Origin: a virus
Taxonomy: Duplodnaviria > Caudoviricetes
IMG/VR virus record: IMGVR_UViG_3300035670_000009
Location: 139,911 to 203,910 of that record
DNA: 64,000 nt
Direction: 5' to 3' (one strand)
The notes below the pieces were generated by a model that was given only the letters and a program-made list of their open reading frames with translations, made no database searches and was not told the origin of the DNA. The position numbers and the translations under genes were made by a program. Positions 1 through 64,000 of this stretch are shown one piece after another (the first letter of the stretch is position 1; each line of letters starts with the position of its first letter).

Positions 1-330
1 CTGGGCGAACATGGCCGCCTGCTCGCGATTGAGATCTGTCGCTGGGGAGTCGGTTACCAGCGCCCGCAACCCGAGAAACCGCGAGGCTACGGCGGCATTT
101 CCCTGCTCATTGCTCGCTCCGGCCGCGGCGAGCTGGTCGCGCTGGTAGCGACTGGCAAGAAACTGGTCCGAAAGCGCCTGCGACGGGACCAGATGCGGAA
201 TGAAGTTTTGCGGGCCAGCCGCTTGTTGCAAAAGCGGCGACCCAAACATCATAAAGGTCAGCGCCATGGGGTCGTCCATGAGCGCCTGATTCATGCCAGG
301 AGAGTAATTGGGCGGCCGGAAACTGTTCAT
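1..330 (-). CDS. 5' part of a long gene running off the left edge; probable tape measure protein
   Basis: Hand translation from ATG at 330 (MNSFRPPNYSPGMNQALMDDPMALTF...) stays open to base 1. It lies directly after the putative tail chaperone pair, where tape measure genes usually sit. Not in the ORF track. Confidence 0.5.
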   Translation of the reverse strand, partial: MNSFRPPNYSPGMNQALMDDPMALTFMMFGSPLLQQAAGPQNFIPHLVPSQALSDQFLASRYQRDQLAAAGASNEQGNAAVASRFLGLRALVTDSPATDLNREQAAMFAQ

Positions 331-338
331 GCGCGTAC

Positions 339-746
339 CTATTTTTCAAGCGTTTCCTGTCGCCACCGTTCTTGTGCGCGCTTATAGCGGTCAATCAAGT
401 TTCGTATTTCAGGCTTTATTGTATCTTTTTGTCCTTCAGCTTCGGGTCGCGATTGATCAATTGCGACCCACGGGTAAATCACTTTTTGCAGGTCAATAAG
501 CGCGGTTTCCACGCGTTTTTTGACGTCCTCGTAGCTTTCTTCCGTCAAACGGCCGTGCGCAATAAATGCGAGCCAGTGCCGCTGTACAGCCTCAAACAGC
601 TCTTCGTCATTCCTCCGCTGCATTTCTTTGATGACAAGGCGGTGGCGAATTCTCCAATAGATATCTTTGGGATCGGCTCGGGAGTAATCGATCGCTCCCG
701 ATGCGGCGGCCCGCACCATTAAGGCCGCTAGGCGATCCCGTTCCAA
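339..746 (-). CDS. Probable tail assembly chaperone, C-terminal (T-like) segment
   Basis: 135-aa helical ORF with a TTG start, in the -1 frame and overlapping the end of 728..1708. Position between chaperone and tape measure. Confidence 0.5.
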   Translation of the reverse strand: MERDRLAALMVRAAASGAIDYSRADPKDIYWRIRHRLVIKEMQRRNDEELFEAVQRHWLAFIAHGRLTEESYEDVKKRVETALIDLQKVIYPWVAIDQSRPEAEGQKDTIKPEIRNLIDRYKRAQERWRQETLEK

Positions 747-1708
747 AAAGACGGTTCGAGCGCCATCGCTTCGAGGGCTTCTACCAGACGCTGAAACTGT
801 CGGAGGTGCTGTCCGACAAGTCGCCTGGTAACCTCGTGAGCGAGAACTTTGGTGTTCACGTAATTCGTCAAAGTGACTATCGGGCTTTCTCCGTCAACCG
901 CAGGAAGCTCGCCCAGCGCAGGAACAACCGCCGTCGGTTTACCGTTGGCGTCAACAATTGCCACAAGGCTTAACGCCATGCGGTATTCGAGCATCTGTAC
1001 AAACCATTCTGCTTCCGTCACGATGCGCTTGGATTCCTGGTCTAAAACCAGCTGGCGGTGAATCATCTTGTTTTCATCTGCCAAAATGGTGTTAAACATT
1101 ACCACCATCTTGCCGCCAAACATCGGATAGTCCCGCTTGAATTTCGTGCCTCCCAGCGCGGCTGCCAAGAAGTCTTCCTTGTCCAAATCGGTGGGTACGA
1201 TTTCAAACCGTTGCCGCATGTCCCAGCCGCACCGCGGGCAAAAAGGCAACACTGCCATCGGCGTCGTGCCTGTGGTGTCTGCCGATGTTGCGGGCACCTC
1301 GGGCGGCGTGGCGCGTTCTTCTGGTCGCGGTTCTGTTGCCGCGTCCGTGACTGTGGCGCGATCGTCGATGATCTGCGGGGTCGCGTCGTCGTCCTTGAGC
1401 GTACGCAGTAATTGCTGCGCCGCCGGATTTAAGTGCTCCATCGCGGCGTCAGCCGCCCGCTGTTTTGCGGCAGCAGCGGCGGCGACTCGCGCAGCCGCCA
1501 ACATTTGCTTGATTTCTTCGACAGTGGCGGGTGGCAGTGCGGCGACGTCAACTAGCACGTCCGTTCGCGGAGACGGCGGTAACGTCTCGCGCAACTTAAC
1601 GAGCATCGGGCCCAGTTCGGCGGGAATTGCGTCGCCGTCTTTCCAGCCGAATTGGCCAAGTGTTTTCTTGGTGAATTCAGATACGTGCGGTGTATCGACC
1701 AGGTCCAT
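728..1708 (-). CDS. Probable tail assembly chaperone (G-like) with CxxC motif
   Basis: 326 aa with a CPRCG motif. Position upstream of the T-like ORF and tape measure. Function inferred from synteny. Confidence 0.45.
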   Translation of the reverse strand: MDLVDTPHVSEFTKKTLGQFGWKDGDAIPAELGPMLVKLRETLPPSPRTDVLVDVAALPPATVEEIKQMLAAARVAAAAAAKQRAADAAMEHLNPAAQQLLRTLKDDDATPQIIDDRATVTDAATEPRPEERATPPEVPATSADTTGTTPMAVLPFCPRCGWDMRQRFEIVPTDLDKEDFLAAALGGTKFKRDYPMFGGKMVVMFNTILADENKMIHRQLVLDQESKRIVTEAEWFVQMLEYRMALSLVAIVDANGKPTAVVPALGELPAVDGESPIVTLTNYVNTKVLAHEVTRRLVGQHLRQFQRLVEALEAMALEPSFWNGIA

Positions 1709-1720
1709 GGGGCACTCCTT

Positions 1721-4609
1721 TTAAACCACGCCAACAATCGGATACGTACCGTTGATGATCTGTGGTTCGGGTTCTTTGAATTCCGGTTGCCGGTATTCGC
1801 CTGCCAAATCGCCGGAACCGCTGTTGCGCCGTTTATCGCGCAACCCGTCGCCAATTATTTCGACAATTTCGAAATCCTGCTCAGCGAAGGCTGGCTCTTC
1901 GTTCAGCCATTTCCTGCCTGGAAATGGAAACGTCTCTCCGGCAACCTTTGTTTCAACAGACTTTTCTGTCCAACGTTCAGGGATTTTGCCAGCCAACCGG
2001 GCCAACTGCTGCCAACGATCTTCGTAAAGCATGAAATCTGGAACGCGATATTGCTCGTCGTTACGGAAAGAAAATTCCATGATGTCGATCACGCGCGCGT
2101 TGCCCGGTTGTTTGTCTTCATACCACAACCCTTCGAGGTATGTTTCGTCAACTGCGTCGCCGAGGTTTGGCAGTACGTCTTCAATGTACGCGCGTATTTT
2201 GTCAACGCCCTCGTCGACCTGCGCCTGGCACTTTCCGTCGCACGGCCCCACGAAAATGAAACCGTTGGCTGCTTCTTGCGTGAAAACGTGCCCTTCGCTG
2301 GCGAGCAAGTTGCCGCGCGCCAGTACGTTACCGTCGACCACCAAATCTTTGTTGCAGCCGAGCGGCCCGCAAACCAGCGTGAAATCTTTGCTGAAATAAT
2401 TCGCTTTTTGCGTATCGTCGTCGGCGCTGGCGCGGAAAAAATGCGCGATCTGGCCGTTTTGGCCAATGTAATGAAAAAGCTGGTCGCTCTTCGTGACTAG
2501 GTCTGCCTCGCCTTTTCCGGCGTCGATCGTGATGTTGCCCGGTTCAATTGTTGAACCACCGCCGCCGGTGCGCAGATAGATTTGATGCGCCAGGCTCACC
2601 ACATTCGAGTCTGGTGCGCGCAGCACTACGCCGCCAAAACGAATATCGTCGCCGACCTCTTCGAAGTCGTAATCCTGCACTTCGGAACGACTCTCAATAA
2701 GCACGCCGCCCGGGCCGCCTTTATTGCCAGCCAGCACGAGCACGTCTTTCTCGCTTTTGATGCGCACGCTCTTTTCGGTCGTGGAGATGTCCACAGTGCC
2801 GTTCGAGCGAATAATGGCGTCGCCGCCGGACCAGATTTGAGAATGGCGGCCGCTTTTGATCCACACGTCGCCCGGCGCTGAGAGCGTAAGTATGCCGCCG
2901 CTCATTTTGATTTCAGCGCCATAACCGTCGCCGATAACCACGCTGCCGTCTTCCAGGATTGAGAGGAACGCCTCAGTTTCGTAGAAGTCTTGCGTGTTGT
3001 ACCGGTGATCGACCTTAATCTTTTTTGGCTCGGGTTGTTCGAGGTACATCGACCCTTTGAGGCTCGTGTAGTCTGGCACCTTGAGGTTGTACTCAGCGTA
3101 CGGCAACTCGTCTTGTTCGTAAGTCTTGTAGTCCTTGTAATGCCAGTGGAACGGATGCAGTCCGGCGTAGTTAAAGAGGTAACCGTGCAGATCTAGTACG
3201 GCGGTGGCGCGCTGCAAATTCGGGTGGTCGCCGCTGGTTTTGATGTCGCCGGTAATATCGTGGTCTGGCCCTGCGCCGAACTGTGACGCGGCCTTGTAAT
3301 TCTTTTCAGCGTCATCGCCGTCGCCCGCCTCGATCCGTTTGAGGCGCACCTGCGTGGGCAACAACATTCTTTTGCTGATCGTGATTCCCTTAGCGCTGGC
3401 GATAAATCGGCGCCCGTCCAGCGCTACATTATCTTCGTGCAAACCAATTGGCGGCTTGCCCTCGATTTCGTACGCGGTGTCTTTATCCGGGCCGCTGTCG
3501 CAATTCGGCGCAGCGCCATCGCGGCTCTGGATATTGGAATCGTAAACGCTGCCCGGGCTGCCCGTAGCGCCCTTTTTGTACATCCACCGCTGTACGCCCT
3601 CCGGCGGCGCTTGCACGACAAATCGGCGGCCTTGCCCCAAATAGCCGTAGAATTCTTGCGCGCGGTGGTATGGCTGCTGATATTCGTGTTTGTTTTCCCA
3701 GTGCGCGTAATACGGTTTGCCGTCATAGCACTGATAACAGTTAGGCGGGTACTCCTGAATCATCTGGCCGCCCGGTTGGATCAGGCCAAAATGTTCCCAC
3801 GGATACGGCGAGTAGCCCTGGTAGTCGTTGTACTCACCCTGGTCCATAAACGCGTCGCGTTCGTGGCCTGCGGTCCACGTTTGAAAGTTGTAACCGCTGA
3901 TGCGCAACAACGAGTCGTGGTAAAACCCAAACACGCCCGTGAACTCATTCACGGCCATTTGGACCATAAAGTCGTCAAGCGTGACTTTAAGGCCCGTGGT
4001 TGAAATCGCGCCCCATTCGCTGGCTAGCGTTGCGTCGAATGGGCGCCAGGCGCTCCAGTCAACTACCTGGCCCGAGAGCGGCTGCTTAATGTACTTTTTG
4101 TGGCAGTCGTCAACGCGCTTGCGCGACGCTTGTGTAATGTAGTCGTGGTAAGCGCGCTTGCCGACATCGAGCACGCCAGGAACAGCGCCAAGAATGTAGC
4201 CGGTAGAAAGTTTGTCGTGGACCATTAGGACCACGGGAGTGCCGGGCGAAAAAGTGTTAAGCTCTGCCGCCCCGAAGCAGACTGCGCTGGTGTTGGTCAC
4301 CGAGGCGGCAATAATCGGAGCGCGGCCTTTTTCAACCTGCACCCGATAGCAATTGGCAATCGCCGTGCCGTCGACGATCCAGCCAACACAAACACGCCCG
4401 GTGTCCTGAAACCCGGTCTTGAAGCCGACCAGGTTTATATTTGGATCCGCTACCGGCGTGAGCTGCCCGCCGTAAGCTGCCGTTCCCGTGCGGCTGCCAA
4501 ACTGTGTGGCGTTTTGCAGCCGCCGGGCGGCCTGCGTCGGGTCGTACGTGTTGTTCGTGCCAGACTGGGGAGTAACCCCAACCGGCTTTCCGGGAGGCTG
4601 CGCGGTCAT
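1721..4609 (-). CDS. Baseplate hub/central spike-like protein (gp5/gpV-type)
   Basis: 962 aa. N-terminal OB-fold-like segment (YRVQVEKGRAPIIAASV) and a run of beta-helix-like repeats (GAEIKMSGGILTLSAPGDVWIKSGR...TVDISTTEKSVRIKSEKDVLVLAG). In the tail operon. Confidence 0.5.
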   Translation of the reverse strand: MTAQPPGKPVGVTPQSGTNNTYDPTQAARRLQNATQFGSRTGTAAYGGQLTPVADPNINLVGFKTGFQDTGRVCVGWIVDGTAIANCYRVQVEKGRAPIIAASVTNTSAVCFGAAELNTFSPGTPVVLMVHDKLSTGYILGAVPGVLDVGKRAYHDYITQASRKRVDDCHKKYIKQPLSGQVVDWSAWRPFDATLASEWGAISTTGLKVTLDDFMVQMAVNEFTGVFGFYHDSLLRISGYNFQTWTAGHERDAFMDQGEYNDYQGYSPYPWEHFGLIQPGGQMIQEYPPNCYQCYDGKPYYAHWENKHEYQQPYHRAQEFYGYLGQGRRFVVQAPPEGVQRWMYKKGATGSPGSVYDSNIQSRDGAAPNCDSGPDKDTAYEIEGKPPIGLHEDNVALDGRRFIASAKGITISKRMLLPTQVRLKRIEAGDGDDAEKNYKAASQFGAGPDHDITGDIKTSGDHPNLQRATAVLDLHGYLFNYAGLHPFHWHYKDYKTYEQDELPYAEYNLKVPDYTSLKGSMYLEQPEPKKIKVDHRYNTQDFYETEAFLSILEDGSVVIGDGYGAEIKMSGGILTLSAPGDVWIKSGRHSQIWSGGDAIIRSNGTVDISTTEKSVRIKSEKDVLVLAGNKGGPGGVLIESRSEVQDYDFEEVGDDIRFGGVVLRAPDSNVVSLAHQIYLRTGGGGSTIEPGNITIDAGKGEADLVTKSDQLFHYIGQNGQIAHFFRASADDDTQKANYFSKDFTLVCGPLGCNKDLVVDGNVLARGNLLASEGHVFTQEAANGFIFVGPCDGKCQAQVDEGVDKIRAYIEDVLPNLGDAVDETYLEGLWYEDKQPGNARVIDIMEFSFRNDEQYRVPDFMLYEDRWQQLARLAGKIPERWTEKSVETKVAGETFPFPGRKWLNEEPAFAEQDFEIVEIIGDGLRDKRRNSGSGDLAGEYRQPEFKEPEPQIINGTYPIVGVV

Positions 4610-4666
4610 TGTCCACCAGTCACGGTGAGGTTGCGGGCCGAAGCCCCAGGCTTTCGCCTATTACCG

Positions 4667-4701
4667 TAAACGGCGGCTGCGCTTAGCGCAACCGCCGTTT
4701 A
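4667..4701 (-). terminator. 16-bp hairpin after the tail tube gene (terminator or processing stem)
   Basis: Minus strand reads TAAACGGCGGTTGCGC-TAA-GCGCAGCCGCCGTTTA. The single imperfection is a U-G wobble only on the minus strand. No U-tract follows. Confidence 0.55.
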
Positions 4702-4731
4702 TTCGGCATCAGATTGTCTCGCGCGCGCCGA

Positions 4732-5202
4732 TCACTTGTAGTAGAGATCGATGAACACAAAACTCATGTTTTCACTGATCACAACGCCTTCAGCGGTGAC
4801 GGATCCGCCAAGCTCGTTGAGCGTGGCGTCAACGCACGTGTAGTTAACGCCGCCGCCGATGACATTCTGCCCGCACGGCTTCTGGCGGGCGTCAATCTCC
4901 AAGTTACGCGGGTTGCAGATGTTGCCGAAAGCCTGGGCCATATCCTTGAAAGACTCTCTACCGCCCACGACGCGGCGGAACTGGGCCGTGCCCGAGCGCC
5001 GGTTACCGACGTAGTAAACGGCTGGAGAGCCGATTTCGTACAGAATGCTCACCTGACGCGCGCAGCGCCACTGAGCTTCCTGTACCAGAAGACCCTCAAG
5101 GTTTCTATTGCCGGTCCACGAAAGAACCACGTCCTCGGCGCGAAAAGTACCGGCGTGATACTGATCCGCGCCGCCAATGGGCGTGAAAACGCTACCTGCC
5201 AT
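4732..5202 (-). CDS. Tail tube protein
   Basis: 156 aa directly after the sheath gene. Tube-like pattern (LLVQEAQW..RQVSILYEIGS..YYV..RRSGTAQFRRVVG). Confidence 0.7.
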   Translation of the reverse strand: MAGSVFTPIGGADQYHAGTFRAEDVVLSWTGNRNLEGLLVQEAQWRCARQVSILYEIGSPAVYYVGNRRSGTAQFRRVVGGRESFKDMAQAFGNICNPRNLEIDARQKPCGQNVIGGGVNYTCVDATLNELGGSVTAEGVVISENMSFVFIDLYYK

Positions 5203-5220
5203 GTGTGATTTCTCCTAAGC

Positions 5221-8055
5221 TCAGACGACCAAATGAAGCTCAATGTTATTGAGCGGGGCCGGAACAACCAGGTCGAGAACGATCTCGATCCGATCGCGCA
5301 GCAGCGGATGAATCCGCAAAATGCGGATCGTGCCGTCGATCAGCTGCGAGCCCAGCTCAATGGTATTACCGTTGGTTTTGAAGAAGTCGATGATCTTCGT
5401 GACCTCGTAATCCAGCTGGCGCACCATCGACGGAGTCGCATTGGTCCGGCCGATGTACGGACGGAGCCGACGGAGGAACAGGTAGGAAATCGAGTCCACG
5501 TTGCGGCGGATCATCTCTTCCCGACGATTCAGGTCGAGATTGTCCGTCGTCAACGCGTGCCGCGTGTGCGGCGTGCCGTCACGGTCCTCCGTCACGATCC
5601 ACACTCCTGCCTCGGCCATCCGATTCAGCTGCGTTTCGTTGAAGTACTTGTAACTACGCGTGAAATCGTCGAAACCGGCAACCTCGACGTTCGTGAGTCC
5701 CTGCTGCGGGACCACGCCCGACGCAAGACCCGCGAGCGCCGCGGCGAGGTAATAACCCGCCATAAGCGTGCCTGCTTCGCCCACCTGGTCCGGCCACACT
5801 GCGGCGACGCGGCGGTTCGAAAACGCACCGGCCCGCGTTGCGATGTCATCAGCGATCTCGTTGCGGTTGAGATTGTGATGCACCTCGACCCGCTGCGCGA
5901 TAGACACAGGAGCGTCGGCGCCCGAGTAAAGCAGCAGCGAATTTTCAGAAAGCACCGCGTCTACAACGAACTCCTGATACTGTTCCTCGCCGAAACCGTC
6001 CACCGTGTACAGGTAACGTACGAGGTCGCCCGGCTGCACTTCGTTCGTAACGAAGTAGCCGCTTCCCTCGGACACCTGCAGCAGCGTGTACTGCGTATTG
6101 GTGGCGTTCGGATCGTCGCTCAAGGTCGCCAGCACCGGCTCGGGCATTGTGAGTCCGGCCACGCCGGTGATTGCCGCGCCTTCGCCAACCAGGAGCTTGC
6201 TGGTCACCGCCTGCAAGGCGAAGAAACCAGCCTTCCAGTTGTTGGCGTACTCGTTCGACTCACCGTTGATATGCGCGGCGTACAGGTTGTGAACGCGAAC
6301 GTCAAACGTCATCGGGACGAGGTTATACATGTCGTCCCGGCCCTTGATGCGCTCAAGAACCTGAACCCAGCTATCAAGATCCGTCGGCTCAAGAACCGCT
6401 GTGTACTTCACCACGGTTCCGTTGCTGTTGGAAAGCGCCTTGTAGACGCCCCACTTCAGCGGGTTGTCCGGGTGAAGCTGACCCGCAATCTTGTCCAGCT
6501 CGGCCACGCTCTGCACGCTGTTGACCTCGTCGGTCAGATCGCTAAGCCACTCGCGGTACTCGACGTAAAGCGTACCGCCACGAACGTCGAGCGGCTGTTC
6601 AACGCCGTTATCGGTCCATTCGGGATGGTAGGCGACGATGCCCTCGTGCACACAGATCTGCGTTGCTTCCTGCGCGTAGTTCTTCAACGGCGCAAAACCG
6701 ATGCGGTTCTCAGACACCTGAATGTTGTCTTTGATGAACAGCCGCAGCTCGATGTCAGAAGCCGACGCAATTTCAAGCGGAAGATCGTCGCGAAGGATCA
6801 GCCGCCGAACAGGTCCGGCCTGGCTCGATTCCGCATTGATGTACCACTTGTCGCCCTTACGCAGCCCAGGAACCGGATCACCGGCATCTGCACCGTGGAA
6901 AGTGATCGTCACACCGTGCGAACCGATAGCCACCGCCACGTTGTGATCAACGACTTCGGTCGGGCCCGAATAGTCGAGACCCTTCACAGTGCGAACGGTG
7001 ATCTCGGGAAAACCGGTCGGGCTGCTCTCGTCGAACAGGCCGCCCTTGGTGCACTCGACGATGTAGACGTCGTTCTTGTCGCCGTCGTAGCCGTCGCCGC
7101 CCGAGGTCGCTTCGACCTTGGTGAACTCCTGCTCCACGACTACGCGCCACTTCTGGCCGGTCACTAGCGCGTCCGGCGCGACGTTATCGTCGTCCGCCGC
7201 CACTGAGCAAGCGCTCGACGGATCGTAATCGAATGTCACCGTAAGCCCGCGGGTACCGATCGCCGTCGGCGTGCCCCAGTCTTCGGGCGTAACCTCAGCC
7301 ACGTCGTCGTTGCCACTCGCCGAGCGGACGCGCAGCCGAGCAGCCGCGCAACCAACGACTGAGCTCTTGATAACCTCGATTGTGTACTCTTCTTCGATGT
7401 CGCCATCGACGAGGCCGTCGTACTCAGAAGCGTCGACCGAGGCCACGATGCAGTTATCGGGCCCCGCGATCTTCGTGAGCGTAGCGCTCGTCGACCCAAC
7501 GGCATCCTGATTGTCCTGATCAGCCGCGGCCTCTTCGATCTGCGACGCGACCAGCTCGCTGGCGAAACCGGTGACAGTTGTCCACAGTTCCTTTTCCTCG
7601 CAGCTCTCGCTGTCGACTGCGCGAAGATAAACCACGTCGCCGCGCTGAACATCGCGATCGTTGAAGACCGAGCTGCGCGGATAGGCCACGCCATTGCTCT
7701 TGAACGCCAAGTCGCTCGACTGAATCCAGTTCGTGCGACCGCTGACCGCGGTGATCGTGGTCGACGTGTCGCCGAGCATGTGCTCGTAGAAGAGCAGCAA
7801 CGCGTCGTCGATGTACAGCTTGGTGTACGACTCGTCGACGTTCGAACCCGGCAAACGACGCGGCCATGCGTAGCAGGCGTCGTTCAGATAGTCGTACGCG
7901 CCCAGACGGCAATCTCGTTTTTCGTCCGCGTCGTTGTAGCGATGGAGCATCGCGTGCGGGCCGGAGATATGAGCGCGCAGCGGCTCCGTGATCTCCGTCG
8001 GGATGATCTGGAATTCCTGGAAAACGAGAACTTGTGGTTTAACGTAGCTCGACAT
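5221..8055 (-). CDS. Contractile tail sheath protein
   Basis: 944 aa. Typical sheath N-terminus (MSSYVKPQVLVFQEF) and C-terminal domain (QGLTNVEV..FNETQLNRMAEAGVWIV..TRHALTTD..REEMIRRNVD..DRIEIVLDLVVPAPLNNIELHLVV). Followed by the tube gene. Confidence 0.85.
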   Translation of the reverse strand: MSSYVKPQVLVFQEFQIIPTEITEPLRAHISGPHAMLHRYNDADEKRDCRLGAYDYLNDACYAWPRRLPGSNVDESYTKLYIDDALLLFYEHMLGDTSTTITAVSGRTNWIQSSDLAFKSNGVAYPRSSVFNDRDVQRGDVVYLRAVDSESCEEKELWTTVTGFASELVASQIEEAAADQDNQDAVGSTSATLTKIAGPDNCIVASVDASEYDGLVDGDIEEEYTIEVIKSSVVGCAAARLRVRSASGNDDVAEVTPEDWGTPTAIGTRGLTVTFDYDPSSACSVAADDDNVAPDALVTGQKWRVVVEQEFTKVEATSGGDGYDGDKNDVYIVECTKGGLFDESSPTGFPEITVRTVKGLDYSGPTEVVDHNVAVAIGSHGVTITFHGADAGDPVPGLRKGDKWYINAESSQAGPVRRLILRDDLPLEIASASDIELRLFIKDNIQVSENRIGFAPLKNYAQEATQICVHEGIVAYHPEWTDNGVEQPLDVRGGTLYVEYREWLSDLTDEVNSVQSVAELDKIAGQLHPDNPLKWGVYKALSNSNGTVVKYTAVLEPTDLDSWVQVLERIKGRDDMYNLVPMTFDVRVHNLYAAHINGESNEYANNWKAGFFALQAVTSKLLVGEGAAITGVAGLTMPEPVLATLSDDPNATNTQYTLLQVSEGSGYFVTNEVQPGDLVRYLYTVDGFGEEQYQEFVVDAVLSENSLLLYSGADAPVSIAQRVEVHHNLNRNEIADDIATRAGAFSNRRVAAVWPDQVGEAGTLMAGYYLAAALAGLASGVVPQQGLTNVEVAGFDDFTRSYKYFNETQLNRMAEAGVWIVTEDRDGTPHTRHALTTDNLDLNRREEMIRRNVDSISYLFLRRLRPYIGRTNATPSMVRQLDYEVTKIIDFFKTNGNTIELGSQLIDGTIRILRIHPLLRDRIEIVLDLVVPAPLNNIELHLVV

Positions 8056-8161
8056 GCGTCAGGCCTCCATGCCTAAATGTCGTGATGGACGTGGCTGCGA
8101 GTTAGTATAGCGCACCCCAGCGCAACAAAAAAATCCGTTTCACGACGATGTGAAAAGTCCC

Positions 8162-8875
8162 TTAATACGACAACAGGTCGGTCGCCTTAAAGACAATCCG
8201 CTTGAGGCGCGGCGCATACGGCTGGAGCGTCCAGGCTTCCTCGGCCATGTATGCCACTGTTACAGGTACGGCGTAGCCCTGCAACGCTTCTTGAACTTCG
8301 CCAACCCCGCCAACTTCGCTGACAAAAAACTGGTGAAGGTTCATTTGTTCGCGAATCCAGGGTCCGAAGTTGTGCAAAAATTTAACGGTCTCCGTTGCGA
8401 GAAACTCTGTTTCAGCGCCCGCGGGAGCCAGGCAAAACAGCGTGTGGCTGCCTTCCCAAAAACCCACGTATGAAGTCGCCCCCTCGTATACGTTTGTGAA
8501 CAACTTGTCGCCAATTCCCTGCCGCATCCAGCGCCAACCATTTCTTTTTATCAAAATAGCCGGGCGCTTGTCGGCCGTTGCTGGCTGCCAGCGTGTGATA
8601 CTTTCTATCAAAATACCGCCCGCGTTTAAACCGTTGTCGCTCGGCCGCCACATGCCGATTTCTGCAAGCTGCCGCCGGACGCGCGGTTCTTCAATATTGT
8701 TCGGATCGGAGAAATGGGCCAGCAAAAGCTGCCGCAACAGCCCCGTCATAACATGCGGCCGCATGCCATACGAGCAAAGCGAAGAAACCTTATCGACGCG
8801 GTTTTCCGGCTGGCTTCCCGCGGGAAACTGCTCTTCGACCTCCGGCGGATTCGGCGAGTTGTTGCAGTCGCTCAA
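8162..8875 (-). CDS. Probable tail terminator/completion protein
   Basis: Position between neck and sheath genes. Motif RPAILIKRNGWRW. TTG start uncertain. Confidence 0.45.
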   Translation of the reverse strand: MSDCNNSPNPPEVEEQFPAGSQPENRVDKVSSLCSYGMRPHVMTGLLRQLLLAHFSDPNNIEEPRVRRQLAEIGMWRPSDNGLNAGGILIESITRWQPATADKRPAILIKRNGWRWMRQGIGDKLFTNVYEGATSYVGFWEGSHTLFCLAPAGAETEFLATETVKFLHNFGPWIREQMNLHQFFVSEVGGVGEVQEALQGYAVPVTVAYMAEEAWTLQPYAPRLKRIVFKATDLLSY

Positions 8876-9019
8876 GAAAACCGTCCTTTGCTGCGTTTTC
8901 GCCCGTCATGCGGATTATTGCCAGCATACGCTTTGGCGGGTCGTACAGCCTAATTTTTGGCAGCCCTACCGAAATCTTTTTTGCGTTACTCATACAATAC
9001 CTAATTACACAAGAGCACG

Positions 9020-10330
9020 CTAGAAGCGCCAGAAATCGTCCTCTTCTTCCGGCGACGGCGCGGGTAGTCGTTCTTCAGTCTCGGTAATAACAGATTCGCT
9101 GACCTCGGTTGCCAAGTCGGCTGGCAGGGCGTCGCTTGTTTCAACACCCAGCGCCGCAACAGTCCACACGAATGAGCTTTCAGCGTCTGCTGGCACGGCG
9201 GCAATGTAATCGTAATCAGGCCCCCATTCGCCCGGTTTTTCGTAAAGCACGGCGTAATCACCCGGCTCGACCCGCAGAGATTCTGTCCAGCGACCGTTTA
9301 CGCGTGTCGTGGTTCCAGCGACGGCCAAATTGCGGCTAGGCAGCGCCGGGTAAGCGGCGTCAAAAACATCTTTCGGAAAAATGTAAACGTTTGCGCCCAC
9401 CACGCTGTAGCCGGTCGCATCCCGGTAGGCCAGGTTGTCGACACCGCCGTAATTGTGATCGACCAGCACGGAACCGCAGCCCAAAATCGGCAAGGTCGGG
9501 CCAGGCCGTTCAGCTGGTTCGCCGCCTATTTCTATCGCATAAATAGCGTTGGTCAGCGGCACGAGGCCCATTTCGACGTCGTAAATCAACGGTACGCCCC
9601 GGATGGCGGCGGCTACCTTGATGGAGTGAATGATCCAGCGCTCATCGCTTGCGCCATTCACCCAGATGTCATTGGTGTTCAGGGTCGGAAAACCGATGAC
9701 GCGCGCGCGGGTCATGTGGTCTTTGCGGGTCGTGCCCAGGGCGTTGGTGTCCTGGTCCTCGGTGATCGTGTACGGCGCCACGTCCCAGCACTGCAGCGGC
9801 AGGGCCGGGTGGTAGCCCACTTCAAAACCTGTGCCCGAGCAGACCGGGCAGTTGGAGTCTAAAACTTCGCCGGTGAGCTGGTCGCGGCAGCGGGTGCAGG
9901 GCCGTCCAAATCGGAAGGGCTTGATCAGGAAGCCGGAAACAGAGACGTACTTGTGACGAAGCTGCTCCTTGCGGATGATTTCGCGGGCAATGTTCCAATC
10001 TCGCTCGGCCAGCTCGCCGAAACAAGAAACAGGCTGGCTGACATAGATATCTTTCGGCGTAGTTAGCGTCACGCGGTAATGCGTTACCAGGTCGCTACCG
10101 GCAGCGCGCCAGACGTCGTCGTAGGCGACGTACCCGTCTGTGACCGGGCCGCCGACGTTGCGCCAGTCCGCCGCGTCGTTTAACGGGGTGTTGCCATACT
10201 GGAGCTGAAAGACGTACGGACCGGGGTCGTTAAAGGTCCGCTCTAGCTGCCACCAGACCCGGGTGACGCCGCGGACCATGTGATCCACGGCCACCTGGCG
10301 GAACGGAAATAAGCGTTTAAAACTGGACAT
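9020..10330 (-). CDS. Probable head-closure/neck protein with Zn-binding insert
   Basis: 436 aa with PCTRCRD..NCPVCSGTGFEVGY four-Cys motif and acidic C-terminus. Located between adaptor and tail terminator. Confidence 0.5.
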   Translation of the reverse strand: MSSFKRLFPFRQVAVDHMVRGVTRVWWQLERTFNDPGPYVFQLQYGNTPLNDAADWRNVGGPVTDGYVAYDDVWRAAGSDLVTHYRVTLTTPKDIYVSQPVSCFGELAERDWNIAREIIRKEQLRHKYVSVSGFLIKPFRFGRPCTRCRDQLTGEVLDSNCPVCSGTGFEVGYHPALPLQCWDVAPYTITEDQDTNALGTTRKDHMTRARVIGFPTLNTNDIWVNGASDERWIIHSIKVAAAIRGVPLIYDVEMGLVPLTNAIYAIEIGGEPAERPGPTLPILGCGSVLVDHNYGGVDNLAYRDATGYSVVGANVYIFPKDVFDAAYPALPSRNLAVAGTTTRVNGRWTESLRVEPGDYAVLYEKPGEWGPDYDYIAAVPADAESSFVWTVAALGVETSDALPADLATEVSESVITETEERLPAPSPEEEDDFWRF

Positions 10331-10363
10331 AGACGTTATTGTAGCTGGCCGCGCTGATAGCTA

Positions 10364-10400
10364 AGAAAAACGCTGCGCCCGCCCCGAAGGGCGGCGCGCG
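10364..10400 (-). terminator. Intrinsic terminator
   Basis: Minus strand GCGCCGCCC-TTCG-GGGCGGGCGC then AGCGTTTTTCTT. GC stem with a UUCG tetraloop and U-tract, downstream of 10421..10705. Confidence 0.65.
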
Positions 10401-10420
10401 AACGCTTTTCTGAATCACGA

Positions 10421-10705
10421 TCACTCGTCTTTCGTCTCGGCCAGCCGTTGTCGGACTATTCCGGGCCAGTCGATACTTTGAACGCAGTCCTTGAACACGT
10501 TTTTCAGGAACGTCGGCGCAACCAGCAAGAACGGGGCGTTCAAGCTCATGAACGCCGCGCGGATCGCGACGCCAATTTTCTCAGCGTCGCCTGCGTCGCC
10601 GTGGTTTTCCGTTACCTCGCGGAGCGTTGGGCCCTCTTCTTGGTCCATCTCGCGAATCCAATTAAGAATTATGGTGCTCAGCTCATTCAGCTCTGCGGTG
10701 CTCAT
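10421..10705 (-). CDS. Hypothetical protein, paralogue of 10705..10989
   Basis: 94 aa. Shares (I/L)RE(M/L)D, IG.A, PF..(V/L)AP and (I/V)DW blocks with its neighbour. Confidence 0.7.
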   Translation of the reverse strand: MSTAELNELSTIILNWIREMDQEEGPTLREVTENHGDAGDAEKIGVAIRAAFMSLNAPFLLVAPTFLKNVFKDCVQSIDWPGIVRQRLAETKDE

Positions 10706-10989
10706 TAGTTCAGCTCCGGACGAACGAGAAGGTTGTCGATGACATAAGTCCAGTCGACTTTAGCCATAAAGTTGTTGAGCAGCGCCACCGTCGGGGGCGG
10801 GGCCAATGCGACAAACGGGACGTAGGCGACACGAATTGCGTTGGCCAGCGCCTCTCCTATGCTCGCCACGTCGTCTTCTTTGGCGCGCGCCACTGCCTTT
10901 TCCACAAGTGCGCCGCCCGTTCGCTTGTCGAGCTCACGCAAGCTCCGCAACGCGAGCAGCGTTTCTTTGTTAGCCACTGCCAGTGGCAT
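10705..10989 (-). CDS. Hypothetical protein, paralogue of 10421..10705
   Basis: 94 aa with a strong SD (GAGGAGG) and stop/start overlap with the downstream paralogue. Confidence 0.7.
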   Translation of the reverse strand: MPLAVANKETLLALRSLRELDKRTGGALVEKAVARAKEDDVASIGEALANAIRVAYVPFVALAPPPTVALLNNFMAKVDWTYVIDNLLVRPELN

Positions 10990-11176
10990 GACGTAGCCTC
11001 CTCAGCGGGCTACTGGGTAGCGCCCAGCGCGCAGCGGCTTTCCGATACAGCCGCCAATAGATATCTATTCCGCGCGTTTCACACGGTAGCGTGATACTAC
11101 CGCGCCGAAACACCGCAGGGAATGCGCTCCGGTGCAAAACCCTGGGCAATTAATATGCCCGCGTTTCCGGACTTTT

Positions 11177-12190
11177 TTAGTAGCGCATCCGGGCGCCGCT
11201 GGTGTAAGCCGAATACTTGTAAGTGCTAGTAACTTCGCCGTAGCAACTCTCGAGATTAATCGCGGCCTTTGTGACCCGGACCCAATCTCGATAGGCCTGC
11301 CAGCGGGCCTGTCCGGCCTGGTCATACGCCTGGGACTTGTTTTGATCGTTGATCTGAAGCCCGGCGGCGGCGTACTGGAAATCGTTGCGGCGGAACTGCT
11401 CGGCGACCATGAAAAACAAGTTGGCGCAGATCCCCTCGAGCCAGTGGTATCGAAATGGGAAACTTTGGGTCGTGTACGTATCAATCGGCGGTGGCGTCTC
11501 GTTCCAGTACATAACTGGGCGCGAGACGGCCAGCGCGATTTCGGCGTCGTCAAACATCAGATTATCGAGCAGGTAGCTTTCGCCGGGCGAGCTGTCGCGA
11601 AGATGAAGCCGAATCTCAGAAATTGACGGCGGGCCGCCTTCCTGTCCTTGGGGGCCGAAGGTGCCGCGGTTGATGACCACCGAGAAGGTGTTTGAGAAAA
11701 CAACGCAAGGCTGCCCGGCTGCTTCGGCCTGGACGCTCACCAGGGCCATCTCGCCGTAATAGACGCCAGGCAGGTCGGTCATGCCTTTAGTCAGCTCAGC
11801 TCGCACGCGCCCTTCTGACGCGTCGACAACGGCTGCCTCGACCTCCAGCGGCGGCCGTTGGTTGCCCAGGCTAAGTTGCTCCTTGAGGCGCAGGACGACT
11901 CTGAAATCGGCGTCTGCGACGCTCTGAGAACCGTCTGTAAGGCCACAAGGCTCCAGGTTTACCGGATGGCCGTGCTGGTCGTGCAGCTGCCAGTCGAGAA
12001 ATCCGCACTGCCCTTGCGTAAAGTTTACGGCGCGCATCCGGCCGTAGACCGGCGCGCCATTTACCGTAGAAACCGGCGCGCTGATGACGTTCTGTGTGGC
12101 GCAAGGTACTGGATTTAACTGGCCGTTAGACAGTTGTGGTTCTGGATACGGAACTTGTGGATACGGATTGGGCGTGGCGACGACAACCAT
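11177..12190 (-). CDS. Probable head-tail adaptor with N-terminal Ig-like domain
   Basis: Start reassigned to ATG 12190 (SD GGAG). C-terminal helical adaptor-like segment (ISEIRLHLRDS..FDDAEIALAV..WNETPP..RNDFQY). Follows the capsid genes. Confidence 0.55.
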   Translation of the reverse strand: MVVVATPNPYPQVPYPEPQLSNGQLNPVPCATQNVISAPVSTVNGAPVYGRMRAVNFTQGQCGFLDWQLHDQHGHPVNLEPCGLTDGSQSVADADFRVVLRLKEQLSLGNQRPPLEVEAAVVDASEGRVRAELTKGMTDLPGVYYGEMALVSVQAEAAGQPCVVFSNTFSVVINRGTFGPQGQEGGPPSISEIRLHLRDSSPGESYLLDNLMFDDAEIALAVSRPVMYWNETPPPIDTYTTQSFPFRYHWLEGICANLFFMVAEQFRRNDFQYAAAGLQINDQNKSQAYDQAGQARWQAYRDWVRVTKAAINLESCYGEVTSTYKYSAYTSGARMRY

Positions 12191-12194
12191 TGGT

Positions 12195-12299
12195 TTACTC
12201 CATAAAACAGTGGATAACCCACAAACCGGGCGCGCCCAGCGCGACCTCGGGCCATAGGACAAACGCAGTCGCAAGGAGCATTACAAAAAAACGACGCAT
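12195..12299 (-). CDS. Possible 34-aa hydrophobic peptide
   Basis: MRRFFVMLLATAFVLWPEVALGAPGLWVIHCFME. SD GAGGA 7 nt upstream. Its stop abuts the SD of the adaptor gene. Confidence 0.35.
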   Translation of the reverse strand: MRRFFVMLLATAFVLWPEVALGAPGLWVIHCFME

Positions 12300-12378
12300 C
12301 GTGCGGTCCTCATAGCGAAGAAGGCTGGCCGCATGCGCAGCCAGCCTTCTCTTACGCGTGACGATCGGTTTGCGCGAC

Positions 12379-12744
12379 TCAGTCGTCGTTGTCGACCCAG
12401 TCGCTCGTGCCGGTACCGGTCGGATCCCACTGGGGGTCGACCGTGCCGAGCACAAGGCCGTCGAGTGCAAGCTCGCGAGTCACCTCAGCCTCAGCGCTGT
12501 AGAGATACGTAGCTGGCGAGCTGACGATCTTCAGATCGCCCGCCTGCAGCGCGGTCTCGAGCGCCTTGAACTTCCGCTGGCTCCTCTGTCCGCCCAGCTT
12601 GCTGACGAGGTCGCCCGGAACCGTATAGGTCTCGTTCGCCTCGAGTCGCTTGCCGTGCGTACCGAGGAAGCCGAACACCTTGGCGGCGCCAGAAGTGTTC
12701 TCAACCGTCGTATACAGGCCAGTAGTCACAGGGGTGTAGGGCAT
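12379..12744 (-). CDS. Hypothetical virion protein
   Basis: 121-aa ORF in the head operon with host-like high-GC codon usage. Confidence 0.7.
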   Translation of the reverse strand: MPYTPVTTGLYTTVENTSGAAKVFGFLGTHGKRLEANETYTVPGDLVSKLGGQRSQRKFKALETALQAGDLKIVSSPATYLYSAEAEVTRELALDGLVLGTVDPQWDPTGTGTSDWVDNDD

Positions 12745-12762
12745 GATTCACTCTCTTTCTGT

Positions 12763-13161
12763 TCACTCGGCGTTCTGCATCGCCGCGGCGGCAGCAGCCT
12801 GCAGCGTGAGAATCGCGTTGGCGATCTCAGGCTGGCCGACCACCACATCCGCAGCCCCGTTAAACGCCGCCGACTTCTCGGTCGCCGCAGCGTCCGCACC
12901 GCCCATGCCAGCAGCAGCAAGCATGGCATCCAGCTCCTGGTTCACAGCGACCAGGCCCGAAGCGCTCGCCGCGGCGGCCTTCTCCTGCTCAGCCGTGTAG
13001 AGCACATGAAGCTTCTGCGCAGCCGACCACATGTCGGCGGCTTCCTGCTCAGACCGCGGCGCGATGCCGTGAGCAGACAGCTTCTCAAAGAAATACGGCG
13101 CAGCAAGCTCCGACACAATCGTGTTGTAGGCCTGCTCGGCCGCGACTTTTACATCATCCAT
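12763..13161 (-). CDS. Ala-rich head protein with K-x-A motifs
   Basis: 132 aa immediately after the major capsid gene. Contains KVA, EKAAA and EKSAA. SD AAGGAG. Confidence 0.7.
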   Translation of the reverse strand: MDDVKVAAEQAYNTIVSELAAPYFFEKLSAHGIAPRSEQEAADMWSAAQKLHVLYTAEQEKAAAASASGLVAVNQELDAMLAAAGMGGADAAATEKSAAFNGAADVVVGQPEIANAILTLQAAAAAAMQNAE

Positions 13162-13188
13162 GAGTAGTGCTCTCCTTGTTTTGATCCG

Positions 13189-13220
13189 GGGCAGCGGGCG
13201 TTTTTAAGCGCCCGCTGCCC
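13189..13220 (-). terminator. 12-bp hairpin after the major capsid gene
   Basis: GGGCAGCGGGCG-N8-CGCCCGCTGCCC perfect inverted repeat with no U-tract. Likely an mRNA-stabilising stem or weak terminator. Confidence 0.5.
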
Positions 13221-13241
13221 GAAGATCGCTATATCACGGCA

Positions 13242-14168
13242 TCACTTGAAATCGACGCGAGCGAGACCGTTCGTGTGACCGAACGAGCCGCCCTGCGTGT
13301 TGTAGGCGAAGTACTCGAGCATGTACGCCTCACGACGGATGTACATCGTGGTGGGCTCCAGCTCGTAATTCTTGCCAATGAACTTGGGCGACGCGAACAT
13401 GAACATCGAGTCGTCCGGCACAAGGTCGCGCTTGATCGTGACGATCCAGCGGCAGTTGAGGAAGTTGGTCTCCGCCCAACCGTTCTTGATGATGTCCTGC
13501 GAGAAATCACCGCCCATCTCGTCGCGGCCGAACTTCAGCAGCTCTTTGATGGTGATGTTGTTCACCAGGCAGGTCTCGACCTCGAAGTGCGAGGGCGTCC
13601 GCGGCATAACCTTCAGCGCGTCGACAATCGTCTCACGCGTGATGCCGCCGTGGATTTCCTCGTACTGCACGACACCGGACGCAACGTTCGCCACGCCCGG
13701 GGTCGGGAGGACGGCGTTGAACGCGGCGATGAACTTGGAATCCTCTTCCGCCAGCATGTCCTTGATCATGTTGTCGGAAAGGACCTGACGGATGTCGATC
13801 ACGTAGGTACGCAGCTCGTCGACGTCCTTCACAGCGCGGGGCGACACGATCCGGTCAAACATGACGCGGTATCGCGGGCCACGGATGTAGAAGTTGATCG
13901 GGAGCGTCGCGAACGGGAGCGACACAGCCGCCGGGGAGTCGGGTTCCTTGTCGACCACCTTGACGGGCTTGTCAGTGTCAACCTGACGGTCAAGCTCGTC
14001 GTTGGTGATGGTCAGCGGCGGCATAATCCGCCGGTAGAACCCGTCTTCACGCATCTTGGTGCGCGTGAAGTCGTTAACAGCGTCAACGGCCTGCTTCTGC
14101 ATGCCGGGGGTGTCAAGCTGCTCGAAGAGCGTCTCGTTGAGCAGCTGGATTTCTTGCGGAGTGGGCAT
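13242..14168 (-). CDS. Major capsid protein (HK97 fold, encapsulin-like size)
   Basis: 308 aa, strongly GC3-biased. TRTKMREDGFYRRIMPP and IKDMLAEEDSKFI segments. Position after protease, scaffold and cement genes. N-terminal KQA motif at residues 25-27. Confidence 0.8.
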   Translation of the reverse strand: MPTPQEIQLLNETLFEQLDTPGMQKQAVDAVNDFTRTKMREDGFYRRIMPPLTITNDELDRQVDTDKPVKVVDKEPDSPAAVSLPFATLPINFYIRGPRYRVMFDRIVSPRAVKDVDELRTYVIDIRQVLSDNMIKDMLAEEDSKFIAAFNAVLPTPGVANVASGVVQYEEIHGGITRETIVDALKVMPRTPSHFEVETCLVNNITIKELLKFGRDEMGGDFSQDIIKNGWAETNFLNCRWIVTIKRDLVPDDSMFMFASPKFIGKNYELEPTTMYIRREAYMLEYFAYNTQGGSFGHTNGLARVDFK

Positions 14169-14208
14169 TTAAGGAACCTCCATGTTCCGGGTGTAACTAG
14201 GGATGGAC

Positions 14209-14757
14209 TCAGGCGGCCTCGCCCGGGAGCCACACGGTCCAGAAGGACAGTGCGAAGACCCCGTTGTGGTTTTTGGCCTTACCGGACGACACGACACCGA
14301 CCACCGGCGTCACAAACTGCTCGACCGACTCGTTGGTGATCCGACCACCGGTCGTGGCGTCGGAATTCGAAGCCACCGCGGTGAGAAGATCGCCGGGAGT
14401 GTAAGTGCGAGACGAGTCGAACTCCGTCGACGCGATCTCATAACCACCCGTCGCCACAAGGCCGGACATCTTGCCGGTCGGGGCGATGGCCCGGTGCATG
14501 AAATTGCCAGACGCCGTGGTGCCGGGGTTACTGACGTCCGCTTCGGCCGAGCCGTTGAGCAGAAAGACCGCAACGCCGGTGTTGTGCGCACCCGGCCGGA
14601 AATTGCCGTCCGTATCAACGTGAACCACGCGACCGCGCGGGACGTCGAAAGAAACGACCGAAGCGAGCTTGGCGTCGTAGTCAAGGGCGGCCATCTGGAA
14701 CCAGCCCTTTTTGACGTCGAGCCCCTTCTCAGTGATCAGATTGGGAGCAGTTGCCAT
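14209..14757 (-). CDS. Probable capsid cement/decoration protein
   Basis: 182 aa beta-rich protein (PRGRVVHV..YTPGDLLTA..PVVGVV) directly upstream of the major capsid gene. Confidence 0.6.
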   Translation of the reverse strand: MATAPNLITEKGLDVKKGWFQMAALDYDAKLASVVSFDVPRGRVVHVDTDGNFRPGAHNTGVAVFLLNGSAEADVSNPGTTASGNFMHRAIAPTGKMSGLVATGGYEIASTEFDSSRTYTPGDLLTAVASNSDATTGGRITNESVEQFVTPVVGVVSSGKAKNHNGVFALSFWTVWLPGEAA

Positions 14758-14805
14758 GTTAAGACCTCCATGTCTTTTTGGTGAAAATCACAGATCCATG
14801 TGAAA

Positions 14806-15231
14806 TCAGGCAGTGGGCGGGTTCAGACCAAGACCCTGGAACAACTTGATGTCCGAGGCCTTGAGCTTGCCGTCACGAGCGCCCACATACCCGCTCGTCA
14901 GGCTGTTCGACGGGTCGTAACCGGCGGTTTTGGTAGCCACCGGCGTGCCCAGGCGTGCCATCTCGGCAGCGTTTTTGTGCGCTGCGAGCTTGATCACGAG
15001 TTCCATGGCGCGCACCGGATTAGCGAGAGCCGCTGCAAGGGCCTCTTTCTGGTGCGGCTCGACCCGTTCGTTTTCGAGACAGGCCTTCACAGCTTCAGGG
15101 ATCAGGCGCGCCAGCTTCTCGTTCTGCTCTTCGCGCTCCTTGATCACCGCGGCGGCCTTGGTCATCGCCGCATCGGAAAAACCGATGTAGTCGACGATGT
15201 TTTGGACCAGCGGGTTATTGCAGTTGGACAT
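14806..15231 (-). CDS. Helical head/scaffold-associated protein
   Basis: 141 aa, coiled-coil-like, with HKNAA and TKTAG motifs. In the head operon. Confidence 0.65.
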   Translation of the reverse strand: MSNCNNPLVQNIVDYIGFSDAAMTKAAAVIKEREEQNEKLARLIPEAVKACLENERVEPHQKEALAAALANPVRAMELVIKLAAHKNAAEMARLGTPVATKTAGYDPSNSLTSGYVGARDGKLKASDIKLFQGLGLNPPTA

Positions 15232-15252
15232 GGTTTCAAACCTCCGTGTGAT

Positions 15253-16542
15253 TTACCGGTTGACGAGTTCCAGAACGTGCTGCTTCATGATGTCGCGCAG
15301 CTGACGCGACCGCTTGGTGCGTGCTTCCTTGACCTGGAACTTGCCGCTCCGCTTGAAGTTGATCACGGCCGCGCCGATCGCGTTCAGGTCGTTCACTGAA
15401 GCCATCTTGGGCGCCATCTCGGCGCCAGCCTCGGGGCCAGCGGGCGGCATGTCGCCTGCGCCGCCACCGCCCTGCAGGGCACCAATCAGAGCCTCGGGCG
15501 GAATGCCCAGCTCTTCAAGCGCCATGGCCAGCTCCTGAACCGCCTCGTCTTCTGACGGGGCGCCAGCGCCCTCGGCACCCATCGGCATTGCACCGGCGTC
15601 TTCGCCGCCCATCATGCCCTCGAGACCGGCGGATTCAGCGCCCATCTCTCCGGCCGGGCTTGCGCCGGACTCGTCGTCACCGGGAGCCGAGTGATCCTCG
15701 CCTTCCGCAGCCTCATCGCCCATGTCCGCAGCCGCGGCCTTTGAAGCGAGGAAGCCAATGAACAGGTCCGCCATCTCGTCGGCCTCGCGGAGCGTGTTTG
15801 CCGCAACTTCGCGCACGGACGCTTCAGCCGCCTCTTTGCTCATGCCGAGCGCCGCGGCCAGCTCGTAACCAGCTTTGAAAGCGGCTTCCTTGCCCTCGCG
15901 AAGAGCTGCGAGATCAGAACCCTCGATCTTGCCGTCGTTGTCAACGTCAAGTTTGTGCTGATCACCCTTCAGCTCCCCCTTCGGCGCGTCCTTCTTCTTT
16001 TCCTTGAGGAAGGCAGGCATCTCGGCGGACTTCTCTGCGCTGGCGTTGAGCAGCGTCGCGAGAATGTCGTTACCAAGCGCCGCGGCTCGGGTCATCGCTT
16101 CTTTGAAAGAAACCGACGAATACTTTTCGCCGTCGTTTGCCTTCGCGGGGTGCGAGGTGCCCGGGTCGTCCTTGTCGCCCTTGTAGTCGTGCTCGGCGGC
16201 CGGATCTTCGCCAGTGGCGGCAACGTTTGTGCCGATGTTCTGCTGGACTTCGTCCTGACGGCCCTCATAGGGAAGCTCGGGAGTGTTGTCCACTGCGAGC
16301 GCGCCCTGCTGCTTCTTGATGTCGGCTTCGTATTCCGACGCGCGCGAACCAGTCTCCGCCTTCTGCACGTTGTTGTCGACGTGCGCGGTGGGGTGCGTAG
16401 ACGCGCCCATGTAAGTGCCGGGGTCCGCCGGGGTGGGGCCGCCCTCCGCCTTTTTCTCGGCGGCTGTTTTCACAGCAGTGTGTGAAATCTCTTCGGCCAG
16501 GGCGTTAAGCTGCGCGAAAAGCGATCGTTGCATCCGTGCCAT
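15253..16542 (-). CDS. Probable scaffolding protein
   Basis: Acidic, Ala/Gly-rich, low complexity, with many K-x-A motifs. Lies between protease and capsid genes. Start reassigned to ATG 16542 (SD AAGGAG). Confidence 0.6.
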   Translation of the reverse strand: MARMQRSLFAQLNALAEEISHTAVKTAAEKKAEGGPTPADPGTYMGASTHPTAHVDNNVQKAETGSRASEYEADIKKQQGALAVDNTPELPYEGRQDEVQQNIGTNVAATGEDPAAEHDYKGDKDDPGTSHPAKANDGEKYSSVSFKEAMTRAAALGNDILATLLNASAEKSAEMPAFLKEKKKDAPKGELKGDQHKLDVDNDGKIEGSDLAALREGKEAAFKAGYELAAALGMSKEAAEASVREVAANTLREADEMADLFIGFLASKAAAADMGDEAAEGEDHSAPGDDESGASPAGEMGAESAGLEGMMGGEDAGAMPMGAEGAGAPSEDEAVQELAMALEELGIPPEALIGALQGGGGAGDMPPAGPEAGAEMAPKMASVNDLNAIGAAVINFKRSGKFQVKEARTKRSRQLRDIMKQHVLELVNR

Positions 16543-16587
16543 GTTCTTCTCCTTTAGGCTCCACACGCTCTAACGCGCGGACTCCAT

Positions 16588-18045
16588 TCAAGTGATGTAA
16601 TTTTGCAGAACACAATGGTTTGCTGTCAACCAGCAATTTCCATATTTCTCGCTGAGGGTCGCGTAAGCCGCAATCTTATAGAAAGCGTACTGCCGCGCAA
16701 GTGCCGAAGCCGCGGGTTTATTATCGCCCGCCTCCTTGGCAAGAGCTGCAACCTGCACGTCGCGAAGCGCGCTATGGTAAGCGCGCTTTTCCACGGCTTG
16801 CGGTCGTACACTGTGCGTCATAGCTACCTTTTCAGCCCAGACCTGGACAGGCATTGCCGCGGCCGGAGCCGGAAGAAATGCGTTGTTTTCAAGCTCGCCC
16901 GCGGTGTCCGGGTCGTTTGCAAGTTTACTGAAAATGCTATCTAGCGCGCTAGTCACAGCGCGCACCAGGTTATCGCTCGCGGCTTTTACAGTAAGCGTTA
17001 AGAAATCGCGGACGGGGAGCACCACTCCCGCATCGGCTAGCGCGCGCAGGACCTGCCCGAATTTCACGTTCTCGCAAGGCGCAAAGTCGACCGGCGGCTG
17101 CGCGTTAGCCGTCGACGCCAGCGCAACTTGTGTCCAGGCGCGGGGGTCGTGGATTACCGCGCGCTCGGCCGCGGCCAGTTTTTCAAGTGCCGCGAGTTGG
17201 CTTTGCAGCTGCAGGCTGGTGGCAACACGATCGAAACCCAGCGGCGCTGTAACGCCCAGCTGTTCGGCCAACTCGGCCCCTGAGAGCACACCAGCGCTGG
17301 CTGCCTTTTGCAGAGTGCCAGAGATGTAGGCAATGCGATCAGCGGGGCGGAAAACGTGGCTGATGTCGAAGAACGTCGGATCGGGGTTGTCGGCGTGAAG
17401 GATGTGGCCGTCAGCGAGAACCCGCCCCAGGTTGTGTTTCAGCCCGCCCGCCTTGCACATGCCGCCATTCTCGACAGAGTCGCAATACTCTGCGCGCGTG
17501 CGAGCTTTGTTTCCGCAGCCAGAGCAAACGTCGAAAGGAATCTTGCAGGCCATCGAAACACCGATATCGTCGCCGCGAGCCAATTTCTCCGTTTCTTTGT
17601 CGGCGAGCAGGCCGCCGTTGCGCTCGGCAGCCTCCTTGCTGGCATTTAGCGCGCAGATCAGCTCGATCCGGTGCATTGGCTCGTTGTAGGCAGCGAGCTT
17701 CACAACGCCGTAGCTTTTGGCCGGGTTCTTGTTGAGATGGTCGCGGTAGAAACGCGCAAACTTCTCGAACGTGTGGTGGTGCTTGCGGCAGCAGTCGCGA
17801 GTGAAACCGTCGGCATTGCGGTTTGGGCCGTAATCTTCGGTGGCGCCGATCGCGATCATGTGGACCGGGATCTCGTCCGCCGCGAACTTGATGCGGCTGA
17901 GGCGCTCGGCGAAATCCACGCCCGCGCGTTTCACAAAAGCGTCCTTGTCGGCTCCCAGTAGGCCGCGGCTGGAAATTTTAATTAGCGACGCTACCGGCTC
18001 GCTGAAATCCTGCGAGTTCGGCTGGATGATCTTGATCATGCTCAT
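16588..18045 (-). CDS. Prohead (maturation) protease, HK97/assemblin-like, with Zn-finger
   Basis: NRNADGF..FYRDHLN..SYGVV..IGVSMACKIPFDVCSGCGN..EYC pattern gives candidate catalytic His and Ser. C-terminal half carries multiple K-x-A motifs. Position upstream of the scaffold. Confidence 0.7.
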   Translation of the reverse strand: MSMIKIIQPNSQDFSEPVASLIKISSRGLLGADKDAFVKRAGVDFAERLSRIKFAADEIPVHMIAIGATEDYGPNRNADGFTRDCCRKHHHTFEKFARFYRDHLNKNPAKSYGVVKLAAYNEPMHRIELICALNASKEAAERNGGLLADKETEKLARGDDIGVSMACKIPFDVCSGCGNKARTRAEYCDSVENGGMCKAGGLKHNLGRVLADGHILHADNPDPTFFDISHVFRPADRIAYISGTLQKAASAGVLSGAELAEQLGVTAPLGFDRVATSLQLQSQLAALEKLAAAERAVIHDPRAWTQVALASTANAQPPVDFAPCENVKFGQVLRALADAGVVLPVRDFLTLTVKAASDNLVRAVTSALDSIFSKLANDPDTAGELENNAFLPAPAAAMPVQVWAEKVAMTHSVRPQAVEKRAYHSALRDVQVAALAKEAGDNKPAASALARQYAFYKIAAYATLSEKYGNCWLTANHCVLQNYIT

Positions 18046-18054
18046 AGGAGTGCC

Positions 18055-18681
18055 CTAGTTGTTGCCGCGGTTCAAGAGCGAATACATCAAAAGGGCGCCA
18101 GCAGCTGGAATGCCGAGCTTTCCCGCTCGCGGAAGTTTGCTGAAATTTTTGGCCAGTTCGCCGCTCCCTCGGAGCGTACTTTTGATGTAGGGCGCGGCAG
18201 CTGGTACTGCCTTGCCAGCCTGCAACGCGCCGCGCACCGCCGCGCGATTAATCTGTTTGGCCGCGATCGGCGCATAGCCTGCAGCGGCAGCGGCACCAGC
18301 AGCGCCCAGGCCGACGCCGACGCCCTTGGCTACTGGGCTGAGTTTGCTTTTTACCGGCGCCTGAAGACTCTTTGGAGGCGGCGCAGTCGCGTCGCCAAGC
18401 ATTTTTGCGCCGAGCGTCAAACCACCTGCGCCCAAACCGCCAAGCAGCGCGTAGTGAAGCGCTTTCCGTTTTTTGTCTTCGCCGCCGGTTGCAAGGCCGA
18501 GCAGCCCGCCTGCGCCAGCGCCTAGCAACGCATTACGCAGCGCAGGATTTTCCAGCGCTCCCGAAAGATGCGACTGGATGTCGCCCATATTCAGCGCCGC
18601 CTTCACCATTGGATCTGGCTCGCCGTACACCGCTTGGTGCGCCAGGTTTTCGGCAAGGGCTTGAAGTGTGGTGTCTTCCAT
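18055..18681 (-). CDS. Gly/Ala-rich putative internal head (ejected) protein
   Basis: MVKAA motif followed by glycine-zipper hydrophobic stretches (LLGAGAGGLLGLATGG; ALLGGLGAGGLTLG). Confidence 0.65.
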   Translation of the reverse strand: MEDTTLQALAENLAHQAVYGEPDPMVKAALNMGDIQSHLSGALENPALRNALLGAGAGGLLGLATGGEDKKRKALHYALLGGLGAGGLTLGAKMLGDATAPPPKSLQAPVKSKLSPVAKGVGVGLGAAGAAAAAGYAPIAAKQINRAAVRGALQAGKAVPAAAPYIKSTLRGSGELAKNFSKLPRAGKLGIPAAGALLMYSLLNRGNN

Positions 18682-18688
18682 GACTTCC

Positions 18689-20545
18689 TCAAATCATCTG
18701 CCGTTCGAGATTTTTTGTGTCCATCTGAGCTTTTGCAGTTTCGGCCCTGGCCTTCTCCATGTCGATGAGCTGCTTCACATCGAAGTCGGCCATCTGCCCG
18801 GACTCAAGCCGTTTGCGCAGCAGCGCTTGCATAGCGGCCGGGGAGTCAACAAACTGCGGCGCCACGTCTGCCAGCTCGTTGAAAGCCTGCGCCACCTCGG
18901 TTGGATCGTGGCCGGAGATCACCGGGTCGTTAAGCACCATATCGTGGAGCATGCTCTGTGCCCGGATGTTGCGCAGGGCCGTCTCGTGCTCCGGATCGGT
19001 AAGGCTCTGGTAGGCCTTGGTCTTCATCTTTTTCTCGCCTTCAGCCGCGCCCTGCGCCATTCGGCTGGCGATGGCCTTGGCCGCGCTGAGGAAACCGCTG
19101 CGCACCGGAGCAAGGCTAAAGCCGCCGCTTTCGCGCTCGCCGCCGCGGCTACCTTGTCGCCGCTGCCGACCAGAACGTGATGGTTGAGAAGGGCGGCCAC
19201 CGCCGCCAGAACCGCCACCGCCAGAACCGCCACCGCCAGGACCGCCACCGCCAGGACCGCCGCCTACTGGCCCCGCGTCTTCAAAGCTGTCGGGTTCCGC
19301 GCCCTCGTCTGAGTAATCGAGTTCGTCGTCTTCTGGAATTAGCGGCGAGCCGGAGTTTCGCTGTTGCTGCTGGCGCGCAGCTCGATTAGCAGCCTCGTGC
19401 GCCAGTTGCTCGGACCGCATCCGGTCGTATTCATCTTCGGGCATTGTTTCGTCCTGATGCACCCAAACAGGGTTGCCGAGCTTATTGTCAGGCATAACAA
19501 GTCGGAAATTGTCGCCCGGCGATGGTCGCCGATTGACAAAGTCTGCATGCGCTGCCGGGTCGACCTCAGTTCCCTTGTTGCCAAGCCGCGGCGCGCCTTC
19601 TTGCCCAGCGCGCGGCGGATCGACTAGGCCCCAGCGATCGCCAGCCGCCATGGCGCCCTTTAACACCAGCGGTTCATCGGCCGGGTTGTGCAGAATGCTT
19701 CCGGTGACGACCGCTGGCTCAGCTTTTTTTGCTGCGGCCTGCTTCGCCGCGGGCACCCGCGCCTGCGCCTCGTTGTAAGCTTCAAGGGCGCTGAGCACCG
19801 CGGCGGCCAGCTTGCAGGGCTGGCAATCGCCGATGATGACGTCCTTTGTGGCGGCCTGCTTGGTCAGGTGCGGGTAAACGGCGGCTAGCTTGTTAAGCAC
19901 GGTCACGCCGTCCTCGCCGTAGCGCAATTCGGTCTCGCGCACGGCGTCTTGAAAACTCAAATTGCCCGGACGGCGGAAATACTCGTGAAGCTCTTCCATC
20001 GCCGCCGCGGCTTTGCTGTAAGCCGCCGTGGCCTGACGACGAAGCTCTTCCTGGGCCAACTCTGCAGCCCGCTTCTCAGAGGCAGCCCGTCGAACGGCCG
20101 CTTCTTCGTCGCGAGGCGGAGGGACCCACGTCTTCTCGGGCAAAGATATCTTTGCAGCGGCCTCCTTGGACTGCGCGGCCTTGCGGCGCGCCAGCATTCC
20201 GGCAGGACTAACGGCGTAGTCGGCCGAAACCGCATGCGCGCTTGAAAGTTCAGCAGAAGTTTTCACCGCTTTGGGAAACAACGCGTCCATCACGGTGTCG
20301 GCGTCGGCCAGAGGGAAGTCGGCTGCCTTTTCCAGCGTGCTTTCGCCCTGCTCGCGTTGTTTGGTCGTGCGGCCCGTGTTGTAGGCGTGGACCATAAGAT
20401 TGATATGGCCCGCGGGAACGTCCGACTCGCTGGCGCTCTTGATGATCGCGGCGTTCGGAGTAAGACCGGCGTTCACGTAGCTGGCCGCGCGCTCAATCGC
20501 GCTGATCAGCTGTGCTTCAGCCTGTTTCGAAAGGGGCTGCATCAT
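18689..20545 (-). CDS. Large putative internal head protein
   Basis: 618 aa, Ala-rich coiled coil, with SKQAE, IKSAS, EKAAD, SKEAA, TKQAA and AKQAA. Central Gly-rich linker. Confidence 0.65.
   Translation of the reverse strand: MMQPLSKQAEAQLISAIERAASYVNAGLTPNAAIIKSASESDVPAGHINLMVHAYNTGRTTKQREQGESTLEKAADFPLADADTVMDALFPKAVKTSAELSSAHAVSADYAVSPAGMLARRKAAQSKEAAAKISLPEKTWVPPPRDEEAAVRRAASEKRAAELAQEELRRQATAAYSKAAAAMEELHEYFRRPGNLSFQDAVRETELRYGEDGVTVLNKLAAVYPHLTKQAATKDVIIGDCQPCKLAAAVLSALEAYNEAQARVPAAKQAAAKKAEPAVVTGSILHNPADEPLVLKGAMAAGDRWGLVDPPRAGQEGAPRLGNKGTEVDPAAHADFVNRRPSPGDNFRLVMPDNKLGNPVWVHQDETMPEDEYDRMRSEQLAHEAANRAARQQQQRNSGSPLIPEDDELDYSDEGAEPDSFEDAGPVGGGPGGGGPGGGGSGGGGSGGGGRPSQPSRSGRQRRQGSRGGERESGGFSLAPVRSGFLSAAKAIASRMAQGAAEGEKKMKTKAYQSLTDPEHETALRNIRAQSMLHDMVLNDPVISGHDPTEVAQAFNELADVAPQFVDSPAAMQALLRKRLESGQMADFDVKQLIDMEKARAETAKAQMDTKNLERQMI
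19199..19264. repeat. 15-nt tandem repeat encoding a (GGGG-S/P)n linker
   Basis: Units accgccaccgccag(a/g), about 4 copies. Translates on the minus strand as GGGPGGGGPGGGGSGGGGSGGG. Confidence 0.9.
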
Positions 20546-21474
20546 TATTCTCCCGGGAACCGTAGGTCCTGGATCAATTTTTGGTCGGTTAGTTTACCGC
20601 CAGCGGCGACAATCATCAGCTCGTCGTTGCGCAACTCTGCCGCTCTGTCATCGTAAGGTAACATTTTCTCGGCTGCGGATTCCAGTTTTGTCCCAATTCG
20701 GAACGGCAAGGCGCCCAGCATGGCGCCTATGTTCTCAACGATTGTGCTTTGTGCTTTCCCGGCGTTTTCGCTGGTTTTTTCGATCTGCACGTACTGTACA
20801 AAACTGTCAATAATCGCCAGCTGCGTGTGCGTGTTAATAGGCACCGTAAGCGTGGCGATAGCCGCTTTGTGCTTCACGGTGTTCACGGCAAAGTCCTGGA
20901 AGAACTGGCCGACGTCCTCGGGTCGTTCAGGCTTGGAAATAGGGCTGCACTTCGAAATAACCGACTCCAGCACATAGGGGCCGCCTTGGTAGCCAAAAAG
21001 CTTCCAGAGCAGGTCGTACTGTCGCTCAGACACGCCGCGAGTTACAGCGTCGGCCATAACTACGTTTACAACGTAAAGTTTGTCGTTGAGCCGGTCCCGG
21101 ACGTCGAAGAACACGTTCTCGTACGCCTCAATGATCTCGGAGTTGGTGCCGATCTTTGCGGCAATCTGCTGACTGGTCATTCCCGCCAGGACGCAAGCCT
21201 CTATGGCCCAGCGCATCGGGCTTCGTTCGTCGAGCCACATTGAATGCGCCCAAAACAAATCCCGGTCGTACTGGATCAGGCGGTACAGCGCGTCAGGTCG
21301 GTTGCCAGCCTTTTCGTAACGCCGCTTCATCCGCGACGCCCGGCGGATCCACGCAAAACCGGTTTCGCCGTCCGCGGCCCTGGTCGCCCGCGGACCGCCA
21401 GTGTCGATCTGAACAGCCCGCAGCCAACGCCAATTCGGCGCGCGGCGCGGGTTATCGCGAAGTGCTTGAAGCAT
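20545..21474 (-). CDS. Hypothetical protein with possible central HTH
   Basis: 309 aa containing VLAGMTSQQIAAKIGTNSEIIEAY, a helix-turn-helix-like pattern. Confidence 0.55.
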   Translation of the reverse strand: MLQALRDNPRRAPNWRWLRAVQIDTGGPRATRAADGETGFAWIRRASRMKRRYEKAGNRPDALYRLIQYDRDLFWAHSMWLDERSPMRWAIEACVLAGMTSQQIAAKIGTNSEIIEAYENVFFDVRDRLNDKLYVVNVVMADAVTRGVSERQYDLLWKLFGYQGGPYVLESVISKCSPISKPERPEDVGQFFQDFAVNTVKHKAAIATLTVPINTHTQLAIIDSFVQYVQIEKTSENAGKAQSTIVENIGAMLGALPFRIGTKLESAAEKMLPYDDRAAELRNDELMIVAAGGKLTDQKLIQDLRFPGE

Positions 21475-21869
21475 TAGCCCATCTTCGGGACTTCAATCGT
21501 CACCGAGAACACAAAGTTCTTGGCGCCCGAGCCCGCCGGGGTGATCTTCAGGTAAAGATATCTTTGTGGATTTGTCGGCGTGCCGTCTCGGTTGATATAG
21601 GCCACTTCAGCGCTGTGGTCGTCGACCTTGGCCGCCGTGGGCAGCGTGATGTCGAGAATGTGAAACGCCTCAGCGGGCAACGTGCTGTTTGGCGCAGTGT
21701 CCTGTTTGCTGGTGTAGAGCGCCGCAGCGGCACCGGCATTGGCGCCGCTAGTCTGTGTCAGGCTGTAGCCGCGAATAATGCCGCGGTGCGGCACGCGAAT
21801 TGGAACCACCGTCTGCGTGCCGCTCGCAGCTTCAAACGTCGTTTCGCCTGACCAAATCGTACTTGCCAT
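21474..21869 (-). CDS. Small beta-sandwich-like virion protein
   Basis: 131 aa with alternating hydrophobic beta-strand pattern (YLYLKIT, FVFSVTIEV). Confidence 0.6.
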   Translation of the reverse strand: MASTIWSGETTFEAASGTQTVVPIRVPHRGIIRGYSLTQTSGANAGAAAALYTSKQDTAPNSTLPAEAFHILDITLPTAAKVDDHSAEVAYINRDGTPTNPQRYLYLKITPAGSGAKNFVFSVTIEVPKMG

Positions 21870-21878
21870 GTTTCACCT

Positions 21879-24254
21879 TTAAGCGCTTGCGACATTGGAG
21901 AGGTCGGTGTCTGAGCCGCCTTCTTCTGGATACGGCTCAATCGTCTTTTGCTTGAGGAAGAGAATTACGTCGCCCAGCATTTCAAAGGCGTTACGCAACG
22001 AATCTTCCAGCTCTGGCATATCAGATTTGCCATAACGATCAGCGAACCGATCACCGTGCCAATAGAACATGAACAAAATGCGGCCCAGCTTGTCGAGGCC
22101 ATTGGTCAGCTCGCCCATATAACGATCGACCAACGAATCGTCCCGGACAGCGCGCAGCATCGAGCCGATCATCGCCGTGTCGAACACTTCTTTCTGGCCT
22201 GTCTCGGCGGCCTGCATCACGCTGCGGATATCTTTTTTGTCCAGTCGCGTGTTCGGGTTATAGATCTGCCGATCGGTGTTGGCGGCCGCCATGTCCGACA
22301 CCGGCATACCAATATCTATGCCCATTTGAGTTGGGACGTCGGCGCCCATGATTGTTTCGCCGCCCATCACCGGACCCGGATCGGTCGGCGCCGTTGGGCC
22401 CTGATTGACCATCATCGGCGCGCCGTACGGATTGGCATACTTCACGCGGCAAGCGAACTTCTTTTTTGCCGCCGCTGTCTTGAGGATCGCGCGAGCAGCG
22501 TCCTCACGCAGACCATGATGCTCAACAAGCGTCACCAGCGCGGCAATCGGGCTGCGCGCGGCTTCTTTGTTGATCGTGACTTCTGTGCCGTTGTGGTAGA
22601 CCTCGAGCGCGGCGGTCTTGCCTAGCAGTTCAAGCTGCGCGTCAGCCAGGTTGCCGGGCATCAGCGGCGGCATCTCGCTCTGGCCGCATCCGCACGCGCC
22701 CTGGTCCTCGGCCGTCTCATCGTCATCTTCGCCGGGAGCGCACTTGAGCAGCTTGTAGCCCTCGGGGACAAAAATGTCGCCCATCGAGCTGCGCAAACTG
22801 GAACCTTTCTTGCCGTTGAGATGGATCCGGACGCCGTCGCGCCACTTGTCGTAGTTCAGCGGGTCGGTATAGCAGCAGCTGGAGATGTGACCCTTTGGCG
22901 GAAACTTCGAATGGTCCTCCATGTGGACCTCGTAACTCGTCACGCCGAATTCGCTCTCGCCGTACTCGCGGATCACGCGAACCGGAACGGTGGCGTCGCC
23001 GTTCTTGTGCACCAACATGTAGCGCCCGCTCGACGGAAGGCTGTTTGCGTCTGGTAAGCCGTTAAACCACTCTTCTTCTTCCTTGTCGGTCGGGCAGGCG
23101 ACACAAAACACCTGGTCTGCGCGCGTGTTAATCCACTCAGGCTTGCCCTCGGTACGGACGACGGTGACAAAGTCCGAACGCTTCGCGGGCCCCATCGGGA
23201 ACATGGCGATGTAAACCCGCTCAATGTTGCCCGGCTTGACGAGGATGTCGTAAAGACCCGAGCTGGTCGGGTTCCAAAGTTTCTTTTCAACCTGAATGTG
23301 ATAGGGAATCGACACGTTGTCCCGCTCGCGCTGATCGAGAATCAGCACGCCGTCGCGGAGCAGCTTTTCCTGGTCTTCCTCGGTAGTCTCCGGCGGAAGC
23401 TTGGTCTGCATTGTGACGTTCATCGTGATGATCTTGAGCCCTGCGACGGCCGGGCTCTTTTCAGGTGCCTCCGACAGCACACTGGCGATCTTCGGGCGAT
23501 TTTCGCGTTCCTTGGCCGCCGCGATGGCTTCCTTGATCACGCCCAGGCCGTGAAACTCATCAAATGCCTTGGCCAGCGCCGGGGCGTCTTGGAACGTCTT
23601 GACGAGCATGTCGATCGTCGTGACGCGGGCTTCTTTAAGAAACCGCGGCAGATCTAACGCCCGGCCGATTTCCTGAAACACCAGCGCCGTGTTCATCGTG
23701 GCGCACTTAGCAAAAGTCGGCATCGCGGCCGTCATCATCTCGCGCAGCGTTGGCTTGGCCGAGCCAAACTTCGCCGGACTGCGAGAGAGCTGCGTGAAAT
23801 CGGGCTGCCGCTGGCCCATTGACGACCGATTGCGGTCCACCGCGCTGCCCAAAATGTTGGGCTTGCGGTTCACCAAGTAGTTAATCCAGTTTTCTTTAAG
23901 CGGCACGAACATGTCCTGGTTTTTGATGTACAGGAGTTCGTGACCTTTAAGGTCGCCGTTAAGAAAAAAGACTGGAGCATAAAGCCAATTCGAGCCAACT
24001 TTGAACGCAAAAACGCCAATAGCTTTGGTGTTTTCGCGATTGCGGTCTAGCAGCTGAAAACCGATTTCGTGGTCCAGCAGCCGCGGAGCTGAATCACGCA
24101 GATAGGCGTGCGCCAGGTTACTGAACGCCTGCTCAAACGACGTGGAGTCGCCTTTGCCGCCAAAATCGGCGGCTTTCGTTTGCGTCCGGTCGTGCAAACG
24201 TACTACGTTCAGCCAGTGCGCCTGGGACGATTCAGTCTTCTTGCGGTTGTACAC
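21879..24254 (-). CDS. Large conserved-type head protein with K-x-A motifs
   Basis: About 790 aa. Start reassigned to GTG 24254 (GGAGGT SD 7 nt upstream). Contains TKAAD, LKEAR, GKTAA, NKEAA and VKYAN. Confidence 0.65.
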   Translation of the reverse strand: MYNRKKTESSQAHWLNVVRLHDRTQTKAADFGGKGDSTSFEQAFSNLAHAYLRDSAPRLLDHEIGFQLLDRNRENTKAIGVFAFKVGSNWLYAPVFFLNGDLKGHELLYIKNQDMFVPLKENWINYLVNRKPNILGSAVDRNRSSMGQRQPDFTQLSRSPAKFGSAKPTLREMMTAAMPTFAKCATMNTALVFQEIGRALDLPRFLKEARVTTIDMLVKTFQDAPALAKAFDEFHGLGVIKEAIAAAKERENRPKIASVLSEAPEKSPAVAGLKIITMNVTMQTKLPPETTEEDQEKLLRDGVLILDQRERDNVSIPYHIQVEKKLWNPTSSGLYDILVKPGNIERVYIAMFPMGPAKRSDFVTVVRTEGKPEWINTRADQVFCVACPTDKEEEEWFNGLPDANSLPSSGRYMLVHKNGDATVPVRVIREYGESEFGVTSYEVHMEDHSKFPPKGHISSCCYTDPLNYDKWRDGVRIHLNGKKGSSLRSSMGDIFVPEGYKLLKCAPGEDDDETAEDQGACGCGQSEMPPLMPGNLADAQLELLGKTAALEVYHNGTEVTINKEAARSPIAALVTLVEHHGLREDAARAILKTAAAKKKFACRVKYANPYGAPMMVNQGPTAPTDPGPVMGGETIMGADVPTQMGIDIGMPVSDMAAANTDRQIYNPNTRLDKKDIRSVMQAAETGQKEVFDTAMIGSMLRAVRDDSLVDRYMGELTNGLDKLGRILFMFYWHGDRFADRYGKSDMPELEDSLRNAFEMLGDVILFLKQKTIEPYPEEGGSDTDLSNVASA

Positions 24255-24337
24255 AGCGGCCACCTCCGTGCGGCATTTTCAGGGCGTGTAAATAGCGATT
24301 TACCGCGCCGAGACCTCTACATCCTACAGAATCGGGC

Positions 24338-26212
24338 TTATGGGCGCCATCCGCTCGTTGCGCCAGTCATTCCAAAGGTTTCTCCGCGGGCCAGCCCTGG
24401 CACAAAGCTGCTGCCCGCGGTGTCGCTAGTTGCGCCCCGATGCACGCTGCTAAGCAGGCCGCGTTCTTGGTACGAGCCGAGCATACGCGTCATCCAGTCC
24501 GGGTCGTTCGAAATATTCGCCATGCCGCGAACCATTTCTGGCTGAAAAGGCGGCTGCTGCTTGTGCGCCTCGATATTGTTAATGCCGTATTTTTGCAGCG
24601 TATTAACGACGTTACGGCCAATTTTCGTGCCAATTGAATAGTGCAACACGGGCCGCTCCAAATAATGGCCCTGCAGGCTCTTGGGCGCGCCTGTCACACT
24701 GCCCGCGCGGGGTTGCCAATTTCGCTCGATCATCGAATATGGCACAACGTCGTCTGGGTTGTATTCGCCATGCTCGTCGGTCATACGGACGTGATTCACC
24801 AGCCCGCGCGCGAGCAGCTCGATGTTGCGGCGGTGGCCGTTGACGTTAGAGTTTTGAAGTACCTGCCGCATGGCTTGAACGAAATACCGGCGGCCCTCGC
24901 CGATGCCCTTGTGGCGCACCACTTCGGACGGATTAGGCATGCCGTCGGTGAGCGAGTCACCTGCCTCGATCTCCTGGCCCTTTTTGACGGTGATCTCGCG
25001 GTCCACCGGGATGTAGTGGTCCTGGCCGCCGACCTGGACGTAGTAACCGCCCTGGGGCGCCTCCTTGATCTCTTGGACGTGGCCGTCAACTTGGGCGTGC
25101 GTGGCGCCATTGGGGTATTTCTTGGGAACCTGGACCAACGCGTTGATCGCTTTGAAGCCGCCAATAGCGCTCGCGCCACCGACGCCGCCGGAATGTTTAG
25201 ACGAGATCTGCGCTTGGGTAACTGGTTCCGACAGAGCTTGCGCTGCGGCGATGCCAACGTAGTCGCCAATAGGCGGCATTTTGCCCTTCTCGCGATAGCC
25301 GACGTCTCTGGCGTACACGCCGCCGTCGTCTGGGCCGCCGACCAACGGACTGCGAACCAGCAGATCCTGCACGCCCATTCCTTTGATATCTTTCAAAATC
25401 TTCGGCGTCAGAACAGTATTGCGCTTGTATGGTCCGACGGGTCGGGCGAGCAGCGCGCCTTCGTTGTCCATGTCGTCGACGTCAGTGGGATAGCCGCGGT
25501 CGTGCGCGGTGGCATTGCGCTCCTGATCGTCGTCATCGTCGGCGGTGACGAGCAGCCGATGCGTCATTTGGCTGAGCTGCTTGCCGAAAAAACCCGCGTC
25601 CGCAGTAGCCGTCTTCAGGTCGAGCACGCCCTTGCGGGCGCCAAAGGCGCCCGCAAAATACTCTACGGGCCGTAAACCCTGGCCGTAGCCGCGCAGTACG
25701 GGAATAGGAATAGGCTCGTTTTTATGGTCGACGTACTGCAAGTCTGCGCCGATAAGTGAGTTGAGGCTGAACTTGTTTCCGCGGCTAACGCCGTGGACCT
25801 GGTGAGCCAGCGGGTTGTCCGTTGCCTTGGCTTCTTCGTAGACCTTTTCAACGAGGTCTTTTTGCGCGGTCGAGGCGAGCTGGAGCAGCTTGAGGTTACG
25901 CGTTTTCTCGTCGAGCGCGCGGTCGGCGAGAATGCCGCGGAGCTGCATCTGCACTTTGTGCTGCGCCTCCTTGGCGGCGACGGTCTGCTTGATGTCCTTC
26001 AGCCCGAACGAAAGACCACCCGCCGAATAAGACGTGTCGCGGGCCACGTCGTGAAGGTTCTTCATGACCTCCCGATACTTGTCGGGATGCTTTTCGGCGA
26101 GCTGCGTCGCGAGATTACCCATGTCTTTCTTAGTGAGGACGCGGTTGTAGTCGCGCAGATCTTCCGGCAGCGCTTCGTTAACGAGAATCTGGCCGAGTGT
26201 GGTTTTAAGCAT
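24338..26212 (-). CDS. rpoC: DNA-directed RNA polymerase, beta-prime C-terminal subunit
   Basis: Bridge helix YFAGAFGARKGVLDLKTATADAGFFGKQL and trigger loop AAQALSEPVTQAQISSKHSGG. N-terminus KTTLGQIL..SFGLKD matches the middle of bacterial RpoC. Confidence 0.93.
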   Translation of the reverse strand: MLKTTLGQILVNEALPEDLRDYNRVLTKKDMGNLATQLAEKHPDKYREVMKNLHDVARDTSYSAGGLSFGLKDIKQTVAAKEAQHKVQMQLRGILADRALDEKTRNLKLLQLASTAQKDLVEKVYEEAKATDNPLAHQVHGVSRGNKFSLNSLIGADLQYVDHKNEPIPIPVLRGYGQGLRPVEYFAGAFGARKGVLDLKTATADAGFFGKQLSQMTHRLLVTADDDDDQERNATAHDRGYPTDVDDMDNEGALLARPVGPYKRNTVLTPKILKDIKGMGVQDLLVRSPLVGGPDDGGVYARDVGYREKGKMPPIGDYVGIAAAQALSEPVTQAQISSKHSGGVGGASAIGGFKAINALVQVPKKYPNGATHAQVDGHVQEIKEAPQGGYYVQVGGQDHYIPVDREITVKKGQEIEAGDSLTDGMPNPSEVVRHKGIGEGRRYFVQAMRQVLQNSNVNGHRRNIELLARGLVNHVRMTDEHGEYNPDDVVPYSMIERNWQPRAGSVTGAPKSLQGHYLERPVLHYSIGTKIGRNVVNTLQKYGINNIEAHKQQPPFQPEMVRGMANISNDPDWMTRMLGSYQERGLLSSVHRGATSDTAGSSFVPGLARGETFGMTGATSGWRP

Positions 26213-26213
26213 C

Positions 26214-26453
26214 TCACGGCTTCCAGAGCATCTTGTCGATCGGCTTGGGTGTGAGGTCGTTGACCACTACAGTCTTATCAACGCCGAGAACGCGAAGAAG
26301 ATTATGAAAGTCGTCATCGCCAACGTGCGAGCAGATGATGTGATCGTCATGCTGCAGCGCCACGTAGATCGGGTTTCCCAGGTCATCTTCAACGATGACG
26401 CTGTGCGCCCGCTGCTCGTGTGGCTGCAGGTTGTGTTGCAGCTTAACGCGCAC
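26214..26453 (-). CDS. Small acidic/His-rich hypothetical protein between the RNAP genes
   Basis: 79 aa, tightly coupled to both neighbours (1-nt gap to the RNAP gene, short overlap upstream). Confidence 0.6.
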   Translation of the reverse strand: MRVKLQHNLQPHEQRAHSVIVEDDLGNPIYVALQHDDHIICSHVGDDDFHNLLRVLGVDKTVVVNDLTPKPIDKMLWKP

Positions 26454-27177
26454 GCTCGAGGCTCCTGAACAACGCCGCCACGGCCGCTGCCTTCAGCTGC
26501 GTCTCTGTCGGCGCGTCCGGGTTCTGCTCGGCAAATTGGGCCAGCGGTTTATCCCACCAATGCGCCATTTTTCCGGCCGACGGGTCCATCGGTGCCTGGC
26601 TCGGATCCATCGGCCCGCCCGGGGGCATCGGGCCGCCGGGGGGCTGCGGACCAGCTGGCGCGTTGGGGTCCTGGGGCGGCGGGGCCATCGGGCCGCCAGG
26701 TAATGCCGTCTCGGCAGGCGGCGCGCCGGTTGTGCCCGGCGGAAGAACGAGCGACTCGGGCGGAACCTGGACCCCCATCGCGTTCATAATTGCCGTTAGC
26801 TGCTGCTGCATGTTATAGAGCCGATAGTCAAGCATCTGCATCATCTGCTCGGGCTTGAGTTTTTGCTGGCCAGGAACTCCGCCCTGCGGCGTGGCAGGCG
26901 GCATCGGGGCCGGAGCGGCCGCGGGAGGAGCGGCAGCTGTTGCGGCGCCAGTCGGATCCTGCGAGGGGTCAATCGGCGCAGCGCCCATGGCGGCCGTGGC
27001 AGGATCGACGGGCTGCGCAGCGCCCTGAACGCCCAGCTGCGAAGGGTCGGGAGCTTCGCCGCCCATTGGAGGCGCGCCCTGAGCGGCCATCATGGCAGCA
27101 TCCGACGGCACGACCGCGGACTTCTCGAACGCGTGACGAGCCATCTTTAGCAGCTCGGGATTGACCGTGAAACTCAT
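26443..27177 (-). CDS. Pro/Ala/Gly-rich putative internal head protein
   Basis: FEKSAV near the N-terminus. Long disordered Pro-rich tracts around a short coiled coil (MMQMLDYRLYNMQQQLTAIM). Confidence 0.7.
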   Translation of the reverse strand: MSFTVNPELLKMARHAFEKSAVVPSDAAMMAAQGAPPMGGEAPDPSQLGVQGAAQPVDPATAAMGAAPIDPSQDPTGAATAAAPPAAAPAPMPPATPQGGVPGQQKLKPEQMMQMLDYRLYNMQQQLTAIMNAMGVQVPPESLVLPPGTTGAPPAETALPGGPMAPPPQDPNAPAGPQPPGGPMPPGGPMDPSQAPMDPSAGKMAHWWDKPLAQFAEQNPDAPTETQLKAAAVAALFRSLERAR

Positions 27178-27190
27178 GGGAACCTCCGTG

Positions 27191-30100
27191 TTAACTCTCG
27201 ACTATATGCACCGGGGTATCGACCTCAATCTCGCCTCGCCGATAGGCCTTAATGGCGTCCTGCCGTGACTTATATACCCGCGGCTTCGCGCGTTTGTCGA
27301 CCCGGCTGCTGGCCAGGTAAATCCCGGACTGAAACTCAGCCTGCGGAATATAGTGCGCTTTGAAGTTAGCCGCCGCAAACAAGTTTTTTGAGGGAAGCAT
27401 CTTTTCGACGGCTTCCTTTGCCGCGTCGTCCGTGCTAGGAACGTGATACTGCATCGCGTCCCCGTCGAAGTCGGCGTTAAAACCCTTGGTAATGACCGGA
27501 TTGACCTCCATCACCTTGTTCTTAGTGAGCTTTGGGTAGAAGGCCATCATACCGTATCGATGAAGCACCGGCGCACGGTTGATTACAATCGGCCGGGACG
27601 ACATCTGCCGCTCCAGCTCCGCGTGCGCCTCCTTGTTGCGGTCCTCGACGTGCTGGAGGGCCTGCATCCGCGGCAACCCCCGCCGCACCAAGCCGCGCAC
27701 CACGAACGGCTTGTAGACCTCCCAGGCTTTGTCCTCGGGCAGCGCCACCTCGTCCATGTCCAGGTCCGGGTTTGGCGTGATTACGGCGCGGCCCACCAGG
27801 TCGACCGTGGTGCCTAGAAGTTTGCGTTGAACGGTGCCGTACTTCGGCGAACTGCCGAAAATGTGCTTCAAGAATCCCTTGACCTGCCGCTCCTGATTCT
27901 TGGGCTGCGTCGGATCTCCCAGGCCAGAGACCGCCTTCATCGCGTCATACAGGCCGAGGCGCTCGTTGCCGTACTCCGCCAGGGCGCCGGAGGCGTCCTT
28001 CAGCGCGCTGTTTGAGTCGATCAACTCCTTGTACAGATAATTCGCGTCAGCCACGAGCGGGAGCTTCTTGGCGCCCATCGTCGAGACCGGCCGGAACAAC
28101 GGCGGCAAGACGGGCATCTTGGTGAGCATCCACTCCTGGGGATGAATTCCCTGGCTCTCGGCGGCCTTGAGAAAACCGAGCTTGCGCACGGCGGCGTCGC
28201 GGAGCGTTTTGCGGCCCGACTTAATGTCTTCTCGGCACTGTTCAATAGCCTTGGGAAGATTAATCCGGCCAAGCGCGTCTTTAATCGCGCTAGGACCCGA
28301 CTTGTCGAACAGCTGCGTCTCGCCCGCCAAGACAGAGCGAAACTGCTTTTCGGTAAGTCCCAAAACTCGACGAATTGGCTCTTCCATAACCGGATTGGGC
28401 ATCGGCTCGTGCAAAGATATCTTTGCCCAACGATTTCCGCCGTGTCCGCCGGTTAATTTCTCGTCGAATAGGCCGCCCGGAACTGGCTTCAATCGTCCTT
28501 TCCAGTCCACTGTTTCAGAACTGGTGATTTCTCGATCTTCAGCCAGCTGATCGACGTCTTTGTCGGCGATGGCCATGATGTGCGTTTTAGTACCGGTGCG
28601 GACAGTGTTAATGCCGCTGGCCCGCAATTGATTGACAAATTTCTCATAAACGTGCGGCACTTTGGGCAGCGGCGGCGTATAGCCCGACATGAACTGTGAC
28701 CAGTACTCGGGGTTGGCCTGCCCGCGGACCATCTTTGCGTCACGGATGACCTTTCCGGCGCCGTGGCTTAAAAGCGCGCCCAGGTCCAGCATGCCAACGC
28801 GCTTGGCGCCCTCCGAGCCGCCTTTAGCGGGAGTTCCTTCTGCCGTGTACGCGCCCATTGCGCGACCCTGCCCCTTAGACTCCGACGTGTGGTGAAGTTT
28901 CATAAAGAACCGGTGGCCGGTCAGCACGCCTTTGATCTTACGACCGGTCTCCGGATCAATGACGTCCTCAGTGTCGGAGAGGCCGTGCTTCCCAAGCTCG
29001 TTCTGCGCAAACGCAATGATGTCTTTTTCGCTGTCGAAGTCCTTTATCTTGAAAGGCTGTCCGGTTTTCGCGGCGACTTTACCCAGTGCAGCTTCGATAA
29101 CCTGAGAGGCATTTACGCGAGAGATCAGCCCCAGCGGCGAAACCAGAACCTCCATCGGGCTGCCGTCCTTGTCGTGCGGCATCTGGTGGTCCGGGACGAT
29201 GTCGGCAACAACGCCTTTGTCACCAAAACGCCCTGTAAGCTTGTCGCCCACCTGCATCTCGGCGGTGCTTTTCACGACGACCGACACGCCCTTATCAGTG
29301 TGCTCGACGTCAGTGACGATACCCGGCGAGTGATGATCCCAGGTGATCGTATCATTACTGAACGCGCCCGCGCGTCCGCGGTGAACTTTGCCGTAAGTGG
29401 TTTCCTTGGCTTTAGCCTGCAGCACCAGCGGGTCGCCGTAGTTGACTACGGTCCCCTTTTGAATAGCGCCCTTGTCGTCGAACTGGGCCAGCGTCTTCTT
29501 GTCGTACTCAGAGGGGAAGAGCGACACGAAAGCTTTCTTGCCAACGTGCGTGTTGTCGCTCCACTCAGCCTCGTGCTGGTACATGTGCTGGCTAGTGAGC
29601 TTCTTGGCCGCCGACTCCGAAATCACCACGGCATCTTCGTAGACCTTGCCCCTGAAAGGAAGGTAGCCAACGCGAAGGTTCTTGCCCAAAGCAGCTGAGC
29701 CCTGCTTGTCGGTGAAGTTCGAGTGCGCCAAAAGCTGCCCGGGCTTAATCGTGTCGCCCGGCTGCACAGCTGGCGTCTGGTGCCAAAAGGTCTTGCGGTT
29801 GAACGGCATGTCGTTGTAGAGATCGACTGTCGATTTGTTACCGTCTCGATCGCGGAGCACGATCTCGTCGGGCGACACGGAAACAACCTGGCCGTGGAAC
29901 TGGGCCTTCACGGCGCCAAGCTTTTCGCCCATCTCGTCTTCGTGGCTGATGCCGTCCTTGTCGACAACAGCCGACTGCACGAAGGGCGCTTCTGCGTCGT
30001 TCAAGGGCAGCGCTTGGGTAAACATGCGGCTGCCCATGATCGCGCGCTGGCCCTTAATCATGCTCTTGAGCGGCAGCATGTTCGAGAGCGCCGAGAAGGT

Positions 30101-31561
30101 GCTGTCCATGTGCGGCAGAGAATATTGAACCTCTTCCCGCGGCATGTACTTCATCTTGCCGCCCACGAGAGCCGCGACCATCGGCAGGTCGGTTTTCTCC
30201 TCGCCAGGAAACGCCACGGGCATGTCGGCCAGTTCGCCCGGCGTCTTGTATTCCTGCGCGCCGGTCTGCATGTTGCGCACCGGCGTATAGATCTTGCCGT
30301 CAGAACCCTTGACGGCGCCCCGCGCGAAGCGCATGTCGACGCCCGCTTTGCCCGACTCCGGCGTGCGCAGAAAATCGATGTAGCCAAGGTGGCTGGGCTG
30401 CACGGCGCGGGATTCCACCGGCACTGCGTCCAGCGAACCGATGCCGCCCTCGCCCATACGAGTCACGCGGTTCTGGTGGTCGAAGATTTCGGCCGGGTTA
30501 ATTTCTTCGAGCGAGCTGCCCAAGCCCGAGCCAATCAACGCAGCATTGATCGCCTTGTTGAAGAACCCCGTAGGCACGTGGTCAAGATTTTTCTTCGCCG
30601 TGGCCTTCCAAAGCAACTTGCGCAGCGCCTGCTTGTCTTTACTGAAGCGCTCAGCAATCAGGTCCTCGGGTCCGACAACGCTTTGATATGCCATTGCGTC
30701 GCGGTCGTCTGGATCGGCCTCTTTGCGATTAACGGCAATGAGCTTTTTCGTAATGTCGAGAATCGCTTCGGGGGTAAGGTTCTTGTATTCCTTGCCAAGA
30801 GTGCGCCGCGTAACGTCGGGGTCGAGTTCCATGCGGGCAAACTCTGTCGCAATAGCTTGCTGCTTAGCGGCCGCGTCCAATCCCGGAGTTTGCTTGTAAA
30901 CAAGTCGCTGGTAGAGCTTGTCGAGAGTGCCCGCGTCGCCCTTCTCCATGTTGACGGCGGTGATCTCGTTGCCCCAAGCGCCGCGGATATCGGCATCTTT
31001 GGCGCCGAGCGCTTTGAGCAGCGGCATCAGCGGAATCTGGGCCTGGCCAATGTTAATTTTCATCACGCCGGTCTTCGGGTCGAGGAAGTACCGGTGCATG
31101 CGTCCCTTGCCGGGCAGCACGTTAACGTGCGCCTCCAGCTCGCCGTTGTCTTTCTCGCGCGTGTAGACGCCCGCCTTGAGCCGCATCTGGTGGGCCAGGG
31201 TGTACTCGACGCCCCGGTTCACAAACGTGCCCGAGTCAGTGAGGTACGGCACGTGCGCAATCGTCTGCTGACGTTTGGCGATCGGCTGCCCGGTGGCGTT
31301 GTCGATTAAATTCCAAGTGCCGGTGAGCCGCCGGTGCAACGAGTTTCCGGTAAGAACGGCCCGTTTTTGATCGCGCTTGTTGTAGCGCTCCGGCCCCGTG
31401 TAATTCACGTCCGAAAGTTGGAGCGTGTAGAGATCGTTTTTGATCGGCTCGATCGCGCTGGCGCTTTGGAGCGCGCGATCAAAAATGCCGGAACGCAGCG
31501 CGTGGATGTCACCAAATGCGCGGTGTTGCGGCGGCGTTTGCCCGAGAATCGAGTCTGGCAT
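27191..31561 (-). CDS. rpoB: DNA-directed RNA polymerase, beta subunit fused to beta-prime N-terminal half
   Basis: Beta motifs: TDSGTFV, HQNRVTRMGEGG, RTPESG, QRAIMGSRM, YEDAVVISE, GDKLTGRFGDKGVV, MKLHH. Beta-prime motifs follow: PVLPPLFRP, GRAVI, NRAPVLHR and catalytic GFNADFDGD. Confidence 0.96.
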   Translation of the reverse strand: MPDSILGQTPPQHRAFGDIHALRSGIFDRALQSASAIEPIKNDLYTLQLSDVNYTGPERYNKRDQKRAVLTGNSLHRRLTGTWNLIDNATGQPIAKRQQTIAHVPYLTDSGTFVNRGVEYTLAHQMRLKAGVYTREKDNGELEAHVNVLPGKGRMHRYFLDPKTGVMKINIGQAQIPLMPLLKALGAKDADIRGAWGNEITAVNMEKGDAGTLDKLYQRLVYKQTPGLDAAAKQQAIATEFARMELDPDVTRRTLGKEYKNLTPEAILDITKKLIAVNRKEADPDDRDAMAYQSVVGPEDLIAERFSKDKQALRKLLWKATAKKNLDHVPTGFFNKAINAALIGSGLGSSLEEINPAEIFDHQNRVTRMGEGGIGSLDAVPVESRAVQPSHLGYIDFLRTPESGKAGVDMRFARGAVKGSDGKIYTPVRNMQTGAQEYKTPGELADMPVAFPGEEKTDLPMVAALVGGKMKYMPREEVQYSLPHMDSTFSALSNMLPLKSMIKGQRAIMGSRMFTQALPLNDAEAPFVQSAVVDKDGISHEDEMGEKLGAVKAQFHGQVVSVSPDEIVLRDRDGNKSTVDLYNDMPFNRKTFWHQTPAVQPGDTIKPGQLLAHSNFTDKQGSAALGKNLRVGYLPFRGKVYEDAVVISESAAKKLTSQHMYQHEAEWSDNTHVGKKAFVSLFPSEYDKKTLAQFDDKGAIQKGTVVNYGDPLVLQAKAKETTYGKVHRGRAGAFSNDTITWDHHSPGIVTDVEHTDKGVSVVVKSTAEMQVGDKLTGRFGDKGVVADIVPDHQMPHDKDGSPMEVLVSPLGLISRVNASQVIEAALGKVAAKTGQPFKIKDFDSEKDIIAFAQNELGKHGLSDTEDVIDPETGRKIKGVLTGHRFFMKLHHTSESKGQGRAMGAYTAEGTPAKGGSEGAKRVGMLDLGALLSHGAGKVIRDAKMVRGQANPEYWSQFMSGYTPPLPKVPHVYEKFVNQLRASGINTVRTGTKTHIMAIADKDVDQLAEDREITSSETVDWKGRLKPVPGGLFDEKLTGGHGGNRWAKISLHEPMPNPVMEEPIRRVLGLTEKQFRSVLAGETQLFDKSGPSAIKDALGRINLPKAIEQCREDIKSGRKTLRDAAVRKLGFLKAAESQGIHPQEWMLTKMPVLPPLFRPVSTMGAKKLPLVADANYLYKELIDSNSALKDASGALAEYGNERLGLYDAMKAVSGLGDPTQPKNQERQVKGFLKHIFGSSPKYGTVQRKLLGTTVDLVGRAVITPNPDLDMDEVALPEDKAWEVYKPFVVRGLVRRGLPRMQALQHVEDRNKEAHAELERQMSSRPIVINRAPVLHRYGMMAFYPKLTKNKVMEVNPVITKGFNADFDGDAMQYHVPSTDDAAKEAVEKMLPSKNLFAAANFKAHYIPQAEFQSGIYLASSRVDKRAKPRVYKSRQDAIKAYRRGEIEVDTPVHIVES

Positions 31562-31566
31562 TGCGC

Positions 31567-32775
31567 TTACTCATCGGACTCAACAGTCGATTTGATATGC
31601 GCGAGCGACTCCGGGTCGACCCACACGGGCGGCAAGCCCTTTGTCCGCGCGCGGGACGCCTGCGCCTTAGCCAGGTTCTCGCCTTCGGTGAGATTCTTGG
31701 TGCGGTCGTACATGTATTTGGCGCCAAGCCCGCCAGCGCCCAGCAGCGTAAGCAAGTAAGCAGTCCGCAAAGTTTGCGGCGTGTTCCACAAAGCGCTGGC
31801 CGTACTCGAGAGCATGTTGGCTTGCTTGACGCGATCAAAAGCGACGTCGAGGGCGCTCGCGGACTTCCCGCCCAGCGCGTTGTAATACTCGGCACGCGCG
31901 GCTTCGAGCGCGGATTCGCGATCGCGTTTCTTCTTGGCCTTCACGAGCGAATTAATGAGCTTCGCGCCTGCATAGGTACCCAACGCCGCGCCACCGATGT
32001 TGGCGGCCGTGCTCCAGCTTTTTCGCCACGGGTGCGGGTCAGCAGACGGCGCCGGACCGCGGCCTGGTACGTTCGGGGCGCCGAACGGCACCATCGTCGT
32101 GGGGAGCGCCTTGCCAACCGATTCTGAAAGGCTGTTCAGGTCGAAACTGTTCTTAATCGCGAACGGGTTATTCGCGGTCGAGAACGGGCCCTGGTTGTTG
32201 TTCGGCATGCCATTTACGAAACCAAACGGCTGCGGCGCGGCAGGAACAATATTTTTGTTAATGCCGGGGTTCATCTGCTGCTGCGGGGCGAATGAATTAG
32301 CCGCGCTCGTTGTCTCGAACGGTCGTGCGGCCTGCATGGCCTGTCCGACACGTGCGTACATACTCCCAGAGGAGAACGGAATTTTTGTGAGAGACTGCAT
32401 AAAAGGCACATATTGCCGCATGCTTTCGGGATTAAAGCCGCCAAACGGGCCATTTTGGGCGGGTCGATTCTGCGGCATAATTCCGGAACCACCGACAAGC
32501 GACATGTCGAGCGGGCGACTGGGGTCATATCTGAGATTGGCTTCCTTGGCGATCATCGGCGTACCCGAGCCATAGCTCGGGTACTTTTTTTCCTTTTTGC
32601 CTTCGGGTTTCATACCGCGAAGCAAGTGGTACAGCGCCGCAGCGCCGAGACCAATACCGGCACCGGCTCCCGTGCTCGACAGGAGCCGCTTGCCGTAAAA
32701 CTGCTGCAAAAGCTGCTCGCGCTCAGCAGCAGACGGGCCACCAAAGATTCCAGCGAGCTTTTCAGTGTTGTTCAT
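31567..32775 (-). CDS. Gly-rich putative internal head/ejection protein with hydrophobic segments
   Basis: Start reassigned to ATG 32775 (ATGA overlap). Motifs TEKLAG, AKEAN, GKSAS and VKQAN. Three glycine-zipper hydrophobic stretches. Confidence 0.65.
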   Translation of the reverse strand: MNNTEKLAGIFGGPSAAEREQLLQQFYGKRLLSSTGAGAGIGLGAAALYHLLRGMKPEGKKEKKYPSYGSGTPMIAKEANLRYDPSRPLDMSLVGGSGIMPQNRPAQNGPFGGFNPESMRQYVPFMQSLTKIPFSSGSMYARVGQAMQAARPFETTSAANSFAPQQQMNPGINKNIVPAAPQPFGFVNGMPNNNQGPFSTANNPFAIKNSFDLNSLSESVGKALPTTMVPFGAPNVPGRGPAPSADPHPWRKSWSTAANIGGAALGTYAGAKLINSLVKAKKKRDRESALEAARAEYYNALGGKSASALDVAFDRVKQANMLSSTASALWNTPQTLRTAYLLTLLGAGGLGAKYMYDRTKNLTEGENLAKAQASRARTKGLPPVWVDPESLAHIKSTVESDE

Positions 32776-33128
32776 GACGTTGCCTTCGGCGGAATCATCC
32801 CGTAAACCTGGGCCCATTCCAGCCATACGCGGTAGTGCTTGTTTTCTTCGTCATAGACGTCTGCCCGCTTCAGCAGGCGATACCAACCGTTCACTATCTT
32901 ATCATTTATGTCGTCAAACTCGGCTTTTGCCTCGGGTTCCCAGAGTAGGAACATCTTCGAGCGGTAGTCGTAGCGCAGCTCGAGGTTTTCCAGCTCATCC
33001 TGTTTGAGATTGGCCGTCGCGCTCTGCGGGCCGATGACGGGAAAGCCGTCCAGCGTGCCCGGCCAGCTCAGGCGCTCTCCGCTGTGCTGCGGGCCGCCCA
33101 TTTCTGCGTGAAACTTGCGCAAACTCAT
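32772..33128 (-). CDS. Hypothetical protein
   Basis: 118-aa globular-looking ORF coupled to its neighbours. Confidence 0.7.
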   Translation of the reverse strand: MSLRKFHAEMGGPQHSGERLSWPGTLDGFPVIGPQSATANLKQDELENLELRYDYRSKMFLLWEPEAKAEFDDINDKIVNGWYRLLKRADVYDEENKHYRVWLEWAQVYGMIPPKATS

Positions 33129-33146
33129 CGCACTGCTCCTTCAGTT

Positions 33147-33494
33147 TTAGCGGGCAGTACGGTACTCCCGCAGTTTCCGCCGCGCCTTCGCCCGGGCCGC
33201 CATCACCTTGTAGGTGTTGATCAGCTCCTCGTTTTTCATCTCGTCTTCATCGAGCTTGGGCGCGGTTAGTTTAGCGGCGCCATAACCAAGTGCGCCACCG
33301 CCTAAAAGCGAGGCGGCTACGGGCAGCCCGACGATGCCGCCCGCGGCAGTTGCGATGTCGCCCACGACACCTGCGGTTTTCTCGTTGAATTCGGCAACAC
33401 GGCTCAGGCGCGCGGCCAGATCTTCGCCGGTCAGGCCTTCTTCAGCGCAGCGAGTAAGAAAACCAAGTTTGAACAGCTGGGCGGCATCCATCAA
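33147..33494 (-). CDS. Putative internal head protein (FKLGF...EKTA type) with TM-like segment
   Basis: QLFKLGFLTRCAEEG...NEKTAG, then GGIVGLPVAASLLGGGALGYGAA. Confidence 0.7.
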   Translation of the reverse strand: MMDAAQLFKLGFLTRCAEEGLTGEDLAARLSRVAEFNEKTAGVVGDIATAAGGIVGLPVAASLLGGGALGYGAAKLTAPKLDEDEMKNEELINTYKVMAARAKARRKLREYRTAR

Positions 33495-33979
33495 AACTCT
33501 CCTGGCAGAATCAGTTTTTTGGGCTTGGCGCCGAGAGAGAAGTCGGGCGTGACGTGCTTGCCGGTGTCCTTGCCTAGCGGCAAAACGCCCGGCAGCGCAG
33601 TGTTAAAGTTGGCCGCGCCTGCCATTGACACCCGCCCGCGCTTGTGCGGTCGGTGTCTGGCAAACCACTCAGCAACTTCAGGATCACTTCGGTCGCCCTG
33701 CTCTTTCGCCTCCTTGCAACATTCCACCATGTTCTCAATTGCCTGCTGTAACTCCAAACGATCAGCCAAAATCCAAGTTTTTCCTGGGTTTTGAACAGCC
33801 TGCTGCCGCAGGCGTTTCGCTTCGTCCGAAAGCGCTAAAGCGCGCTGGAGAAACTCTTTGCGCGTCAGCACAACGAACGACCCGTCTTCCTCGTCGTGGA
33901 GGCAGATGTAGCCGTTTTTGGCGTAAAACTTCAAATCACGCCAGGAGTAGCACTTGCCGACCGTGTTTTCGCCGGGCAT
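33491..33979 (-). CDS. Hypothetical protein
   Basis: 162-aa ORF coupled to its neighbours. Confidence 0.65.
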   Translation of the reverse strand: MPGENTVGKCYSWRDLKFYAKNGYICLHDEEDGSFVVLTRKEFLQRALALSDEAKRLRQQAVQNPGKTWILADRLELQQAIENMVECCKEAKEQGDRSDPEVAEWFARHRPHKRGRVSMAGAANFNTALPGVLPLGKDTGKHVTPDFSLGAKPKKLILPGEF

Positions 33980-33982
33980 GAA

Positions 33983-34453
33983 TTACCGCCTCCGAAAGAT
34001 GCGGCGCGGCGATACCGGCACCGGAACAACCGGAAAGCCAGAGAGCGGCGCCGCAGGCGCCGCTTTTTCTACTGGGCACGTTCCAGTTACGCAAGGCGCC
34101 GGAGGCGCAGCAACTGGCGCCGGAACAGCAGAGGTCTGCTGCGGTTTAGCGAACGGACCCGGCGGCAAAGTTACTTTCGCTCTAGGCAACTCGCCCGGCG
34201 CGGTTAACGGCTGGCACGTGGGGCATTTCGTCCATTCGTGCCCGTCGCCTGACCGTACTTTGCCGGTACCCTTGCAGGTCGGGCAATTCGGGTCGACGGG
34301 TTGCGGCTGCGGTTTGTCGGGCCGGGCGGTGTCAGGAAGCAGAGCAGCATAAGCAGCCTCTGCAGCGACCATGCCGATATAGTCCGAAGCTGGCGCTGGT
34401 TCGGCATATGGCAACACCGGCAAAAACAGCAGTGTGTAAAGCCAGCCGTTCAT
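33983..34453 (-). CDS. Exported protein with CxxCxGxG..CxxC Zn-finger
   Basis: Start reassigned to ATG 34453 (SD GGGAGG). Signal-like N-terminus, NCPTCKGTGKVRSGDGHEWTKCPTC, Pro-rich tail ending RRIFRRR. Confidence 0.7.
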   Translation of the reverse strand: MNGWLYTLLFLPVLPYAEPAPASDYIGMVAAEAAYAALLPDTARPDKPQPQPVDPNCPTCKGTGKVRSGDGHEWTKCPTCQPLTAPGELPRAKVTLPPGPFAKPQQTSAVPAPVAAPPAPCVTGTCPVEKAAPAAPLSGFPVVPVPVSPRRIFRRR

Positions 34454-34476
34454 GTTAACGCCTCCCACGTGCCAAG

Positions 34477-35502
34477 TTAAATGTTTCCTAGCGCGCCCCA
34501 ATTTTTAAGCGCTTTACGCTTCCAGCCGTTAAAGCTGGAGAAGGCGATCGCGTCGCGGTTCTTGAGGTCGCTCCAGCGCGCCCAAAAAGCGCCAATCGGA
34601 ATAAGCAAGTTCGTGTCCATGATCTTGCGCGAACCGTCATTCCAATTTCCCCAACTGTTGGCCACGCAAATCAAGGGTTCTTTGTAAACGTCGATAATTT
34701 CTGGCCGATCATCTGCCGCAATATAGGCCATAGCGTGCGCCCAGCCTTTGGCGGTGCGTTTCGATACGCCGTTCGCGTCGCGCTCCGCCGAAAAAGACTC
34801 GCCGCCGCACGAGCTGATGCCGTAACCGTTCGCGAGCATGTCCCGAACTTCTTCATAACTATTCAGGACTGTAGTCGACCGAATCAGGTGCTGCTGCCCG
34901 ATCTCGAGCCACGATTTAGGCGGCGTCTTGCTGCCGTAAATACCGGCGGCGCGCGATGAGTACTGCTCAAAGTCGACGTTAATTTCAGGGTAGGCTTTGC
35001 GCAGCCAGAGCCCCGATTCTTTCATCACCACTCGCGCAGCGTCGGAGCAAAACCAACCGTCTCCGCCATGACGACGCCAATTGTAAATCGCTTCAGTGCT
35101 GAGCACGCCGTTGAGTCGGGCCTTGTCGGAGATCTCCGGCGCGCCTTCGACGTTACCAGTCTCCTCGTCGGCCAGTCCGCTAGTAATGTCGGTGCACATC
35201 GTGATCAGCCCGGCGTTCCGGGTTGACCATGAAACACAGTCGCCGCGTCCTTGAGCGCCGCCAGGGAGGCAATCTGGATAAAGCGAAAACACGTCCAGAA
35301 ATGGCGCGCTGAGCTTTCCCTTGCCGGTTTCCTCGAGCCCATAAGCCGAGCAGGCCATCGCGCCCTCGGGAAGTCCGCCCGCTTCGGCAATAGCGGCCTT
35401 GAGCATGTCGGCGCGCTCGGGATCGCACATCGCGCCGACAAAACCGTCTTCGTACGCTTTCTGTACGTCAAACACCGATTCAAAAAATACTTCGCCGTCC
35501 AT
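34477..35502 (-). CDS. Papain-like (C1) cysteine peptidase
   Basis: Catalytic triad motifs QGRGDCVSWS (Cys), WAHAM (His) and ANSWG (Asn). Confidence 0.85.
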   Translation of the reverse strand: MDGEVFFESVFDVQKAYEDGFVGAMCDPERADMLKAAIAEAGGLPEGAMACSAYGLEETGKGKLSAPFLDVFSLYPDCLPGGAQGRGDCVSWSTRNAGLITMCTDITSGLADEETGNVEGAPEISDKARLNGVLSTEAIYNWRRHGGDGWFCSDAARVVMKESGLWLRKAYPEINVDFEQYSSRAAGIYGSKTPPKSWLEIGQQHLIRSTTVLNSYEEVRDMLANGYGISSCGGESFSAERDANGVSKRTAKGWAHAMAYIAADDRPEIIDVYKEPLICVANSWGNWNDGSRKIMDTNLLIPIGAFWARWSDLKNRDAIAFSSFNGWKRKALKNWGALGNI

Positions 35503-35536
35503 GGCTACCTCGTTTCCGAATTGCGAACGACGTATG

Positions 35537-36034
35537 TCAGCGCGCCGAGTTTGCGATCAGCGTGCAGGCCTCGACAAGCTTTGCGCGTACGGCGTCGTCG
35601 ACAGACTGTACGTCTTTCGGATCGCGCTTTCCTTCGGGATCTAGTTCACGAAGTTTTGCGTCAAACACGGCCTCGATCGCCGCGTCGAGTCCGGAATACT
35701 TGCCACGCATCTCAGGGTCGATGGCATTCTTGAGCGTGTTGGCCTGCCACAGCGCTAGCTGCTCAGTCGTCTTGATGAGTCGCGTCTTTGCGTCGCGCTC
35801 GAGCACGACCACCATAGCTGTGTAGACGCCGCGAACGCGCGCCTTGTCCGCGGGCGACGCATTGGCGAGCAGCTCGACGATCTTCGCGTCTGTCACTACA
35901 GCTGGTTCCGGCGGTACCGGAGTAACTGGAGTGACAGGCGTAACTGGACCAGTCGGCAGTTTGAGAGAAATGCCGTTAGGAAATAGCAGGGCAAAAGCAA
36001 GCAGCAGCCCAGCAGGCCAGATCAGCTTTTTCAT
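35537..36034 (-). CDS. Membrane-anchored/exported protein with PVT-repeat linker
   Basis: Start reassigned to ATG 36034. MKKLIWPAGLLLAFALLFP signal/TM segment followed by PVTPVTPVTPVPP. Confidence 0.7.
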   Translation of the reverse strand: MKKLIWPAGLLLAFALLFPNGISLKLPTGPVTPVTPVTPVPPEPAVVTDAKIVELLANASPADKARVRGVYTAMVVVLERDAKTRLIKTTEQLALWQANTLKNAIDPEMRGKYSGLDAAIEAVFDAKLRELDPEGKRDPKDVQSVDDAVRAKLVEACTLIANSAR

Positions 36035-36039
36035 GGTAC

Positions 36040-36333
36040 TCACCCCGCGTGCGGATGTTTGTGGTCGATCAGGATTTTGAGCAAGAGCGAGCACGCCTCG
36101 ACGCCCTCTTCACAGCCCTCAGCGGCAAACCGGTCCCGAAGCTCGGAAACATCGAGCAGGTCGTCGACGAGCAGATCGCCCGTGACCGGCGGCGCGTCAG
36201 GCGCGACGGGATTGACCACCGGCCGCGGCAATTTGGGCAGCCTGGCCTTCAGCCGGGCATAGATATCTTTGCCGTAAGCTGCGAGGACTACACCGGCAAA
36301 GAGAAGCAAAGCAAGAAGCTGAAACGTAGTCAT
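36040..36333 (-). CDS. Small single-pass membrane protein
   Basis: N-terminal TM segment (FQLLALLLFAGVVLAAYG). SD GGAGG. Confidence 0.7.
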   Translation of the reverse strand: MTTFQLLALLLFAGVVLAAYGKDIYARLKARLPKLPRPVVNPVAPDAPPVTGDLLVDDLLDVSELRDRFAAEGCEEGVEACSLLLKILIDHKHPHAG

Positions 36334-36383
36334 GGGACCTCCATGCGCAAAACTGTCAGAAACTGACAGAGTCTAGCAAAAAC

Positions 36384-37193
36384 TCAATTCTTGGGTACGA
36401 GGATGTACGGCTTTCCGTTGATCACAATGGTGCCGCCCAGCTCAACTGAAGTGTCTTTGAACTTGGAATACGGCACCTTACGTTTGCCGTACAGCTCCTG
36501 AATCTCGCGGACATCGCCGTCCTGTGGTTCAGTAACGTTCGGGTCGTAGTAAGGGGCCATAAGGTTGCCGTTGGCCAGGTGCGGCAGACCCAACGCATGA
36601 CCAAGCTCGTGGCAAATCACAGCCACAGCCATATTGAAGTTCCAGTGCTCAGCTTCGTCGTACATCTGGTCAAGCTGAATGCCCTCATGTACGCCGCAGG
36701 GCAGCTCGCTCCAGGCAAGCGTGCCGCCCTTGCTATCCAGGCCGTGCTTCTGCCCTTTTCCCGATCGCGCCAAAATATTGGCTTTCGTTGGATCCTCGAC
36801 GGGCTCGGGCTCGATGTTGCACACGCGCGCCCACTGGCTGAACGCAATATCAAACGCCTGCTTAGCCTGAGCCGTCGTGATGCCGGGCAGCACAATGTCG
36901 GGATGGTAAGTGATCGCCTTGTGCGGCCACTTGCACTCCGTGTCGCCTGCCGAAAAGTTGAAATCGGGCAGGCCGCAACGACGACGTTCAAGCACATGCG
37001 CCGTGGTTTCGTCGACGCGGCCATCCGGATCCAGCCCGTGAAAACGCTGGTACTCGCGAATGGCGCGCGTCAATTCCGCGCCTTTAATCTGCCGAACCTT
37101 TGCCCAGGTTTTAGTACCGAAGTATCCGAACGCGAATAGTTTTCGAAGGATCTCTTCGGTCGGCAGAACGTGATTTGATGGCATCCTTGCCAT
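36384..37193 (-). CDS. Matrixin (M10/MMP-like) zinc metallopeptidase with PG-binding-like prodomain and cysteine switch
   Basis: AIREYQRFHGLDPDGRVDETT (PG-binding-like), RRCGLPD (Cys switch), KW...ITY, HELGHALGLPH, Met-turn LMAPYY and IQELYG. Confidence 0.9.
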   Translation of the reverse strand: MARMPSNHVLPTEEILRKLFAFGYFGTKTWAKVRQIKGAELTRAIREYQRFHGLDPDGRVDETTAHVLERRRCGLPDFNFSAGDTECKWPHKAITYHPDIVLPGITTAQAKQAFDIAFSQWARVCNIEPEPVEDPTKANILARSGKGQKHGLDSKGGTLAWSELPCGVHEGIQLDQMYDEAEHWNFNMAVAVICHELGHALGLPHLANGNLMAPYYDPNVTEPQDGDVREIQELYGKRKVPYSKFKDTSVELGGTIVINGKPYILVPKN

Positions 37194-37222
37194 GATAAGT
37201 CGCGTCCCTGCGAGAAATGCGG

Positions 37223-37636
37223 TTAGTCGCCGGGCGGCTTATACATTTCTCCCAGCCACAACAGCTCGTCGACGGTTTCGTCGTCGGCTTCGTCGCTGAG
37301 ATCGTAAACGGCCTCCACGAGCGGATTCTCTGATTGTAACAGTTCTATTGGGCAGTTGTTGCGCCACAGCTCATTGAGCTTGCGCCGCAACCGTACGCTG
37401 CGGATTGGGCCAATGTTGCGCAAGTCGCGCATGTCCAAGCGAATTTCGTTGGACGGGCGCTTTTCGCGGCAGTGGATTATGACCTGCACGATAATTGAAA
37501 TGACCGAGATCACCAGGAGCGGATTGAACGCGTAGCCCTGCGGAGCACGAAACGCGATTTCATCTTGAAGTCGGTTTCGAAGCCGCGTGAGCGCCGGGGA
37601 GTTCTCGATCCGCTCCTGGAGAGCTTCGGGCGTCAT
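37223..37636 (-). CDS. Single-pass membrane protein
   Basis: TM segment FNPLLVISVISIIVQVII. Start reassigned to ATG 37636, just after the upstream stop. Confidence 0.65.
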   Translation of the reverse strand: MTPEALQERIENSPALTRLRNRLQDEIAFRAPQGYAFNPLLVISVISIIVQVIIHCREKRPSNEIRLDMRDLRNIGPIRSVRLRRKLNELWRNNCPIELLQSENPLVEAVYDLSDEADDETVDELLWLGEMYKPPGD

Positions 37637-37637
37637 T

Positions 37638-38003
37638 TCATTCTTTCTCGGCGCGAATGCGCTCAACTGCGATCGCTTCCATATACCGGTACCGCGCGTC
37701 GATCATGGCTTCTTTCACGGCAACGCGTGCCGAGATGTACTTCCAGACGAGCGCCGCATTCACAATGATCACCTGCGCCGCGCCGATCAACGCAGCAAGG
37801 CTTCGGCTAACCGTCTCGGCATCACTGGCGCTAATCCAACCCAGCACCACGCCCACCGCGATGAGATTTGTGACGGCCGAGACGACCATCGTCCAAAACT
37901 CAGGGGTGAACCAATCGGAACCAGCGGGCGCCACCTCGTCGGCAGCCTGTCCCAACTCGCGCAGCTCTTCGCGAATCGACGCAATCGGCTTCTTTGTCGC
38001 CAT
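37638..38003 (-). CDS. Two-TM holin-like protein
   Basis: W.TPEFW followed by two TM helices and a charged C-terminal tail. SD AGGAG. Confidence 0.5.
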   Translation of the reverse strand: MATKKPIASIREELRELGQAADEVAPAGSDWFTPEFWTMVVSAVTNLIAVGVVLGWISASDAETVSRSLAALIGAAQVIIVNAALVWKYISARVAVKEAMIDARYRYMEAIAVERIRAEKE

Positions 38004-38066
38004 GTTTAATTTTCTCCTAGTTACGTGGCCGGGCTATTCTGCCATCGGTCCGGGGGTCGCGCAAGG

Positions 38067-39101
38067 CTAATACCCGCGGAAAAGTGGCGGCATAGCCGCA
38101 TGCATCATCCCGCCCCAAAGACCCAAATCCTGGAGCTTATGTTGTGTTGCAGGAGGCAGCACCGCCAGCGCTGAAAGCGTCCGCCCGGCGACGTTAGCCG
38201 TCGCCATTCCGACACCGGCCGAGGCAAAGCCCCGGACCACGTCGATCGGGCGAATCATGGGGGACTGCAACCCCGTGCTAATGCCGCTCATCAATCCCGT
38301 CGCGGCAGCAGCGAGCGGGGGCGGCGTGTGCTGACCAAACGGCCCGTAAGGATCAATCATGCCCTTGTGCACGTCACGCCACAGCGCCGTGTTGAACTGC
38401 GGCACAGAGATTGTCGGCTGATTTATGCCCACGGCGTCAGGAACCATCGGATTAGCTGGATTAAAACCGTAGTTGACGACGTAGCTTTCCTTTTCGAACG
38501 GATACACAACAGGTGTGTCGTTACTGGTTATCAGACTTTTCAAGTAGGGGCGCTTCAGAGCTTGCGCATTGGCGTAGGCGTTCAGCGCGCCCACTCCCAA
38601 GCCAGTTCCGGCACCCAGGAGGCCAAGTGTTTTACTTAACCGGCCGCGGCGCCTAGCTCGCTCTGGAAACAGACGCTCAGCAAGCGCGCCGGTGCCGTAA
38701 CCCAGGCCGCCCAGCATCAGCGCCGAAACAATGCCGTTTGAGAGCGGTGTCGGACCGCCCAGCGCAGCGTTGCCCAGCTCGAAGACGTGCTTTGCGCCAG
38801 GGAGCGCCGCCTGCTTGATAAGAATCTCGCGCTCCAGGTTCGGCGCCTGGCAGTTGCGCACGAAACCATAGTCGCCCAGATGCTCTCGGTAAATCGCGGC
38901 GTTTTTCTCAGGGAGCGGCGCCTTTGTCCAGAGCGTAATCGTGTTGCACTCGGCCATCCATGTCGCGACGGCCAGCGGAAGAATATCGGCAGCCAGCGCC
39001 GCTTTCTCGTGCGCAACGCGTGCCCGAGCCGCCGCAGGCAGCAGCTCGGCCACCCGCGCAGGGACCGCCTCCCACGCATAGATATCTTTGGCTGCCGTCA
39101 T
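38067..39101 (-). CDS. Putative internal head protein with glycine-zipper segments
   Basis: HEKAAL and IKQAAL motifs. Hydrophobic Gly-rich helices (ALMLGGLGYGTGALA; LGLLGAGTGLGVGAL). Confidence 0.65.
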   Translation of the reverse strand: MTAAKDIYAWEAVPARVAELLPAAARARVAHEKAALAADILPLAVATWMAECNTITLWTKAPLPEKNAAIYREHLGDYGFVRNCQAPNLEREILIKQAALPGAKHVFELGNAALGGPTPLSNGIVSALMLGGLGYGTGALAERLFPERARRRGRLSKTLGLLGAGTGLGVGALNAYANAQALKRPYLKSLITSNDTPVVYPFEKESYVVNYGFNPANPMVPDAVGINQPTISVPQFNTALWRDVHKGMIDPYGPFGQHTPPPLAAAATGLMSGISTGLQSPMIRPIDVVRGFASAGVGMATANVAGRTLSALAVLPPATQHKLQDLGLWGGMMHAAMPPLFRGY

Positions 39102-39107
39102 GGCTGC

Positions 39108-39371
39108 TCACGCAAAAACAGATTTAATGAACTTCCAGGCGCTACGGCACAGAACGTAGACCCAAAGTACCACACCGGATAACGCCAAGAACACCATCAC
39201 AGGAATAGTGACGACCGCCACGCCCAGTTTCTGTTTGTCGATCTGCCGCAGCAAAAACAACGCTTTGAGCCAGGCAGCGCGGGCTGGATTCGCCACGTCG
39301 TCGGGCGCTGGGACTGGCGGCGTCGGGGACGGCTCGTCGGGCTTTTTGGGCTTCCAGGGAAACCAGGGCAT
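39108..39371 (-). CDS. Small membrane protein
   Basis: 87 aa with a long C-terminal hydrophobic stretch. Confidence 0.65.
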   Translation of the reverse strand: MPWFPWKPKKPDEPSPTPPVPAPDDVANPARAAWLKALFLLRQIDKQKLGVAVVTIPVMVFLALSGVVLWVYVLCRSAWKFIKSVFA

Positions 39372-39373
39372 GT

Positions 39374-40507
39374 TTATTTCCTTCCGGGGGAGAACTGCGC
39401 CAGCACGTCGTCGCCGTAACGAGCGATGACCTGGTCAATGAGGTTGGGGCGCTCCGTCTGGCCGCGAATGGCTTTCAGTGCAAGCTGGTGCCGATAGCGC
39501 GGGTCAAGCTGCGCCCGCCACATTTTGTGATTTCGATCGCTGTCGCGGATGAAGTCGCCCCGACGCTTGGCCTCGGTGAGCTGGCTCTTGATGTTCTCGA
39601 AAACCGGCTTGCTGGGGTCGTAAGGAATCGGCTTCTGGATAGCGAGCGGGTCAAGCATCTGTCGCCCCTGATCGAGGTAGACGCTGCCGCCGTCCTTCTC
39701 TAGTTGCTGGATTTTTTTGTAGTAGGCCGGTTCTTCGGACAAGTGATCCTTGGCAATTTCTTTGGCGACTTCTGCATTGTTCGTGTGTTCGCGCTCATGC
39801 TTCTTGCCTTCTGCCAAGGCCTCCGGTGGAAACTGCTCATCGGGCACATGATCCGCCTGGCCGCCGGGCAAGACGTCCAGGACTTTTTCAGCCGCCGCCT
39901 TCAGCTCGCCCCGGCTGGTGGCCGAGTCAAACTTGCTAACGTTGTTGTTACCGAGCACCTTCGCGCGTCGGACAGCCACCGTGATGTGGAACTGATGATC
40001 GCCATTGGGCAGAGCTGACAAACCGTAGCTCTTACGCAAAGCGGCCAACTCTGGGCTGGCGACTTGAATCGCCCAGACGCGGCTGATGCCGTCGATGTTC
40101 TTAGGCGCGAGTTCTTTAACGGGACCAAGGGCGTAGTGAAAATTGTGCCCGCGCTCGTTGATCTTGTTCGCGCCAATTTTGCTGACCTCGTCAGCGGTCA
40201 TCACCGAAATGTGCGCATTCAGCAAATCTGGCTTTACGTCTGGAACGTTAAGGGCACCAGCAAGTGGTAATTCAGCGCCTGGAGCAGTCATGGCGTCGAA
40301 TACGCCGCGCACCAGGGCATTTGGGACCGACAGCAACAGCCAGCCGCTTTTAGAGACGTACAGCCGCCCGGCGAGATAGTGATTGGTCGTCGCCGCGGCA
40401 CCGGTCTTTGAAAGCCAACCGGCCGCGTTTCCAACGGCATAGGCCGGATGAAGCTTGAAACCGGTCGCGTCCCACGCCAAAGGATCGAGAATGGAAAACC
40501 CGTCCAT
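39374..40507 (-). CDS. 2H phosphoesterase fused to an EHT..DHL..YY domain
   Basis: Two H-x-(S/T) motifs (NAHISV, QFHITV) with intervening SPELAALRKSYGL. Then EGKKHEREHTNNAEVAKEIAKDHLSEEPAYYKKI. Confidence 0.75.
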   Translation of the reverse strand: MDGFSILDPLAWDATGFKLHPAYAVGNAAGWLSKTGAAATTNHYLAGRLYVSKSGWLLLSVPNALVRGVFDAMTAPGAELPLAGALNVPDVKPDLLNAHISVMTADEVSKIGANKINERGHNFHYALGPVKELAPKNIDGISRVWAIQVASPELAALRKSYGLSALPNGDHQFHITVAVRRAKVLGNNNVSKFDSATSRGELKAAAEKVLDVLPGGQADHVPDEQFPPEALAEGKKHEREHTNNAEVAKEIAKDHLSEEPAYYKKIQQLEKDGGSVYLDQGRQMLDPLAIQKPIPYDPSKPVFENIKSQLTEAKRRGDFIRDSDRNHKMWRAQLDPRYRHQLALKAIRGQTERPNLIDQVIARYGDDVLAQFSPGRK

Positions 40508-40517
40508 GGCCGCTACC

Positions 40518-41081
40518 TCATTTCAACTGCGAGGGCGGAGACACGGACAAATCAGCGGGCTGCGCGGGTTTCTTGACGGCATCCTGCAGCTCGGCCACCG
40601 GCGTAATGAACGCGAAGAACTGTGGCGCGCCGAAGTGGAGAACGCTGCCGACGCTCACCAGGCACATGACCGGCAACTTGTCTTTGCGCAGCACCGGATA
40701 GACCGCGCGGTAATGAATGCCTTCAATGCCGCGATCGCTTTTGGTCCTGGCCCGGTCGAGGCCCTGAAGATGCTTGTCGCGCAAATAGTCTGGAATAATC
40801 TGCGACAGGCCGTGATCAATCAATTCGCGCTCGGTGTAGCCAGTAATCTCCCAGACTGCGTCGTTGGCAAACAAAACGTCGCCTGATCGGTCACAAACAA
40901 TTACGGCGTCGGCCGAATAGTTCATTATCTTGATCAGCTCGCTTTCGCGCGCGTTCAGCGCAGCGGCGTAACGCCAAAGCAAAATGGCGCACAACGCCGA
41001 CGCAGCCACAGCCCACCACGCGGCGGCGCTGCGCAGTTTTCCAGCGCGTGGTTCAACCATCATGGCGGCGAACATAGTCAT
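40518..41081 (-). CDS. Membrane-anchored stand-alone PAS-domain protein (FixL-like PAS)
   Basis: Start reassigned to ATG 41081 (ATGA coupling). One TM, then SADAVIVCDRSGDVLFANDAVWEITGYTERELI...IIPDYLRDKH...FFAFI. No output domain. Confidence 0.85.
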   Translation of the reverse strand: MTMFAAMMVEPRAGKLRSAAAWWAVAASALCAILLWRYAAALNARESELIKIMNYSADAVIVCDRSGDVLFANDAVWEITGYTERELIDHGLSQIIPDYLRDKHLQGLDRARTKSDRGIEGIHYRAVYPVLRKDKLPVMCLVSVGSVLHFGAPQFFAFITPVAELQDAVKKPAQPADLSVSPPSQLK

Positions 41082-41215
41082 GGCCTGGTTGATGTGCCGG
41101 ATTGCGCACCCGCGACGGCGCGAGCGTGACTGGCTACTGCCGCCGCGGTCGACAGCAACGCCAATGAACAGAGCAGCGTCGCCACCCATGCCGCGGCAGC
41201 CAATGTGTTTCGCAC
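41078..41215 (-). CDS. 45-aa hydrophobic peptide between holin and PAS genes
   Basis: GTG 1 nt after the holin stop. MRNTLAAAAWVATLLCSLALLSTAAAVASHARAVAGAQSGTSTRP. Its TGA overlaps the PAS ATG. Below the ORF-track cutoff. Confidence 0.55.
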   Translation of the reverse strand: MRNTLAAAAWVATLLCSLALLSTAAAVASHARAVAGAQSGTSTRP

Positions 41216-41216
41216 T

Positions 41217-41561
41217 TTACGATCCGCCATTGTCGTTACTCCTATCGTGCTCGTGCGTGATTTTTACCTTAATGCCCGCGCCGGAAAGAACTGACCACAC
41301 GACATCGGTCACCGCTGAGCCGCTCATACCAGCGAACACGCAAATGCCAATCAGCCCATAAATGTTCTCTGATTCTCGGTAGTGCTGGTACCAAAGCAGC
41401 GAAATAGCCAAACCCAGGCAGCCCGCATTCAGCATTGCGCTAAACAACCCAAGCCGGGTCATTTTACGAGAAAACCGGAGATATGTGGCCAGCCCCGCAA
41501 ACGACGACACTCCGAACGCGCTCAAAAACACCCAGAACGGATGAGTCAAATCCATAAACAT
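41217..41561 (-). CDS. Holin-like protein (LydA-type, 3 TM)
   Basis: Start reassigned to 41561 or 41555. Three hydrophobic helices with a SFAGLATYL..AGCLGLAI..ICVFAGMSG pattern and a charged C-terminus. Confidence 0.65.
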   Translation of the reverse strand: MFMDLTHPFWVFLSAFGVSSFAGLATYLRFSRKMTRLGLFSAMLNAGCLGLAISLLWYQHYRESENIYGLIGICVFAGMSGSAVTDVVWSVLSGAGIKVKITHEHDRSNDNGGS

Positions 41562-41597
41562 CCTACTGGCCCCCGGCGCGCTAATTGTGCTGCTGAT

Positions 41598-41840
41598 ATA
41601 CCGCAAGCTCCTGGGATCCCCTACCCACAGGTCCGGCCCTGGAAAACCAGGGTTTAGCGGTGACTTACAAAGGCAAATGTTTGCCCCGTGTGGCATTCAC
41701 CGCGCCTCCAACCGTGTTCACGCCATGCTCTGACCACGGATCCAGCTACCCCGGCAACTTCCATGTTGCCGAAATAGCGCCTAACCGATCGGCCACCACG
41801 ACCAGCTTGCGATATTTGCGCACTTTCGCGCGCAAATACT
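41598..41840 (-). ncRNA. Candidate structured non-coding RNA / leader, family unrecognised
   Basis: Nested helices found by eye: 41804-15 with 41598-609, a 14-bp hairpin at 41745-78, 41697-703 with 41657-63, 41637-52, and a GAAA-capped stem at 41813-38. Mismatches are G-U wobbles on the minus strand. Confidence 0.65.
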
Positions 41841-41952
41841 AATTTATCACGTCGCGACAGGCGGGCGCAAAGCGGGATGTCAAAGAGCAAACAACGGCTG
41901 ACTTATTACAAATAGCGCGAAACGGCAGATTCGACCAGCCCCAAAAAGAGGG

Positions 41953-42576
41953 CTATCGTCCAAATCGCGCACGTTGCTCACGCCAAAAAGCGAGTTTTGC
42001 GGTGCGCGGAATATCAGAATCGTCTCCGCGTTGAAAGACCAACGCGCGCGCTTGTCGAACGCCGTACACCTGCCCGCCCACCTGGCGCACCAATTGGCTG
42101 ACGCGCACGTCGACTGGTTCGATGTTTGGTAGCTCGAGAGCCAGCTGACAGCCCCGCAAGTTAATTATGTAGCCATGCGTGCCCCAAATCGCGCCGACAA
42201 TGCGCACAACGTATTCGCCCAGCGCAACGTGCGGGGCGCGCGTGGCGTGCAGATGCCATACGTGCCAATCTGCGGGCAGCTCGGCTACGGCAGCAGCAAA
42301 AACGGCGCTGAAATCACTCGCAAACACTACGTCATCTTCAAAAACGGCGACAGCGGGCAACTGTGCATCAATACAGTGCTGCCAGATCTGCCTGTGACTG
42401 TCCAAACAACCAGCCGCTGCGCGATGCAACGTCCGATAGGGCGAGCGTTGATGCGTCACGGCGGGCCAGCGGACAACAGGCAACGCAATGCGCGCAAACT
42501 CGGCCTGTGCCTGCGTCCAACGATCAACTCGCCGATCGAGATTCACGCAAAACGCAGCCAGGTCGCCGATGTTCAT
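41953..42576 (-). CDS. Glycosyltransferase family 25
   Basis: AFCVNLDRRVDRW..GCLDSH..W...VFEDD..THGY. Start reassigned to ATG 42576 (ATGA overlap). Confidence 0.85.
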   Translation of the reverse strand: MNIGDLAAFCVNLDRRVDRWTQAQAEFARIALPVVRWPAVTHQRSPYRTLHRAAAGCLDSHRQIWQHCIDAQLPAVAVFEDDVVFASDFSAVFAAAVAELPADWHVWHLHATRAPHVALGEYVVRIVGAIWGTHGYIINLRGCQLALELPNIEPVDVRVSQLVRQVGGQVYGVRQARALVFQRGDDSDIPRTAKLAFWREQRARFGR

Positions 42577-43874
42577 GTCTTTGTGCGCGGAAAAAAGGCC
42601 GGGTGATGTGCCTGGTGCTGCTTTACCAATTCTCGCGGAGCGTACCGCCGCATTTGGGCAAACACGAACTGCATCGTGCTGTCCTCTGGCGCCATCGGCG
42701 GTTGAAACAAATATTTCACCGCGCACGCCGTCACTTCGTGCCCGACCGCGGCAAGCTGCACGTCATATTCTATTGGCGCGCAGACGGGTTGCCCACGGTA
42801 CACGTCCACGACGCGCCCCATAACATCGTAATTAAACACTTCCAATTCCGTGCCGATGTACGTCAACGGATAAAGCGTTGGTCGAAATGGCTCAAGTTGC
42901 GTCGGCATTGCGCAATAGATGTACGGTAAAGTAACGCCCGTTGCGGCGGCAAAAGTGTTAACGCTTTTGCCTGTGCCTTGCAAATCGACAAACAGACATT
43001 TTGGCGTTTGCGCCGCAGCTTGCGCGTAAGCACGAAAAGCCGGAGAAGGATCTTCGTACGTTTGGCGGCTGGCGTAGAACGTGGCCGTGTCAATGCTCGG
43101 GTAAAGGGCGTTGTACACCCGCTGAAGCAGACACGTGTCGCGCGATAAAAACCACAAATGACGATAACCATGTTCGGTTACGTACTGGTGTAACCGGGCG
43201 GCGCATAGCATCAGAAACGGAAGGTTGAATTGCGCTTGTTTGTTCCACACGCTCCAACGCGGATCAGGGCGATAGTACGGATTCTGCAACCGCACACAGC
43301 GGGAAATACCCACAACGTCCCAGTGCCCCGCGGCATGCAGCATCTTGTCAAACCCGGTAGCTTCACCTCCCCTATAGATAACGGCGGGAAAACCATAGCG
43401 GCGAGCCTGCTCATAATCTGCAAAACGGTTGTCGCCAGTGTGCGCTCGTATTTTGCGCGTTTTACGCCTCAACTCTTTCCAGACCGTTCCGTGGTGCTTG
43501 CCGCCGTAAGTCGCGACGATCTCGACCGGCGGTAAGCCGATGCAATCCGCCAACTGCCGAATTTCCGCCGCGTTGAAATACGTGTCCGTTACAACAAGAT
43601 CGTTCGCAGCAACTCCGGAGACGTTTTCGAGAATCGGAAACGCCAACCGCTGTTCCCATTGCCACTCTTGGTTTTGCAACTCGTTAATGCGGTGGCTAGA
43701 CCACCCCGTCATTTGCCGCAACGCCCGGTAGATGTCGTCGAAAGTCTTGTCACTCTTTTGCTCTGCCTGTTGTCGGAGCCGGGAAAATTCTTCGCCGCCG
43801 ATTAGCTCGAAGACCCGATATGGCGCGCCGCAGGCACGACCAAGCAGCGTGTCGAAAAAATCCCAGCTTCGCAT
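42573..43874 (-). CDS. HAD-superfamily hydrolase of the type found in polysaccharide loci
   Basis: SWDFFDTLLGR, HTGDN..D, FLSRD and FVDLQGTG motifs. Confidence 0.75.
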   Translation of the reverse strand: MRSWDFFDTLLGRACGAPYRVFELIGGEEFSRLRQQAEQKSDKTFDDIYRALRQMTGWSSHRINELQNQEWQWEQRLAFPILENVSGVAANDLVVTDTYFNAAEIRQLADCIGLPPVEIVATYGGKHHGTVWKELRRKTRKIRAHTGDNRFADYEQARRYGFPAVIYRGGEATGFDKMLHAAGHWDVVGISRCVRLQNPYYRPDPRWSVWNKQAQFNLPFLMLCAARLHQYVTEHGYRHLWFLSRDTCLLQRVYNALYPSIDTATFYASRQTYEDPSPAFRAYAQAAAQTPKCLFVDLQGTGKSVNTFAAATGVTLPYIYCAMPTQLEPFRPTLYPLTYIGTELEVFNYDVMGRVVDVYRGQPVCAPIEYDVQLAAVGHEVTACAVKYLFQPPMAPEDSTMQFVFAQMRRYAPRELVKQHQAHHPAFFPRTKT

Positions 43875-43929
43875 GACGTGGGGTCCTGCAGCATTTACGT
43901 GTGCGGGTTCATTTTAGCGCCCGCGGCGC

Positions 43930-44958
43930 CTACGCTACTGGTCGTAAAACACGCCACACGTCGGCCAGTCGGACCTCGGCGAGCCAGCAGTCAGTGTCAT
44001 GGTGGCCAAAAGAAATGAGCAAATTGTCTTGTTTACGCGCCAGTCCGGCAGCGAATTCCACGCTCAAAGGCGTCAAAAAGTGAAAAGGCGGCGAAACAGC
44101 AACCGCGGCCAGCGGATCTCGGCGGTAAAGCACGAAACGGTGCAAATATGCGCGGTGATACCCGTGCCGCCGTTCTTTGGCGTTCGGCACGTTAAGCAGC
44201 GTCTCGTGCACTACCCCGATCGCGTGTTCTTGGTCGATGTTGACGATTTGCGTGCCGCCGCGCGCGCGGTTTAACACCGCAGGCGTGGCTGTCGGGGCAT
44301 CGTAAGTAAATTCTCGGCCGCTTTCGCTAACGCGGCATTGCACTGTAGCGGCGGGACTGTACAGCCAGGCGAGCGCGCCCTCAATCGGCATCCAGTTTTT
44401 CTCATTCTGTGGGCCGCGGCCGGGCAAAATGCTCAATCGCGTCCAATTGAACGCAGCGTCGAAAAACATCAGACCGATGCGCACCAACAACTCGCCGTTA
44501 TGCGAACACTCCGGCACGTCCGCAAAAGACGCGCTGGCAAACCAATTTCCGCCGACCTGAAACAGTCTGGCATCTTCGGGGCCAAAACTGGAGAAAAAAG
44601 AGGCGGCGGTAGGTCGTTCGAGCGCCTGCACATGTTTGATTTCCGCCAGCTCCAGCCGATCAGTGACGGTTACGATCACCAGCTCTGAGTGCGTGGGAAA
44701 TCCCTTTACGACCGGCCAGGAAGCGTACCGCACCGCGCAGCGGTACCCGCCTGCCGGATGCGCGCAAATGCTGGGATTTTTGTAGGTCCAACCCGGGTGC
44801 CGCGACACAATCTTCATCGGGTAGTAATGGCTGCCCACCAACCGATCGAGACTATCGGCGTGCGCAGCAAGTTCCAGCCGCAACGCGTCCTGCTCTGGCG
44901 CAGTTGCAGGCAGCGCCACGAGACGACGTTCAATCTCGGCGGCAGCGGCGTTCTGCAT
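43930..44958 (-). CDS. Five-bladed beta-propeller glycosidase-like protein (GH130/GH43 clan-like)
   Basis: YKNPSI, GPEDARLF, NEKNWMP, RGGTQ, EFAAGL and ISFG motifs. Confidence 0.7.
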   Translation of the reverse strand: MQNAAAAEIERRLVALPATAPEQDALRLELAAHADSLDRLVGSHYYPMKIVSRHPGWTYKNPSICAHPAGGYRCAVRYASWPVVKGFPTHSELVIVTVTDRLELAEIKHVQALERPTAASFFSSFGPEDARLFQVGGNWFASASFADVPECSHNGELLVRIGLMFFDAAFNWTRLSILPGRGPQNEKNWMPIEGALAWLYSPAATVQCRVSESGREFTYDAPTATPAVLNRARGGTQIVNIDQEHAIGVVHETLLNVPNAKERRHGYHRAYLHRFVLYRRDPLAAVAVSPPFHFLTPLSVEFAAGLARKQDNLLISFGHHDTDCWLAEVRLADVWRVLRPVA

Positions 44959-44961
44959 GAT

Positions 44962-45381
44962 TTAGAGCGGCTCAGGGCGCCACACGGCGGCAGGATCGAC
45001 AGCGCCGAATTCAACCACGGGAAGAGTTTCCGTAACCGATTGCCGCGCCCTAAACGCGTCGAGCCACTCCAGATCGGCGCGGCCAACCAACTCCGGCAGG
45101 TCGTCGATCCAAATGTCGACCAGCAACCCCCGAGCTTCGGCAGCCGCCCGCTTCGGACGGTGACTGGTGAAAACTAGCGCAGCCAAAAGCTGCAGTGTCG
45201 GCGCGCCGATCACGTCGGCGACCAAGGCGCGGTTCTCTGGCGTATCGTGCCGCGCCGTAACCAGGCACACAGCGTGGCCGCGACGACCGGCGAGCTGCAC
45301 AAACAAGCGCCAGAACTCGATGTCCGATGTGAACGTGCAGTCAAAATCCAGCGCGATCGTCGTGTTGCGGCGCGGCGTCAT
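44962..45381 (-). CDS. Small HAD-like phosphatase
   Basis: IALDFDCT (motif I), VTAR (II) and IWIDD (IV). Confidence 0.8.
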   Translation of the reverse strand: MTPRRNTTIALDFDCTFTSDIEFWRLFVQLAGRRGHAVCLVTARHDTPENRALVADVIGAPTLQLLAALVFTSHRPKRAAAEARGLLVDIWIDDLPELVGRADLEWLDAFRARQSVTETLPVVEFGAVDPAAVWRPEPL

Positions 45382-45647
45382 TAGTGCCAGTCACTCAGGT
45401 GTTTCACGGCGATGTAGGTGCCCGCAAACGCGCCGCAGGCAAGCGGAATCAAGTACCAGGGATTGTGAAGATAGCTCATCACGCCATACGCGCCCAGGCT
45501 GTAAAGCGCAGAGCTGATAAAACTAGCTGCGAGCACCTGTTTGCGGCTCACGCAGAGCACGTACAGCGCGTACAGAATGTCGAACACGACGTAGACGACG
45601 AACACGATCGCCGCCATAAACCAGCTGAACTCGCCTGCCGCGTCCAT
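45381..45647 (-). CDS. Small 3-TM membrane protein
   Basis: 88 aa, almost entirely hydrophobic helices. Confidence 0.7.
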   Translation of the reverse strand: MDAAGEFSWFMAAIVFVVYVVFDILYALYVLCVSRKQVLAASFISSALYSLGAYGVMSYLHNPWYLIPLACGAFAGTYIAVKHLSDWH

Positions 45648-45663
45648 GGTATTACCCTGCCCC

Positions 45664-46644
45664 TTACGTTTTCGGCTCGTAATCGAGATGCGCCATGTAA
45701 CGCTCGATCTGCCGGGCCACGTCGTCCACGGTGATTAACGACATGCAGTAGGCGATCCACTGCCCGTCTTCCATCGCGACCGGGATCTCGCAAAGACTCT
45801 TGTCTTTGCCGTCTTTATCGCCCAGCGTCACGACACGGCTTTTCCAGCACCCGCCCTGGCTGCAGCAGTTGAGCATGCCGCAGGTGTGCAGAAACTGGTG
45901 ACTGGGGCCCTGCTCCCAATGCGCCGGTTCGCGCCCGCCCGCAATCGTAATGTTGGCGCGATAGGCCCGCTTGAAACGCGGATGCGCGGGAACAGCGTAC
46001 GCCAGGTGCATGGGAAAGCTGACACCAGAGATTACGCCGAACGAGTTGTACACAAGCCGAATGAGCTGCCGCGCGTTTGTTTTCCCCACGAAGTTCAACA
46101 CATTGGGCCCTGAAAGCACAGGATGACGGTGCTCTTTAGAGCCGACTTGCGCAAACCATAGGTTAGGAAACCGCTCAACCAGCTCTTGGTAGCGCTTGAA
46201 ACTCCAGGCCTTGGCCGTGTAATCCAACTTGTGCCCGGCGTTGATCACCCAATATGGCACGTCACGTTTAAGAATCTCGTGAACGCCGGAATACCACTGA
46301 GCCTCTTGCTCAGTGATTGGCAAGAAATCCTGAAACCGACTGGAGCGGATCGGAACGCCCAGCTTTCGGCTGAGATCTTCGCTGAACGACTCGACAAAGC
46401 GAACCGGATGAGTGTTGCTGCGGTGGATACTGGGATACTCGACCCGAATCTTTTTCACTTCGGGGTCGTTCTTGTCGAGCGGCGTGATCAGCGAATTGCC
46501 GTAAAAGATATCTTTGACCGAGCAATCGACGTCGGTAAGAAATGCGCCGGGATGCGTCTCGTGAAGACTCGTAACAGCGTGCAACAGCATCACCAAGTCG
46601 CCCGGACTTTGAAAATTCTGAAACACGACTTTAAGCGGCGCCAT
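45664..46644 (-). CDS. Glycosyltransferase family 9 (heptosyltransferase-like)
   Basis: PGDLVML, AKAWS..Y, NFVGKTNARQL..VISGVSFPMHLAYA. Start reassigned to ATG 46644 (SD AGGAG). Confidence 0.8.
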   Translation of the reverse strand: MAPLKVVFQNFQSPGDLVMLLHAVTSLHETHPGAFLTDVDCSVKDIFYGNSLITPLDKNDPEVKKIRVEYPSIHRSNTHPVRFVESFSEDLSRKLGVPIRSSRFQDFLPITEQEAQWYSGVHEILKRDVPYWVINAGHKLDYTAKAWSFKRYQELVERFPNLWFAQVGSKEHRHPVLSGPNVLNFVGKTNARQLIRLVYNSFGVISGVSFPMHLAYAVPAHPRFKRAYRANITIAGGREPAHWEQGPSHQFLHTCGMLNCCSQGGCWKSRVVTLGDKDGKDKSLCEIPVAMEDGQWIAYCMSLITVDDVARQIERYMAHLDYEPKT

Positions 46645-46657
46645 GGTACTCCTGCGT

Positions 46658-48052
46658 TCACGTGAGACTGAATTGGTGTTCGATCTTGTCGGCGTTGTAA
46701 ATAAACGGCCCAGCAAGCACGCCGTCTGATCTTGGCAGCATGATTGTCGCTGTTTGCCCAAGATGCGTCTTTAAAATCATCCGCTCAGCAATAACCGTCC
46801 AGAACGTCTCATTACTGCTCGCGGGCGCTAAACGGCCGCTTGGCGTCAGTTTAGTGTCCATCAAATGAGCGCCGTCGCCGCGAAGAAACCGCACTGTCGG
46901 CGCCTGTGTAAACGCCAAGAACTTCTTTTCGGTCAAGTAGTCCAGCCACGACGTCTGCACAATATTCATTTTCGGCGTCTGCGCCAGTGCCGCCAGAAGA
47001 TGAGCCCTGATCGTTGGAACGTCGAGAAAATAATCCAGTTGCCAGTGCGCAATTGCCGCGTGCTCTTCCGCAGCGGAAAACATCGGCGCCGTATCTGCGC
47101 ACATCCACGTCAGCGTGGCTTCCTCTGTGTAAGGCACAATCCCGTACCTGTGCTGATGCATCTTGCGCACGATCATTTCCGTCTCGTCGGTGTAGAACCG
47201 GTCGGCGGCGCCGATGCACATCGCCAACACGCCGGGCGCGACGGCGAACACGTGCGAGCTACCTGCGCCTGTCAGCAGGCGGCAGTTGTTGAATAGCGTC
47301 GTAAGAATTTGCAGTGCCATGAAATGCGTGCCGTGCTTCCGCACCAGATCGCGCTGCATTGTTTTGTCGAGACCCGCGAGCGGCGTGCCGGACTCTTGCA
47401 ACACACGCAGGCGGGCATTGAATTTACCGAACTTCTCTTTGACCTCGCACCAAAACGCGTTGCGGGGCAGCTCGTGTTTAGCGTTGAGGGCGTGAAAAGT
47501 CTCGAGGCTCGACTCCCGCAGGAATATGCGGCAGTCGCTAAATTGCGCAATCACGTGCTCAGCAGAATAGTGGCCGTAAATCGCGCGCCACGGCGATTTG
47601 TACCGGCGGCGCGCGTCTGGAATTTTGTCCGCTGCGATTGGCAGGGCGTCCCAGGGCAGGTCGTCGTGCTTATAGATATCTTTCCAACCGGCGAGCTGGT
47701 CAAACCCTTTAGTGCTCGTCGAAAACGTCGAGAACCAGCCGAACATGGCGTCCAGCGAGCCTTTTTGCAGAATCACCGCGTCTGAAAACATGCCAAAAAA
47801 CGGCAACTGGTTTTCGTGACCGATCGAAATCAGCTTGATCTTGTGCTCGCGGCAGAACAGCGCCAGCTTGAAAAGATGTACGTTCAGCCACGCTTCGTGA
47901 TGATGCGGCGCGACGATGATGGCGCTGTCGTACGCGCGTTCTGGATAGAGATCCAGATAAACGTGAGGCCGGTCATTCCCCGGTACGTCGTACGGCGTGA
48001 ACGTAGCGTCGGGAATACTGACGATTTGTTGAATTGCAGTGACTGGTAACAT
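46658..48052 (-). CDS. Hypothetical protein in glycosylation island (possible glycan-modifying enzyme)
   Basis: 464-aa ORF with LLTGAGSSHVFA, reminiscent of a GT-B C-terminal motif. Assignment mostly by context. Confidence 0.55.
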   Translation of the reverse strand: MLPVTAIQQIVSIPDATFTPYDVPGNDRPHVYLDLYPERAYDSAIIVAPHHHEAWLNVHLFKLALFCREHKIKLISIGHENQLPFFGMFSDAVILQKGSLDAMFGWFSTFSTSTKGFDQLAGWKDIYKHDDLPWDALPIAADKIPDARRRYKSPWRAIYGHYSAEHVIAQFSDCRIFLRESSLETFHALNAKHELPRNAFWCEVKEKFGKFNARLRVLQESGTPLAGLDKTMQRDLVRKHGTHFMALQILTTLFNNCRLLTGAGSSHVFAVAPGVLAMCIGAADRFYTDETEMIVRKMHQHRYGIVPYTEEATLTWMCADTAPMFSAAEEHAAIAHWQLDYFLDVPTIRAHLLAALAQTPKMNIVQTSWLDYLTEKKFLAFTQAPTVRFLRGDGAHLMDTKLTPSGRLAPASSNETFWTVIAERMILKTHLGQTATIMLPRSDGVLAGPFIYNADKIEHQFSLT

Positions 48053-48057
48053 GCACT

Positions 48058-48861
48058 TTAATCCACACTGACGTTGTGCCGCGCCACAAATTCAAGAAAC
48101 AGCGACCAATCGGGGTGCTCTGGATGAATAAAGTGAATGTGCGTAAAACGGCCGCCAAACAAACTGAAGTTCACGATGTTGGGCCACTGCGTCGTGAAAT
48201 GACAATCGACCTGATGCACACGAACGAACCGCGCGGCAACGGCTAGGGCCTGGTCGCCGTAGCACCGCACCTGATCGTTGTGCGGCTGACAAATGAAATT
48301 CAAAAACTTACGGCACTCTTCGTCTTCAACGATCATTTGCAAACAAGGCGAAGACAAAAAGCTGGACTCGCGTTCGTGGTGCAAAATTGCCTTGTCGCGT
48401 TGATTCGTGTGCAAAATGCGCGACGCGTGCGCAGAACGCGCAATACCGTTGAAGAACAACGGCTCGAGCCCGGCGCCATAATCGCCGCAAATGTACAACG
48501 GGTGTTTCCAGTTGTAATCGGCATCCAATCGCGCCACCGTTCCGGCGACGTCATTGATCGAGTCGTCGTCGATCTTGTACCACCACCGCGCCGAAGCAGC
48601 CTGCGTTGGCGCAAGTTGCCGCACAAAGTCGTAGTTCTTGATTCCGCCAAACCGAAACGCTGACGAAACAAATTCCACCTCGAACGGCCATGTGGCCGGA
48701 GCAAACTCGTTTGGCACCGGCTCGCTGCCGGACAAGAAGTACACCTTCATTGACACACCGGCCCTATTTAAAAGACCGTACTTGCGAAACGCCGCAAGCC
48801 GCGCGTAATATTTTCCGTTGAACGAAACGGGCGCAAAATAAATAATATCGTACATGTGCAT
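48058..48861 (-). CDS. Fringe/GT31-like glycosyltransferase
   Basis: WWYKIDDDS DxD motif, LYICG, and GDQALA near the C-terminus. Confidence 0.6.
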   Translation of the reverse strand: MHMYDIIYFAPVSFNGKYYARLAAFRKYGLLNRAGVSMKVYFLSGSEPVPNEFAPATWPFEVEFVSSAFRFGGIKNYDFVRQLAPTQAASARWWYKIDDDSINDVAGTVARLDADYNWKHPLYICGDYGAGLEPLFFNGIARSAHASRILHTNQRDKAILHHERESSFLSSPCLQMIVEDEECRKFLNFICQPHNDQVRCYGDQALAVAARFVRVHQVDCHFTTQWPNIVNFSLFGGRFTHIHFIHPEHPDWSLFLEFVARHNVSVD

Positions 48862-48886
48862 CCCTTAAATCGACGGCGGACAACGC

Positions 48887-49660
48887 CTATATTTGCGGCG
48901 CAAGTTTTTCGTACTCTGCGAGTAGCGGCCCCGAATCCAGCAAAGCCCGTTGCGTGTGAAATGCAAAATGCGAACACAAAGCAGCTCCGCAAATCATCAC
49001 AGGACCATACATGTGCGGCGCAATTTCAGTTAGCCAAAGCTCTTCGTCAGACACTGGGAGCTTTCCAGCAAATTGCTGAAACACATCGCCGCGCCAACTT
49101 ATGGCATTAATGCTGATACGCTCACCAGGCGTAAGAAACCATCGATCAAATTTGTACCTGTCTCGGCCGCCCGATAAAAATTCGCGATGTACTAGCTGGG
49201 CGAACTCTGGGTTTTGCCAACCAACCGGATCGAAGGAGTTGTACTTACACGGCGGCAAAATACCGAACCTAAAATGAAGATGCGAACAGATCGCGTTGTT
49301 AATCACGTTTGCGGAGACAAGAAAAGCGCGATGCTCTCGTTCACGCGCTTGAAACATAATGTCCACAAAGTTGTCGTCGCACCACACAATGTCGTCGTCC
49401 AACCGCAAATACAGCGCTGACGCATCGCAGCTATCAATCGGAAAGAAGGTATGAATATTTTGAATTCCCAACTCGGGCCGCGAATCTGGCGCAATAATAA
49501 TCTTTGCCGGTAGCGACATGCAGTAAGCAATGTCGGCCGCGTCCGTGGTGTTAAGCCACAAGTGCCACTCATCAAATGAACTAGCTTGCGCTGCCAAATG
49601 CCGACTCAACAACCGCAAATAGCGCGCGCGACCGGCGGGCGTAACAATAATTCTGCGCAT
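48887..49660 (-). CDS. GT-A fold glycosyltransferase-like protein
   Basis: IVTPAGR..YL, LYLRLDDDIVW (DxD), SANVINN and SDEE. Confidence 0.7.
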   Translation of the reverse strand: MRRIIVTPAGRARYLRLLSRHLAAQASSFDEWHLWLNTTDAADIAYCMSLPAKIIIAPDSRPELGIQNIHTFFPIDSCDASALYLRLDDDIVWCDDNFVDIMFQAREREHRAFLVSANVINNAICSHLHFRFGILPPCKYNSFDPVGWQNPEFAQLVHREFLSGGRDRYKFDRWFLTPGERISINAISWRGDVFQQFAGKLPVSDEELWLTEIAPHMYGPVMICGAALCSHFAFHTQRALLDSGPLLAEYEKLAPQI

Positions 49661-49666
49661 TGTGTG

Positions 49667-50767
49667 TTACATCTTTATGTGTAAAAACTGTTTTGCGGTT
49701 GTCAGGGCGCTGCCAATGACCTGGTGCATGTCGTAATACCGGTACTCGGCCAGTCTACCGCCAAAAACGTATTTTGTCTCGGCTTTGGCTGCCTGCGCGT
49801 AGGCGGCGTAAATTCCGCGGTTGCGCGCGTCATCAATCGGGTAGTAGGGCACCGAATCCGGCCGCCACGTTTCGGGATACTCGCGCGTCACGTAGGTGCA
49901 ATCGCCGGACCCGCCGACAAAATGCCGGTGCTCGATACTGCGCGTAAACGCCACCGCTTCGTCGGTGTAGTTAATGATGGCGTTGCCTTGGTAGTCAGGC
50001 ACGGCATAAAGCTCCGATTCAAACCGGAGCGTTCGGTACTCCAGCGCGCCGTGTTTGTATTCGTAAAACTGATCTAAGCAACCCGTAAAGACCACGGTGC
50101 GGGCGCGGGCGTCCCAAACGTCGCGCTGCGCAAAGTAGTCGACGCCCAAAACAACGTCGGCGCCGGAAAGCATCTCCGTAATCATTGCCGTGTAACCCGC
50201 CGCTGGCACGCCTTGATAGGCGTCGTTGAAGTAGTTGTCGTCAAAGTTCAGCCGGATAGGCAACCGCCGCACAATGGCGGCCGGAAGGTCACGCGGTTCG
50301 CGCCGCCACTGCTTCTTGGTATAGCCGTAAATGAACGTGCGGTAAATCTCCTCGCCTACCTGGGAGAGGATCCACTCTTCAAGATTGTCCGGTCGGGCAA
50401 TTGGCACACGCACCTCGGCCAGCTTCTGGCGGGCCGCTTCAGGGGTCTGCACGCCCCAAAGCTGATACAGCGTAAAAAGATTGATTGGAAACGAATAGAG
50501 CCGCCCGGCGTAGTGAACCTTGGGCCGGTTCACAAAAGTATTGAAGGTAGCGAACTGCCGCACGTAGTTCCAGATAGTTTCGCTGTTGGTGTGGAAAATG
50601 TGCGGGCCATAGACGTGCGCCTCAATACCGTGCCGCGACTCGGTGTAGCAATTACCCGCGATGTGCTCGCGCTTATCTATGACGAGCACCCGTTTGTTCG
50701 CATTGAGGCACTCGCGGGCAAAGGTTGCGCCAAACAGGCCGCCGCCCACGATTAGAACGTCGTACAT
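49667..50767 (-). CDS. glf: UDP-galactopyranose mutase
   Basis: IVGGGLFGA FAD motif, HIAGNCY, HVYGPHIFHT, YGYTKKQW, RLPIR..FDDNYF, YQGVP, PYYP and GGRLAEYRYYDM. Confidence 0.95.
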   Translation of the reverse strand: MYDVLIVGGGLFGATFARECLNANKRVLVIDKREHIAGNCYTESRHGIEAHVYGPHIFHTNSETIWNYVRQFATFNTFVNRPKVHYAGRLYSFPINLFTLYQLWGVQTPEAARQKLAEVRVPIARPDNLEEWILSQVGEEIYRTFIYGYTKKQWRREPRDLPAAIVRRLPIRLNFDDNYFNDAYQGVPAAGYTAMITEMLSGADVVLGVDYFAQRDVWDARARTVVFTGCLDQFYEYKHGALEYRTLRFESELYAVPDYQGNAIINYTDEAVAFTRSIEHRHFVGGSGDCTYVTREYPETWRPDSVPYYPIDDARNRGIYAAYAQAAKAETKYVFGGRLAEYRYYDMHQVIGSALTTAKQFLHIKM

Positions 50768-50798
50768 TATTACAGCTTCACATATGTAGGCGTTTGAG

Positions 50799-51257
50799 CT
50801 ACTTCAATGATTGCGCTGTTAACAACACGTGCCAAGCTTTTTCCCAAGGCACAAGCTGGCGGTAATAAAGCCAGTCTTTTGTGAAATCGATCTCCGCAGC
50901 GGGCACAATAAAAATTGTGTTGTGCTTCATCGTGACGCAAATCATAACGTCGATCATAGACGTTGTGTACTGCTTGTCTCGATTCTCGGCGACGTTTTGC
51001 CCTGAAAAGCGTGCTCTTCGGCGACGCATGTTGAAACGAATTTGATGCAGCTGCGGGCGGTCAGCAAAACCCTCAAGCTCAGATTTGATTTGACAACGTT
51101 TCAACACCCCGTTTGCGTCAGTAATCAGATCGTATCCGACATCGACGGTTGGGTGCGCTGTTGCAATACCAACTTTGAAAAGCTCCATGGCCGCATAATG
51201 CGTTCCGGCCTGCCCAACCATCTGAGCAGTCCGTTTCGGCAATTCGAAGTCATCCAT
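50799..51257 (-). CDS. PD-(D/E)XK endonuclease-like protein
   Basis: GQAGTHYAAMEL..YDLI..RCQIKS..IDVMICV. Start moved to ATG 51257 because the longer ORF overlaps the tRNA. Confidence 0.7.
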   Translation of the reverse strand: MDDFELPKRTAQMVGQAGTHYAAMELFKVGIATAHPTVDVGYDLITDANGVLKRCQIKSELEGFADRPQLHQIRFNMRRRRARFSGQNVAENRDKQYTTSMIDVMICVTMKHNTIFIVPAAEIDFTKDWLYYRQLVPWEKAWHVLLTAQSLK

Positions 51258-51311
51258 GACGCAAGCCCCAGCGAATGCGCCTGATCCGTCAAGCGCGGCG
51301 TAAGACAAAAG

Positions 51312-51383
51312 CTGCCCGACCAGGATTCGAACCTGGAACCTCACGATTAACAGTCGCGCGCACTACCGTTGTGCTATCGGGCA
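51312..51383 (-). tRNA. tRNA-Asn (GTT)
   Basis: Full cloverleaf TGCCCGA/TCGGGCA, D-arm GCAC/GTGC, anticodon arm CGCGA-CTGTTAA-TCGTG, T-arm CCAGG-TTCGAAT-CCTGG, discriminator G. CCA is not encoded. Confidence 0.95.
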
Positions 51384-52061
51384 TCATGGGTCGTTTTCAG
51401 CGGGCCCGTCTGTTAATTCTTCAGGCGACAACTGCAGTCCCGTCCACAGATCGCGACCGCGAGCAAGGCGCGCGCGCAGCACTCGCGCGCGTTCACGGCG
51501 AATTTTCTCTTGCAGCGTCTGCAGGTTTTCGTGAGTTTCCGCAGCTGCGAGCTGCAGCGCGCGCTCGCGTTTTTTGAGGCGCTCTAAACGGATCACCTCC
51601 GCGTACGGCATTTTGAGCCCAAGGCGTGTTAGGTAAGACACGATCGAGCGCTTATTTAACGCGTGCTCGGGACACTGCTCGTTCCAAATTTCAGTCAATT
51701 CCCGGGGCGTGCGATTGGCAAAGTGCGCGCGCAGAAAAGACTTCAGCAAATCGCGCGTTTCGACGCTGAGCCGTTTGATGGGCATACGTTTCGACAGCCC
51801 CATGCGCCTGAGCTGCTTCTGAATTGACATCAAACTTCTAGGCAGAAGCGCCCGCCGCGCAATGAGCAGCGCAGAGAAACCCTGAGCAAACAACTCGGCG
51901 AGTTTCTGTTTTTCTTCCTCGGCCCATCGAGAACGCAACGCACGCGGTTGGCGCAATGCAAGTTTTGTTCTGGCGTTTTGAATACTTCGCCGTGTGCGCC
52001 CTGGAATAATACCAGTGCGTCGGAGCGTTTCTAATTCGGCGGCAGTGTAGTGGCCCTTCAT
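51384..52061 (-). CDS. Basic protein with tandem Myb/HTH-like repeats (putative DNA-binding)
   Basis: Repeats YTAAELETL..GRTRRSIQNAR and WAEEEKQKL..PRSLMSIQKQLRRMGL, plus a third degenerate repeat. Start uncertain (52061 or 52151). Confidence 0.6.
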   Translation of the reverse strand: MKGHYTAAELETLRRTGIIPGRTRRSIQNARTKLALRQPRALRSRWAEEEKQKLAELFAQGFSALLIARRALLPRSLMSIQKQLRRMGLSKRMPIKRLSVETRDLLKSFLRAHFANRTPRELTEIWNEQCPEHALNKRSIVSYLTRLGLKMPYAEVIRLERLKKRERALQLAAAETHENLQTLQEKIRRERARVLRARLARGRDLWTGLQLSPEELTDGPAENDP

Positions 52062-52395
52062 TAGACGCAAGTTAAAAAAGGCGGGCTGGGCGCTGGCAGC
52101 AGGACCGCTCGTGTCCCACTTGTGCTCGTGTTGCGTAAGGGCGAAGGACACGCTCGGACGGCGTTAGGAACCCAGCAACCAGCGTTAAGCGCGAAAAGAT
52201 ATCTTTCCGCAGCATCCCGGCGCCCCGGCTGTCCGATAGGGTGCAAAGTCGGCCCGGGTCGGCAGGCCGCTCCCGCAGGTACTTTTTCCGTCGCGGCGCG
52301 ATCGTTTATAGCAATCGCGGCCAGGTCGGGACCGCCTCCCTGCGTCTTTCCCGCATGTGCCCTCTGTGTACGAGTGAATGAACGCGCGGGGTATT

Positions 52396-53133
52396 TTAAG
52401 CAACCTGTTCGGAGGGCGCAACGCTCAACAGCAGCTGTTCCAGTTCGTGCATCTTGCGCAGCGAGCCGCCGCGCGCTGACCAACCCTCTAAGGTTGCTTT
52501 ATCTGTGCGCCCGTAAAGTTCGTGACCGTAGAGCCAACCAACAAGCAATACCACATACGGCGCAATGCACGCCTCTTCGAGTGCGCGCTTGGTCAAAGCA
52601 AACACGTAAATAATATTGCGGATAGCTTCCAGTGACGCAGCGCGCTTGTGCGTCAAGTGCAGCTTCATGGCCGTGTCTTCGTCGAACAGCATGCCGCGCA
52701 TAGGTTCAGACCCTTTTACGTCGATCAAAACGCGCCCACCGGCCAAAATGCAGTCCACGCCGTTGTCGCCCTTGAATTTATCCTTGTCGCGCAGTTTGCG
52801 GTTGGCAACAAACCCATTAAACCCGCCACTACCTGCAAATTCAGACCATTTGTACCAAGCAGCCTCAGCCGCCATGCCGGTGTATTGATTTTCAGGGCGC
52901 TCTGCCTCGCGACGTGCCCGTTCTTCTTCTTTGGTCATATCCCAAATATCAGAATGAAAACCGACAGGCAAAATTGCGTTCCCGGCGTATTTTGCAACAA
53001 GTACGCGTTCTTCTTGCGTAAATTCAATCGCAATTGTGTCGTGCGCGCAAAGAATACCGCACATAATCGACTCCTTCGTAAGCAGGGGTAATTCCTGTGC
53101 GAAAGAGTCTAGCGACACATAGCTGTCAGTCAA
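52396..53133 (-). CDS. Restriction-endonuclease-fold (PD-(D/E)XK-like) protein
   Basis: GMAAEAA..GDNGVD..IDVKGS..IYVFA..VLLVGW pattern. Confidence 0.6.
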   Translation of the reverse strand: MTDSYVSLDSFAQELPLLTKESIMCGILCAHDTIAIEFTQEERVLVAKYAGNAILPVGFHSDIWDMTKEEERARREAERPENQYTGMAAEAAWYKWSEFAGSGGFNGFVANRKLRDKDKFKGDNGVDCILAGGRVLIDVKGSEPMRGMLFDEDTAMKLHLTHKRAASLEAIRNIIYVFALTKRALEEACIAPYVVLLVGWLYGHELYGRTDKATLEGWSARGGSLRKMHELEQLLLSVAPSEQVA

Positions 53134-53138
53134 GAAAA

Positions 53139-53855
53139 CTACAGCCGCTCTAAGACAGTCGTAACGATCGGATGGCGTACGACGTCGGCGTTTCCAAATT
53201 TCACCGTGGCAATGTTGCGCGCGCTCTCAAGTCGTGCAACAACGTCCGTCAACGGAGCAGGCGAAATAGGCAAGTCGCTCTGTTTGGGGTCACCAGTCAC
53301 AATCATTTTGCTGCCCTCGCCAAAACGCGAGAGAAACAGCTTGAGCTGCGTGTAGGTCGCGTTTTGCGCCTCGTCGAATACGCAGACTGCGTTCGAGAAC
53401 GTACGGCCGCGCATGTAGCAAAGCGGCGCGAGGACCACGGCCTTGTTGATCGTTTCGCGCTTCGCGGATTGCTTGCCGACCAGCGTGTCCATGGCGTCGT
53501 ACAGCGGCTGCATGTACGGATTTACTTTTTCGCCAAACGTGCCCGGCAGGTAACCCAACTTTTCGCCTGCTTCGACGATCGGCCGAGTGAGCACGATCTT
53601 TTCGGCCTGGTTGGTCAATACGGCGTTTAGCGCGTACGCCATCGCAAGAAAAGTCTTGCCAGAACCCGCCGAGCCAAGCAGAAACGTGATGAGGTTTTCT
53701 TCCAGCGCGTTCCAGGCCAGCTTTTGCACTGGCGTGCGCCACGTAATTTCAAGCGGCTGCCGAATCTGCTGTTCGCGGATCTGCTGGCGCTCTTGTCTGC
53801 GGCGCGCTTTTTCTGCAGTTTTCTTTTCCGCAGACTGCGTAGGCTTTTTCCGCAT
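53139..53855 (-). CDS. phoH: PhoH-family ATPase
   Basis: GSAGSGKT, LTRPIVEAGEKLGYLPG, PLCYMRGRTF, DEAQN, GDPKQSD, DVVRHP. Start moved to ATG 53855. Confidence 0.95.
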   Translation of the reverse strand: MRKKPTQSAEKKTAEKARRRQERQQIREQQIRQPLEITWRTPVQKLAWNALEENLITFLLGSAGSGKTFLAMAYALNAVLTNQAEKIVLTRPIVEAGEKLGYLPGTFGEKVNPYMQPLYDAMDTLVGKQSAKRETINKAVVLAPLCYMRGRTFSNAVCVFDEAQNATYTQLKLFLSRFGEGSKMIVTGDPKQSDLPISPAPLTDVVARLESARNIATVKFGNADVVRHPIVTTVLERL

Positions 53856-53893
53856 AGTGCCAGGATTCCTTTCCGTGGCGGGCGGGATAGATA

Positions 53894-55087
53894 TCAATCG
53901 GCGACGGGTTTGTCGTCCGGCGATACAAGCGCGCCATGCGGGCGGAGATTTTCGCCCTCAGACGGGTCGCGCGGCGTCACCTTGTGCAGCTTAGATTCGA
54001 TCGACGGCTTGCCGCCCTCGACGACCTCTTCGTGCTCTTTCTTGGTGAGCTTGAACGCATGGCTGCCCGCCTTCTTCTCTTCTTTCTTTTTCTTCTTGCT
54101 GCCGACCGGGCGGCAGGAGTCTTCGCTGTAAGGCGCTTTGCCCGGAACTGGTTCGTAGCCCTTCCAGCAGCGCGCCAGCTTGAACAGGTCGTTGGCGCTG
54201 GCTTTCTTCGCATCAAGGTTGGGCAGCATCCGCGCGATCATGTCTTTGTTCTTGGTAAGAAACTCGTACTGCTGCAGCGCGTCTGCACTCGAGAGACTCG
54301 GGTCGCGCCCCATGAGCACCGTAGCGCCCATGCCGGGACTCAAACCAGAAAGCCGGTTAATCTGGCTCGCCGTGTCGCTCTTGCCGCCAAAAAACGAGCC
54401 GAGGTTGTAGAGCATTTTGCCCGAGAACCGGCGCGCACCGTCGCCAAACGCGCCGCCACTGGCGCCCCCCAGCGCTGCGGCGCCAAGACCGAGCGCACCG
54501 AGACCGAGGCCTCCGAGGCCGCCTTTACGACCGAGGTAACCGCCAAGCAGCGCCAGGGGGACGCCAGCACCAATCGCGTACCGAGCTTCTACCGGCAAGT
54601 TCTTCCACATGTCCATGCCGCGCTGACTGAGCCCGGCCAGGCCAGAGGCAGGCGAGACTGACACTGCGGGCGAGGCTGCAGGCGCCGCGGGCTTAGAACC
54701 ACGGCCTGTAAGAGCAGCCGCACCCGCACCAAAAATGCCCGCGCCCGTCGCCACATTAAGCGGATTGAACTTGCTCGTGTGCGGCATGCCAGTCAGACGC
54801 TCGACGCCTTTTTGTAACGCGCCCACTGTTTTCGTCCCAAGTCCCTTTGCCGCAGTCGACGCGTTCCACAGCGCCTTGTTTATTTCAGGCGCAAACTCCG
54901 GACTGATACCAGGCCGCGTCAGCGAAACGCCGAGGTCGCCAACTGCGTTCAGCCCGCGGCGTGCCGTGTTCAGCGCAAAACCGCCCACGCCACCAGGAAC
55001 GCCAGCCACGGCGCGACCCACGGCGCCCGGTACGGCCCGCACGGTCTTGAGAACGTCAGCAACGTTGACTGCTTCTTTCTCGGTCAT
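53894..55087 (-). CDS. Gly/Ala-rich putative internal head protein with CWKGY motif
   Basis: Begins MTEKEAV. Glycine-zipper hydrophobic block, KKASA, CWKGYEPVPGKAPYSEDSC and a Lys-rich tail. Confidence 0.65.
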   Translation of the reverse strand: MTEKEAVNVADVLKTVRAVPGAVGRAVAGVPGGVGGFALNTARRGLNAVGDLGVSLTRPGISPEFAPEINKALWNASTAAKGLGTKTVGALQKGVERLTGMPHTSKFNPLNVATGAGIFGAGAAALTGRGSKPAAPAASPAVSVSPASGLAGLSQRGMDMWKNLPVEARYAIGAGVPLALLGGYLGRKGGLGGLGLGALGLGAAALGGASGGAFGDGARRFSGKMLYNLGSFFGGKSDTASQINRLSGLSPGMGATVLMGRDPSLSSADALQQYEFLTKNKDMIARMLPNLDAKKASANDLFKLARCWKGYEPVPGKAPYSEDSCRPVGSKKKKKEEKKAGSHAFKLTKKEHEEVVEGGKPSIESKLHKVTPRDPSEGENLRPHGALVSPDDKPVAD

Positions 55088-55488
55088 GTTTCTTCATCCT
55101 TGTCTTCAGGCTCTTGCTGCCCAGCTCTCACGACGTCTTTGTCGGAGTGGTGCGTGCTGAATTCAGTAATTACAGAGTCTTCTACGCCCTCAAATCTGTG
55201 CCACATGCCCGGCGGAATATGAAAAGCCATATCGGGCGTCAGCGTGATCTGCGCCGCGTGTGCCTGATCTTCATCCCAGCCGTACGTGAGAATGATTTTA
55301 CCAGACTCCAGGTACATCACCTCATCCTTCACACGGTGGTAATGAAACGAGCACATTTTGCCCTTTTTCACGTGCAGCTTCTTGCCGCAGTACCGGCCGT
55401 TGTAGATCCAGTCCTCGTGCCCCCAGGACTTCTCAACGTAGACGCGCTGCTCAACGTTGAGAATGAAACGTTTGGCGGGATCAGGCAT
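55084..55488 (-). CDS. Cupin (sugar isomerase-like)
   Basis: VEKSWGHE, SFHYHRVKDE, IPPGMWHRF and EFSTHH. Confidence 0.85.
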   Translation of the reverse strand: MPDPAKRFILNVEQRVYVEKSWGHEDWIYNGRYCGKKLHVKKGKMCSFHYHRVKDEVMYLESGKIILTYGWDEDQAHAAQITLTPDMAFHIPPGMWHRFEGVEDSVITEFSTHHSDKDVVRAGQQEPEDKDEET

Positions 55489-55795
55489 TGTCGTCCTCCT
55501 TCACAAAGACGCCGTTGGGCATCAGGATGCCCTTGCGGTCCTTGATCATGCCGTAGGCGTGCGCGAGGCAGTCGCGGATATCCAGACCGCTGAGCCTGGC
55601 GAACAGAATCAGCGTTACAAGGACGTCGCCAATGCCGTCGATAATCTCGAATCTGTCGCGTTTGAGCTGCGCGTCGGCCAGCTCGCCCAGCTCGCTCATG
55701 CACTTGAGCAGCTGCGCTTCGGGCGTGCTATTTGGAATGATCTTCCGCGCTTCCGCCCACTGCTCTACCGCCGTGATCAGCTCGTTCCACGTCAT
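55481..55795 (-). CDS. MazG-like nucleotide pyrophosphohydrolase
   Basis: WAEARKI, QLLKCMSELGEL and DGIGDVLVTL. Confidence 0.85.
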   Translation of the reverse strand: MTWNELITAVEQWAEARKIIPNSTPEAQLLKCMSELGELADAQLKRDRFEIIDGIGDVLVTLILFARLSGLDIRDCLAHAYGMIKDRKGILMPNGVFVKEDDNA

Positions 55796-55946
55796 GCGAA
55801 TTAGCCTCCTGAGTTATCGAACTCGGAGGATTGTATTCGCAACGGCCGCCTTCGCAACACGTCTCAATAATCAGATGGCAGAACGGACAGATGCGCTTGC
55901 CGCGCAGTTCTGTCGTTTCGCTTTCGCAGGCGGGGCACAGCGACAT
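55728..55946 (-). CDS. Small Zn-ribbon protein
   Basis: CPAC...CPFC..TCCEG. TAATG coupling to the upstream stop. 3' end overlaps MazG. Confidence 0.55.
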   Translation of the reverse strand: MSLCPACESETTELRGKRICPFCHLIIETCCEGGRCEYNPPSSITQEANSHDVERADHGGRAVGGSAEDHSK

Positions 55947-56605
55947 TACCAGAGAACCTTGACCGGCTTCTGGAACCGAATGCCGCCGCCGGTGCCGAGA
56001 CCCGTCGTATCAATCGGCGAGCGGAAACGCATGTTTGGAATGCGCACGGGCGAACGGAAGTTCACGCCCTGACTGTCGACGACGATGGGATTGCGCAGCG
56101 TGTTGTAGCCACCGTAAAGCGCGAGCCCGGCGCCCAGCGCAGCAGGCGCGCCGCCCTTGGCAATAGATTGCCCGGCGCCTGCAAAGCCCCGAGCAGCGCC
56201 CGACAGTCCGCCAGTGACTAGGCCCGTGACGGGCTTGGTGACGGCGTATGCGCCGCGCGCCATATTGCCTACGCCTTTTGCAACTGCAGGAGCTGCCTTC
56301 ATAGCCCCTCGCGCAAGAGTGCCCAGTCCGCTAAAAAAACTGGCCTCTTTTTCGACAACTAGCCGCACGAGCTGCGCTTCAAAACTTGCGGCTTTTTGCG
56401 CCGGAACAGCCTCGTGCTCGGCGAGAGCGCGCGGCGAAGAAATCGACATCTGATTCATGCTTGTCGGGCCCTGCTGCGGCAGCGGCACGGGCGCAGGCTC
56501 GGGCAGCGGCGGAGCGGGTGGCGCGACTGGATCGCGCTGCATCATTTGCTGCATGAGCATTTGCGGAATGTACTCGTTCGCAAACTTGTAAGCAGCTGAT
56601 GACAC
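55946..56605 (-). CDS. Putative internal head protein (K-x-A family)
   Basis: Pro-rich N-terminal part, QKAAS and EKEAS, then a Gly/Ala amphipathic region. Confidence 0.65.
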   Translation of the reverse strand: MSSAAYKFANEYIPQMLMQQMMQRDPVAPPAPPLPEPAPVPLPQQGPTSMNQMSISSPRALAEHEAVPAQKAASFEAQLVRLVVEKEASFFSGLGTLARGAMKAAPAVAKGVGNMARGAYAVTKPVTGLVTGGLSGAARGFAGAGQSIAKGGAPAALGAGLALYGGYNTLRNPIVVDSQGVNFRSPVRIPNMRFRSPIDTTGLGTGGGIRFQKPVKVLW

Positions 56606-56630
56606 GGCGCGATTCCTTGAATAGATATCT

Positions 56631-57266
56631 TTAGCGCGGCAGTGTGCCCGGAAGCGCAGACGGCGCAGGTGTCGGCGGCATCGGCGCAGAAGGCTGTGGA
56701 TTGCCGCTGTTGTGGAAAAACGAACCCGCGACTAGCGGATTTTTCACCGCGGCATTTATCGTGGCGCGCACTGGGTTCTTCATGAACGTAGCGCCTGCAC
56801 GGACTGGCACAACTTTCTGAATACCCTGAGAAATAGCCTGCGACGCCTGTTCGCCCACACGCCCGGCCAGGTTGCCACCCGCAACGCCCAGCGCGCGGCC
56901 TGCGCCCACAGCACCGCGGCCAGCCACATGAAGGCCCGTCTGGATCGCGCCCCTGGCTGCCTGCGGTAACACGGTGCTAGCGCCAACGCGAGCGCCAGCG
57001 CGCATTAGACCACCCCCGAGGCCCTTCAACCCGCTGGTGATTGCCCCGCCGCCAAACAAACTCAGGCCTGTGTTCGCCGCGTTGCCAAGCGCACCAAGAT
57101 AGTTCCCGCTGCGCAGCGAGTTGTAGGTGTCGTAAATGCCCGTCGGCACGCCCGTCCAAGGATTCGAGTAAAGAGCCACGTCGGCAAGAAGCCCGCGCGC
57201 TTCTTTCTCAGCAGCCTCTTTGGAGAGCGAACCGAGGTGCCGACCAAACTCGTACGGCGTGGTCAT
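56631..57266 (-). CDS. Putative internal head protein (YEFG..KEA leader)
   Basis: Start reassigned to ATG 57266. MTTPYEFGRHLGSLSKEAAEKEA, then a Gly-rich amphipathic body. Confidence 0.7.
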   Translation of the reverse strand: MTTPYEFGRHLGSLSKEAAEKEARGLLADVALYSNPWTGVPTGIYDTYNSLRSGNYLGALGNAANTGLSLFGGGAITSGLKGLGGGLMRAGARVGASTVLPQAARGAIQTGLHVAGRGAVGAGRALGVAGGNLAGRVGEQASQAISQGIQKVVPVRAGATFMKNPVRATINAAVKNPLVAGSFFHNSGNPQPSAPMPPTPAPSALPGTLPR

Positions 57267-57285
57267 ATCGGCATTCCTGGGAAGA

Positions 57286-57945
57286 CTACTTGCTCTTGCG
57301 CCAGCTCTCAAAATTGGTCTGCATCTTCTTACCAGCGTCGACGGCCTTGTTGCTCACGGTCTTCGCCGTGGCCGTGGCCTTGTCGGCCACCTGCTTGGTC
57401 TTATCTTTGACGTTCTGGACCATGTCGCCCACGATGCCCGCTTCCTTACCCGCGTACGACGCCGGACCCATCATCTTGCCCGCGCCCATCAGGCCGCCGA
57501 CTGCGCCAAGGCCGCCGCCAATCAGCTGCGCCGGAACGCGATATTTAGCGGGCAGCGCATTGGCAACCGTGTTGCCAATACCGGCGCCCACGCTACCGCC
57601 GAGCGTCGCGCCAGCGCCGTAACCCATGCCGCGCCCGGCGCCTTCAACTCGGTTGCCCGCTCCGGCCGCGAGCGCGCCACCAACGCCCGCTATGCCAAGA
57701 TTTGCGACCAGATCGTTGCCGCGTGGAAGCGCCTGCAAGACGTTGCCGCCGAGCGTTTTAGCGCCCTGACCAGCCATGCCTGCGAGTCGCTTACCGGCCT
57801 CAATCGTCTGGCGCGCCGCGTCGCGGAACGGCGCGCTCTGCACGCCCTTGCCCGGAATTGTCGCCAAAGCGTTACCAGCCAGGCGGAAATTTACGGCCTG
57901 CTTCTCAAGACTGCCGACAGCGTAACCGAATTCGAAAGCGTTCAT
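57286..57945 (-). CDS. Putative internal head protein (FEFG..KQA leader)
   Basis: Start reassigned to ATG 57945 (SD AGGAG). MNAFEFGYAVGSLEKQA, glycine-zipper helices and GKEAG. Confidence 0.7.
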   Translation of the reverse strand: MNAFEFGYAVGSLEKQAVNFRLAGNALATIPGKGVQSAPFRDAARQTIEAGKRLAGMAGQGAKTLGGNVLQALPRGNDLVANLGIAGVGGALAAGAGNRVEGAGRGMGYGAGATLGGSVGAGIGNTVANALPAKYRVPAQLIGGGLGAVGGLMGAGKMMGPASYAGKEAGIVGDMVQNVKDKTKQVADKATATAKTVSNKAVDAGKKMQTNFESWRKSK

Positions 57946-58042
57946 GACAGCTCCTTGCAACTCTAAATCTGGACTCTGGGCGACCCGGTCATAATACCAA
58001 ACACGGCGCCGCAAGCGCTACGCGAAAAGTACCGCCAGACGC

Positions 58043-58510
58043 TTATAGCGGCCGCAGACGGGGCGTTTTTGTCGCGCGGCTGTCCGCCAGGATACGGCGG
58101 ATCCGCTCGCAGTCTTCGTAGCTGTCCTGGAGCTGGTCTTCGTAAAACACGGCCATATACCGCGACTCCAGAAAATTTGCGCCCTCGAGCTGCGCCAGGC
58201 GCTGCGTGTAGTTTGCCACGACCTCTTCTTCCATCTCGCGGGCGTAGTCCAGCACGTCTTCAACGCGCGTAAAACACTCAAAATCGCTGGCCGAGGTATC
58301 CACTGCCGCGGCGCCCAGGCCCCAAAGCCGGTCTTGGAACGCCGTTACGTGCGCCAGCTCGCTCGCGGCGGCTTCCAGCAGCCACTCCCGATATTCACGC
58401 TGACCGTGCAGCCCAATCACGGCGCTAGCGTGATAAAGATAGAAATTCAGATGCTTGCGCTCGTTTCGCAGATCGCTCGCGAGAAGTTCGAGCAATTCAG
58501 CCCGGGTCAT
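58043..58510 (-). CDS. Ferritin/bacterioferritin-like four-helix protein
   Basis: LRNE..Y..H, SELAH and MEEEVVANY, consistent with a di-metal centre. Confidence 0.8.
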   Translation of the reverse strand: MTRAELLELLASDLRNERKHLNFYLYHASAVIGLHGQREYREWLLEAAASELAHVTAFQDRLWGLGAAAVDTSASDFECFTRVEDVLDYAREMEEEVVANYTQRLAQLEGANFLESRYMAVFYEDQLQDSYEDCERIRRILADSRATKTPRLRPL

Positions 58511-58581
58511 GCGTTACTCCTTAAAAATTACGACTCGCCATTACCGCGCCGACAGCGTAACACAGTCGCCAAAGATATCAA

Positions 58582-58938
58582 TCAAATTCGCGCCTGGGCT
58601 GGAATGAACTTCTGCTCGTAGACGCAGTACACCTCGGCGTACGCAACACCCCAGGCCGCGTCATGCGCAAGCTTGTTGAACGCCTCGTCGGTCGCGCAGG
58701 CGTCGAGCCGGTGATTCCAAGCCAGCGCGTGCGCCCACTCGTGAATGAGTACGTCGATGGCGCGGCTTTCGTCAAGCCGGTGGTCGAGCTGAATGATGAA
58801 CTTCTTGCCGTTTTTCCAACAGCGCCCTTCGATATGCGACGGAAGCTTGACGCGTTTGACAAAAATTGGAAACGCGGGAGAACAGTGGGTCTTGAGCGTC
58901 CGGACAAGCGCCCGGTACCGCGAGAATTGAGCAGCCAT
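58582..58938 (-). CDS. Small HEXXH zinc metallopeptidase-like protein (IrrE/SprT-like)
   Basis: IEGRC..IIQLD...DVLIHEWAHA...H..AWG. Confidence 0.75.
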   Translation of the reverse strand: MAAQFSRYRALVRTLKTHCSPAFPIFVKRVKLPSHIEGRCWKNGKKFIIQLDHRLDESRAIDVLIHEWAHALAWNHRLDACATDEAFNKLAHDAAWGVAYAEVYCVYEQKFIPAQARI

Positions 58939-59056
58939 GCTCTCTGCCCCTCAAAGGCGCCCGGACGTCCCTGCCGCGGGTGCTCAGAGTATACCTGAGA
59001 GACATGCGCGCCATTTGAGGGGGAAAAATAGCGGCAATAAACGCAATTTGCTGGTT

Positions 59057-59407
59057 TTACGTCGCTATTGCAGCTTTGCGTGCAGCGTATTCGGCGGACA
59101 AAGTTGCGCGATATTGGCCATAACCAAGCATGACTGCCGTCAAATCTTCAATGCCAAGTTCGCGCGGAATGCCGTCCATATCGATAATTGGCGGCACGTT
59201 TAAACCCAATACAGCCGCTTCTTTTGCAAGCACGAATGCGCCTGTGAGCAAAGTTACGTCTTCTTGGCGCAATCCAAGACGAAAATTACGCCCAGGCACT
59301 GTATAGCCAGCCGCAAGCTGGGTATCAAACCACGCGTCGATGTCCGTGAGCAGTTTTTGCCTGTCAATCTCCGCCGCTCGTTGAGGATTCAGAAACAATT
59401 TGCTCAT
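59057..59407 (-). CDS. Tail fibre assembly/chaperone-like protein
   Basis: 116-aa helical protein directly downstream of the fibre genes. Confidence 0.55.
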   Translation of the reverse strand: MSKLFLNPQRAAEIDRQKLLTDIDAWFDTQLAAGYTVPGRNFRLGLRQEDVTLLTGAFVLAKEAAVLGLNVPPIIDMDGIPRELGIEDLTAVMLGYGQYRATLSAEYAARKAAIAT

Positions 59408-59711
59408 TATTTTGCTCCTGCGTTGTTTGACTTTGCGCCGCTAGTTCGGCTGCAATTCTCTTCGCCTCCTGCTCCTCGAACCACGCTGCCGCGCCGATCC
59501 CGTAGCCGTCGGGCTCCGAGAAATCACAATCCCACGCTTCGCGGTACTCGCGGTCTGGCAGTTCTGAGTCGTCCACGTAGACGTATGGGAGTCCAGCGGG
59601 AACGTCCTTGCGGGCGATTTCCTCCAGCGGCAGAGTGCAGTTGGAAGCGGGGACCACTACCCACACTCCGGCTTCGGGCGGCGGCGCTGGGTGGACGATG
59701 ACTGTAGCCAT
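59364..59711 (-). CDS. Tail fibre assembly-like protein
   Basis: LEEIARKDVPAGLPY..VDDSELP..YREAW..DF.EPDGYG. Start moved to ATG 59711. Confidence 0.7.
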   Translation of the reverse strand: MATVIVHPAPPPEAGVWVVVPASNCTLPLEEIARKDVPAGLPYVYVDDSELPDREYREAWDCDFSEPDGYGIGAAAWFEEQEAKRIAAELAAQSQTTQEQNNEQIVSESSTSGGD

Positions 59712-59719
59712 ATTGCGAC

Positions 59720-62203
59720 CTAGATGATGGCGAGGAAGGAGCATCCGATCATCGCATCGGACGCGGCCGGTACACCCTGTCCGCCGGATATGACGATGTT
59801 GATGTCCTGCGTCGCTAGTCTAGCGCCAGACGCAAACGAACGCACGCCCATTCGCATGGTTGTGTTAGCAATTGTGTCCGACTCGTTGCCGACATTACCA
59901 AGACAGCACGGATTGCCGGACGGCAGCGGTGTCTCAAAGTTGATCCGGTACTTACCCGTCGCGTTGCGTGAGGTGATCGAACTGACATTGCCGGACCCAT
60001 ATCGGTTGGCGTTGTAGAAGTATGCCCACGCCCGCACAAAGTATCCCGGCACGCCGTTGTGCGTGATGTTGCCGCCCGGAGCGATGACGAGACGCTCGGT
60101 GCCGAATCCGCCCCACGAGCCATCTTCGTTGATGGAAAAACCATTACTGGCGGCGTGCTGTATGCCTATAGTCCACGACTTCACGCCTGCCTTGTGGTGC
60201 CAGATTCGCGGCCCGTCCTGTAGCCCGTTTCCGGCCCAGTTGTCGCACCGTAATTCAAGCGTGGCGCCGTAAGAGCCCCAACCGCCAATTGCTTCGATCG
60301 CGCGGGACGTTCCTCCGTAGCAGCCAAACGTCCCATCGTCATAAGACCATGCAGACCACCCGCCCGCTTGACTGAGAAACCCGATTCGGTTGCTGTTGCA
60401 GTGAATGAGCCTTTCGCCCTCGTTACTGTCGCGCATCGCTATGTACGAGAATTCTGCCGTGTCGCTCTTTCCCACATACAAATAGTTCCCAAAGATTTGC
60501 AGCGAGTCTATGTCCATGCCCGCCATGCGGCTTGTGCCGTTCGGATCGCAGTAGTACGCAGCGTTTTGACTGTCGTAGAATATCGGCGCATACATGGCCG
60601 TGCCAGACGAGATGGCGCCGCCTGTGTAAAATTGCTTGTCCGCGTACACGCGCACGTAGGTGGAATCATTCATCCATATGCCGCCGCCGTACGTCTCGCT
60701 GTACCACCCGCTCGCTCCGTTGCTCCGAAACCAATTGCTAGAGTAGACCGCGCCAGTGGTGGTGATGTTGCTCGACGTTGACGCACCACGCGAGCAAACG
60801 GTCGACAGCGTCTCGCTGTTCGCGGTTCCTGTGACGTTGATCCCCCACGTACCGCTGGCGCCGCCGCCGGTCAGGGTCGGCGCGTAGGAGGTGTAGTTGC
60901 CGCTGTGAATGAATCGGACCCATGAGCCCCATGTGCCGCCCTGCACATTGCGCGACCACAGTTCGTTCGCGTTGTCCTCCCACCCCCACGCATTCTGGCG
61001 GCCCCAGTAGTTGGTGGCGTTGCTGTGCCGCATATTCTCGACGAACCACCACGCACCTTGCGGACCACCGGCAGACATTTCGCGAAATGCTCTGTTGTGC
61101 GCAGGTGTCTCGGTGAAGTTCGTGTTGAAGTTGTTGGCCGTTCCGGACCCGACTTGGTACGTGCAGGTCGTCGCGCTGCCAGCGCTCCCCGTCACGTTGA
61201 TTGACCAAGTCCCGCTTGCGCCGCCGCCCGTCAGAGTTGGCGAATAGGAGTTATACGTGGCGCTGTCCAGAAACTTGCGCCACGTTTGCCACGTCCCGCC
61301 TCTGCGCTGGCGAAACCAGAGCCCGGCGTCTCCGTCGGTGGGCGTGTAAAACTGCGCGACCCAACTGCCATCACCCGCGTGGTCATAATCCCACCTGTGC
61401 CCATACCTCGCGCCGTCAGGGAGGTTCGACGCAGTGGGTGCTACGTGCCAGTAGCCTTCCACCGGCGCGTTCATGTCGGCGTTGGGGTACGAACCGTCGA
61501 CACGAAAGTAGTTGGATGCAGCGACGCCGCCTAGTTGCGCGGCGCTGCCACTAATTGATATCGCCCACGTACCAGTCGCGCCGGATCCGCCAGACGTAAC
61601 CGCGTCTGTGATTCCATAACCCGCCAAGGTCGTGGGATTTGTTCCCGCGGTGACGCGACCTTTTGCGTCGACCGTCACTGACCGATAAGTACCAGCAGTG
61701 ACGCCGCTATTGGAAAGCGTTGCCGCAAATGAACCAGTACCGCTGCCAGTGACGTCACCTGTAAGAGTAATGCCGCTCGATGTCGCCATCGCGCCCAGTC
61801 CGCTCACCTGCGTGTTGCTGATCGTGGCGGCCGTTGTCAGAACTCCAGACGTTGTTGTCACAACGATCTGTCCGCTGGTTGAACCAATCGCTCCGGCGTT
61901 GGTTATGTTACCGTGCGTATGACTTGTAGGCGCGCGAGCGTCACTTAACCGACCGTCATTGCCCTGACAAAATGTGTTTGCTGTTGTTCCAAAACTGCCA
62001 ACCGTTATTACGCCAGACGTTGTCGTGATCAATGGCAAATTAGCCGTTGATCCAATCGCGCCCACGTTGGTTATGTTGCCGTGCGTATGGCTTGCCGACG
62101 ATATTGCAGCAACAGCGGTCGCAGACAATTTGGTAATGTCAATCGCGCCGTCTGCGATGCCGTCAGCTGAAATGCGTGTGCGAACTTTAGGGTTTTCAGG
62201 CAT
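59720..62203 (-). CDS. Tail fibre protein (mosaic)
   Basis: SHTHGNIT repeats, VTVDAKGRVTAGTNPTTLAGYGITDA fibre motif, repeated PTLTGGGASGTW.INVTG, and an NWFRSNG..GWYSETYGGGIWM segment. Confidence 0.9.
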   Translation of the reverse strand: MPENPKVRTRISADGIADGAIDITKLSATAVAAISSASHTHGNITNVGAIGSTANLPLITTTSGVITVGSFGTTANTFCQGNDGRLSDARAPTSHTHGNITNAGAIGSTSGQIVVTTTSGVLTTAATISNTQVSGLGAMATSSGITLTGDVTGSGTGSFAATLSNSGVTAGTYRSVTVDAKGRVTAGTNPTTLAGYGITDAVTSGGSGATGTWAISISGSAAQLGGVAASNYFRVDGSYPNADMNAPVEGYWHVAPTASNLPDGARYGHRWDYDHAGDGSWVAQFYTPTDGDAGLWFRQRRGGTWQTWRKFLDSATYNSYSPTLTGGGASGTWSINVTGSAGSATTCTYQVGSGTANNFNTNFTETPAHNRAFREMSAGGPQGAWWFVENMRHSNATNYWGRQNAWGWEDNANELWSRNVQGGTWGSWVRFIHSGNYTSYAPTLTGGGASGTWGINVTGTANSETLSTVCSRGASTSSNITTTGAVYSSNWFRSNGASGWYSETYGGGIWMNDSTYVRVYADKQFYTGGAISSGTAMYAPIFYDSQNAAYYCDPNGTSRMAGMDIDSLQIFGNYLYVGKSDTAEFSYIAMRDSNEGERLIHCNSNRIGFLSQAGGWSAWSYDDGTFGCYGGTSRAIEAIGGWGSYGATLELRCDNWAGNGLQDGPRIWHHKAGVKSWTIGIQHAASNGFSINEDGSWGGFGTERLVIAPGGNITHNGVPGYFVRAWAYFYNANRYGSGNVSSITSRNATGKYRINFETPLPSGNPCCLGNVGNESDTIANTTMRMGVRSFASGARLATQDINIVISGGQGVPAASDAMIGCSFLAII

Positions 62204-62211
62204 TGGCAGAC

Positions 62212-62532
62212 CTAATCGTTGTTTGTGCCAGAAATCACGCCCTGCTCAATACCTATTTTACTGATGTACGCCATCAACGCTCCAACCGCCGCCGCGAGGT
62301 CTGAATCGGAATTGGCGCCTGCGATCAGGTCGCTAACATGGAGCCGGATAGGCTCGGCGGGCGCTTCCTCCACGCCGTCGTCGGTCGTCCTAAATCGAAC
62401 GAGAGTTATTCGAGCTTCGGCGTCGCCGCCCACTGTTTGCGCGGAAATTACGATTTCTCGCACCCACAGTTTCTCATAGGTGGCTGAGATGGACAGCGGC
62501 TCGCTCGCAAACAGCGTGGGAATTTCAGGCAT
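62212..62532 (-). CDS. Small fibre-associated protein
   Basis: 106-aa ORF between two fibre genes. Confidence 0.65.
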   Translation of the reverse strand: MPEIPTLFASEPLSISATYEKLWVREIVISAQTVGGDAEARITLVRFRTTDDGVEEAPAEPIRLHVSDLIAGANSDSDLAAAVGALMAYISKIGIEQGVISGTNND

Positions 62533-64000
62533 GGTTTAGTCTCTCCTCTAGTGCAGCGATGCGCGACTCTAGTTGCTGGATGTATTTCAGCATTGGCGCG
62601 ATCAGTTTTGAATAAGTAACGCCTCTCAGTTGCGGTTCGCCGTCCACCACGTCGTAGAAACACAATTCCGGCCGCACCGTTTCCACGTCTTCGGCAATCA
62701 GCCCGTAGTCGGTCACACCGTCCGCTTCGTCGCTGTATGTGCCGTCGGCGTTCTTCTTGCGGTAGCGATACGATACGGGCGAAAGCGCCGAGAGCCATGA
62801 CACGTCTTCCAGCGTGACAATGTCCGTTTTCGACTGGCGGATGGAAGAGACGTAGCCGAGTTTGCCCGTGCTGTCGACGTAGAGGTCGCGGTTGGTCGCA
62901 CCGACAGTGTCGCTGTAGACCTGCGATGCGGTGATTGTTCCGCTCGACGACACGGTCATCAGCGTCGACTCGCCTGCCCCGTATCCGTTGTTGTTGATAA
63001 GCCGCAAAATCTTGCTACTCGTGGCGTCGCACTGCCACGCAAATCCGCCTTGACCATTCACATCAAGTTGGATTGCGCTCTTTCCCGTTCCTCCACTTTG
63101 CGTTTGAAGCCCCTGAGCCGTCACAAGTCCATCGCCCGCGGTGCGATAGAACAGTGCTGCGCCGCGCACATCTAGCATGAAACCTGTGCTAATAGTCGTT
63201 GTACCGATGCCGATGTTACCACCAAAGTAGCATTGCGCACCGGCGTCAGAGTAAATAGCGTAGTTGTTAGCGCCAGCGGGCGGGTTGACTATGCGAATGC
63301 CGTAGTTGTTGGTGGCGTTGTATGTGTTGACGTAAACGCCTGTGTTCACCAACGCCGCGCCAGCCGCCTGTCCCATTACCGCATAGTTGACAGTTCCAGC
63401 GCCGCCATTGTTGAGGCAATTGATTCCCTGCCCGCCATTGTGAATGACCTCCAGACGAGAGCCAGGAGTCGTCGTCCCGATGCCGACGCGACCGCCACCA
63501 CTCTGAAGCACAAGGTCGCCCCACGCGGATCCGCCGCCGGTCAGTGCCCCTATAGCGCCAAACGTGTTGCCCGTCGACGCGCCGGTGTAGGTCGTCACAA
63601 CCGTTCCTGTGCCGTTTGCCAATGAAAAGTTTGTGTTAGTTAAATAAGACTCTCCGCCACTGACATGCAGTGTTTGAGCCGGATTGGTCGTGCCTATGCC
63701 GACGCGGCCGAGCGCGGTCACTCGCACCCGCTCAACTCCATCCGTCACTACCGCCGCGACGTTCGCCGCCGGGAAATACAGCCCCGTATTCGGGTCGCCG
63801 TTCTGTGCCACGCTGCACGCTGACACGCTGCCTGCGGTGACGACTACCTGCCCCGCGAACGTGGCGGTGCCGCTGGAGGAGATGCGGAGCCGCTCTGTCG
63901 ATGTGCCGCCAAACACGCCGCCATAAACAACAAATGCGCCAGTTTCGTTGCCGATTAGGCAATTATGTAGGTCAGTCGCTTCGCGACCCAACGCCAGATA
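62525..64000 (-). CDS. Tail fibre/spike with C-terminal intramolecular chaperone (S74-type), 5'-truncated by the window
   Basis: RVGIGTT.P repeats. SSIRQSKTDI..L.PVSYRY..GLIAEDV..V.YSKLIAPML..IQQL coiled coil. Frame is open to base 64000. Confidence 0.9.
   Translation of the reverse strand, partial: YLALGREATDLHNCLIGNETGAFVVYGGVFGGTSTERLRISSSGTATFAGQVVVTAGSVSACSVAQNGDPNTGLYFPAANVAAVVTDGVERVRVTALGRVGIGTTNPAQTLHVSGGESYLTNTNFSLANGTGTVVTTYTGASTGNTFGAIGALTGGGSAWGDLVLQSGGGRVGIGTTTPGSRLEVIHNGGQGINCLNNGGAGTVNYAVMGQAAGAALVNTGVYVNTYNATNNYGIRIVNPPAGANNYAIYSDAGAQCYFGGNIGIGTTTISTGFMLDVRGAALFYRTAGDGLVTAQGLQTQSGGTGKSAIQLDVNGQGGFAWQCDATSSKILRLINNNGYGAGESTLMTVSSSGTITASQVYSDTVGATNRDLYVDSTGKLGYVSSIRQSKTDIVTLEDVSWLSALSPVSYRYRKKNADGTYSDEADGVTDYGLIAEDVETVRPELCFYDVVDGEPQLRGVTYSKLIAPMLKYIQQLESRIAALEERLNHA

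Follow-up and report, generated by a model that had tools for sequence, protein, structure and literature searches.

A phage-specific family of matrixins with a conserved cysteine switch, a predicted zymogen fold and a candidate role at the host envelope

A PRCGxPD cysteine switch together with a PG-binding-like prodomain is regarded as a distinguishing mark of matrix metalloproteinases (MMPs) from animals, plants and fungi, and vertebrate MMPs typically carry a structural (second) zinc site formed by His, Asp, His and His in the S-loop. To our knowledge, every characterised MMP has a secretion signal. Virus-encoded MMPs are known from insect viruses, where they act on the insect basement membrane. 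Cysteine-based control is also found in a phage lysis enzyme, P1 Lyz, a SAR endolysin (a muramidase with a signal-anchor-release domain) that is activated by disulfide isomerisation. The best-studied bacterial MMP, karilysin of Tannerella forsythia, is secreted and has a 14-residue pro-peptide with an aspartate switch (PMC6949598), and Listeria Mtz, a phage-remnant metzincin, is Sec-secreted and cleaves a TIMP-like lipoprotein partner, Tim (PMC8235301). Phages were not mentioned in a 2025 survey of microbial MMP evolution (PMC12587646).

The pro-matrixin gene considered here, P0001, lies in a window of 64,000 nucleotides, the whole stretch of DNA analysed, which corresponds to 139911-203910 in an IMG/VR virus record of 203,910 bp that has direct terminal repeats; the earlier description of the gene as phage-encoded is therefore correct. 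According to the ORF list and its translation, the gene occupies 36384-37193 on the minus strand, runs from ATG to TGA and encodes 269 amino acids plus the stop. Its features, with the basis for each, are as follows.

36384..37193, minus strand: pro-matrixin gene P0001 (Pfam PG_binding_1 and Peptidase_M10; proMMP-1 match)
36996..37145, minus strand: PG_binding_1-like prodomain, residues 17-66, a predicted three-helix bundle (Pfam PF01471, AF2)
36963..36983, minus strand: cysteine-switch motif RRCGLPD, residues 71-77, with Cys73 (alignment to PRCGVPD of proMMP-1)
36486..36932, minus strand: matrixin (M10) catalytic domain, residues 88-236 (Pfam PF00413, full profile)
36579..36611, minus strand: zinc-binding consensus HELGHALGLPH, residues 195-205, with H195, E196, H199 and H205 (sequence read directly)
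36546..36566, minus strand: Met-turn NLMAPYY, residues 210-216 (alignment with MMPs)
36387..36476, minus strand: C-terminal tail, residues 240-269 (alignment; AF2)

All the motifs that the preliminary description had listed, from the prodomain through IQELYG, were found in P0001 in the reported order, and they also include CKWPHKAITY (87-96), GGTLA (156-160), DEAEHW (179-184) and IQELYG itself (231-236). The PG_binding_1 profile matched residues 17-66 (E 3.5e-9, 37.1 bits against a cut-off of 23), the sole match to that domain in the genome, and Peptidase_M10 matched residues 88-236 over its entire length (profile positions 1-159 of 159; E 3.8e-19, 69.5 bits against a cut-off of 24). The best sequence match among solved structures was human proMMP-1 (1su3; E 4.1e-19), in which query residues 38-242 aligned to 38-248 of the chain and RRCGLPD was placed on PRCGVPD. 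Judged by sequence, the likeness to proMMP-1 and the two Pfam matches are far beyond chance. The Met-turn aligned with ALMYPSY of MMP-1 and LMAPYY of echinoderm MMPs.

Structure prediction gave an AF2 model with a pLDDT of 90.7, which is zinc-free and possibly biased by learned MMP structures. The predicted prodomain helices (12-21, 38-51 and 62-68) superposed on proMMP prodomains, and Foldseek aligned prodomain and catalytic domain together with the zymogens of proMMP-3, -10, -1 and -9 (E ~1e-15, TM 0.79-0.85). In VIA, model residues 10-240 superposed on proMMP-9, -1, -3 and -10 with Z ~24-25 and an rmsd of 2.3-2.6 Å over 205-219 residues, and catalytic domains alone (MMP-1, -13, -12 and karilysin) gave Z 19.5-20.6 at an rmsd of ~2.0-2.8 Å.

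With the vertebrate proMMPs (proMMP-1 1su3, proMMP-3 1slm, proMMP-9 5ue3/1l6j and proMMP-7), P0001 shares the PG_binding_1-like three-helix prodomain, the (P/R)RCGxPD switch, HExxHxxGxxH, the Met-turn and the calcium-site residues, at a sequence identity of 27-30% and with a predicted zymogen that superposes at Z ~24. Aligned with the MMP S-loop ligands, the residues of the predicted calcium site (D153, G156, G157, D179 and E182) are conserved. Unlike the vertebrate enzymes, P0001 is phage-encoded and lacks both a signal peptide and a hemopexin domain. Three of the structural-zinc ligands are also replaced, with K for the first His, W161 for the His of LAH and M177 for the His of DAH, and across the family the aligned positions hold the same kind of non-ligand residues (K/G, W161 and M177). 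Loss of this site does not exclude membership of M10, and by its sequence features P0001 is a variant matrixin of the M10A type (MEROPS M10A, Pfam PF00413). Further differences from the vertebrate proMMPs are three extra conserved cysteines (C87, C125 and C166), which recur in the phage family, and a C-terminal beta-hairpin tail with the pattern G-x-[IV]-x-I-x-G-x-x-Y-x-L-V, which is conserved in the family and absent from animal MMPs; in P0001, AF2 placed its strands at 255-258 and 261-264 with a pLDDT of ~65.

Karilysin (4r3v, 2xs4) resembles P0001 in its matrixin catalytic fold (VIA Z 20) and its prokaryotic setting, but P0001 differs in being leaderless and in having a prodomain of ~85 residues with a cysteine switch. 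The top BFVD fold matches were the virus-encoded M10 proteins of insect viruses (granulovirus, ascovirus, entomopoxvirus, iridovirus and nudivirus), which, unlike P0001, are of eukaryotic-virus origin and have a context unrelated to phage lysis; most of these matches covered the catalytic domain only. A hydropathy scan detected no hydrophobic N-terminal segment in P0001, in keeping with the earlier remark that no signal peptide is evident.

Conservation of the switch was then assessed across homologues. All 120 close homologues have Cys73, as do 96% of the 142 representatives of distant clusters. An alignment of 93 sequences contained only nine invariant columns, among them Cys73, H195, E196, H199 and H205, as well as G202; P76 and D77 were conserved at 90% or more, R72 was conserved too, and the family consensus reads PRCGLPD. 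In these alignments, Cys73 is conserved as strongly as the zinc ligands, and the zymogen architecture of the phage family is under strong purifying selection. The earlier reading of P0001 as a zymogen gains support both from this conservation and from the predicted superposition of prodomain and catalytic domain on solved proMMP zymogens. A hydrophobic N-terminus was found in none of the 120 close and in one of the 142 distant family members, compared to 11 of 21 sampled chromosomal bacterial M10s. The same 21 chromosomal proteins contained no switch cysteine, which agrees with the statement that most prokaryotic matrixins lack the motif and with published work (PMC6949598).

The preliminary description had treated the gene as a one-off, which it is not: P0001 belongs to a very large phage-specific family. 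Relatives were present on 191 viral contigs, and a search of 185,579 species genomes returned only one full-length match, on a phage-like 20-kb contig. The Atlas clusters nearest to P0001 were 99% and 82% viral, and the nearest non-viral clusters were plant and chordate MMPs. The family forms a viral clade of great depth and diversity, in which clusters at 50% identity number in the thousands, its context is viral wherever visible, and its habitat is subsurface and aquatic. In a phylogeny that included animal MMPs, the phage family formed a single split (support 99/96) that was not nested inside animals; its neighbours in the tree were animal MMPs, with moderate support (82/85). Searches by tblastn with P0001 and with L077, a more typical family member, returned no match among 50,697 deposited phage genomes, and PHROGs held no family for P0001, for the papain-like protein described below or for the small transmembrane neighbours. 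The contexts of the representative proteins were short, unannotated, phage-like contigs that carried little information. We also considered a planctomycete as the phage host and set this aside, the leads being weak: one M10 (L081) comes from a Planctomycetaceae MAG, on a contig that is itself phage-like, and a gene beside another M10 (L072) gave planctomycete cytochrome-c matches that were below threshold. A region once linked to a planctomycete nucleoid protein contained only a dGTP diphosphohydrolase domain.

The genes around P0001 encode mainly small membrane-associated proteins and a second peptidase; fractions give the number of related viral loci at which each was found.

37638..38003, minus strand: 121-aa protein with two predicted transmembrane segments and holin-like topology (hydropathy scan; 43/79 loci)
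37223..37666, minus strand: 147-aa protein with one transmembrane segment, immediately upstream of the M10 gene (hydropathy; 55/79 loci)
36040..36333, minus strand: 97-aa protein with an N-terminal anchor and a Pro-rich linker, encoded directly downstream of M10 (39/79 loci)
35537..36094, minus strand: 185-aa signal-anchored protein with a Pro-rich linker (42/79 loci)
34477..35502, minus strand: 341-aa predicted papain-fold (C1-like) cysteine peptidase (AF2 pLDDT 82.9, Foldseek, conserved residues)

The M10 gene is flanked by genes for proteins with two and one transmembrane segments, in a module that keeps its syntenic position across a jumbo-phage clade. Small transmembrane proteins made up 38/57 close M10 neighbours compared to 42/268 background genes, an enrichment that is dominated by one syntenic clade and represents only ~7 independent lineages. 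The holin-like protein at 37638-38003 matched no PHROG or Pfam family, and the ORF at 41217-41696 gave only a weak holin match (phrog_6384, E 0.021). In the P0001 genome, a two-chain RNA polymerase and a 2H-SAK (2H phosphoesterase) protein border the module on either side. In distant phages, the gene order is baseplate-J, M10, two-transmembrane protein, one-transmembrane protein, peptidase and one-transmembrane protein, and in four of these phages M10 directly follows the Baseplate_J-like gene. P0001 sits within a long co-directional gene run whose operon borders are not clear, and scans for sigma-70 consensus promoters and terminators gave no signal above shuffles.

For the neighbouring peptidase, Foldseek matched the model to xylellain (E 7e-9) and also to procathepsins B and K and to papain. 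Q84, C89, H256, S283 and W284 are invariant in its family, and Asn is the consensus residue ahead of S283 and W284 in the N-S283-W284 motif. The earlier mention of a neighbouring papain-like peptidase thus stands, with a predicted papain fold, invariant Gln, Cys and His, and Asn in the consensus. The ~85 residues ahead of the catalytic Cys89 may form a pro-region. The protein had no Pfam match at E 0.01, PF00112 included, and no PDB sequence match, and the PF00112 annotation was absent among the 120 homologues listed for it; in related Atlas clusters, PF00112 was assigned to 14-100% of members. On its sequence relationships, the protein is a divergent papain lineage. The gene was found in 62/79 related viral loci and co-occurs with M10 in a distant phage (L075). 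A "peptidase" in L077 (phrog_16701) was tried as a papain-like relative and ruled out (hhalign probability 0.4%), so the second peptidase is not of the same family in all lineages.

We additionally searched for canonical lysins. In the complete 204-kb genome, nothing matched the Pfam models of 14 canonical lysin families at a significant level, a result to be read with the provisos that PF00182 and PF05838 lacked a positive control and that a divergent lysin could hide among unannotated ORFs. The outcome was the same for six lysin families in 12 other viral records with an M10 gene, of which five have a completeness of at least 90%. Two matches were judged to be due to chance, one to PF11860 Muramidase (14.8 bits, E 0.003; G000:C1:20012-20167) within a 211-aa signal-peptide ORF and one to PF01551 (14.5 bits) inside the RNA polymerase. 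P0001 itself had no endolysin match in PHROGs, and L077, a distant family member, matched endolysin PHROGs through its PG-binding region only. Since PF01471 is also the model for the MMP prodomain, the PG-binding label on P0001 proves nothing about wall binding, and its catalytic domain is M10, outside the known muralytic families. The preliminary description had noted neither the loss of the structural-zinc site nor the lack of a recognisable canonical lysin, the latter being relevant to the purpose of the enzyme.

We propose, at roughly even chances of being right, that P0001 is a catalytically competent matrixin made as a leaderless cysteine-switch zymogen that is released to the envelope at lysis and replaces all or part of the role of a muralytic endolysin. 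Ligation of zinc by the cysteine, latency, the route of activation, the substrate and the timing at lysis are what we infer for such an enzyme. The three-helix prodomain would hold Cys73 against the catalytic zinc, in the manner of the proMMPs of animals and plants. Because P0001 has no secretion signal, the zymogen would build up in the reducing cytoplasm of the infected cell, where the switch would shield phage and host proteins from a broad-specificity protease. Phage membrane proteins of the holin type would then open the inner membrane and let the enzyme reach the envelope. There, the switch would be opened by periplasmic thiol oxidation or through proteolysis of the prodomain, for which the co-encoded papain-fold peptidase is a possible agent. 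Of the ideas in the preliminary description, activation on release is plausible, and the two-step protease cascade is a conjecture. Once active, the enzyme would help to burst the cell by severing peptide links within the wall or the wall's protein tethers. In concept this resembles P1 Lyz, in which a cysteine keeps the lysis enzyme inactive until it arrives at the membrane or departs from it; P0001 is instead a zinc protease with a predicted Zn-thiolate latch and no membrane anchor. Mtz offers a likeness of another kind, as a phage-derived metzincin whose action on the envelope sensitises the cell to lysis, but it is not reported as a cysteine-switch matrixin and stands outside any lytic phage's own module (PMC8235301).

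Against this lysis role, no M10 peptidase is known to cut peptidoglycan, and the module is flanked by an RNA polymerase putatively carried in the virion and by a putative cargo 2H phosphoesterase and, in other phages, adjoins a baseplate gene. Given that position, a virion-delivered entry enzyme would fit equally well. The zymogen would be packaged as head cargo or in the baseplate, be activated on ejection into the next host's periplasm and open the wall locally for delivery of DNA and protein, with T7 gp16, T4 gp5 and phi6 P5 as analogues. Latency would protect virion proteins, and among the families tested the genome has no recognisable virion-associated lysin. However, the immediate neighbours of M10 are small membrane proteins typical of lysis cassettes, and the baseplate adjacency does not discriminate because lysis cassettes commonly abut tail genes too. 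A K-x-A site in the prodomain (IKGAE), which we considered for prodomain removal by a prohead protease, was rejected since K37 varies in the family and the lysine is not conserved. We regard delivery with the virion as doubtful. It is unlikely that P0001 is a latent protease directed at targets away from the envelope, either host proteins (in takeover or anti-defence) or phage proteins inside the cell, with a coincidental transmembrane neighbourhood. Matrixins are protein endopeptidases, P0001 is leaderless and therefore cytoplasmic, and the long co-directional run without clear operon borders would suit such a function; yet in the reducing cytoplasm a Zn-thiolate switch would not open without cleavage of the prodomain, the conserved calcium-site residues suggest extracytoplasmic adaptation, and the PG_binding_1 domain, the transmembrane neighbourhood and the lack of recognisable lysins would be left unexplained.

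The latch itself could be read differently, with Cys73 serving a structural or redox-sensing purpose rather than as an inhibitory zinc ligand, and with an enzyme that is constitutively active or a motif that is merely inherited. C87, C125 and C166 are possible partners for such a cysteine, and the structural-zinc site is remodelled, but the whole RCGxPD context is kept (R72, P76 and D77) and not the cysteine alone, the predicted packing of prodomain on catalytic domain equals that of solved zymogens, and invariance on a par with the catalytic residues argues against a relic, all of which makes this very unlikely. Most improbable is that P0001 is a eukaryote-type MMP acquired recently as a "moron", with which the bacterial host could break down matrix proteins of animals or plants. 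The identity of 27-32% to animal MMPs, the plant and chordate MMPs as nearest non-viral Atlas clusters and the moderately supported animal neighbours in the tree would agree with capture; against it stand the missing secretion signal, the depth and diversity of a viral clade that is not nested inside animals, the conserved syntenic position in a core module of the jumbo-phage clade, and the subsurface and aquatic habitat.

On a broader and more tentative view, which we think probably does not hold, these phages would use proteases instead of muralytic enzymes for lysis or entry, with matrixin and papain-fold zymogens that are kept in the cytoplasm, are armed only after the membrane is breached, by periplasmic oxidation or mutual cleavage, and cut wall peptides or the protein tethers between outer membrane and wall. 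As a corollary, the eukaryotic MMP prodomain would descend from a microbial or phage wall-binding domain, which would fit the moderate tree signal that places the phage clade beside animal MMPs.

Taken together, our results describe a complete zymogen architecture that is carried by a very large clade of uncultured phages, leaderless and with no structural zinc site. If P0001 acts as a lysis or entry factor, its family would add to the phage lysins an enzymatic class of a new kind, armed by a redox or proteolytic step built into the enzyme itself. This would matter for the discovery of enzybiotics and for phages whose hosts have protein-rich walls, and it would give the origin of the MMP prodomain a concrete scenario that can be tested. 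Should P0001 be merely a latent protease, this would still be the first clear description of a family of phage cysteine-switch matrixins.

The preliminary description read an ORF in the window as a matrix metalloproteinase (MMP) zymogen, with the motifs of animal and plant MMPs from prodomain to Met-turn and beyond in unchanged order, and the translation, Pfam and an alignment to PDB sequences all bear out these motifs and their order. The features that concern us are as follows.

Features of the window
36384-37193, minus strand: pro-matrixin gene, ORF and translation of 269 residues (protein P0001)
36387-36476, minus strand: C-terminal extension of P0001 (residues 240-269), from alignment and model; also in proteins P0121, P0125 and P0163
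34477-35502, minus strand: papain-like peptidase, 341 aa, from predicted fold and invariant residues
33983-34501, next downstream after the papain-like gene: Pro-rich protein of 172 aa, zinc-ribbon-like motif (CPTCKGTGKV...CPTC)

In Pfam, residues 17-66 match PG_binding_1 (E 3.5e-9), and residues 88-236 match the whole of Peptidase_M10 (E 3.8e-19; 69.5 bits, the cut-off being 24). Among all PDB sequences the top match is human proMMP-1 (E 4.1e-19, 72 bits), aligned from the second prodomain helix to past the Met-turn, with RRCGLPD lying on PRCGVPD. We additionally folded P0001 with AlphaFold2 from a 93-sequence family alignment (pLDDT 90.7, pTM 0.87; the model is zinc-free and possibly biased by MMP structures the network learned). 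The top Foldseek matches were proenzymes, namely proMMP-3 (1slm), proMMP-10 (9csx), proMMP-1 (1su3) and proMMP-9, with E ~1e-15 and target-normalised TM of 0.79-0.85 over ~235 columns. Because VIA-align superposed model residues 10-240 on these zymogens with Z 24-25 (rmsd 2.3-2.6 A, 205-219 residues), against Z ~20 for catalytic domains alone, bacterial karilysin included, the prodomain is predicted to be seated on the catalytic domain as in the solved zymogens.

All 120 of the close homologues and 96% of the 142 distant ones sampled as representatives keep Cys73, the cysteine of RRCGLPD. Nine columns of the family alignment are invariant, those of Cys73, W89, L159, H195, E196, H199, G202, H205 and Y235; P76 and D77 reach 90% conservation or more, and the consensus for the family is PRCGLPD. 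That Cys73 is as strictly retained as the zinc ligands, within a motif kept whole, argues for selection for function, and the known role of this motif in MMPs is zinc ligation for latency (PMC6949598). The proposed intact cysteine switch is thus supported by conservation and, in the predicted model, by superposition on solved zymogens, and P0001 is probably a genuine cysteine-switch matrixin zymogen. C194, immediately N-terminal to H195, is conserved in the close clade too.

Several features set the phage family apart from classical MMPs. An N-terminal hydrophobic segment occurs in 0/120 and 1/142 family members, extending to the family the earlier observation that no signal peptide is evident; the proteins are leaderless and made in the cytoplasm. 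The three structural-zinc His positions of MMPs are occupied by non-ligands, K/G, W161 (LAH to LAW) and M177 (DAH to DQM); the calcium-site residues D153, G156, G157, D179 and E182 are conserved. Three extra family-conserved cysteines, C87 (CKWP), C125 (VCxI) and C166 (ELPCG), encoded at about 36696-36935, are found in none of the animal MMPs; they could pair in a disulfide or provide a substitute site for metal. Animal MMPs also lack the C-terminal extension, which could serve targeting or oligomerisation. It consists of a linker that many members have as a strongly Pro-rich stretch and, after it, a conserved beta-hairpin (G-x-[IV]-x-I-x-G-x-x-Y-x-L-V).

The family is large and predominantly viral. 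A word-indexed search returned 285 homologues of P0001. The 120 listed show 60-100% identity at a length of ~270 aa, and several come from ~200-kb contigs; a relative is encoded on 191 IMG/VR viral contigs. Exhaustive HMMER searching of 50%-identity representatives gave 3,328 proteins at E <= 1e-3 and 1,175 at E <= 1e-10, the best 150 matches scoring 108-309 bits, well above the 72 bits of P0001 to proMMP-1. Among the top matches, the metagenomic P0137 (1214 aa) has a tandem-M10 architecture, in which three matrixin domains each carry HExxHxxGxxH and PRCGVPD occurs once. Viral members make up 99% and 82% of the closest ESM-Atlas clusters, which bear the name 'Matrixin/Putative peptidoglycan binding domain-containing protein'; clusters of plant and chordate MMPs come next. 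A tblastn search of deposited phage genomes (50,697 records) gave no match, PHROGs holds no family matching P0001, and BFVD contains insect-virus MMPs plus one similar uncharacterised 'uncultured Caudovirales' entry.

When 185,579 species genomes were scanned, within the limits of a pattern, the sole full-length relative (locus L081, 46% identical, HRCGMPD) lay on a 20-kb contig with unknown genes and an HNH endonuclease, binned in a Planctomycetaceae MAG. The remaining matches share 24-43% identity over the catalytic domain only. An ORF was obtained for 21 of them; about half have a hydrophobic N-terminus and none (0/21) has the switch, so that the view that prokaryotic matrixins mostly lack this motif holds in our sample. 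The L081 binning hints weakly that some members of the family infect planctomycetes, as does a gene two downstream of a provirus M10 (L072:10069-10920), with sub-threshold matches to PSCyt1 (planctomycete cytochrome-c) and Cytochrome_CBB3.

A phylogeny against eukaryotic and bacterial M10 peptidases had also been suggested. Our tree, inferred by maximum likelihood from the catalytic region of 101 sequences (76 from the family, 22 from genomic loci and 3 from echinoderm MMPs), united the family and L081 in a single split (support 99/96), neighboured with moderate support (82/85) by animal MMPs and one Bacteroidota sequence, with other bacterial M10s further off. We take this tree, which is unrooted and thinly sampled for eukaryotes, only to indicate that the phage clade is old and distinct and not a recent capture from animals. 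Some family proteins already carry the database label 'Matrixin/PG-binding', and MMPs are on record in viruses in a passage of PMC6949598 citing Marino-Puertas 2017. Full-text literature searches turned up no paper about cysteine-switch matrixins from phages, and a 2025 microbial MMP phylogeny leaves phages unmentioned (PMC12587646). In function, the closest precedent is the metzincin of a phage remnant in Listeria, which makes cells more sensitive to lysis (PMC8235301).

The window makes up the final 64 kb of an IMG/VR virus record that is complete at 203,910 bp and bears direct terminal repeats; all large ORFs are on the minus strand. The phage encodes a multisubunit RNA polymerase whose closest relatives are those of Salmonella phage Arash and Vibrio phages (~32% identity). 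Between 31000 and 42500 we found no sigma-70-like promoters (3.4 expected) and no excess of terminator-like sites over shuffles, which fits transcription of the region as a single long unit by the phage-encoded polymerase. Metagenome runs with near-identical DNA come from subsurface, aquatic, freshwater and marine samples of at least four studies besides the probable source; none listed was RNA. Of 79 related viral loci, roughly 40-65 keep the gene order given here.

Gene order in the clade
1: 344-aa protein
2: 2-TM protein, 121 aa
3: 1-TM protein, 147 aa
4: M10 gene
5: 1-TM protein, 97 aa
6: signal-anchored protein, 185 aa
7: papain-like peptidase
8: small proteins, then RNA polymerase

The papain-like neighbour named in the preliminary description as a possible activator gave no sequence match in Pfam, PHROGs or the PDB, and none of the 120 listed of its 747 homologues has a precomputed Pfam domain; ESM-Atlas neighbours are mostly viral clusters, some with PF00112. 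Its papain-like nature is confirmed by predicted fold and by invariant residues: the AF2 model (pLDDT 82.9) matches xylellain (E 7e-9), papain and procathepsins B and K, zymogen forms among them, and the invariant Q84, C89, H256, S283 and W284 fit the papain Gln-Cys-His-Asn(-Ser-Trp) pattern. The ~85 residues upstream of the catalytic Cys may be a pro-region. The gene is present in 62/79 loci, and the adjoining 172-aa protein (phrog_12574, E 7.5e-5) in 46/79. In the distant phage L075, whose papain-like protein is 41% and M10 only 34% identical, the former lies ~1 kb downstream of the latter with two TM proteins between, as here. The co-occurrence of two proteases is real.

Four distant, unrelated large phages (L068, L075, L077, L080) share the string Baseplate_J-like, Cys-switch M10, 2-TM, 1-TM, peptidase, 1-TM (for example L077:6217-10805); the peptidase is phrog_16701, unrelated to the papain-like protein, as in L077 and L080, but papain-like in L075. 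A sigma-factor gene lies just upstream of this string. Small TM proteins make up 38/57 close same-strand neighbours against 42/268 background genes (Fisher p = 5e-14, many loci being syntenic relatives from only ~7 independent lineages), and 41217-41696 has a weak PHROG holin match (E 0.021).

None of 14 lysin families was matched significantly in the complete genome: Phage_lysozyme, Amidase_2, Amidase_3, SLT, GH19, GH25, GH108 (the GH19 and GH108 models ran without a positive control), Muramidase, M15_3, M15_4, VanY, M23, NlpC/P60 and CHAP. Only two sub-threshold matches appeared, both judged chance. One of them, to Muramidase (PF11860, 14.8 bits), falls in a protein of 211 aa with a signal peptide outside the window (G000:C1:20012-20167; L125:1117-1752); though probably chance, it is the genome's one signal resembling a lysin. 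The genome's sole PG_binding_1 domain is that of P0001. Six lysin families were likewise absent from 12 other M10-bearing viral records, five of them at least 90% complete, and among them an unrelated phage of 59 kb that has terminal repeats, as well as a provirus of 76 kb.

Muralytic endolysins need no latch, their substrate being outside. A leaderless protease building up in the cytoplasm late in infection would need one, which would explain the invariant switch. Delivery of the same enzyme from the virion at entry is the main rival; it is favoured by the position of the M10 gene beside baseplate genes in the four distant phages, and we rate it as clearly less likely than lysis-time action. 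A non-envelope target, a non-inhibitory Cys and a host-benefit 'moron' together take up the remaining probability.

To lysis-time action on the envelope we assign an even chance. In MMPs, oxidising or modifying the thiol can open the zinc-thiolate latch, as can cleavage of the prodomain, and the periplasm is oxidising. P0001 would accumulate late in the cytoplasm, where reducing conditions would keep the latch stable, and would remain a zymogen until the membrane is breached, with the papain-fold peptidase as putative co-effector or activator. It would then act on the envelope, cutting wall peptides or wall-linked proteins that tether the outer membrane.

Follow-up and report, generated by a model that had tools for sequence, protein, structure and literature searches.

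The window analysed here is the final 64 kb of a complete viral record of 203,910 bp with direct terminal repeats. On its minus strand lies an open reading frame of 377 codons, designated P0001, which starts with an ATG at position 40507, ends in TAA and is preceded by a GAGG ribosome-binding site 9 nt 5' of the start codon (Table 1). The stop codon of an upstream PAS-domain gene lies 10 nt before the reading frame, and the downstream gene begins 2 nt past its end. P0001 heads a run that continues with a small membrane protein, a ~340-residue glycine-zipper protein, small proteins and an M10 peptidase; this run is kept in the present phage and two relatives, upstream of the RNA polymerase genes, and the conserved block around P0001 includes a holin-like protein, the PAS protein, small membrane proteins and the M10 peptidase. 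The operon holds membrane and lysis-like genes, and ~20 kb separate P0001 from the head module. A PHROGs search with P0001 returned one insignificant match, and an NCBIfam scan returned none.

An initial annotation, made from the sequence without database searches, had read the gene as a 2H phosphoesterase bracketed by K-x-A-like sites, followed by a module likened to DUF5661 and by a helical tail. The full-length AlphaFold2 model, built with 62 homologues (mean pLDDT 71), has a compatible layout, with short helices at residues 9-35, an alpha/beta domain at 44-181 and a disordered segment at 182-211, followed in the C-terminal half by three helices at 228-272, a weak spot at 273-280 and the helical tail at 287-370.

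Table 1. Features of P0001 and associated genes, in window coordinates.
Feature	Position	Strand	Extent and basis
Complete ORF P0001	39374..40507	-	377 aa: leader, 2H domain, linker, DUF5661, helical tail
N-terminal leader	40394..40507	-	Residues 1-38, helices 9-35; ends L-S-K34-T-G-A-A; model and motif conservation
2H phosphoesterase core	39956..40378	-	Residues 44-184; Pfam 2H-SAK and PDB/AlphaFold DB structural matches
Catalytic motif 1	40205..40213	-	H99-I-S101; sequence; H99 invariant
Catalytic motif 2	39980..39988	-	H174-I-T176, then conserved R180-R181; sequence; H174 invariant
Disordered linker 1	39875..39955	-	Residues 185-211; pLDDT 33-39, alignments, Pfam scans of long orthologues
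Candidate maturation cleavage site	39887..39907	-	E-L-K203-A-A-A-E; the only strict K-x-A(-A) in P0001
DUF5661 module	39692..39874	-	Residues 212-272; three helices; Pfam, alignments, model
C-terminal helical tail	39398..39649	-	Residues 287-370; no known family; conserved within the phage clade
Membrane-protein gene (87 aa)	39108..39371	-	Tightly after P0001; synteny kept in relatives
Putative S78-like prohead protease with C-terminal extension	16588..18045	-	K-x-A-richest protein; candidate processing enzyme

The 2H domain and its flanking segments

Enzymes of the 2H superfamily open or make 2',3'-cyclic phosphates, or cut 2'-5' and 3'-5' phosphodiester bonds, in small nucleotides and at RNA ends, and they do so independently of metals. 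Both of the catalytic H-x-S/T motifs proposed in the initial annotation are found in P0001, as AHISV at residues 98-102 and FHITV at residues 173-177 (H99 codon, 40213-40211; H174 codon, 39988-39986). The two histidines lie 75 residues apart, in agreement with the ~70-90 that define the superfamily, and neither varies in alignments of 28, 62 and 54 homologues or in a 19-member set extending to remote fusions. Pfam assigns residues 97-182 to 2H-SAK (PF22547), at 41.3 bits against a cut-off of 27.

Structural comparison led to the same assignment. With a model of residues 1-200 (pLDDT 69) as query against 48,161 PDB representatives, the best 19 matches were all 2H enzymes, at low Z scores falling from 4.7 to 2.7 (Acb1 4.7, LigT 4.5, CPDase 4.4). 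They comprise Acb1, archaeal and bacterial LigT, Deinococcus CPDase, CNPase, a Burkholderia phage phosphodiesterase, coronavirus ns2, the poxvirus cGAMP phosphodiesterase, AKAP18, Usb1, rotavirus VP3 and ASCC1. The Foldseek comparison with Acb1, LigT and Swiss Army Knife 2H proteins that had been suggested as a check was informative in AlphaFold DB, where the best clusters are named Swiss Army Knife 2H (E 3e-9 to 1e-6), and less so in the PDB, where matches were weak (E >= 0.03), many of them to 2H enzymes. Rescoring of the Foldseek candidates put Acb1 7t26 first (Z 5.1, rmsd 3.4 over 102 residues), with a dozen other 2H classes about 1 unit below it at Z 3.9-4.4, including LigT, CPDase, Usb1, MHV ns2, viral 2-5A phosphodiesterases, the poxvirus cGAMP phosphodiesterase and the BCSR5 phosphodiesterase. 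PDB searches with the P0001 sequence and with the family profile matched no 2H chain, and Acb1 chains in particular gave no match at E up to 10 with either phmmer or the 54-sequence profile. The link to Acb1 drawn in the initial annotation thus extends to the fold and does not extend to any detectable sequence relationship. Together, these results make the 2H fold and catalytic dyad of P0001 secure, and the protein is very probably a catalytically active 2H enzyme; since the Acb1 score is tied with those of many other 2H classes, the fold does not fix the subclass or the substrate.

The proposed resemblance of the central module to DUF5661 was borne out by Pfam (PF18905, residues 229-271, 34.1 bits against a cut-off of 27); a scan of the whole genome, in which the module scores 37.6 bits, shows this to be its sole copy. 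Its conserved residues are E238, E240, H241, T242, D254 and H255. The H-E-R-E-H stretch has the look of an H-E-x-x-H mini-zincin, a candidate that we rejected on two grounds, as relatives have D, Y or N in place of H237 and the stretch is not contained within one helix of the model. A Pfam scan of P0001 found no peptidase family, and hence no built-in zincin (MPTase) of the kind that serves processing in polyvalent proteins. Helical-bundle matches to the C-terminal tail swamped the structural search with the whole model, leaving it uninformative on tail function. At the other end of the protein, the sequence that closes the leader is a degenerate version of the family motif L-x-K-x-A-A, which is kept in remote relatives, and the leader may represent a propeptide or a capsid-targeting segment.

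A modular family and its junction motif

To place P0001 among phage proteins, we carried out two homology searches. A word-indexed search retrieved 451 proteins of similar length, many from ~200-kb contigs, and an exhaustive search with residues 1-200 yielded 742 clusters (50% identity, E <= 1e-3), 341 of them at E <= 1e-30. In 123 of 124 cluster representatives, whose lengths range from 162 to 2913 aa, a ~35-residue leader and the 2H domain occupy the N-terminus, with the core starting by residue 60 (median start, 38). P0001, with one enzyme, DUF5661 and the tail, is the shortest (minimal) form of this very large modular phage family; between two and six modules are present in its orthologues and remote relatives.

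Additional modules enter at two fixed positions. Linker 1, between the 2H domain and DUF5661, is an insertion hotspot that in same-clade orthologues receives a Cys-rich module, one or two NUDIX domains, a P-loop kinase or an acylphosphatase, and a second hotspot between DUF5661 and the tail receives a module of ~75 residues. A Pfam scan of eight long relatives identified NUDIX, AAA_18/SKI/AAA_33 kinases, His_Phos_1, LigD_N with DNA_ligase_A_M, InPase, an SNF2 helicase and a C39 peptidase, the histidine phosphatase, LigD 3'-phosphoesterase with ATP-dependent ligase, InPase, helicase and peptidase coming from remote members; SET and GNAT modules are known from precomputed annotation only. One relative, P0187, is a portal-2H fusion (Pfam scan: Portal_Mu at 82-472, 2H-SAK at 588-675), and P0192 has the same pair by precomputed annotation. 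A related 235-kb phage encodes a stand-alone 2H protein of 202 aa that retains a K-A-A-A leader. The curated phage collection yielded no cultured relative, and its single match lies within a 2039-aa protein of Virus Rctr197k. That protein also has InPase, DUF7178 repeats and another 2H domain, and a nearby gene carries an annotation of similarity to a structural protein.

P0001 also diverges rapidly. In genomes whose capsid protein is 97-98% identical, the P0001 counterpart is 66-71% identical and its tail about 40%, and one complete relative has no counterpart. Divergence this rapid relative to the capsid protein fits the signature of an arms race, and together with the module swaps at the two fixed hotspots it marks P0001 as a candidate conflict gene.

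Inspection of the module boundaries revealed a recurrent K-x-A motif. Among 193 homologues, which are related to one another and so do not count as independent events, 145 have a K-x-A no more than 15 residues upstream of the 2H core and 161 have one no more than 30 residues downstream of it; the motif also occurs in the 15 residues ahead of DUF5661 in 110 of 161 proteins, and in the 12 residues ahead of the tail in 105 of 156. By comparison, the three conserved cores contain only 106 instances in 51,130 residues. Control motifs (the reverse motif and R/E variants) are found upstream of the 2H core in 0-2 of 193 homologues, a contrast that is less clear at the other junctions. The pattern persists in representatives at <= 50% identity, with the motif upstream of the core in 91 and downstream of it in 100 of 124. 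In the 1007-aa orthologue P0124, six of seven instances fall at Pfam domain boundaries, each in the form L/K-K-T/A-A-A, and short natural members of the family terminate directly past the downstream motif. Where the 2H core is flanked, K-x-A could be a structural part of the domain.

The K-x-A-like bracketing described in the initial annotation (LSKTGAA at residues 32-38, ELKAAAEK at 201-208) reflects a strong family feature, of which P0001 itself retains a strict copy at the downstream site. The column of K203 has K-x-A in 78 of 85 occupied sequences, whereas the upstream K34-T-G-A has one residue inserted relative to the K-Q-A of most relatives and the third junction has no K-x-A at all. In total, P0001 contains one instance (K203-A-A) against 3.3 expected from composition.

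Head-module enrichment and a proposed route into the virion

Across the whole genome, K-x-A is not enriched (observed/expected, 1.09). Its longer form K-x-A-[AS], in turn, is enriched only in five adjacent genes of the head module (window 14806-24263), with P values of 1e-5 and 4e-5 for the two strongest of 234 genes, and the enrichment is directional, as six head-region proteins contain 60 K-x-A against 27 A-x-K. P0001 shares this head-enriched form, as K203-A-A-A in its disordered linker. The richest protein is the putative prohead protease, in which 16 K-x-A stand against 4.5 expected, alongside 5 A-x-K; orthologues with 36-49% identity to it still have 9-19 K-x-A against 3-5 expected, many at aligned positions. 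This protein carries the sequence D-I-S-H-V-F-R-P-A-D, which we take to match the serine-protease signature of HK97-type (S78) prohead proteases. A protein atlas gave weak leads to S78 and S77, and it is on these leads and this motif that the putative S78-like identity rests. PHROGs gave nothing useful on the head genes. The capsid-like protein, for which the HK97-fold match is weak, has a conserved K-Q-A at residues 25-27 that says little, because the whole stretch around it is conserved throughout. Among other genes of the genome with an early K-x-A/G-A/S, no shared N-terminal leader was evident.

Taken together, the motif at the junctions and its enrichment in head genes make K-x-A a credible maturation motif and P0001 a credible substrate of the prohead protease, which would place P0001 inside the prohead. 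There is precedent for both parts of such a route. Prohead proteases are well documented to digest themselves and to cut at three-residue motifs, as in SPN3US, where the protease cuts at A-x-E and trims N-terminal propeptides, 20-254 residues long, off ejection proteins (PMC10052503), and passages of Iyer et al. 2017 (PMC5512222) predict that phage polyvalent proteins with 2H domains are packaged and injected, and place 2H and InPase among the domains exclusive to phage-type polyvalent proteins. The portal-2H fusion seen in P0187 agrees with this prediction.

Judged from its sequence context, the chance that P0001 is processed and packaged as virion cargo is about even. The protein would be made together with the late genes and enter the prohead, possibly by means of its conserved N-terminal leader, where the S78-like protease would cut it at K203-A-A and perhaps also at the degenerate K34-T-G-A. 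The 2H enzyme would then enter the cell together with the DNA and, ahead of phage gene expression, likely remove host nucleotide alarm signals or the 2',3'-cyclic-phosphate products of host RNases. Since the upstream site is degenerate, we expect a single cut at K203 with more confidence than release of the free ~165-aa 2H domain that the initial annotation had envisaged. The location of the gene outside the head module and the scarcity of strict K-x-A sites in P0001 weaken its reading as virion cargo; the virion-delivery interpretation is partly supported, through its domains and the context of the motif. For the lineage at large we put forward, more tentatively and at somewhat below an even chance, that an S78-type prohead protease of these ~200-kb phages with their own RNA polymerase uses K-x-A(-A/S) as its cleavage code. 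The motif would mark "beads-on-a-string" cargo polyproteins, forming hundreds of clusters and reaching 2913 residues, that are taken up into the prohead via leader and 2H domain, cut in the capsid and then injected together as a mixture of enzymes that process nucleotides and RNA ends.

Substrate, alternatives and known systems

We regard signal degradation and RNA-end chemistry as roughly evenly balanced for the substrate of P0001. The modules of its relatives lead both ways: kinase, phosphatase, LigD-type phosphoesterase and ligase modules point to healing of nucleic-acid ends, and NUDIX and InPase modules point to nucleotide or ADP-ribose derivatives. An alternative that dispenses with packaging is that P0001 acts in the cytoplasm as an RNA end-healing enzyme, clearing the 2',3'-cyclic ends that anticodon nucleases of the host, or other RNases that need no metal, leave behind, with K-x-A as a mere linker or capping feature. 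The name of the Pfam family and its origin in RNA-repair work favour this reading, as do the distance of the gene from the head module, the scarcity of K-x-A in P0001 and the company kept by its relatives (polynucleotide-kinase-like P-loop kinases, histidine phosphatase, LigD 3'-phosphoesterase and ATP-dependent ligase). Partners to complete a repair are nevertheless missing: RtcB and Rnl2-type RNA_ligase were not found in the 204-kb genome by a search that detected its positive controls for these two families (the RNA_lig_T4_1 controls went undetected, so the search is not informative for T4 Rnl1), and neither were NUDIX or Tpt1. These absences favour clearance of signals or ends over complete RNA repair. 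The motif, moreover, is also seen at junctions away from the 2H domain and is common to head proteins, a portal-2H fusion exists in P0187, and Iyer et al., in the passages concerned (PMC5512222), describe polyvalent-type 2H domains as having no association with RNA ligases. We therefore consider an unpackaged end-healing enzyme possible but rather unlikely.

Two narrower assignments appear less probable still. An anti-CBASS nuclease of the Acb1 type, cleaving 3'-5' cyclic di- and trinucleotides, would agree with the rank of 7t26 as the top-scoring solved structure, with the compact core of ~140 residues, as in Acb1, and with an HxS/HxT tetrad comparable to the HxT/HxT of Acb1 (PMC9117128). Other 2H classes, however, follow within about 1 Z unit, the sequence and profile searches reached no Acb1 chain even at E 10, and a disordered linker stands where Acb1 has its C-terminal lid, all of which makes this assignment improbable. 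Least likely of all is a Usb1-like offensive RNase, which would trim or cut RNAs of the host and leave 2',3'-cyclic ends. Such a role would suit the presence of Usb1 structures among the tied matches, and RNase activity is, alongside degradation of 2'-5' or cyclic nucleotide signals, one of two functions proposed for the 2H domains of polyvalent proteins in the passages of Iyer et al. (PMC5512222); but nothing sets P0001 apart from the other 2H classes in this direction, and no RNA-binding module is recognisable in it.

P0001 belongs to a catalogued family for which a virion-delivered counter-defence role had been predicted in print, and for that reason the enzyme itself is no surprise. The present analysis contributes the junction motif, connects it with the head module and the S78-like protease, and describes the constant anchor formed by the N-terminal leader and 2H domain and the two insertion hotspots; the K-x-A motif at junctions of polyvalent-type proteins appears to be new. 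Should it prove to be a genuine cleavage code, sequence alone would allow the injected proteins of many uncultured jumbo phages to be predicted, and polyvalent proteins could be processed by the capsid maturation protease instead of a built-in peptidase. As a candidate conflict gene, P0001 is of interest with respect to CBASS, type III CRISPR, Thoeris and tRNA-nuclease defences.

Among known systems, the family resembles the 2H-SAK polyvalent proteins, as described in passages of PMC5512222, in its N-terminal 2H domain followed by variable effectors, its phage-only distribution, the portal fusion among its relatives and its predicted packaging and injection. P0001 differs from these proteins in having no second enzyme and no self-processing zincin, and the K-x-A(-A/S) junction that the family has in common with head proteins is absent from the description given by Iyer et al., insofar as the term "linker" finds no match in the PMC5512222 text. 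P0001 resembles Acb1 (T4 gp57B; phage FBB1 7t26 and 7t27) in its compact phage 2H fold and its pair of His-x-Ser/Thr motifs, and counter-defence is a plausible role for it too; Acb1, however, is a free protein of ~150 aa with a C-terminal lid, whereas in P0001 the 2H domain lies between a leader and a disordered linker within a modular protein. LigT/ThpR and CPDase are similar in fold, in the dyad and in a basic residue after motif 2, although the arginine spacing of P0001 is presumably one residue off the LigT pattern. Relatives of P0001 pair the 2H domain with kinase and ligase, as in heal-and-seal pathways, in contrast with this genome, which lacks an RtcB/Rnl2-type ligase or a kinase partner. 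The closest parallel for the proposed processing is offered by SPN3US gp53 and gp54 and their protease gp245, where a three-residue motif likewise occurs in head proteins and in the protease itself and where cargo carries N-terminal propeptides (PMC10052503). The motif is A-x-E in SPN3US and K-x-A here, and the putative protease of the present phage appears S78-like and not T4 gp21-like.

Modules inserted in the 2H homologues

Linker 1, the disordered stretch behind the 2H domain, carries an eight-cysteine module (Y-D-C-x-C-S-G-x-C-x-C-P-x-T-C-x-C-K) in the homologues P0009, P0019, P0021, P0045, P0094 and P0114. The module is preceded by an E-L-K-A-A motif and followed by a K-A-A motif, and its sequence is metallothionein-like in appearance. 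A second insertion hotspot lies between DUF5661 and the tail, where P0024, P0027, P0029, P0053 and P0124 hold a module of ~75 residues (H-S-D-N-K-R-Y ... Q-D-W-V-I-D-D ... T-H-T-P-T-K-F-R-F-H) that has no assigned family and ends C-terminally in V-K-A-A. In the short stand-alone members P0226, P0316, P0307 and P0299, this same module directly follows the 2H domain.

Head, transcription and lysis-like genes

The signature motif of the 485-aa protein is one that we take to be that of S78-like prohead proteases. This protein contains 16 K-x-A motifs, the candidate maturation cleavage site, against 4.5 expected, an enrichment kept in orthologues at 36-49% identity. Dozens of ~200-kb contigs encode the capsid-like protein at 95-99% identity, and their accessory proteins have diverged far more. 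As to the RNA polymerase proteins, the closest cultured relatives, at ~32% identity, are Salmonella phage Arash and Vibrio phages D69, D181 and D148.

Behind the 2H gene, the genes for the 87-aa and 344-aa proteins recur every time in relatives, and neither product matched any of the families searched. The metallopeptidase gene likewise occupies a conserved position in relatives, and its product may serve as the wall-degrading enzyme.

Features in the window and in two related loci (L081, L086)
Feature	Location	Strand	Remarks
Capsid-like protein, 308 aa	13242-14168	-	Weak HK97-fold match
Putative S78-like prohead protease, 485 aa	16588-18045	-	D-I-S-x-V-x-R-P-A-D signature; long C-terminal extension
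RNA polymerase beta-prime C-terminal protein, separate	24338-26212	-	
Fused RNA polymerase beta/beta-prime N-terminal protein, 1456 aa	27191-31561	-	
Matrixin-type M10 metallopeptidase fused to peptidoglycan-binding domain	36384-37193	-	In lysis-like block
Glycine-zipper-segment protein, 344 aa	38067-39101	-	After 2H gene
Single-pass membrane protein, 87 aa	39108-39371	-	After 2H gene
tRNA-Asn (GTT)	51311-51383	-	Sole tRNA found in window
Polyvalent protein, 2039 aa	L081 3706-9825		Virus Rctr197k, KX853510
407-aa ORF	L086 2227-3450		235-kb relative G005; adjoins stand-alone 202-aa 2H gene

Fused and possibly split modules in other phages

Inspected by eye, the 407-aa ORF resembles the InPase module in its N-terminal half and a HAD-like phosphatase in its C-terminal half; it lies beside a stand-alone 2H gene, as if modules had been divided between individual genes. 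The polyvalent protein of Virus Rctr197k combines two InPase domains, DUF5661, three DUF7178 repeats and a LigT-type 2H domain, and is encoded close to a gene whose annotation notes similarity to a structural protein.

Follow-up and report, generated by a model that had tools for sequence, protein, structure and literature searches.

A holin-like protein encoded with a membrane-anchored, FixL-like PAS protein in uncultured phages: a possible sensor-coupled lysis module

A cassette of three coupled genes, encoding a holin-like protein with three transmembrane (TM) helices, a single-TM peptide and a TM-anchored PAS protein, was found in the 64,000-nucleotide stretch of phage DNA analyzed here (the window). 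We judge the chances to be evenly balanced that the cassette is a lysis-control unit in which a holin is paired with a heme-PAS membrane partner that tunes its trigger. The linkage of the holin-like gene and the PAS gene across phages is the strongest result of the analysis, and the data point to a real, probably undescribed, sensor-coupled lysis module; a literature search found no paper describing a holin-PAS module. The broader proposal, that a widespread and undescribed family of phage membrane-anchored heme-PAS proteins serves as gas- or redox-sensing antiholins, is tentative and, in our estimate, somewhat doubtful.

The source phage is uncultured, with a 204-kb genome, and comes from freshwater or the subsurface. 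The three genes are all present on the minus strand at 40518-41561 (ORF list), as an earlier note on this DNA had placed them, and are given with their neighbors in Table 1. The tight coupling described there held in part: the ATGA overlap between the peptide and PAS genes was confirmed, with the peptide stop codon at 41078-41080 and the PAS start codon at 41079-41081, whereas the supposed 1-nt gap after the 3-TM gene is really a 14-nt overlap. The peptide had been read as 45 aa from a GTG at 41215, but the ATG at 41230 is the better start. Since an AGGAG lies upstream of this ATG at a spacing of 8 nt and relatives share the five-residue N-terminus that it gives, M-x-D-R-K, the peptide was assigned 50 aa and the 14-nt overlap. 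The 3-TM protein would be 112 aa if its start were the ATG at 41555. Overlapping reading frames of this kind, in the manner of antiholins co-encoded with holin genes, occur in both the window and its relatives, where the order and overlap of the trio are kept; this conservation is far beyond chance. No promoter was found in a sigma-70 scan, and terminator-like sites showed no meaningful excess over shuffles.

Table 1. Features of the cassette and its neighborhood (window coordinates)
Feature	Position	Strand	Description and basis
Structured leader	41562..41952 (core ~41600-41837)	-	5' of the 3-TM gene; folding and alignment
3-TM holin-like protein	41217..41561	-	114 aa; ORF, AF2 model and relatives
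Single-TM peptide	41078..41230	-	50 aa; ORF and start-site reading
TM-PAS protein	40518..41081	-	187 aa; ORF and Pfam PAS
2H-SAK phosphoesterase + DUF5661 protein	39374..40507	-	PF22547 (2.3e-10), PF18905 (3.5e-8)
PG_binding_1 + Peptidase_M10 protein	36384..37193	-	Pfam

The AF2 model of the 3-TM protein (pLDDT 83) placed helices at residues 8-29, 36-64 and 67-92. Its first loop is basic (RFSRKMTR) and its C-terminal tail, KVKITHEHDRSNDNGGS, is hydrophilic and charged; a small protein with three TM helices and a charged C-terminus is what holin superfamily III comprises, and the predicted topology is N-out, C-in. More than 190 homologs with 55-99% identity were collected, and a profile search with the family gave 312 representatives. 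When family representatives were compared with PHROGs, 98 of 149 matched the holin family phrog_6384, 27 of 149 phrog_785 and 17 of 149 phrog_175; in Pfam, PF04550 was matched by 12 of 149 and PF16083 (LydA) by 11 of 149, both within the holin superfamily III assignment. The holin-like character proposed in the earlier note was thus recovered through the family. The window's 3-TM protein itself had no Pfam match, reached phrog_6384 with E = 0.016 and passed no holin model. Its nearest named clusters in the ESM Atlas all belonged to holin superfamily III (0.90-0.91), and Foldseek searches of AFDB clusters with its model returned weak matches (E of at least 0.1), 6 of 30 of which were named 'Holin'. 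Judged by these comparisons, the protein appears to be a remote, LydA-like member of holin superfamily III, reached only via its relatives. A profile scan of GTDB genome contigs found no relatives. The 3-TM gene is a core gene of a clade of ~200-kb (jumbo) phages, and the mean column identity of its product is 69% (43 sequences); by this measure it appears unusually conserved for a holin, which counts against the lysis reading. A 2-TM ORF at 37638-38003 was considered as an alternative holin and was not preferred (sub-threshold match to Phage_holin_10; ESM leads at 0.78-0.79).

An overlapping TM-peptide ORF equivalent to that of the window occurred in all of ~88 jumbo-clade loci, whether or not they have the PAS gene; the peptide motif is R-x-x-L-S-x-A-A-W ... 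C ... LL..SA.AA..H. The peptide had no Pfam or PHROG match. A profile comparison with the TM anchor of the PAS protein (hhalign, 83%, E = 8.5e-6, 27 columns) suggests that the two may be related. A lipoprotein reading of the peptide was ruled out because the Cys is not conserved, and a secreted, arbitrium-like signaling peptide found no support.

The PAS protein consists of a single N-terminal TM helix (~17-36), a PAS domain (~47-161) and a Pro-rich tail. The Pfam PAS match covers residues 52-161 (E = 2.4e-7, above the cut-off), with further matches to PAS_9 and PAS_8; in Pfam and PHROG searches of all three cassette proteins only PAS was returned, and Pfam gave no kinase or other output domain, in agreement with the earlier description of a TM-PAS protein lacking any output. 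In phmmer searches of the PDB, FixL heme domains ranked at the top (8js5, E = 1.3e-9; 1y28; 1dp6), followed by EcDOS/DosP. The FixL matches ranged from E = 1e-9 to 1e-6 at 27-28% identity, and the R-x-R-T-x-S-D and hVSVG-type motifs were common to both. Foldseek searches with the AF2 model (pLDDT 74) likewise returned FixL, the FG214 heme-PAS, DosP and EcDOS as top matches, with a probability of 1.00 to FixL, DosP and FG214. An alignment to FixL made earlier by eye, including the heme-ligating His, was reproduced by HMMER: H104 (RDKH) was paired with the DRSRH histidine, BjFixL His200 (chain position 61 in the 140-270 construct). The BjFixL residues Arg206, Ile215, Arg220, Leu236 and Ile238, whose roles in the pocket are stated in PMC10765370, aligned with R110, I119, R125, V142 and V144. 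Except for I119, these residues and H104 were invariant in 14 relatives (49-95% identity). Among very divergent TM-PAS partners (~15-25% identity), the His was kept in 15 of 17, those of loci L094 and L099 lacking it; of the remaining pocket residues, only the G-beta Arg was mostly kept. The protein therefore shares with FixL and EcDOS/DosP the PAS fold, a proximal His on F-alpha, and the equivalents of the Arg and hydrophobic distal residues. It differs in that those PAS domains are coupled to a histidine kinase or a c-di-GMP enzyme, whereas here a TM anchor precedes the PAS domain and the 187-aa protein ends after it with the Pro-rich tail, without a histidine-kinase transmitter. By sequence, it is a FixL-like sensor domain and not a FixL, and the domain is probably of the heme-b type.

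The charges flanking the TM-PAS anchors lean toward N-in, so that the PAS domain would face the periplasm, where a b-type heme would be unusual. An RR precedes the TM helix in 12 of 32 TM-PAS sequences (LR in the window), and RR-x-F/L stands directly ahead of the anchor in many members; the PAS domain may be exported by a Tat-type route and work on the periplasmic side. Complex prediction with heme and the 3-TM and PAS proteins gave a score of 0.01, below the mark, and is counted neither for nor against the model.

Of 24 loci sampled outside the jumbo clade, 19 (P0133, P0136/L011, L094-L096, L097-L105, L107-L110 and L117) had a TM-PAS gene as the immediate downstream neighbor of the 3-TM gene, and the two genes often overlapped. 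This linkage spans close relatives as well as very distant ones, with 25-45% identity and 40-62% GC, and of the Pfam families in 91 neighboring ORFs, PAS occurred most often; PHROGs otherwise contain hardly any PAS proteins. The earlier reading had been made to depend on linkage in relatives, and the pair was found linked both near and far, once beside an endolysin: in L096, the 3-TM homolog lies between an Amidase_2 endolysin and a TM-PAS protein with the motif DRSRH. Neither BLASTN with the region nor tblastn with the 3-TM protein, the PAS protein, the PAS protein of L096 and P0135 gave a match in 50,697 deposited phage genomes. A mirror-tree comparison of 3-TM and PAS identities gave rho values of 0.43 overall and 0.22 for distant pairs, a weak correlation to which we attach no weight.

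The window's own jumbo clade presented a different composition. The small peptide and the structured leader were present in all 46 distinct variants, and PAS in only 7 of them, one of which (L017) has lost the PAS domain and kept the TM anchor alone; the sensor is dispensable on this account. In most jumbo phages the slot downstream of the 3-TM gene holds a 43-73-aa TM peptide alone; in a different lineage setting, at loci L092, L093, L112 and L114, it holds a 115-173-aa multi-TM protein. The leader has a folding z-score of -3.7, and RNAalifold gave 86 pairs, 19 of them with double compensatory changes. Its nhmmer profile matched directly upstream of the 3-TM gene in all 88 loci of the jumbo clade, the 21 non-jumbo loci had no such match, and the gap upstream of the 3-TM gene had no Rfam match. 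Taken as a whole, the interpretation in the earlier note stood with respect to holin-family membership, heme-pocket residues and linkage, but fell short in that most phages of the same clade do not carry PAS.

In the mechanism that we propose, the 3-TM protein would be a class-I-like holin of superfamily III, and translation of its gene would be coupled to that of one or two small membrane partners. The PAS protein would be tethered by one helix, with the FixL-type PAS domain ~10 residues beyond, and this domain would most likely bind heme b through His104, with Arg125 as the ligand-contacting arginine and Arg110 contacting a propionate. Lacking any enzymatic or DNA-binding output, the protein could plausibly act only through a protein-protein contact in or at the membrane. 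The likeliest target would be the holin encoded immediately upstream, toward which the PAS protein would play an antiholin-type (or pro-holin) role. The ease of holin triggering would then shift as the heme binds or releases O2 (or CO or NO, or as its iron changes redox state), and the time of lysis would be matched to the respiratory state of the host.

Parts of this scheme have counterparts in known systems. The T4 holin T is a one-TM, class III holin, and its antiholin RI, with a periplasmic domain, senses superinfection. As with RI/RIII, a distinct protein that is tethered to the membrane and bears a soluble sensory domain is proposed here to set holin triggering by an environmental cue; the two systems differ in that there is no homology and that the cue of RI is superinfection, not a gas or redox state. 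The triggering of the lambda holin responds to the PMF and to an aerobic-to-anaerobic shift (PMC10865782). As in lambda S105/S107, the holin would be class I-like, with three TM helices and a charged tail at its C-terminus, and a modulator would come from the same transcript. S107, however, is made from another start site of the holin gene and responds to membrane potential through a single additional Lys, whereas the modulator here would be a separate sensor-domain protein. A matching layout is that of phage P1, whose lydA holin and lydB antiholin genes stand in one operon with virion antirestriction genes, away from the endolysin gene (PMC9025707). LydA is assigned to the same holin superfamily (III), and relatives of the window protein match PF16083 LydA. 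In P1, as proposed here, the modulator gene follows directly after the holin gene in an operon running into virion-delivered anti-defense genes, so that the P1 layout matches the order of holin, partner and then 2H-SAK seen here. LydB differs in having no predicted TM helix, PAS domain or known ligand, whereas the partner here is membrane-anchored with a heme-PAS-type sensor, and a 50-aa TM peptide is additionally present between holin and partner. No similarity to LydB was detected (no PHROG match), nor any homology to a known antiholin, with no PHROG or Pfam match besides PAS; because antiholins do not form a single homologous family, this says nothing about function.

The gene content downstream of the cassette bears on whether it serves lysis at all. 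The gene for the 2H-SAK + DUF5661 protein starts 10 nt downstream of the PAS gene, and 2H-SAK homologs (E = 1e-39 to 1e-48) lie directly 3' of the TM-PAS gene in seven distant loci (L099, L100, L101, L103, L107, L108 and L110), forming the N-terminus of proteins of >1000 aa in L099 and L110. The holin-PAS pair is thus often followed by this phosphoesterase and not by lysis genes. A recognizable endolysin adjoined the 3-TM gene in 1 of 16 diverse loci (L096, Amidase_2). In the window, the nearest endolysin candidate is the PG_binding_1 + Peptidase_M10 protein 3.3 kb downstream; it is the sole PG_binding_1 match, and the only protein with a peptidoglycan-binding domain, in the 204-kb genome, and may therefore be an unconventional endolysin. 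No match to Phage_lysozyme, SLT, Amidase_2, GH19 or Peptidase_M15_4 was found in that genome. The 3-TM protein, the peptide and the TM-PAS protein could instead form a membrane sensor/effector module in a 'dar-like' late operon with the polyvalent, probably virion-delivered 2H-SAK protein, with possible roles in superinfection exclusion, defense or counter-defense, or membrane targeting of a packaged enzyme. Such a module would fit the recurrent 2H-SAK synteny, the rarity of adjacent endolysins, and the strong conservation of the 3-TM protein together with a clade-wide structured leader. We nevertheless consider it unlikely: the homology of the 3-TM family points to holins only, L094-L097, L104, L105 and L117 carry the pair without 2H-SAK, and the P1 holin/antiholin pair can itself head an operon of virion anti-restriction genes (PMC9025707), which makes the 2H-SAK synteny compatible with lysis.

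A second alternative, which we also hold to be improbable, retains the holin and an accessory membrane partner but takes the PAS domain as a dimerization or scaffold domain with no cofactor or with another ligand, and not as a gas or redox sensor; the slot would accept any membrane protein that tunes oligomerization. The filling of the coupled downstream slot by different membrane proteins across lineages agrees with this, as do the PAS proteins of L094 and L099 that lack the His, the retention of the TM anchor alone in L017, and the possible relationship of the peptide to that anchor. Against it, the His persists in 15 of 17 partners at ~15-25% identity, and the invariance of H104, R110, R125, V142 and V144 in the window's subclade is hard to explain without heme. 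It is very unlikely that the PAS protein is a host-signaling decoy, a kinase-less FixL-type copy that forms heterodimers with PAS histidine kinases of the host and dampens or imitates its oxygen response, with the holin adjacency incidental: although the window PAS is specifically FixL-like (27-28% identity, common motifs) and without an output domain, and the heme domains of FixL form dimers (PMC10765370), the linkage to the 3-TM gene extends across phages of 40-62% GC and hence different hosts, the N-terminal TM anchor is conserved in all TM-PAS partners, and the divergent partners are FixL-like in fold and His only, which fits an old phage family and not repeated host capture.

Lysis timing decides the burst size and fitness of a phage, and the known holin regulators respond to membrane potential (lambda S107) or superinfection (T4 RI/RIII). 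If the reading of the cassette as a lysis-control unit is correct, a chemical cue (O2, CO, NO or redox state) would be sensed directly by the heme-PAS partner; under the broader proposal of gas- or redox-sensing antiholins, it would be the first small-molecule-binding sensor domain to gate a holin directly. The module is compact (two or three small genes), is portable between phages that infect widely different hosts, and could serve as a gas-responsive lysis switch. PAS sensors are nearly absent from the gene catalogues of cultured phages and recurrent in the putative lysis modules of uncultured ones. The module would also provide a mechanistic handle on holins that fire prematurely when aerobic cells turn anoxic (PMC10865782), and, under the broader proposal, phages living in oxic-anoxic gradients would time lysis by the oxygen supply of their hosts.

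The cassette was found to consist of three overlapping minus-strand ORFs, encoding a holin-like protein with three transmembrane helices (3-TM), a small TM peptide and a membrane-anchored PAS protein (TM-PAS). The earlier note had read the peptide as 45 aa following a 1-nt gap. An AGGAG is located 8 nt upstream of the ATG at 41230, and the five residues added by this start (M-x-D-R-K) are conserved in relatives; the peptide was therefore taken as the longer, overlapping form. The ATGA overlap reported between the peptide stop and the TM-PAS start was present in the sequence. Close relatives retained the trio with unchanged overlaps.

Features of the cassette and its surroundings (window coordinates)
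Feature	Position	Strand	Remarks
Structured RNA/leader	41562-41952, core ~41600-41837	minus	directly upstream of 3-TM gene
3-TM gene	41217-41561	minus	114 aa
Small TM peptide gene	ATG at 41230	minus	50 aa; overlaps 3-TM gene by 14 nt
TM-PAS gene	40518-41081	minus	187 aa
2H-SAK phosphoesterase + DUF5661	39374-40507		downstream of TM-PAS
2-TM protein gene	37638-38003		121 aa
Single-TM protein gene	37223-37666		147 aa; overlaps the 2-TM protein gene
PG_binding_1+Peptidase_M10 (matrixin-like) protein	36384-37193		3.3 kb downstream of cassette

AlphaFold2 modeled the 3-TM protein with helices at 8-29, 36-64 and 67-92 (pLDDT 83); its first loop is basic and its tail charged, the arrangement of a class I holin, with a predicted N-out/C-in topology. 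The protein had no direct match in Pfam or PHROG at normal thresholds; its closest approach to phrog_6384 was E 0.016 over residues 6-91. The gene is a core gene of its clade (>190 homologs, mean column identity 69%), and when 1.84 billion representatives were searched with a profile, 312 family members were recovered. When 149 of these were scanned against holin families, 98 matched phrog_6384, 27 phrog_785, 17 phrog_175, 12 PF04550 and 11 PF16083 (LydA), the three PHROGs being holins. In the ESM Atlas, every nearest named cluster was holin superfamily III. By remote homology the 3-TM protein is holin-like, which is a statement about homology, not function; we regard a holin function as reasonably likely.

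The TM-PAS protein has a single TM helix at ~17-36, a linker of ~10 residues and a PAS domain (Pfam PAS, 52-161, E 2.4e-7), and nothing was found besides these and a Pro-rich tail. FixL heme domains led the phmmer ranking over all PDB chains (E 1.3e-9 to 8.5e-6), with EcDOS/DosP next, and the top Foldseek hits of the AF2 model were FixL, FG214 heme-PAS, DosP and EcDOS. The by-eye alignment of a His with the heme-ligating position was reproduced by HMMER, which placed H104 on His200 of BjFixL (position 61 of the 140-270 construct). The same alignment paired R110 with Arg206, I119 with Ile215, R125 with Arg220, V142 with Leu236 and V144 with Ile238. The proximal ligand in FixL is His200, with Arg220 forming a hydrogen bond to the bound O2, Arg206 in contact with a heme propionate and the Ile/Leu residues covering the distal face (PMC10765370). 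Residues H104, R110, R125, V142 and V144 did not vary among 14 relatives (49-95% identity). Given the FixL/DosP-type best matches and these aligned, invariant pocket residues, TM-PAS was assigned as a FixL-type sensor domain, although FixL is defined by its kinase and the window protein carries none. Heme binding is likely in our judgment, with heme b probably the ligand.

The charges flanking the TM-PAS anchor slightly favor an N-in orientation, with the PAS domain then on the periplasmic side. A twin-arginine-like RR-x-F/L directly precedes the anchor helix in many TM-PAS proteins (loci L099, L101, L103, L105 and L110; proteins P0002 and P0006-P0008), and the N-flank of these proteins is more positive than the C-flank; the window protein has LR, not RR, at residues 11-17. 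A periplasmic, Tat-exported PAS domain is thus a possibility.

The virus record is a complete, terminally redundant genome of 203,910 bp (57.7% GC), of which the window is the final 64 kb. The phage is of jumbo type, carries a fused beta/beta-prime RNA polymerase and is a distant relative of Salmonella phage Arash. Several studies of subsurface, soil, freshwater and aquatic environments yielded metagenomes with near-identical cassette DNA; a search of GTDB genomes gave no relatives.

The proposed co-occurrence of holin and PAS was seen across phages, at a different frequency inside and outside the jumbo clade. Within the jumbo clade (80 loci in the IMG/VR scan), PAS was present in 7/46 distinct variants, only where the 3-TM protein was at least 80% identical to that of the window, whereas the small TM peptide overlapped the 3' end of the 3-TM gene in every locus, PAS present or absent. 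Non-jumbo loci reversed this pattern, with TM-PAS directly after the 3-TM gene in 19 of 24, a sample biased by the search pattern used: P0133 and P0136 (locus L011), 3/5 divergent IMG/VR loci, 13/13 metagenome loci with room, and 1/4 further representatives chosen at random. These paired phages span 40-62% GC, with 25-45% (3-TM) and 15-25% (PAS) identity to the window. In locus L096, an Amidase_2 endolysin, 3-TM and TM-PAS follow in order, and the PAS motif DRSRH is the same as in FixL.

In PAS-less loci, the coupled downstream slot was occupied either by a small TM peptide or by a multi-TM protein of 115-173 aa, as would be expected if this position serves holin modulators. The multi-TM partner is conserved (L092:3805-4326, L093:3799-4188, L112:418-771, L114:3342-3689) and had no Pfam match. 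In a less likely rival reading, the PAS protein would be an accessory membrane partner without a sensing role. The His aligned with the FixL heme ligand was kept in 15 of 17 divergent TM-PAS partners. One of the seven PAS-bearing jumbo variants, L017, has its PAS gene (3984-4196) cut to a 70-aa product with the TM anchor and first PAS residues, a natural "PAS-less" allele. The small peptide and the PAS anchor also resemble each other weakly at the profile level (hhalign 83%), and the two findings together hint that TM-PAS genes can give rise to small TM peptides.

The conserved leader is multi-branched (folding z-score -3.7), and RNAalifold gave 86 pairs, of which 19 show double compensatory changes. 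Its nucleotide profile matched 88/88 jumbo-clade loci, PAS-less ones included, always just before the 3-TM gene, and it had no match in Rfam. Conserved TCTTTGACA ... TGATAAATT precede it. Upstream of the cassette, a few genes away, relatives encode a protein with the Volactin (archaeal actin-like, PF25216) domain (L002:1112-2116, L004:2172-3176, L006:4089-5123).

The 2H-SAK gene is the next one after TM-PAS in the window, and the same holds for seven distant loci (L099, L100, L101, L103, L107, L108, L110); in some phages 2H-SAK forms the N-terminus of a >1000-aa polyvalent protein (including L099:4315-7332 and L110:4428-7331). A second rival reading, also less likely, sees in the cassette a membrane module that is tied to 2H-SAK and has no part in lysis. 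An endolysin is seldom adjacent to the 3-TM gene. A precedent for the holin/TM-PAS/2H-SAK layout comes from P1, whose late dar operon of virion antirestriction genes starts with the holin lydA and the antiholin lydB while the endolysin lies elsewhere (PMC9025707). No Phage_lysozyme, SLT, Amidase_2, GH19 or Peptidase_M15_4 domain was found across the 204-kb genome. The PG_binding_1+Peptidase_M10 protein may be an unconventional endolysin, since it was the sole protein with a PG-binding domain found there. The 2-TM and single-TM proteins encoded just upstream of it could be further lysis proteins; their holin leads all fell below threshold (Phage_holin_10, E 0.0012; ESM 0.78-0.79).

In the least likely alternative, the PAS protein would act as a host-signaling decoy. 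A functional coupling of the holin and the PAS protein appears somewhat favored. Under such coupling, the PAS protein would be anchored beside the holin in the inner membrane, its conformation would shift with heme ligation or redox state, and this shift would alter the readiness of the holin to trigger, with the 50-aa peptide as a second, constitutive partner; we give this composite reading an even chance. A drop in PMF, including an aerobic-to-anaerobic shift, causes premature holin firing (PMC10865782). Direct oxygen sensing would be an advantage for a phage in redox gradients. Nothing relevant was found in published full text on a holin, antiholin or lysis cassette with PAS or on a phage heme-PAS oxygen sensor. 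The new element would be a ligand-binding sensory input on an otherwise known kind of pair, holin-antiholin.
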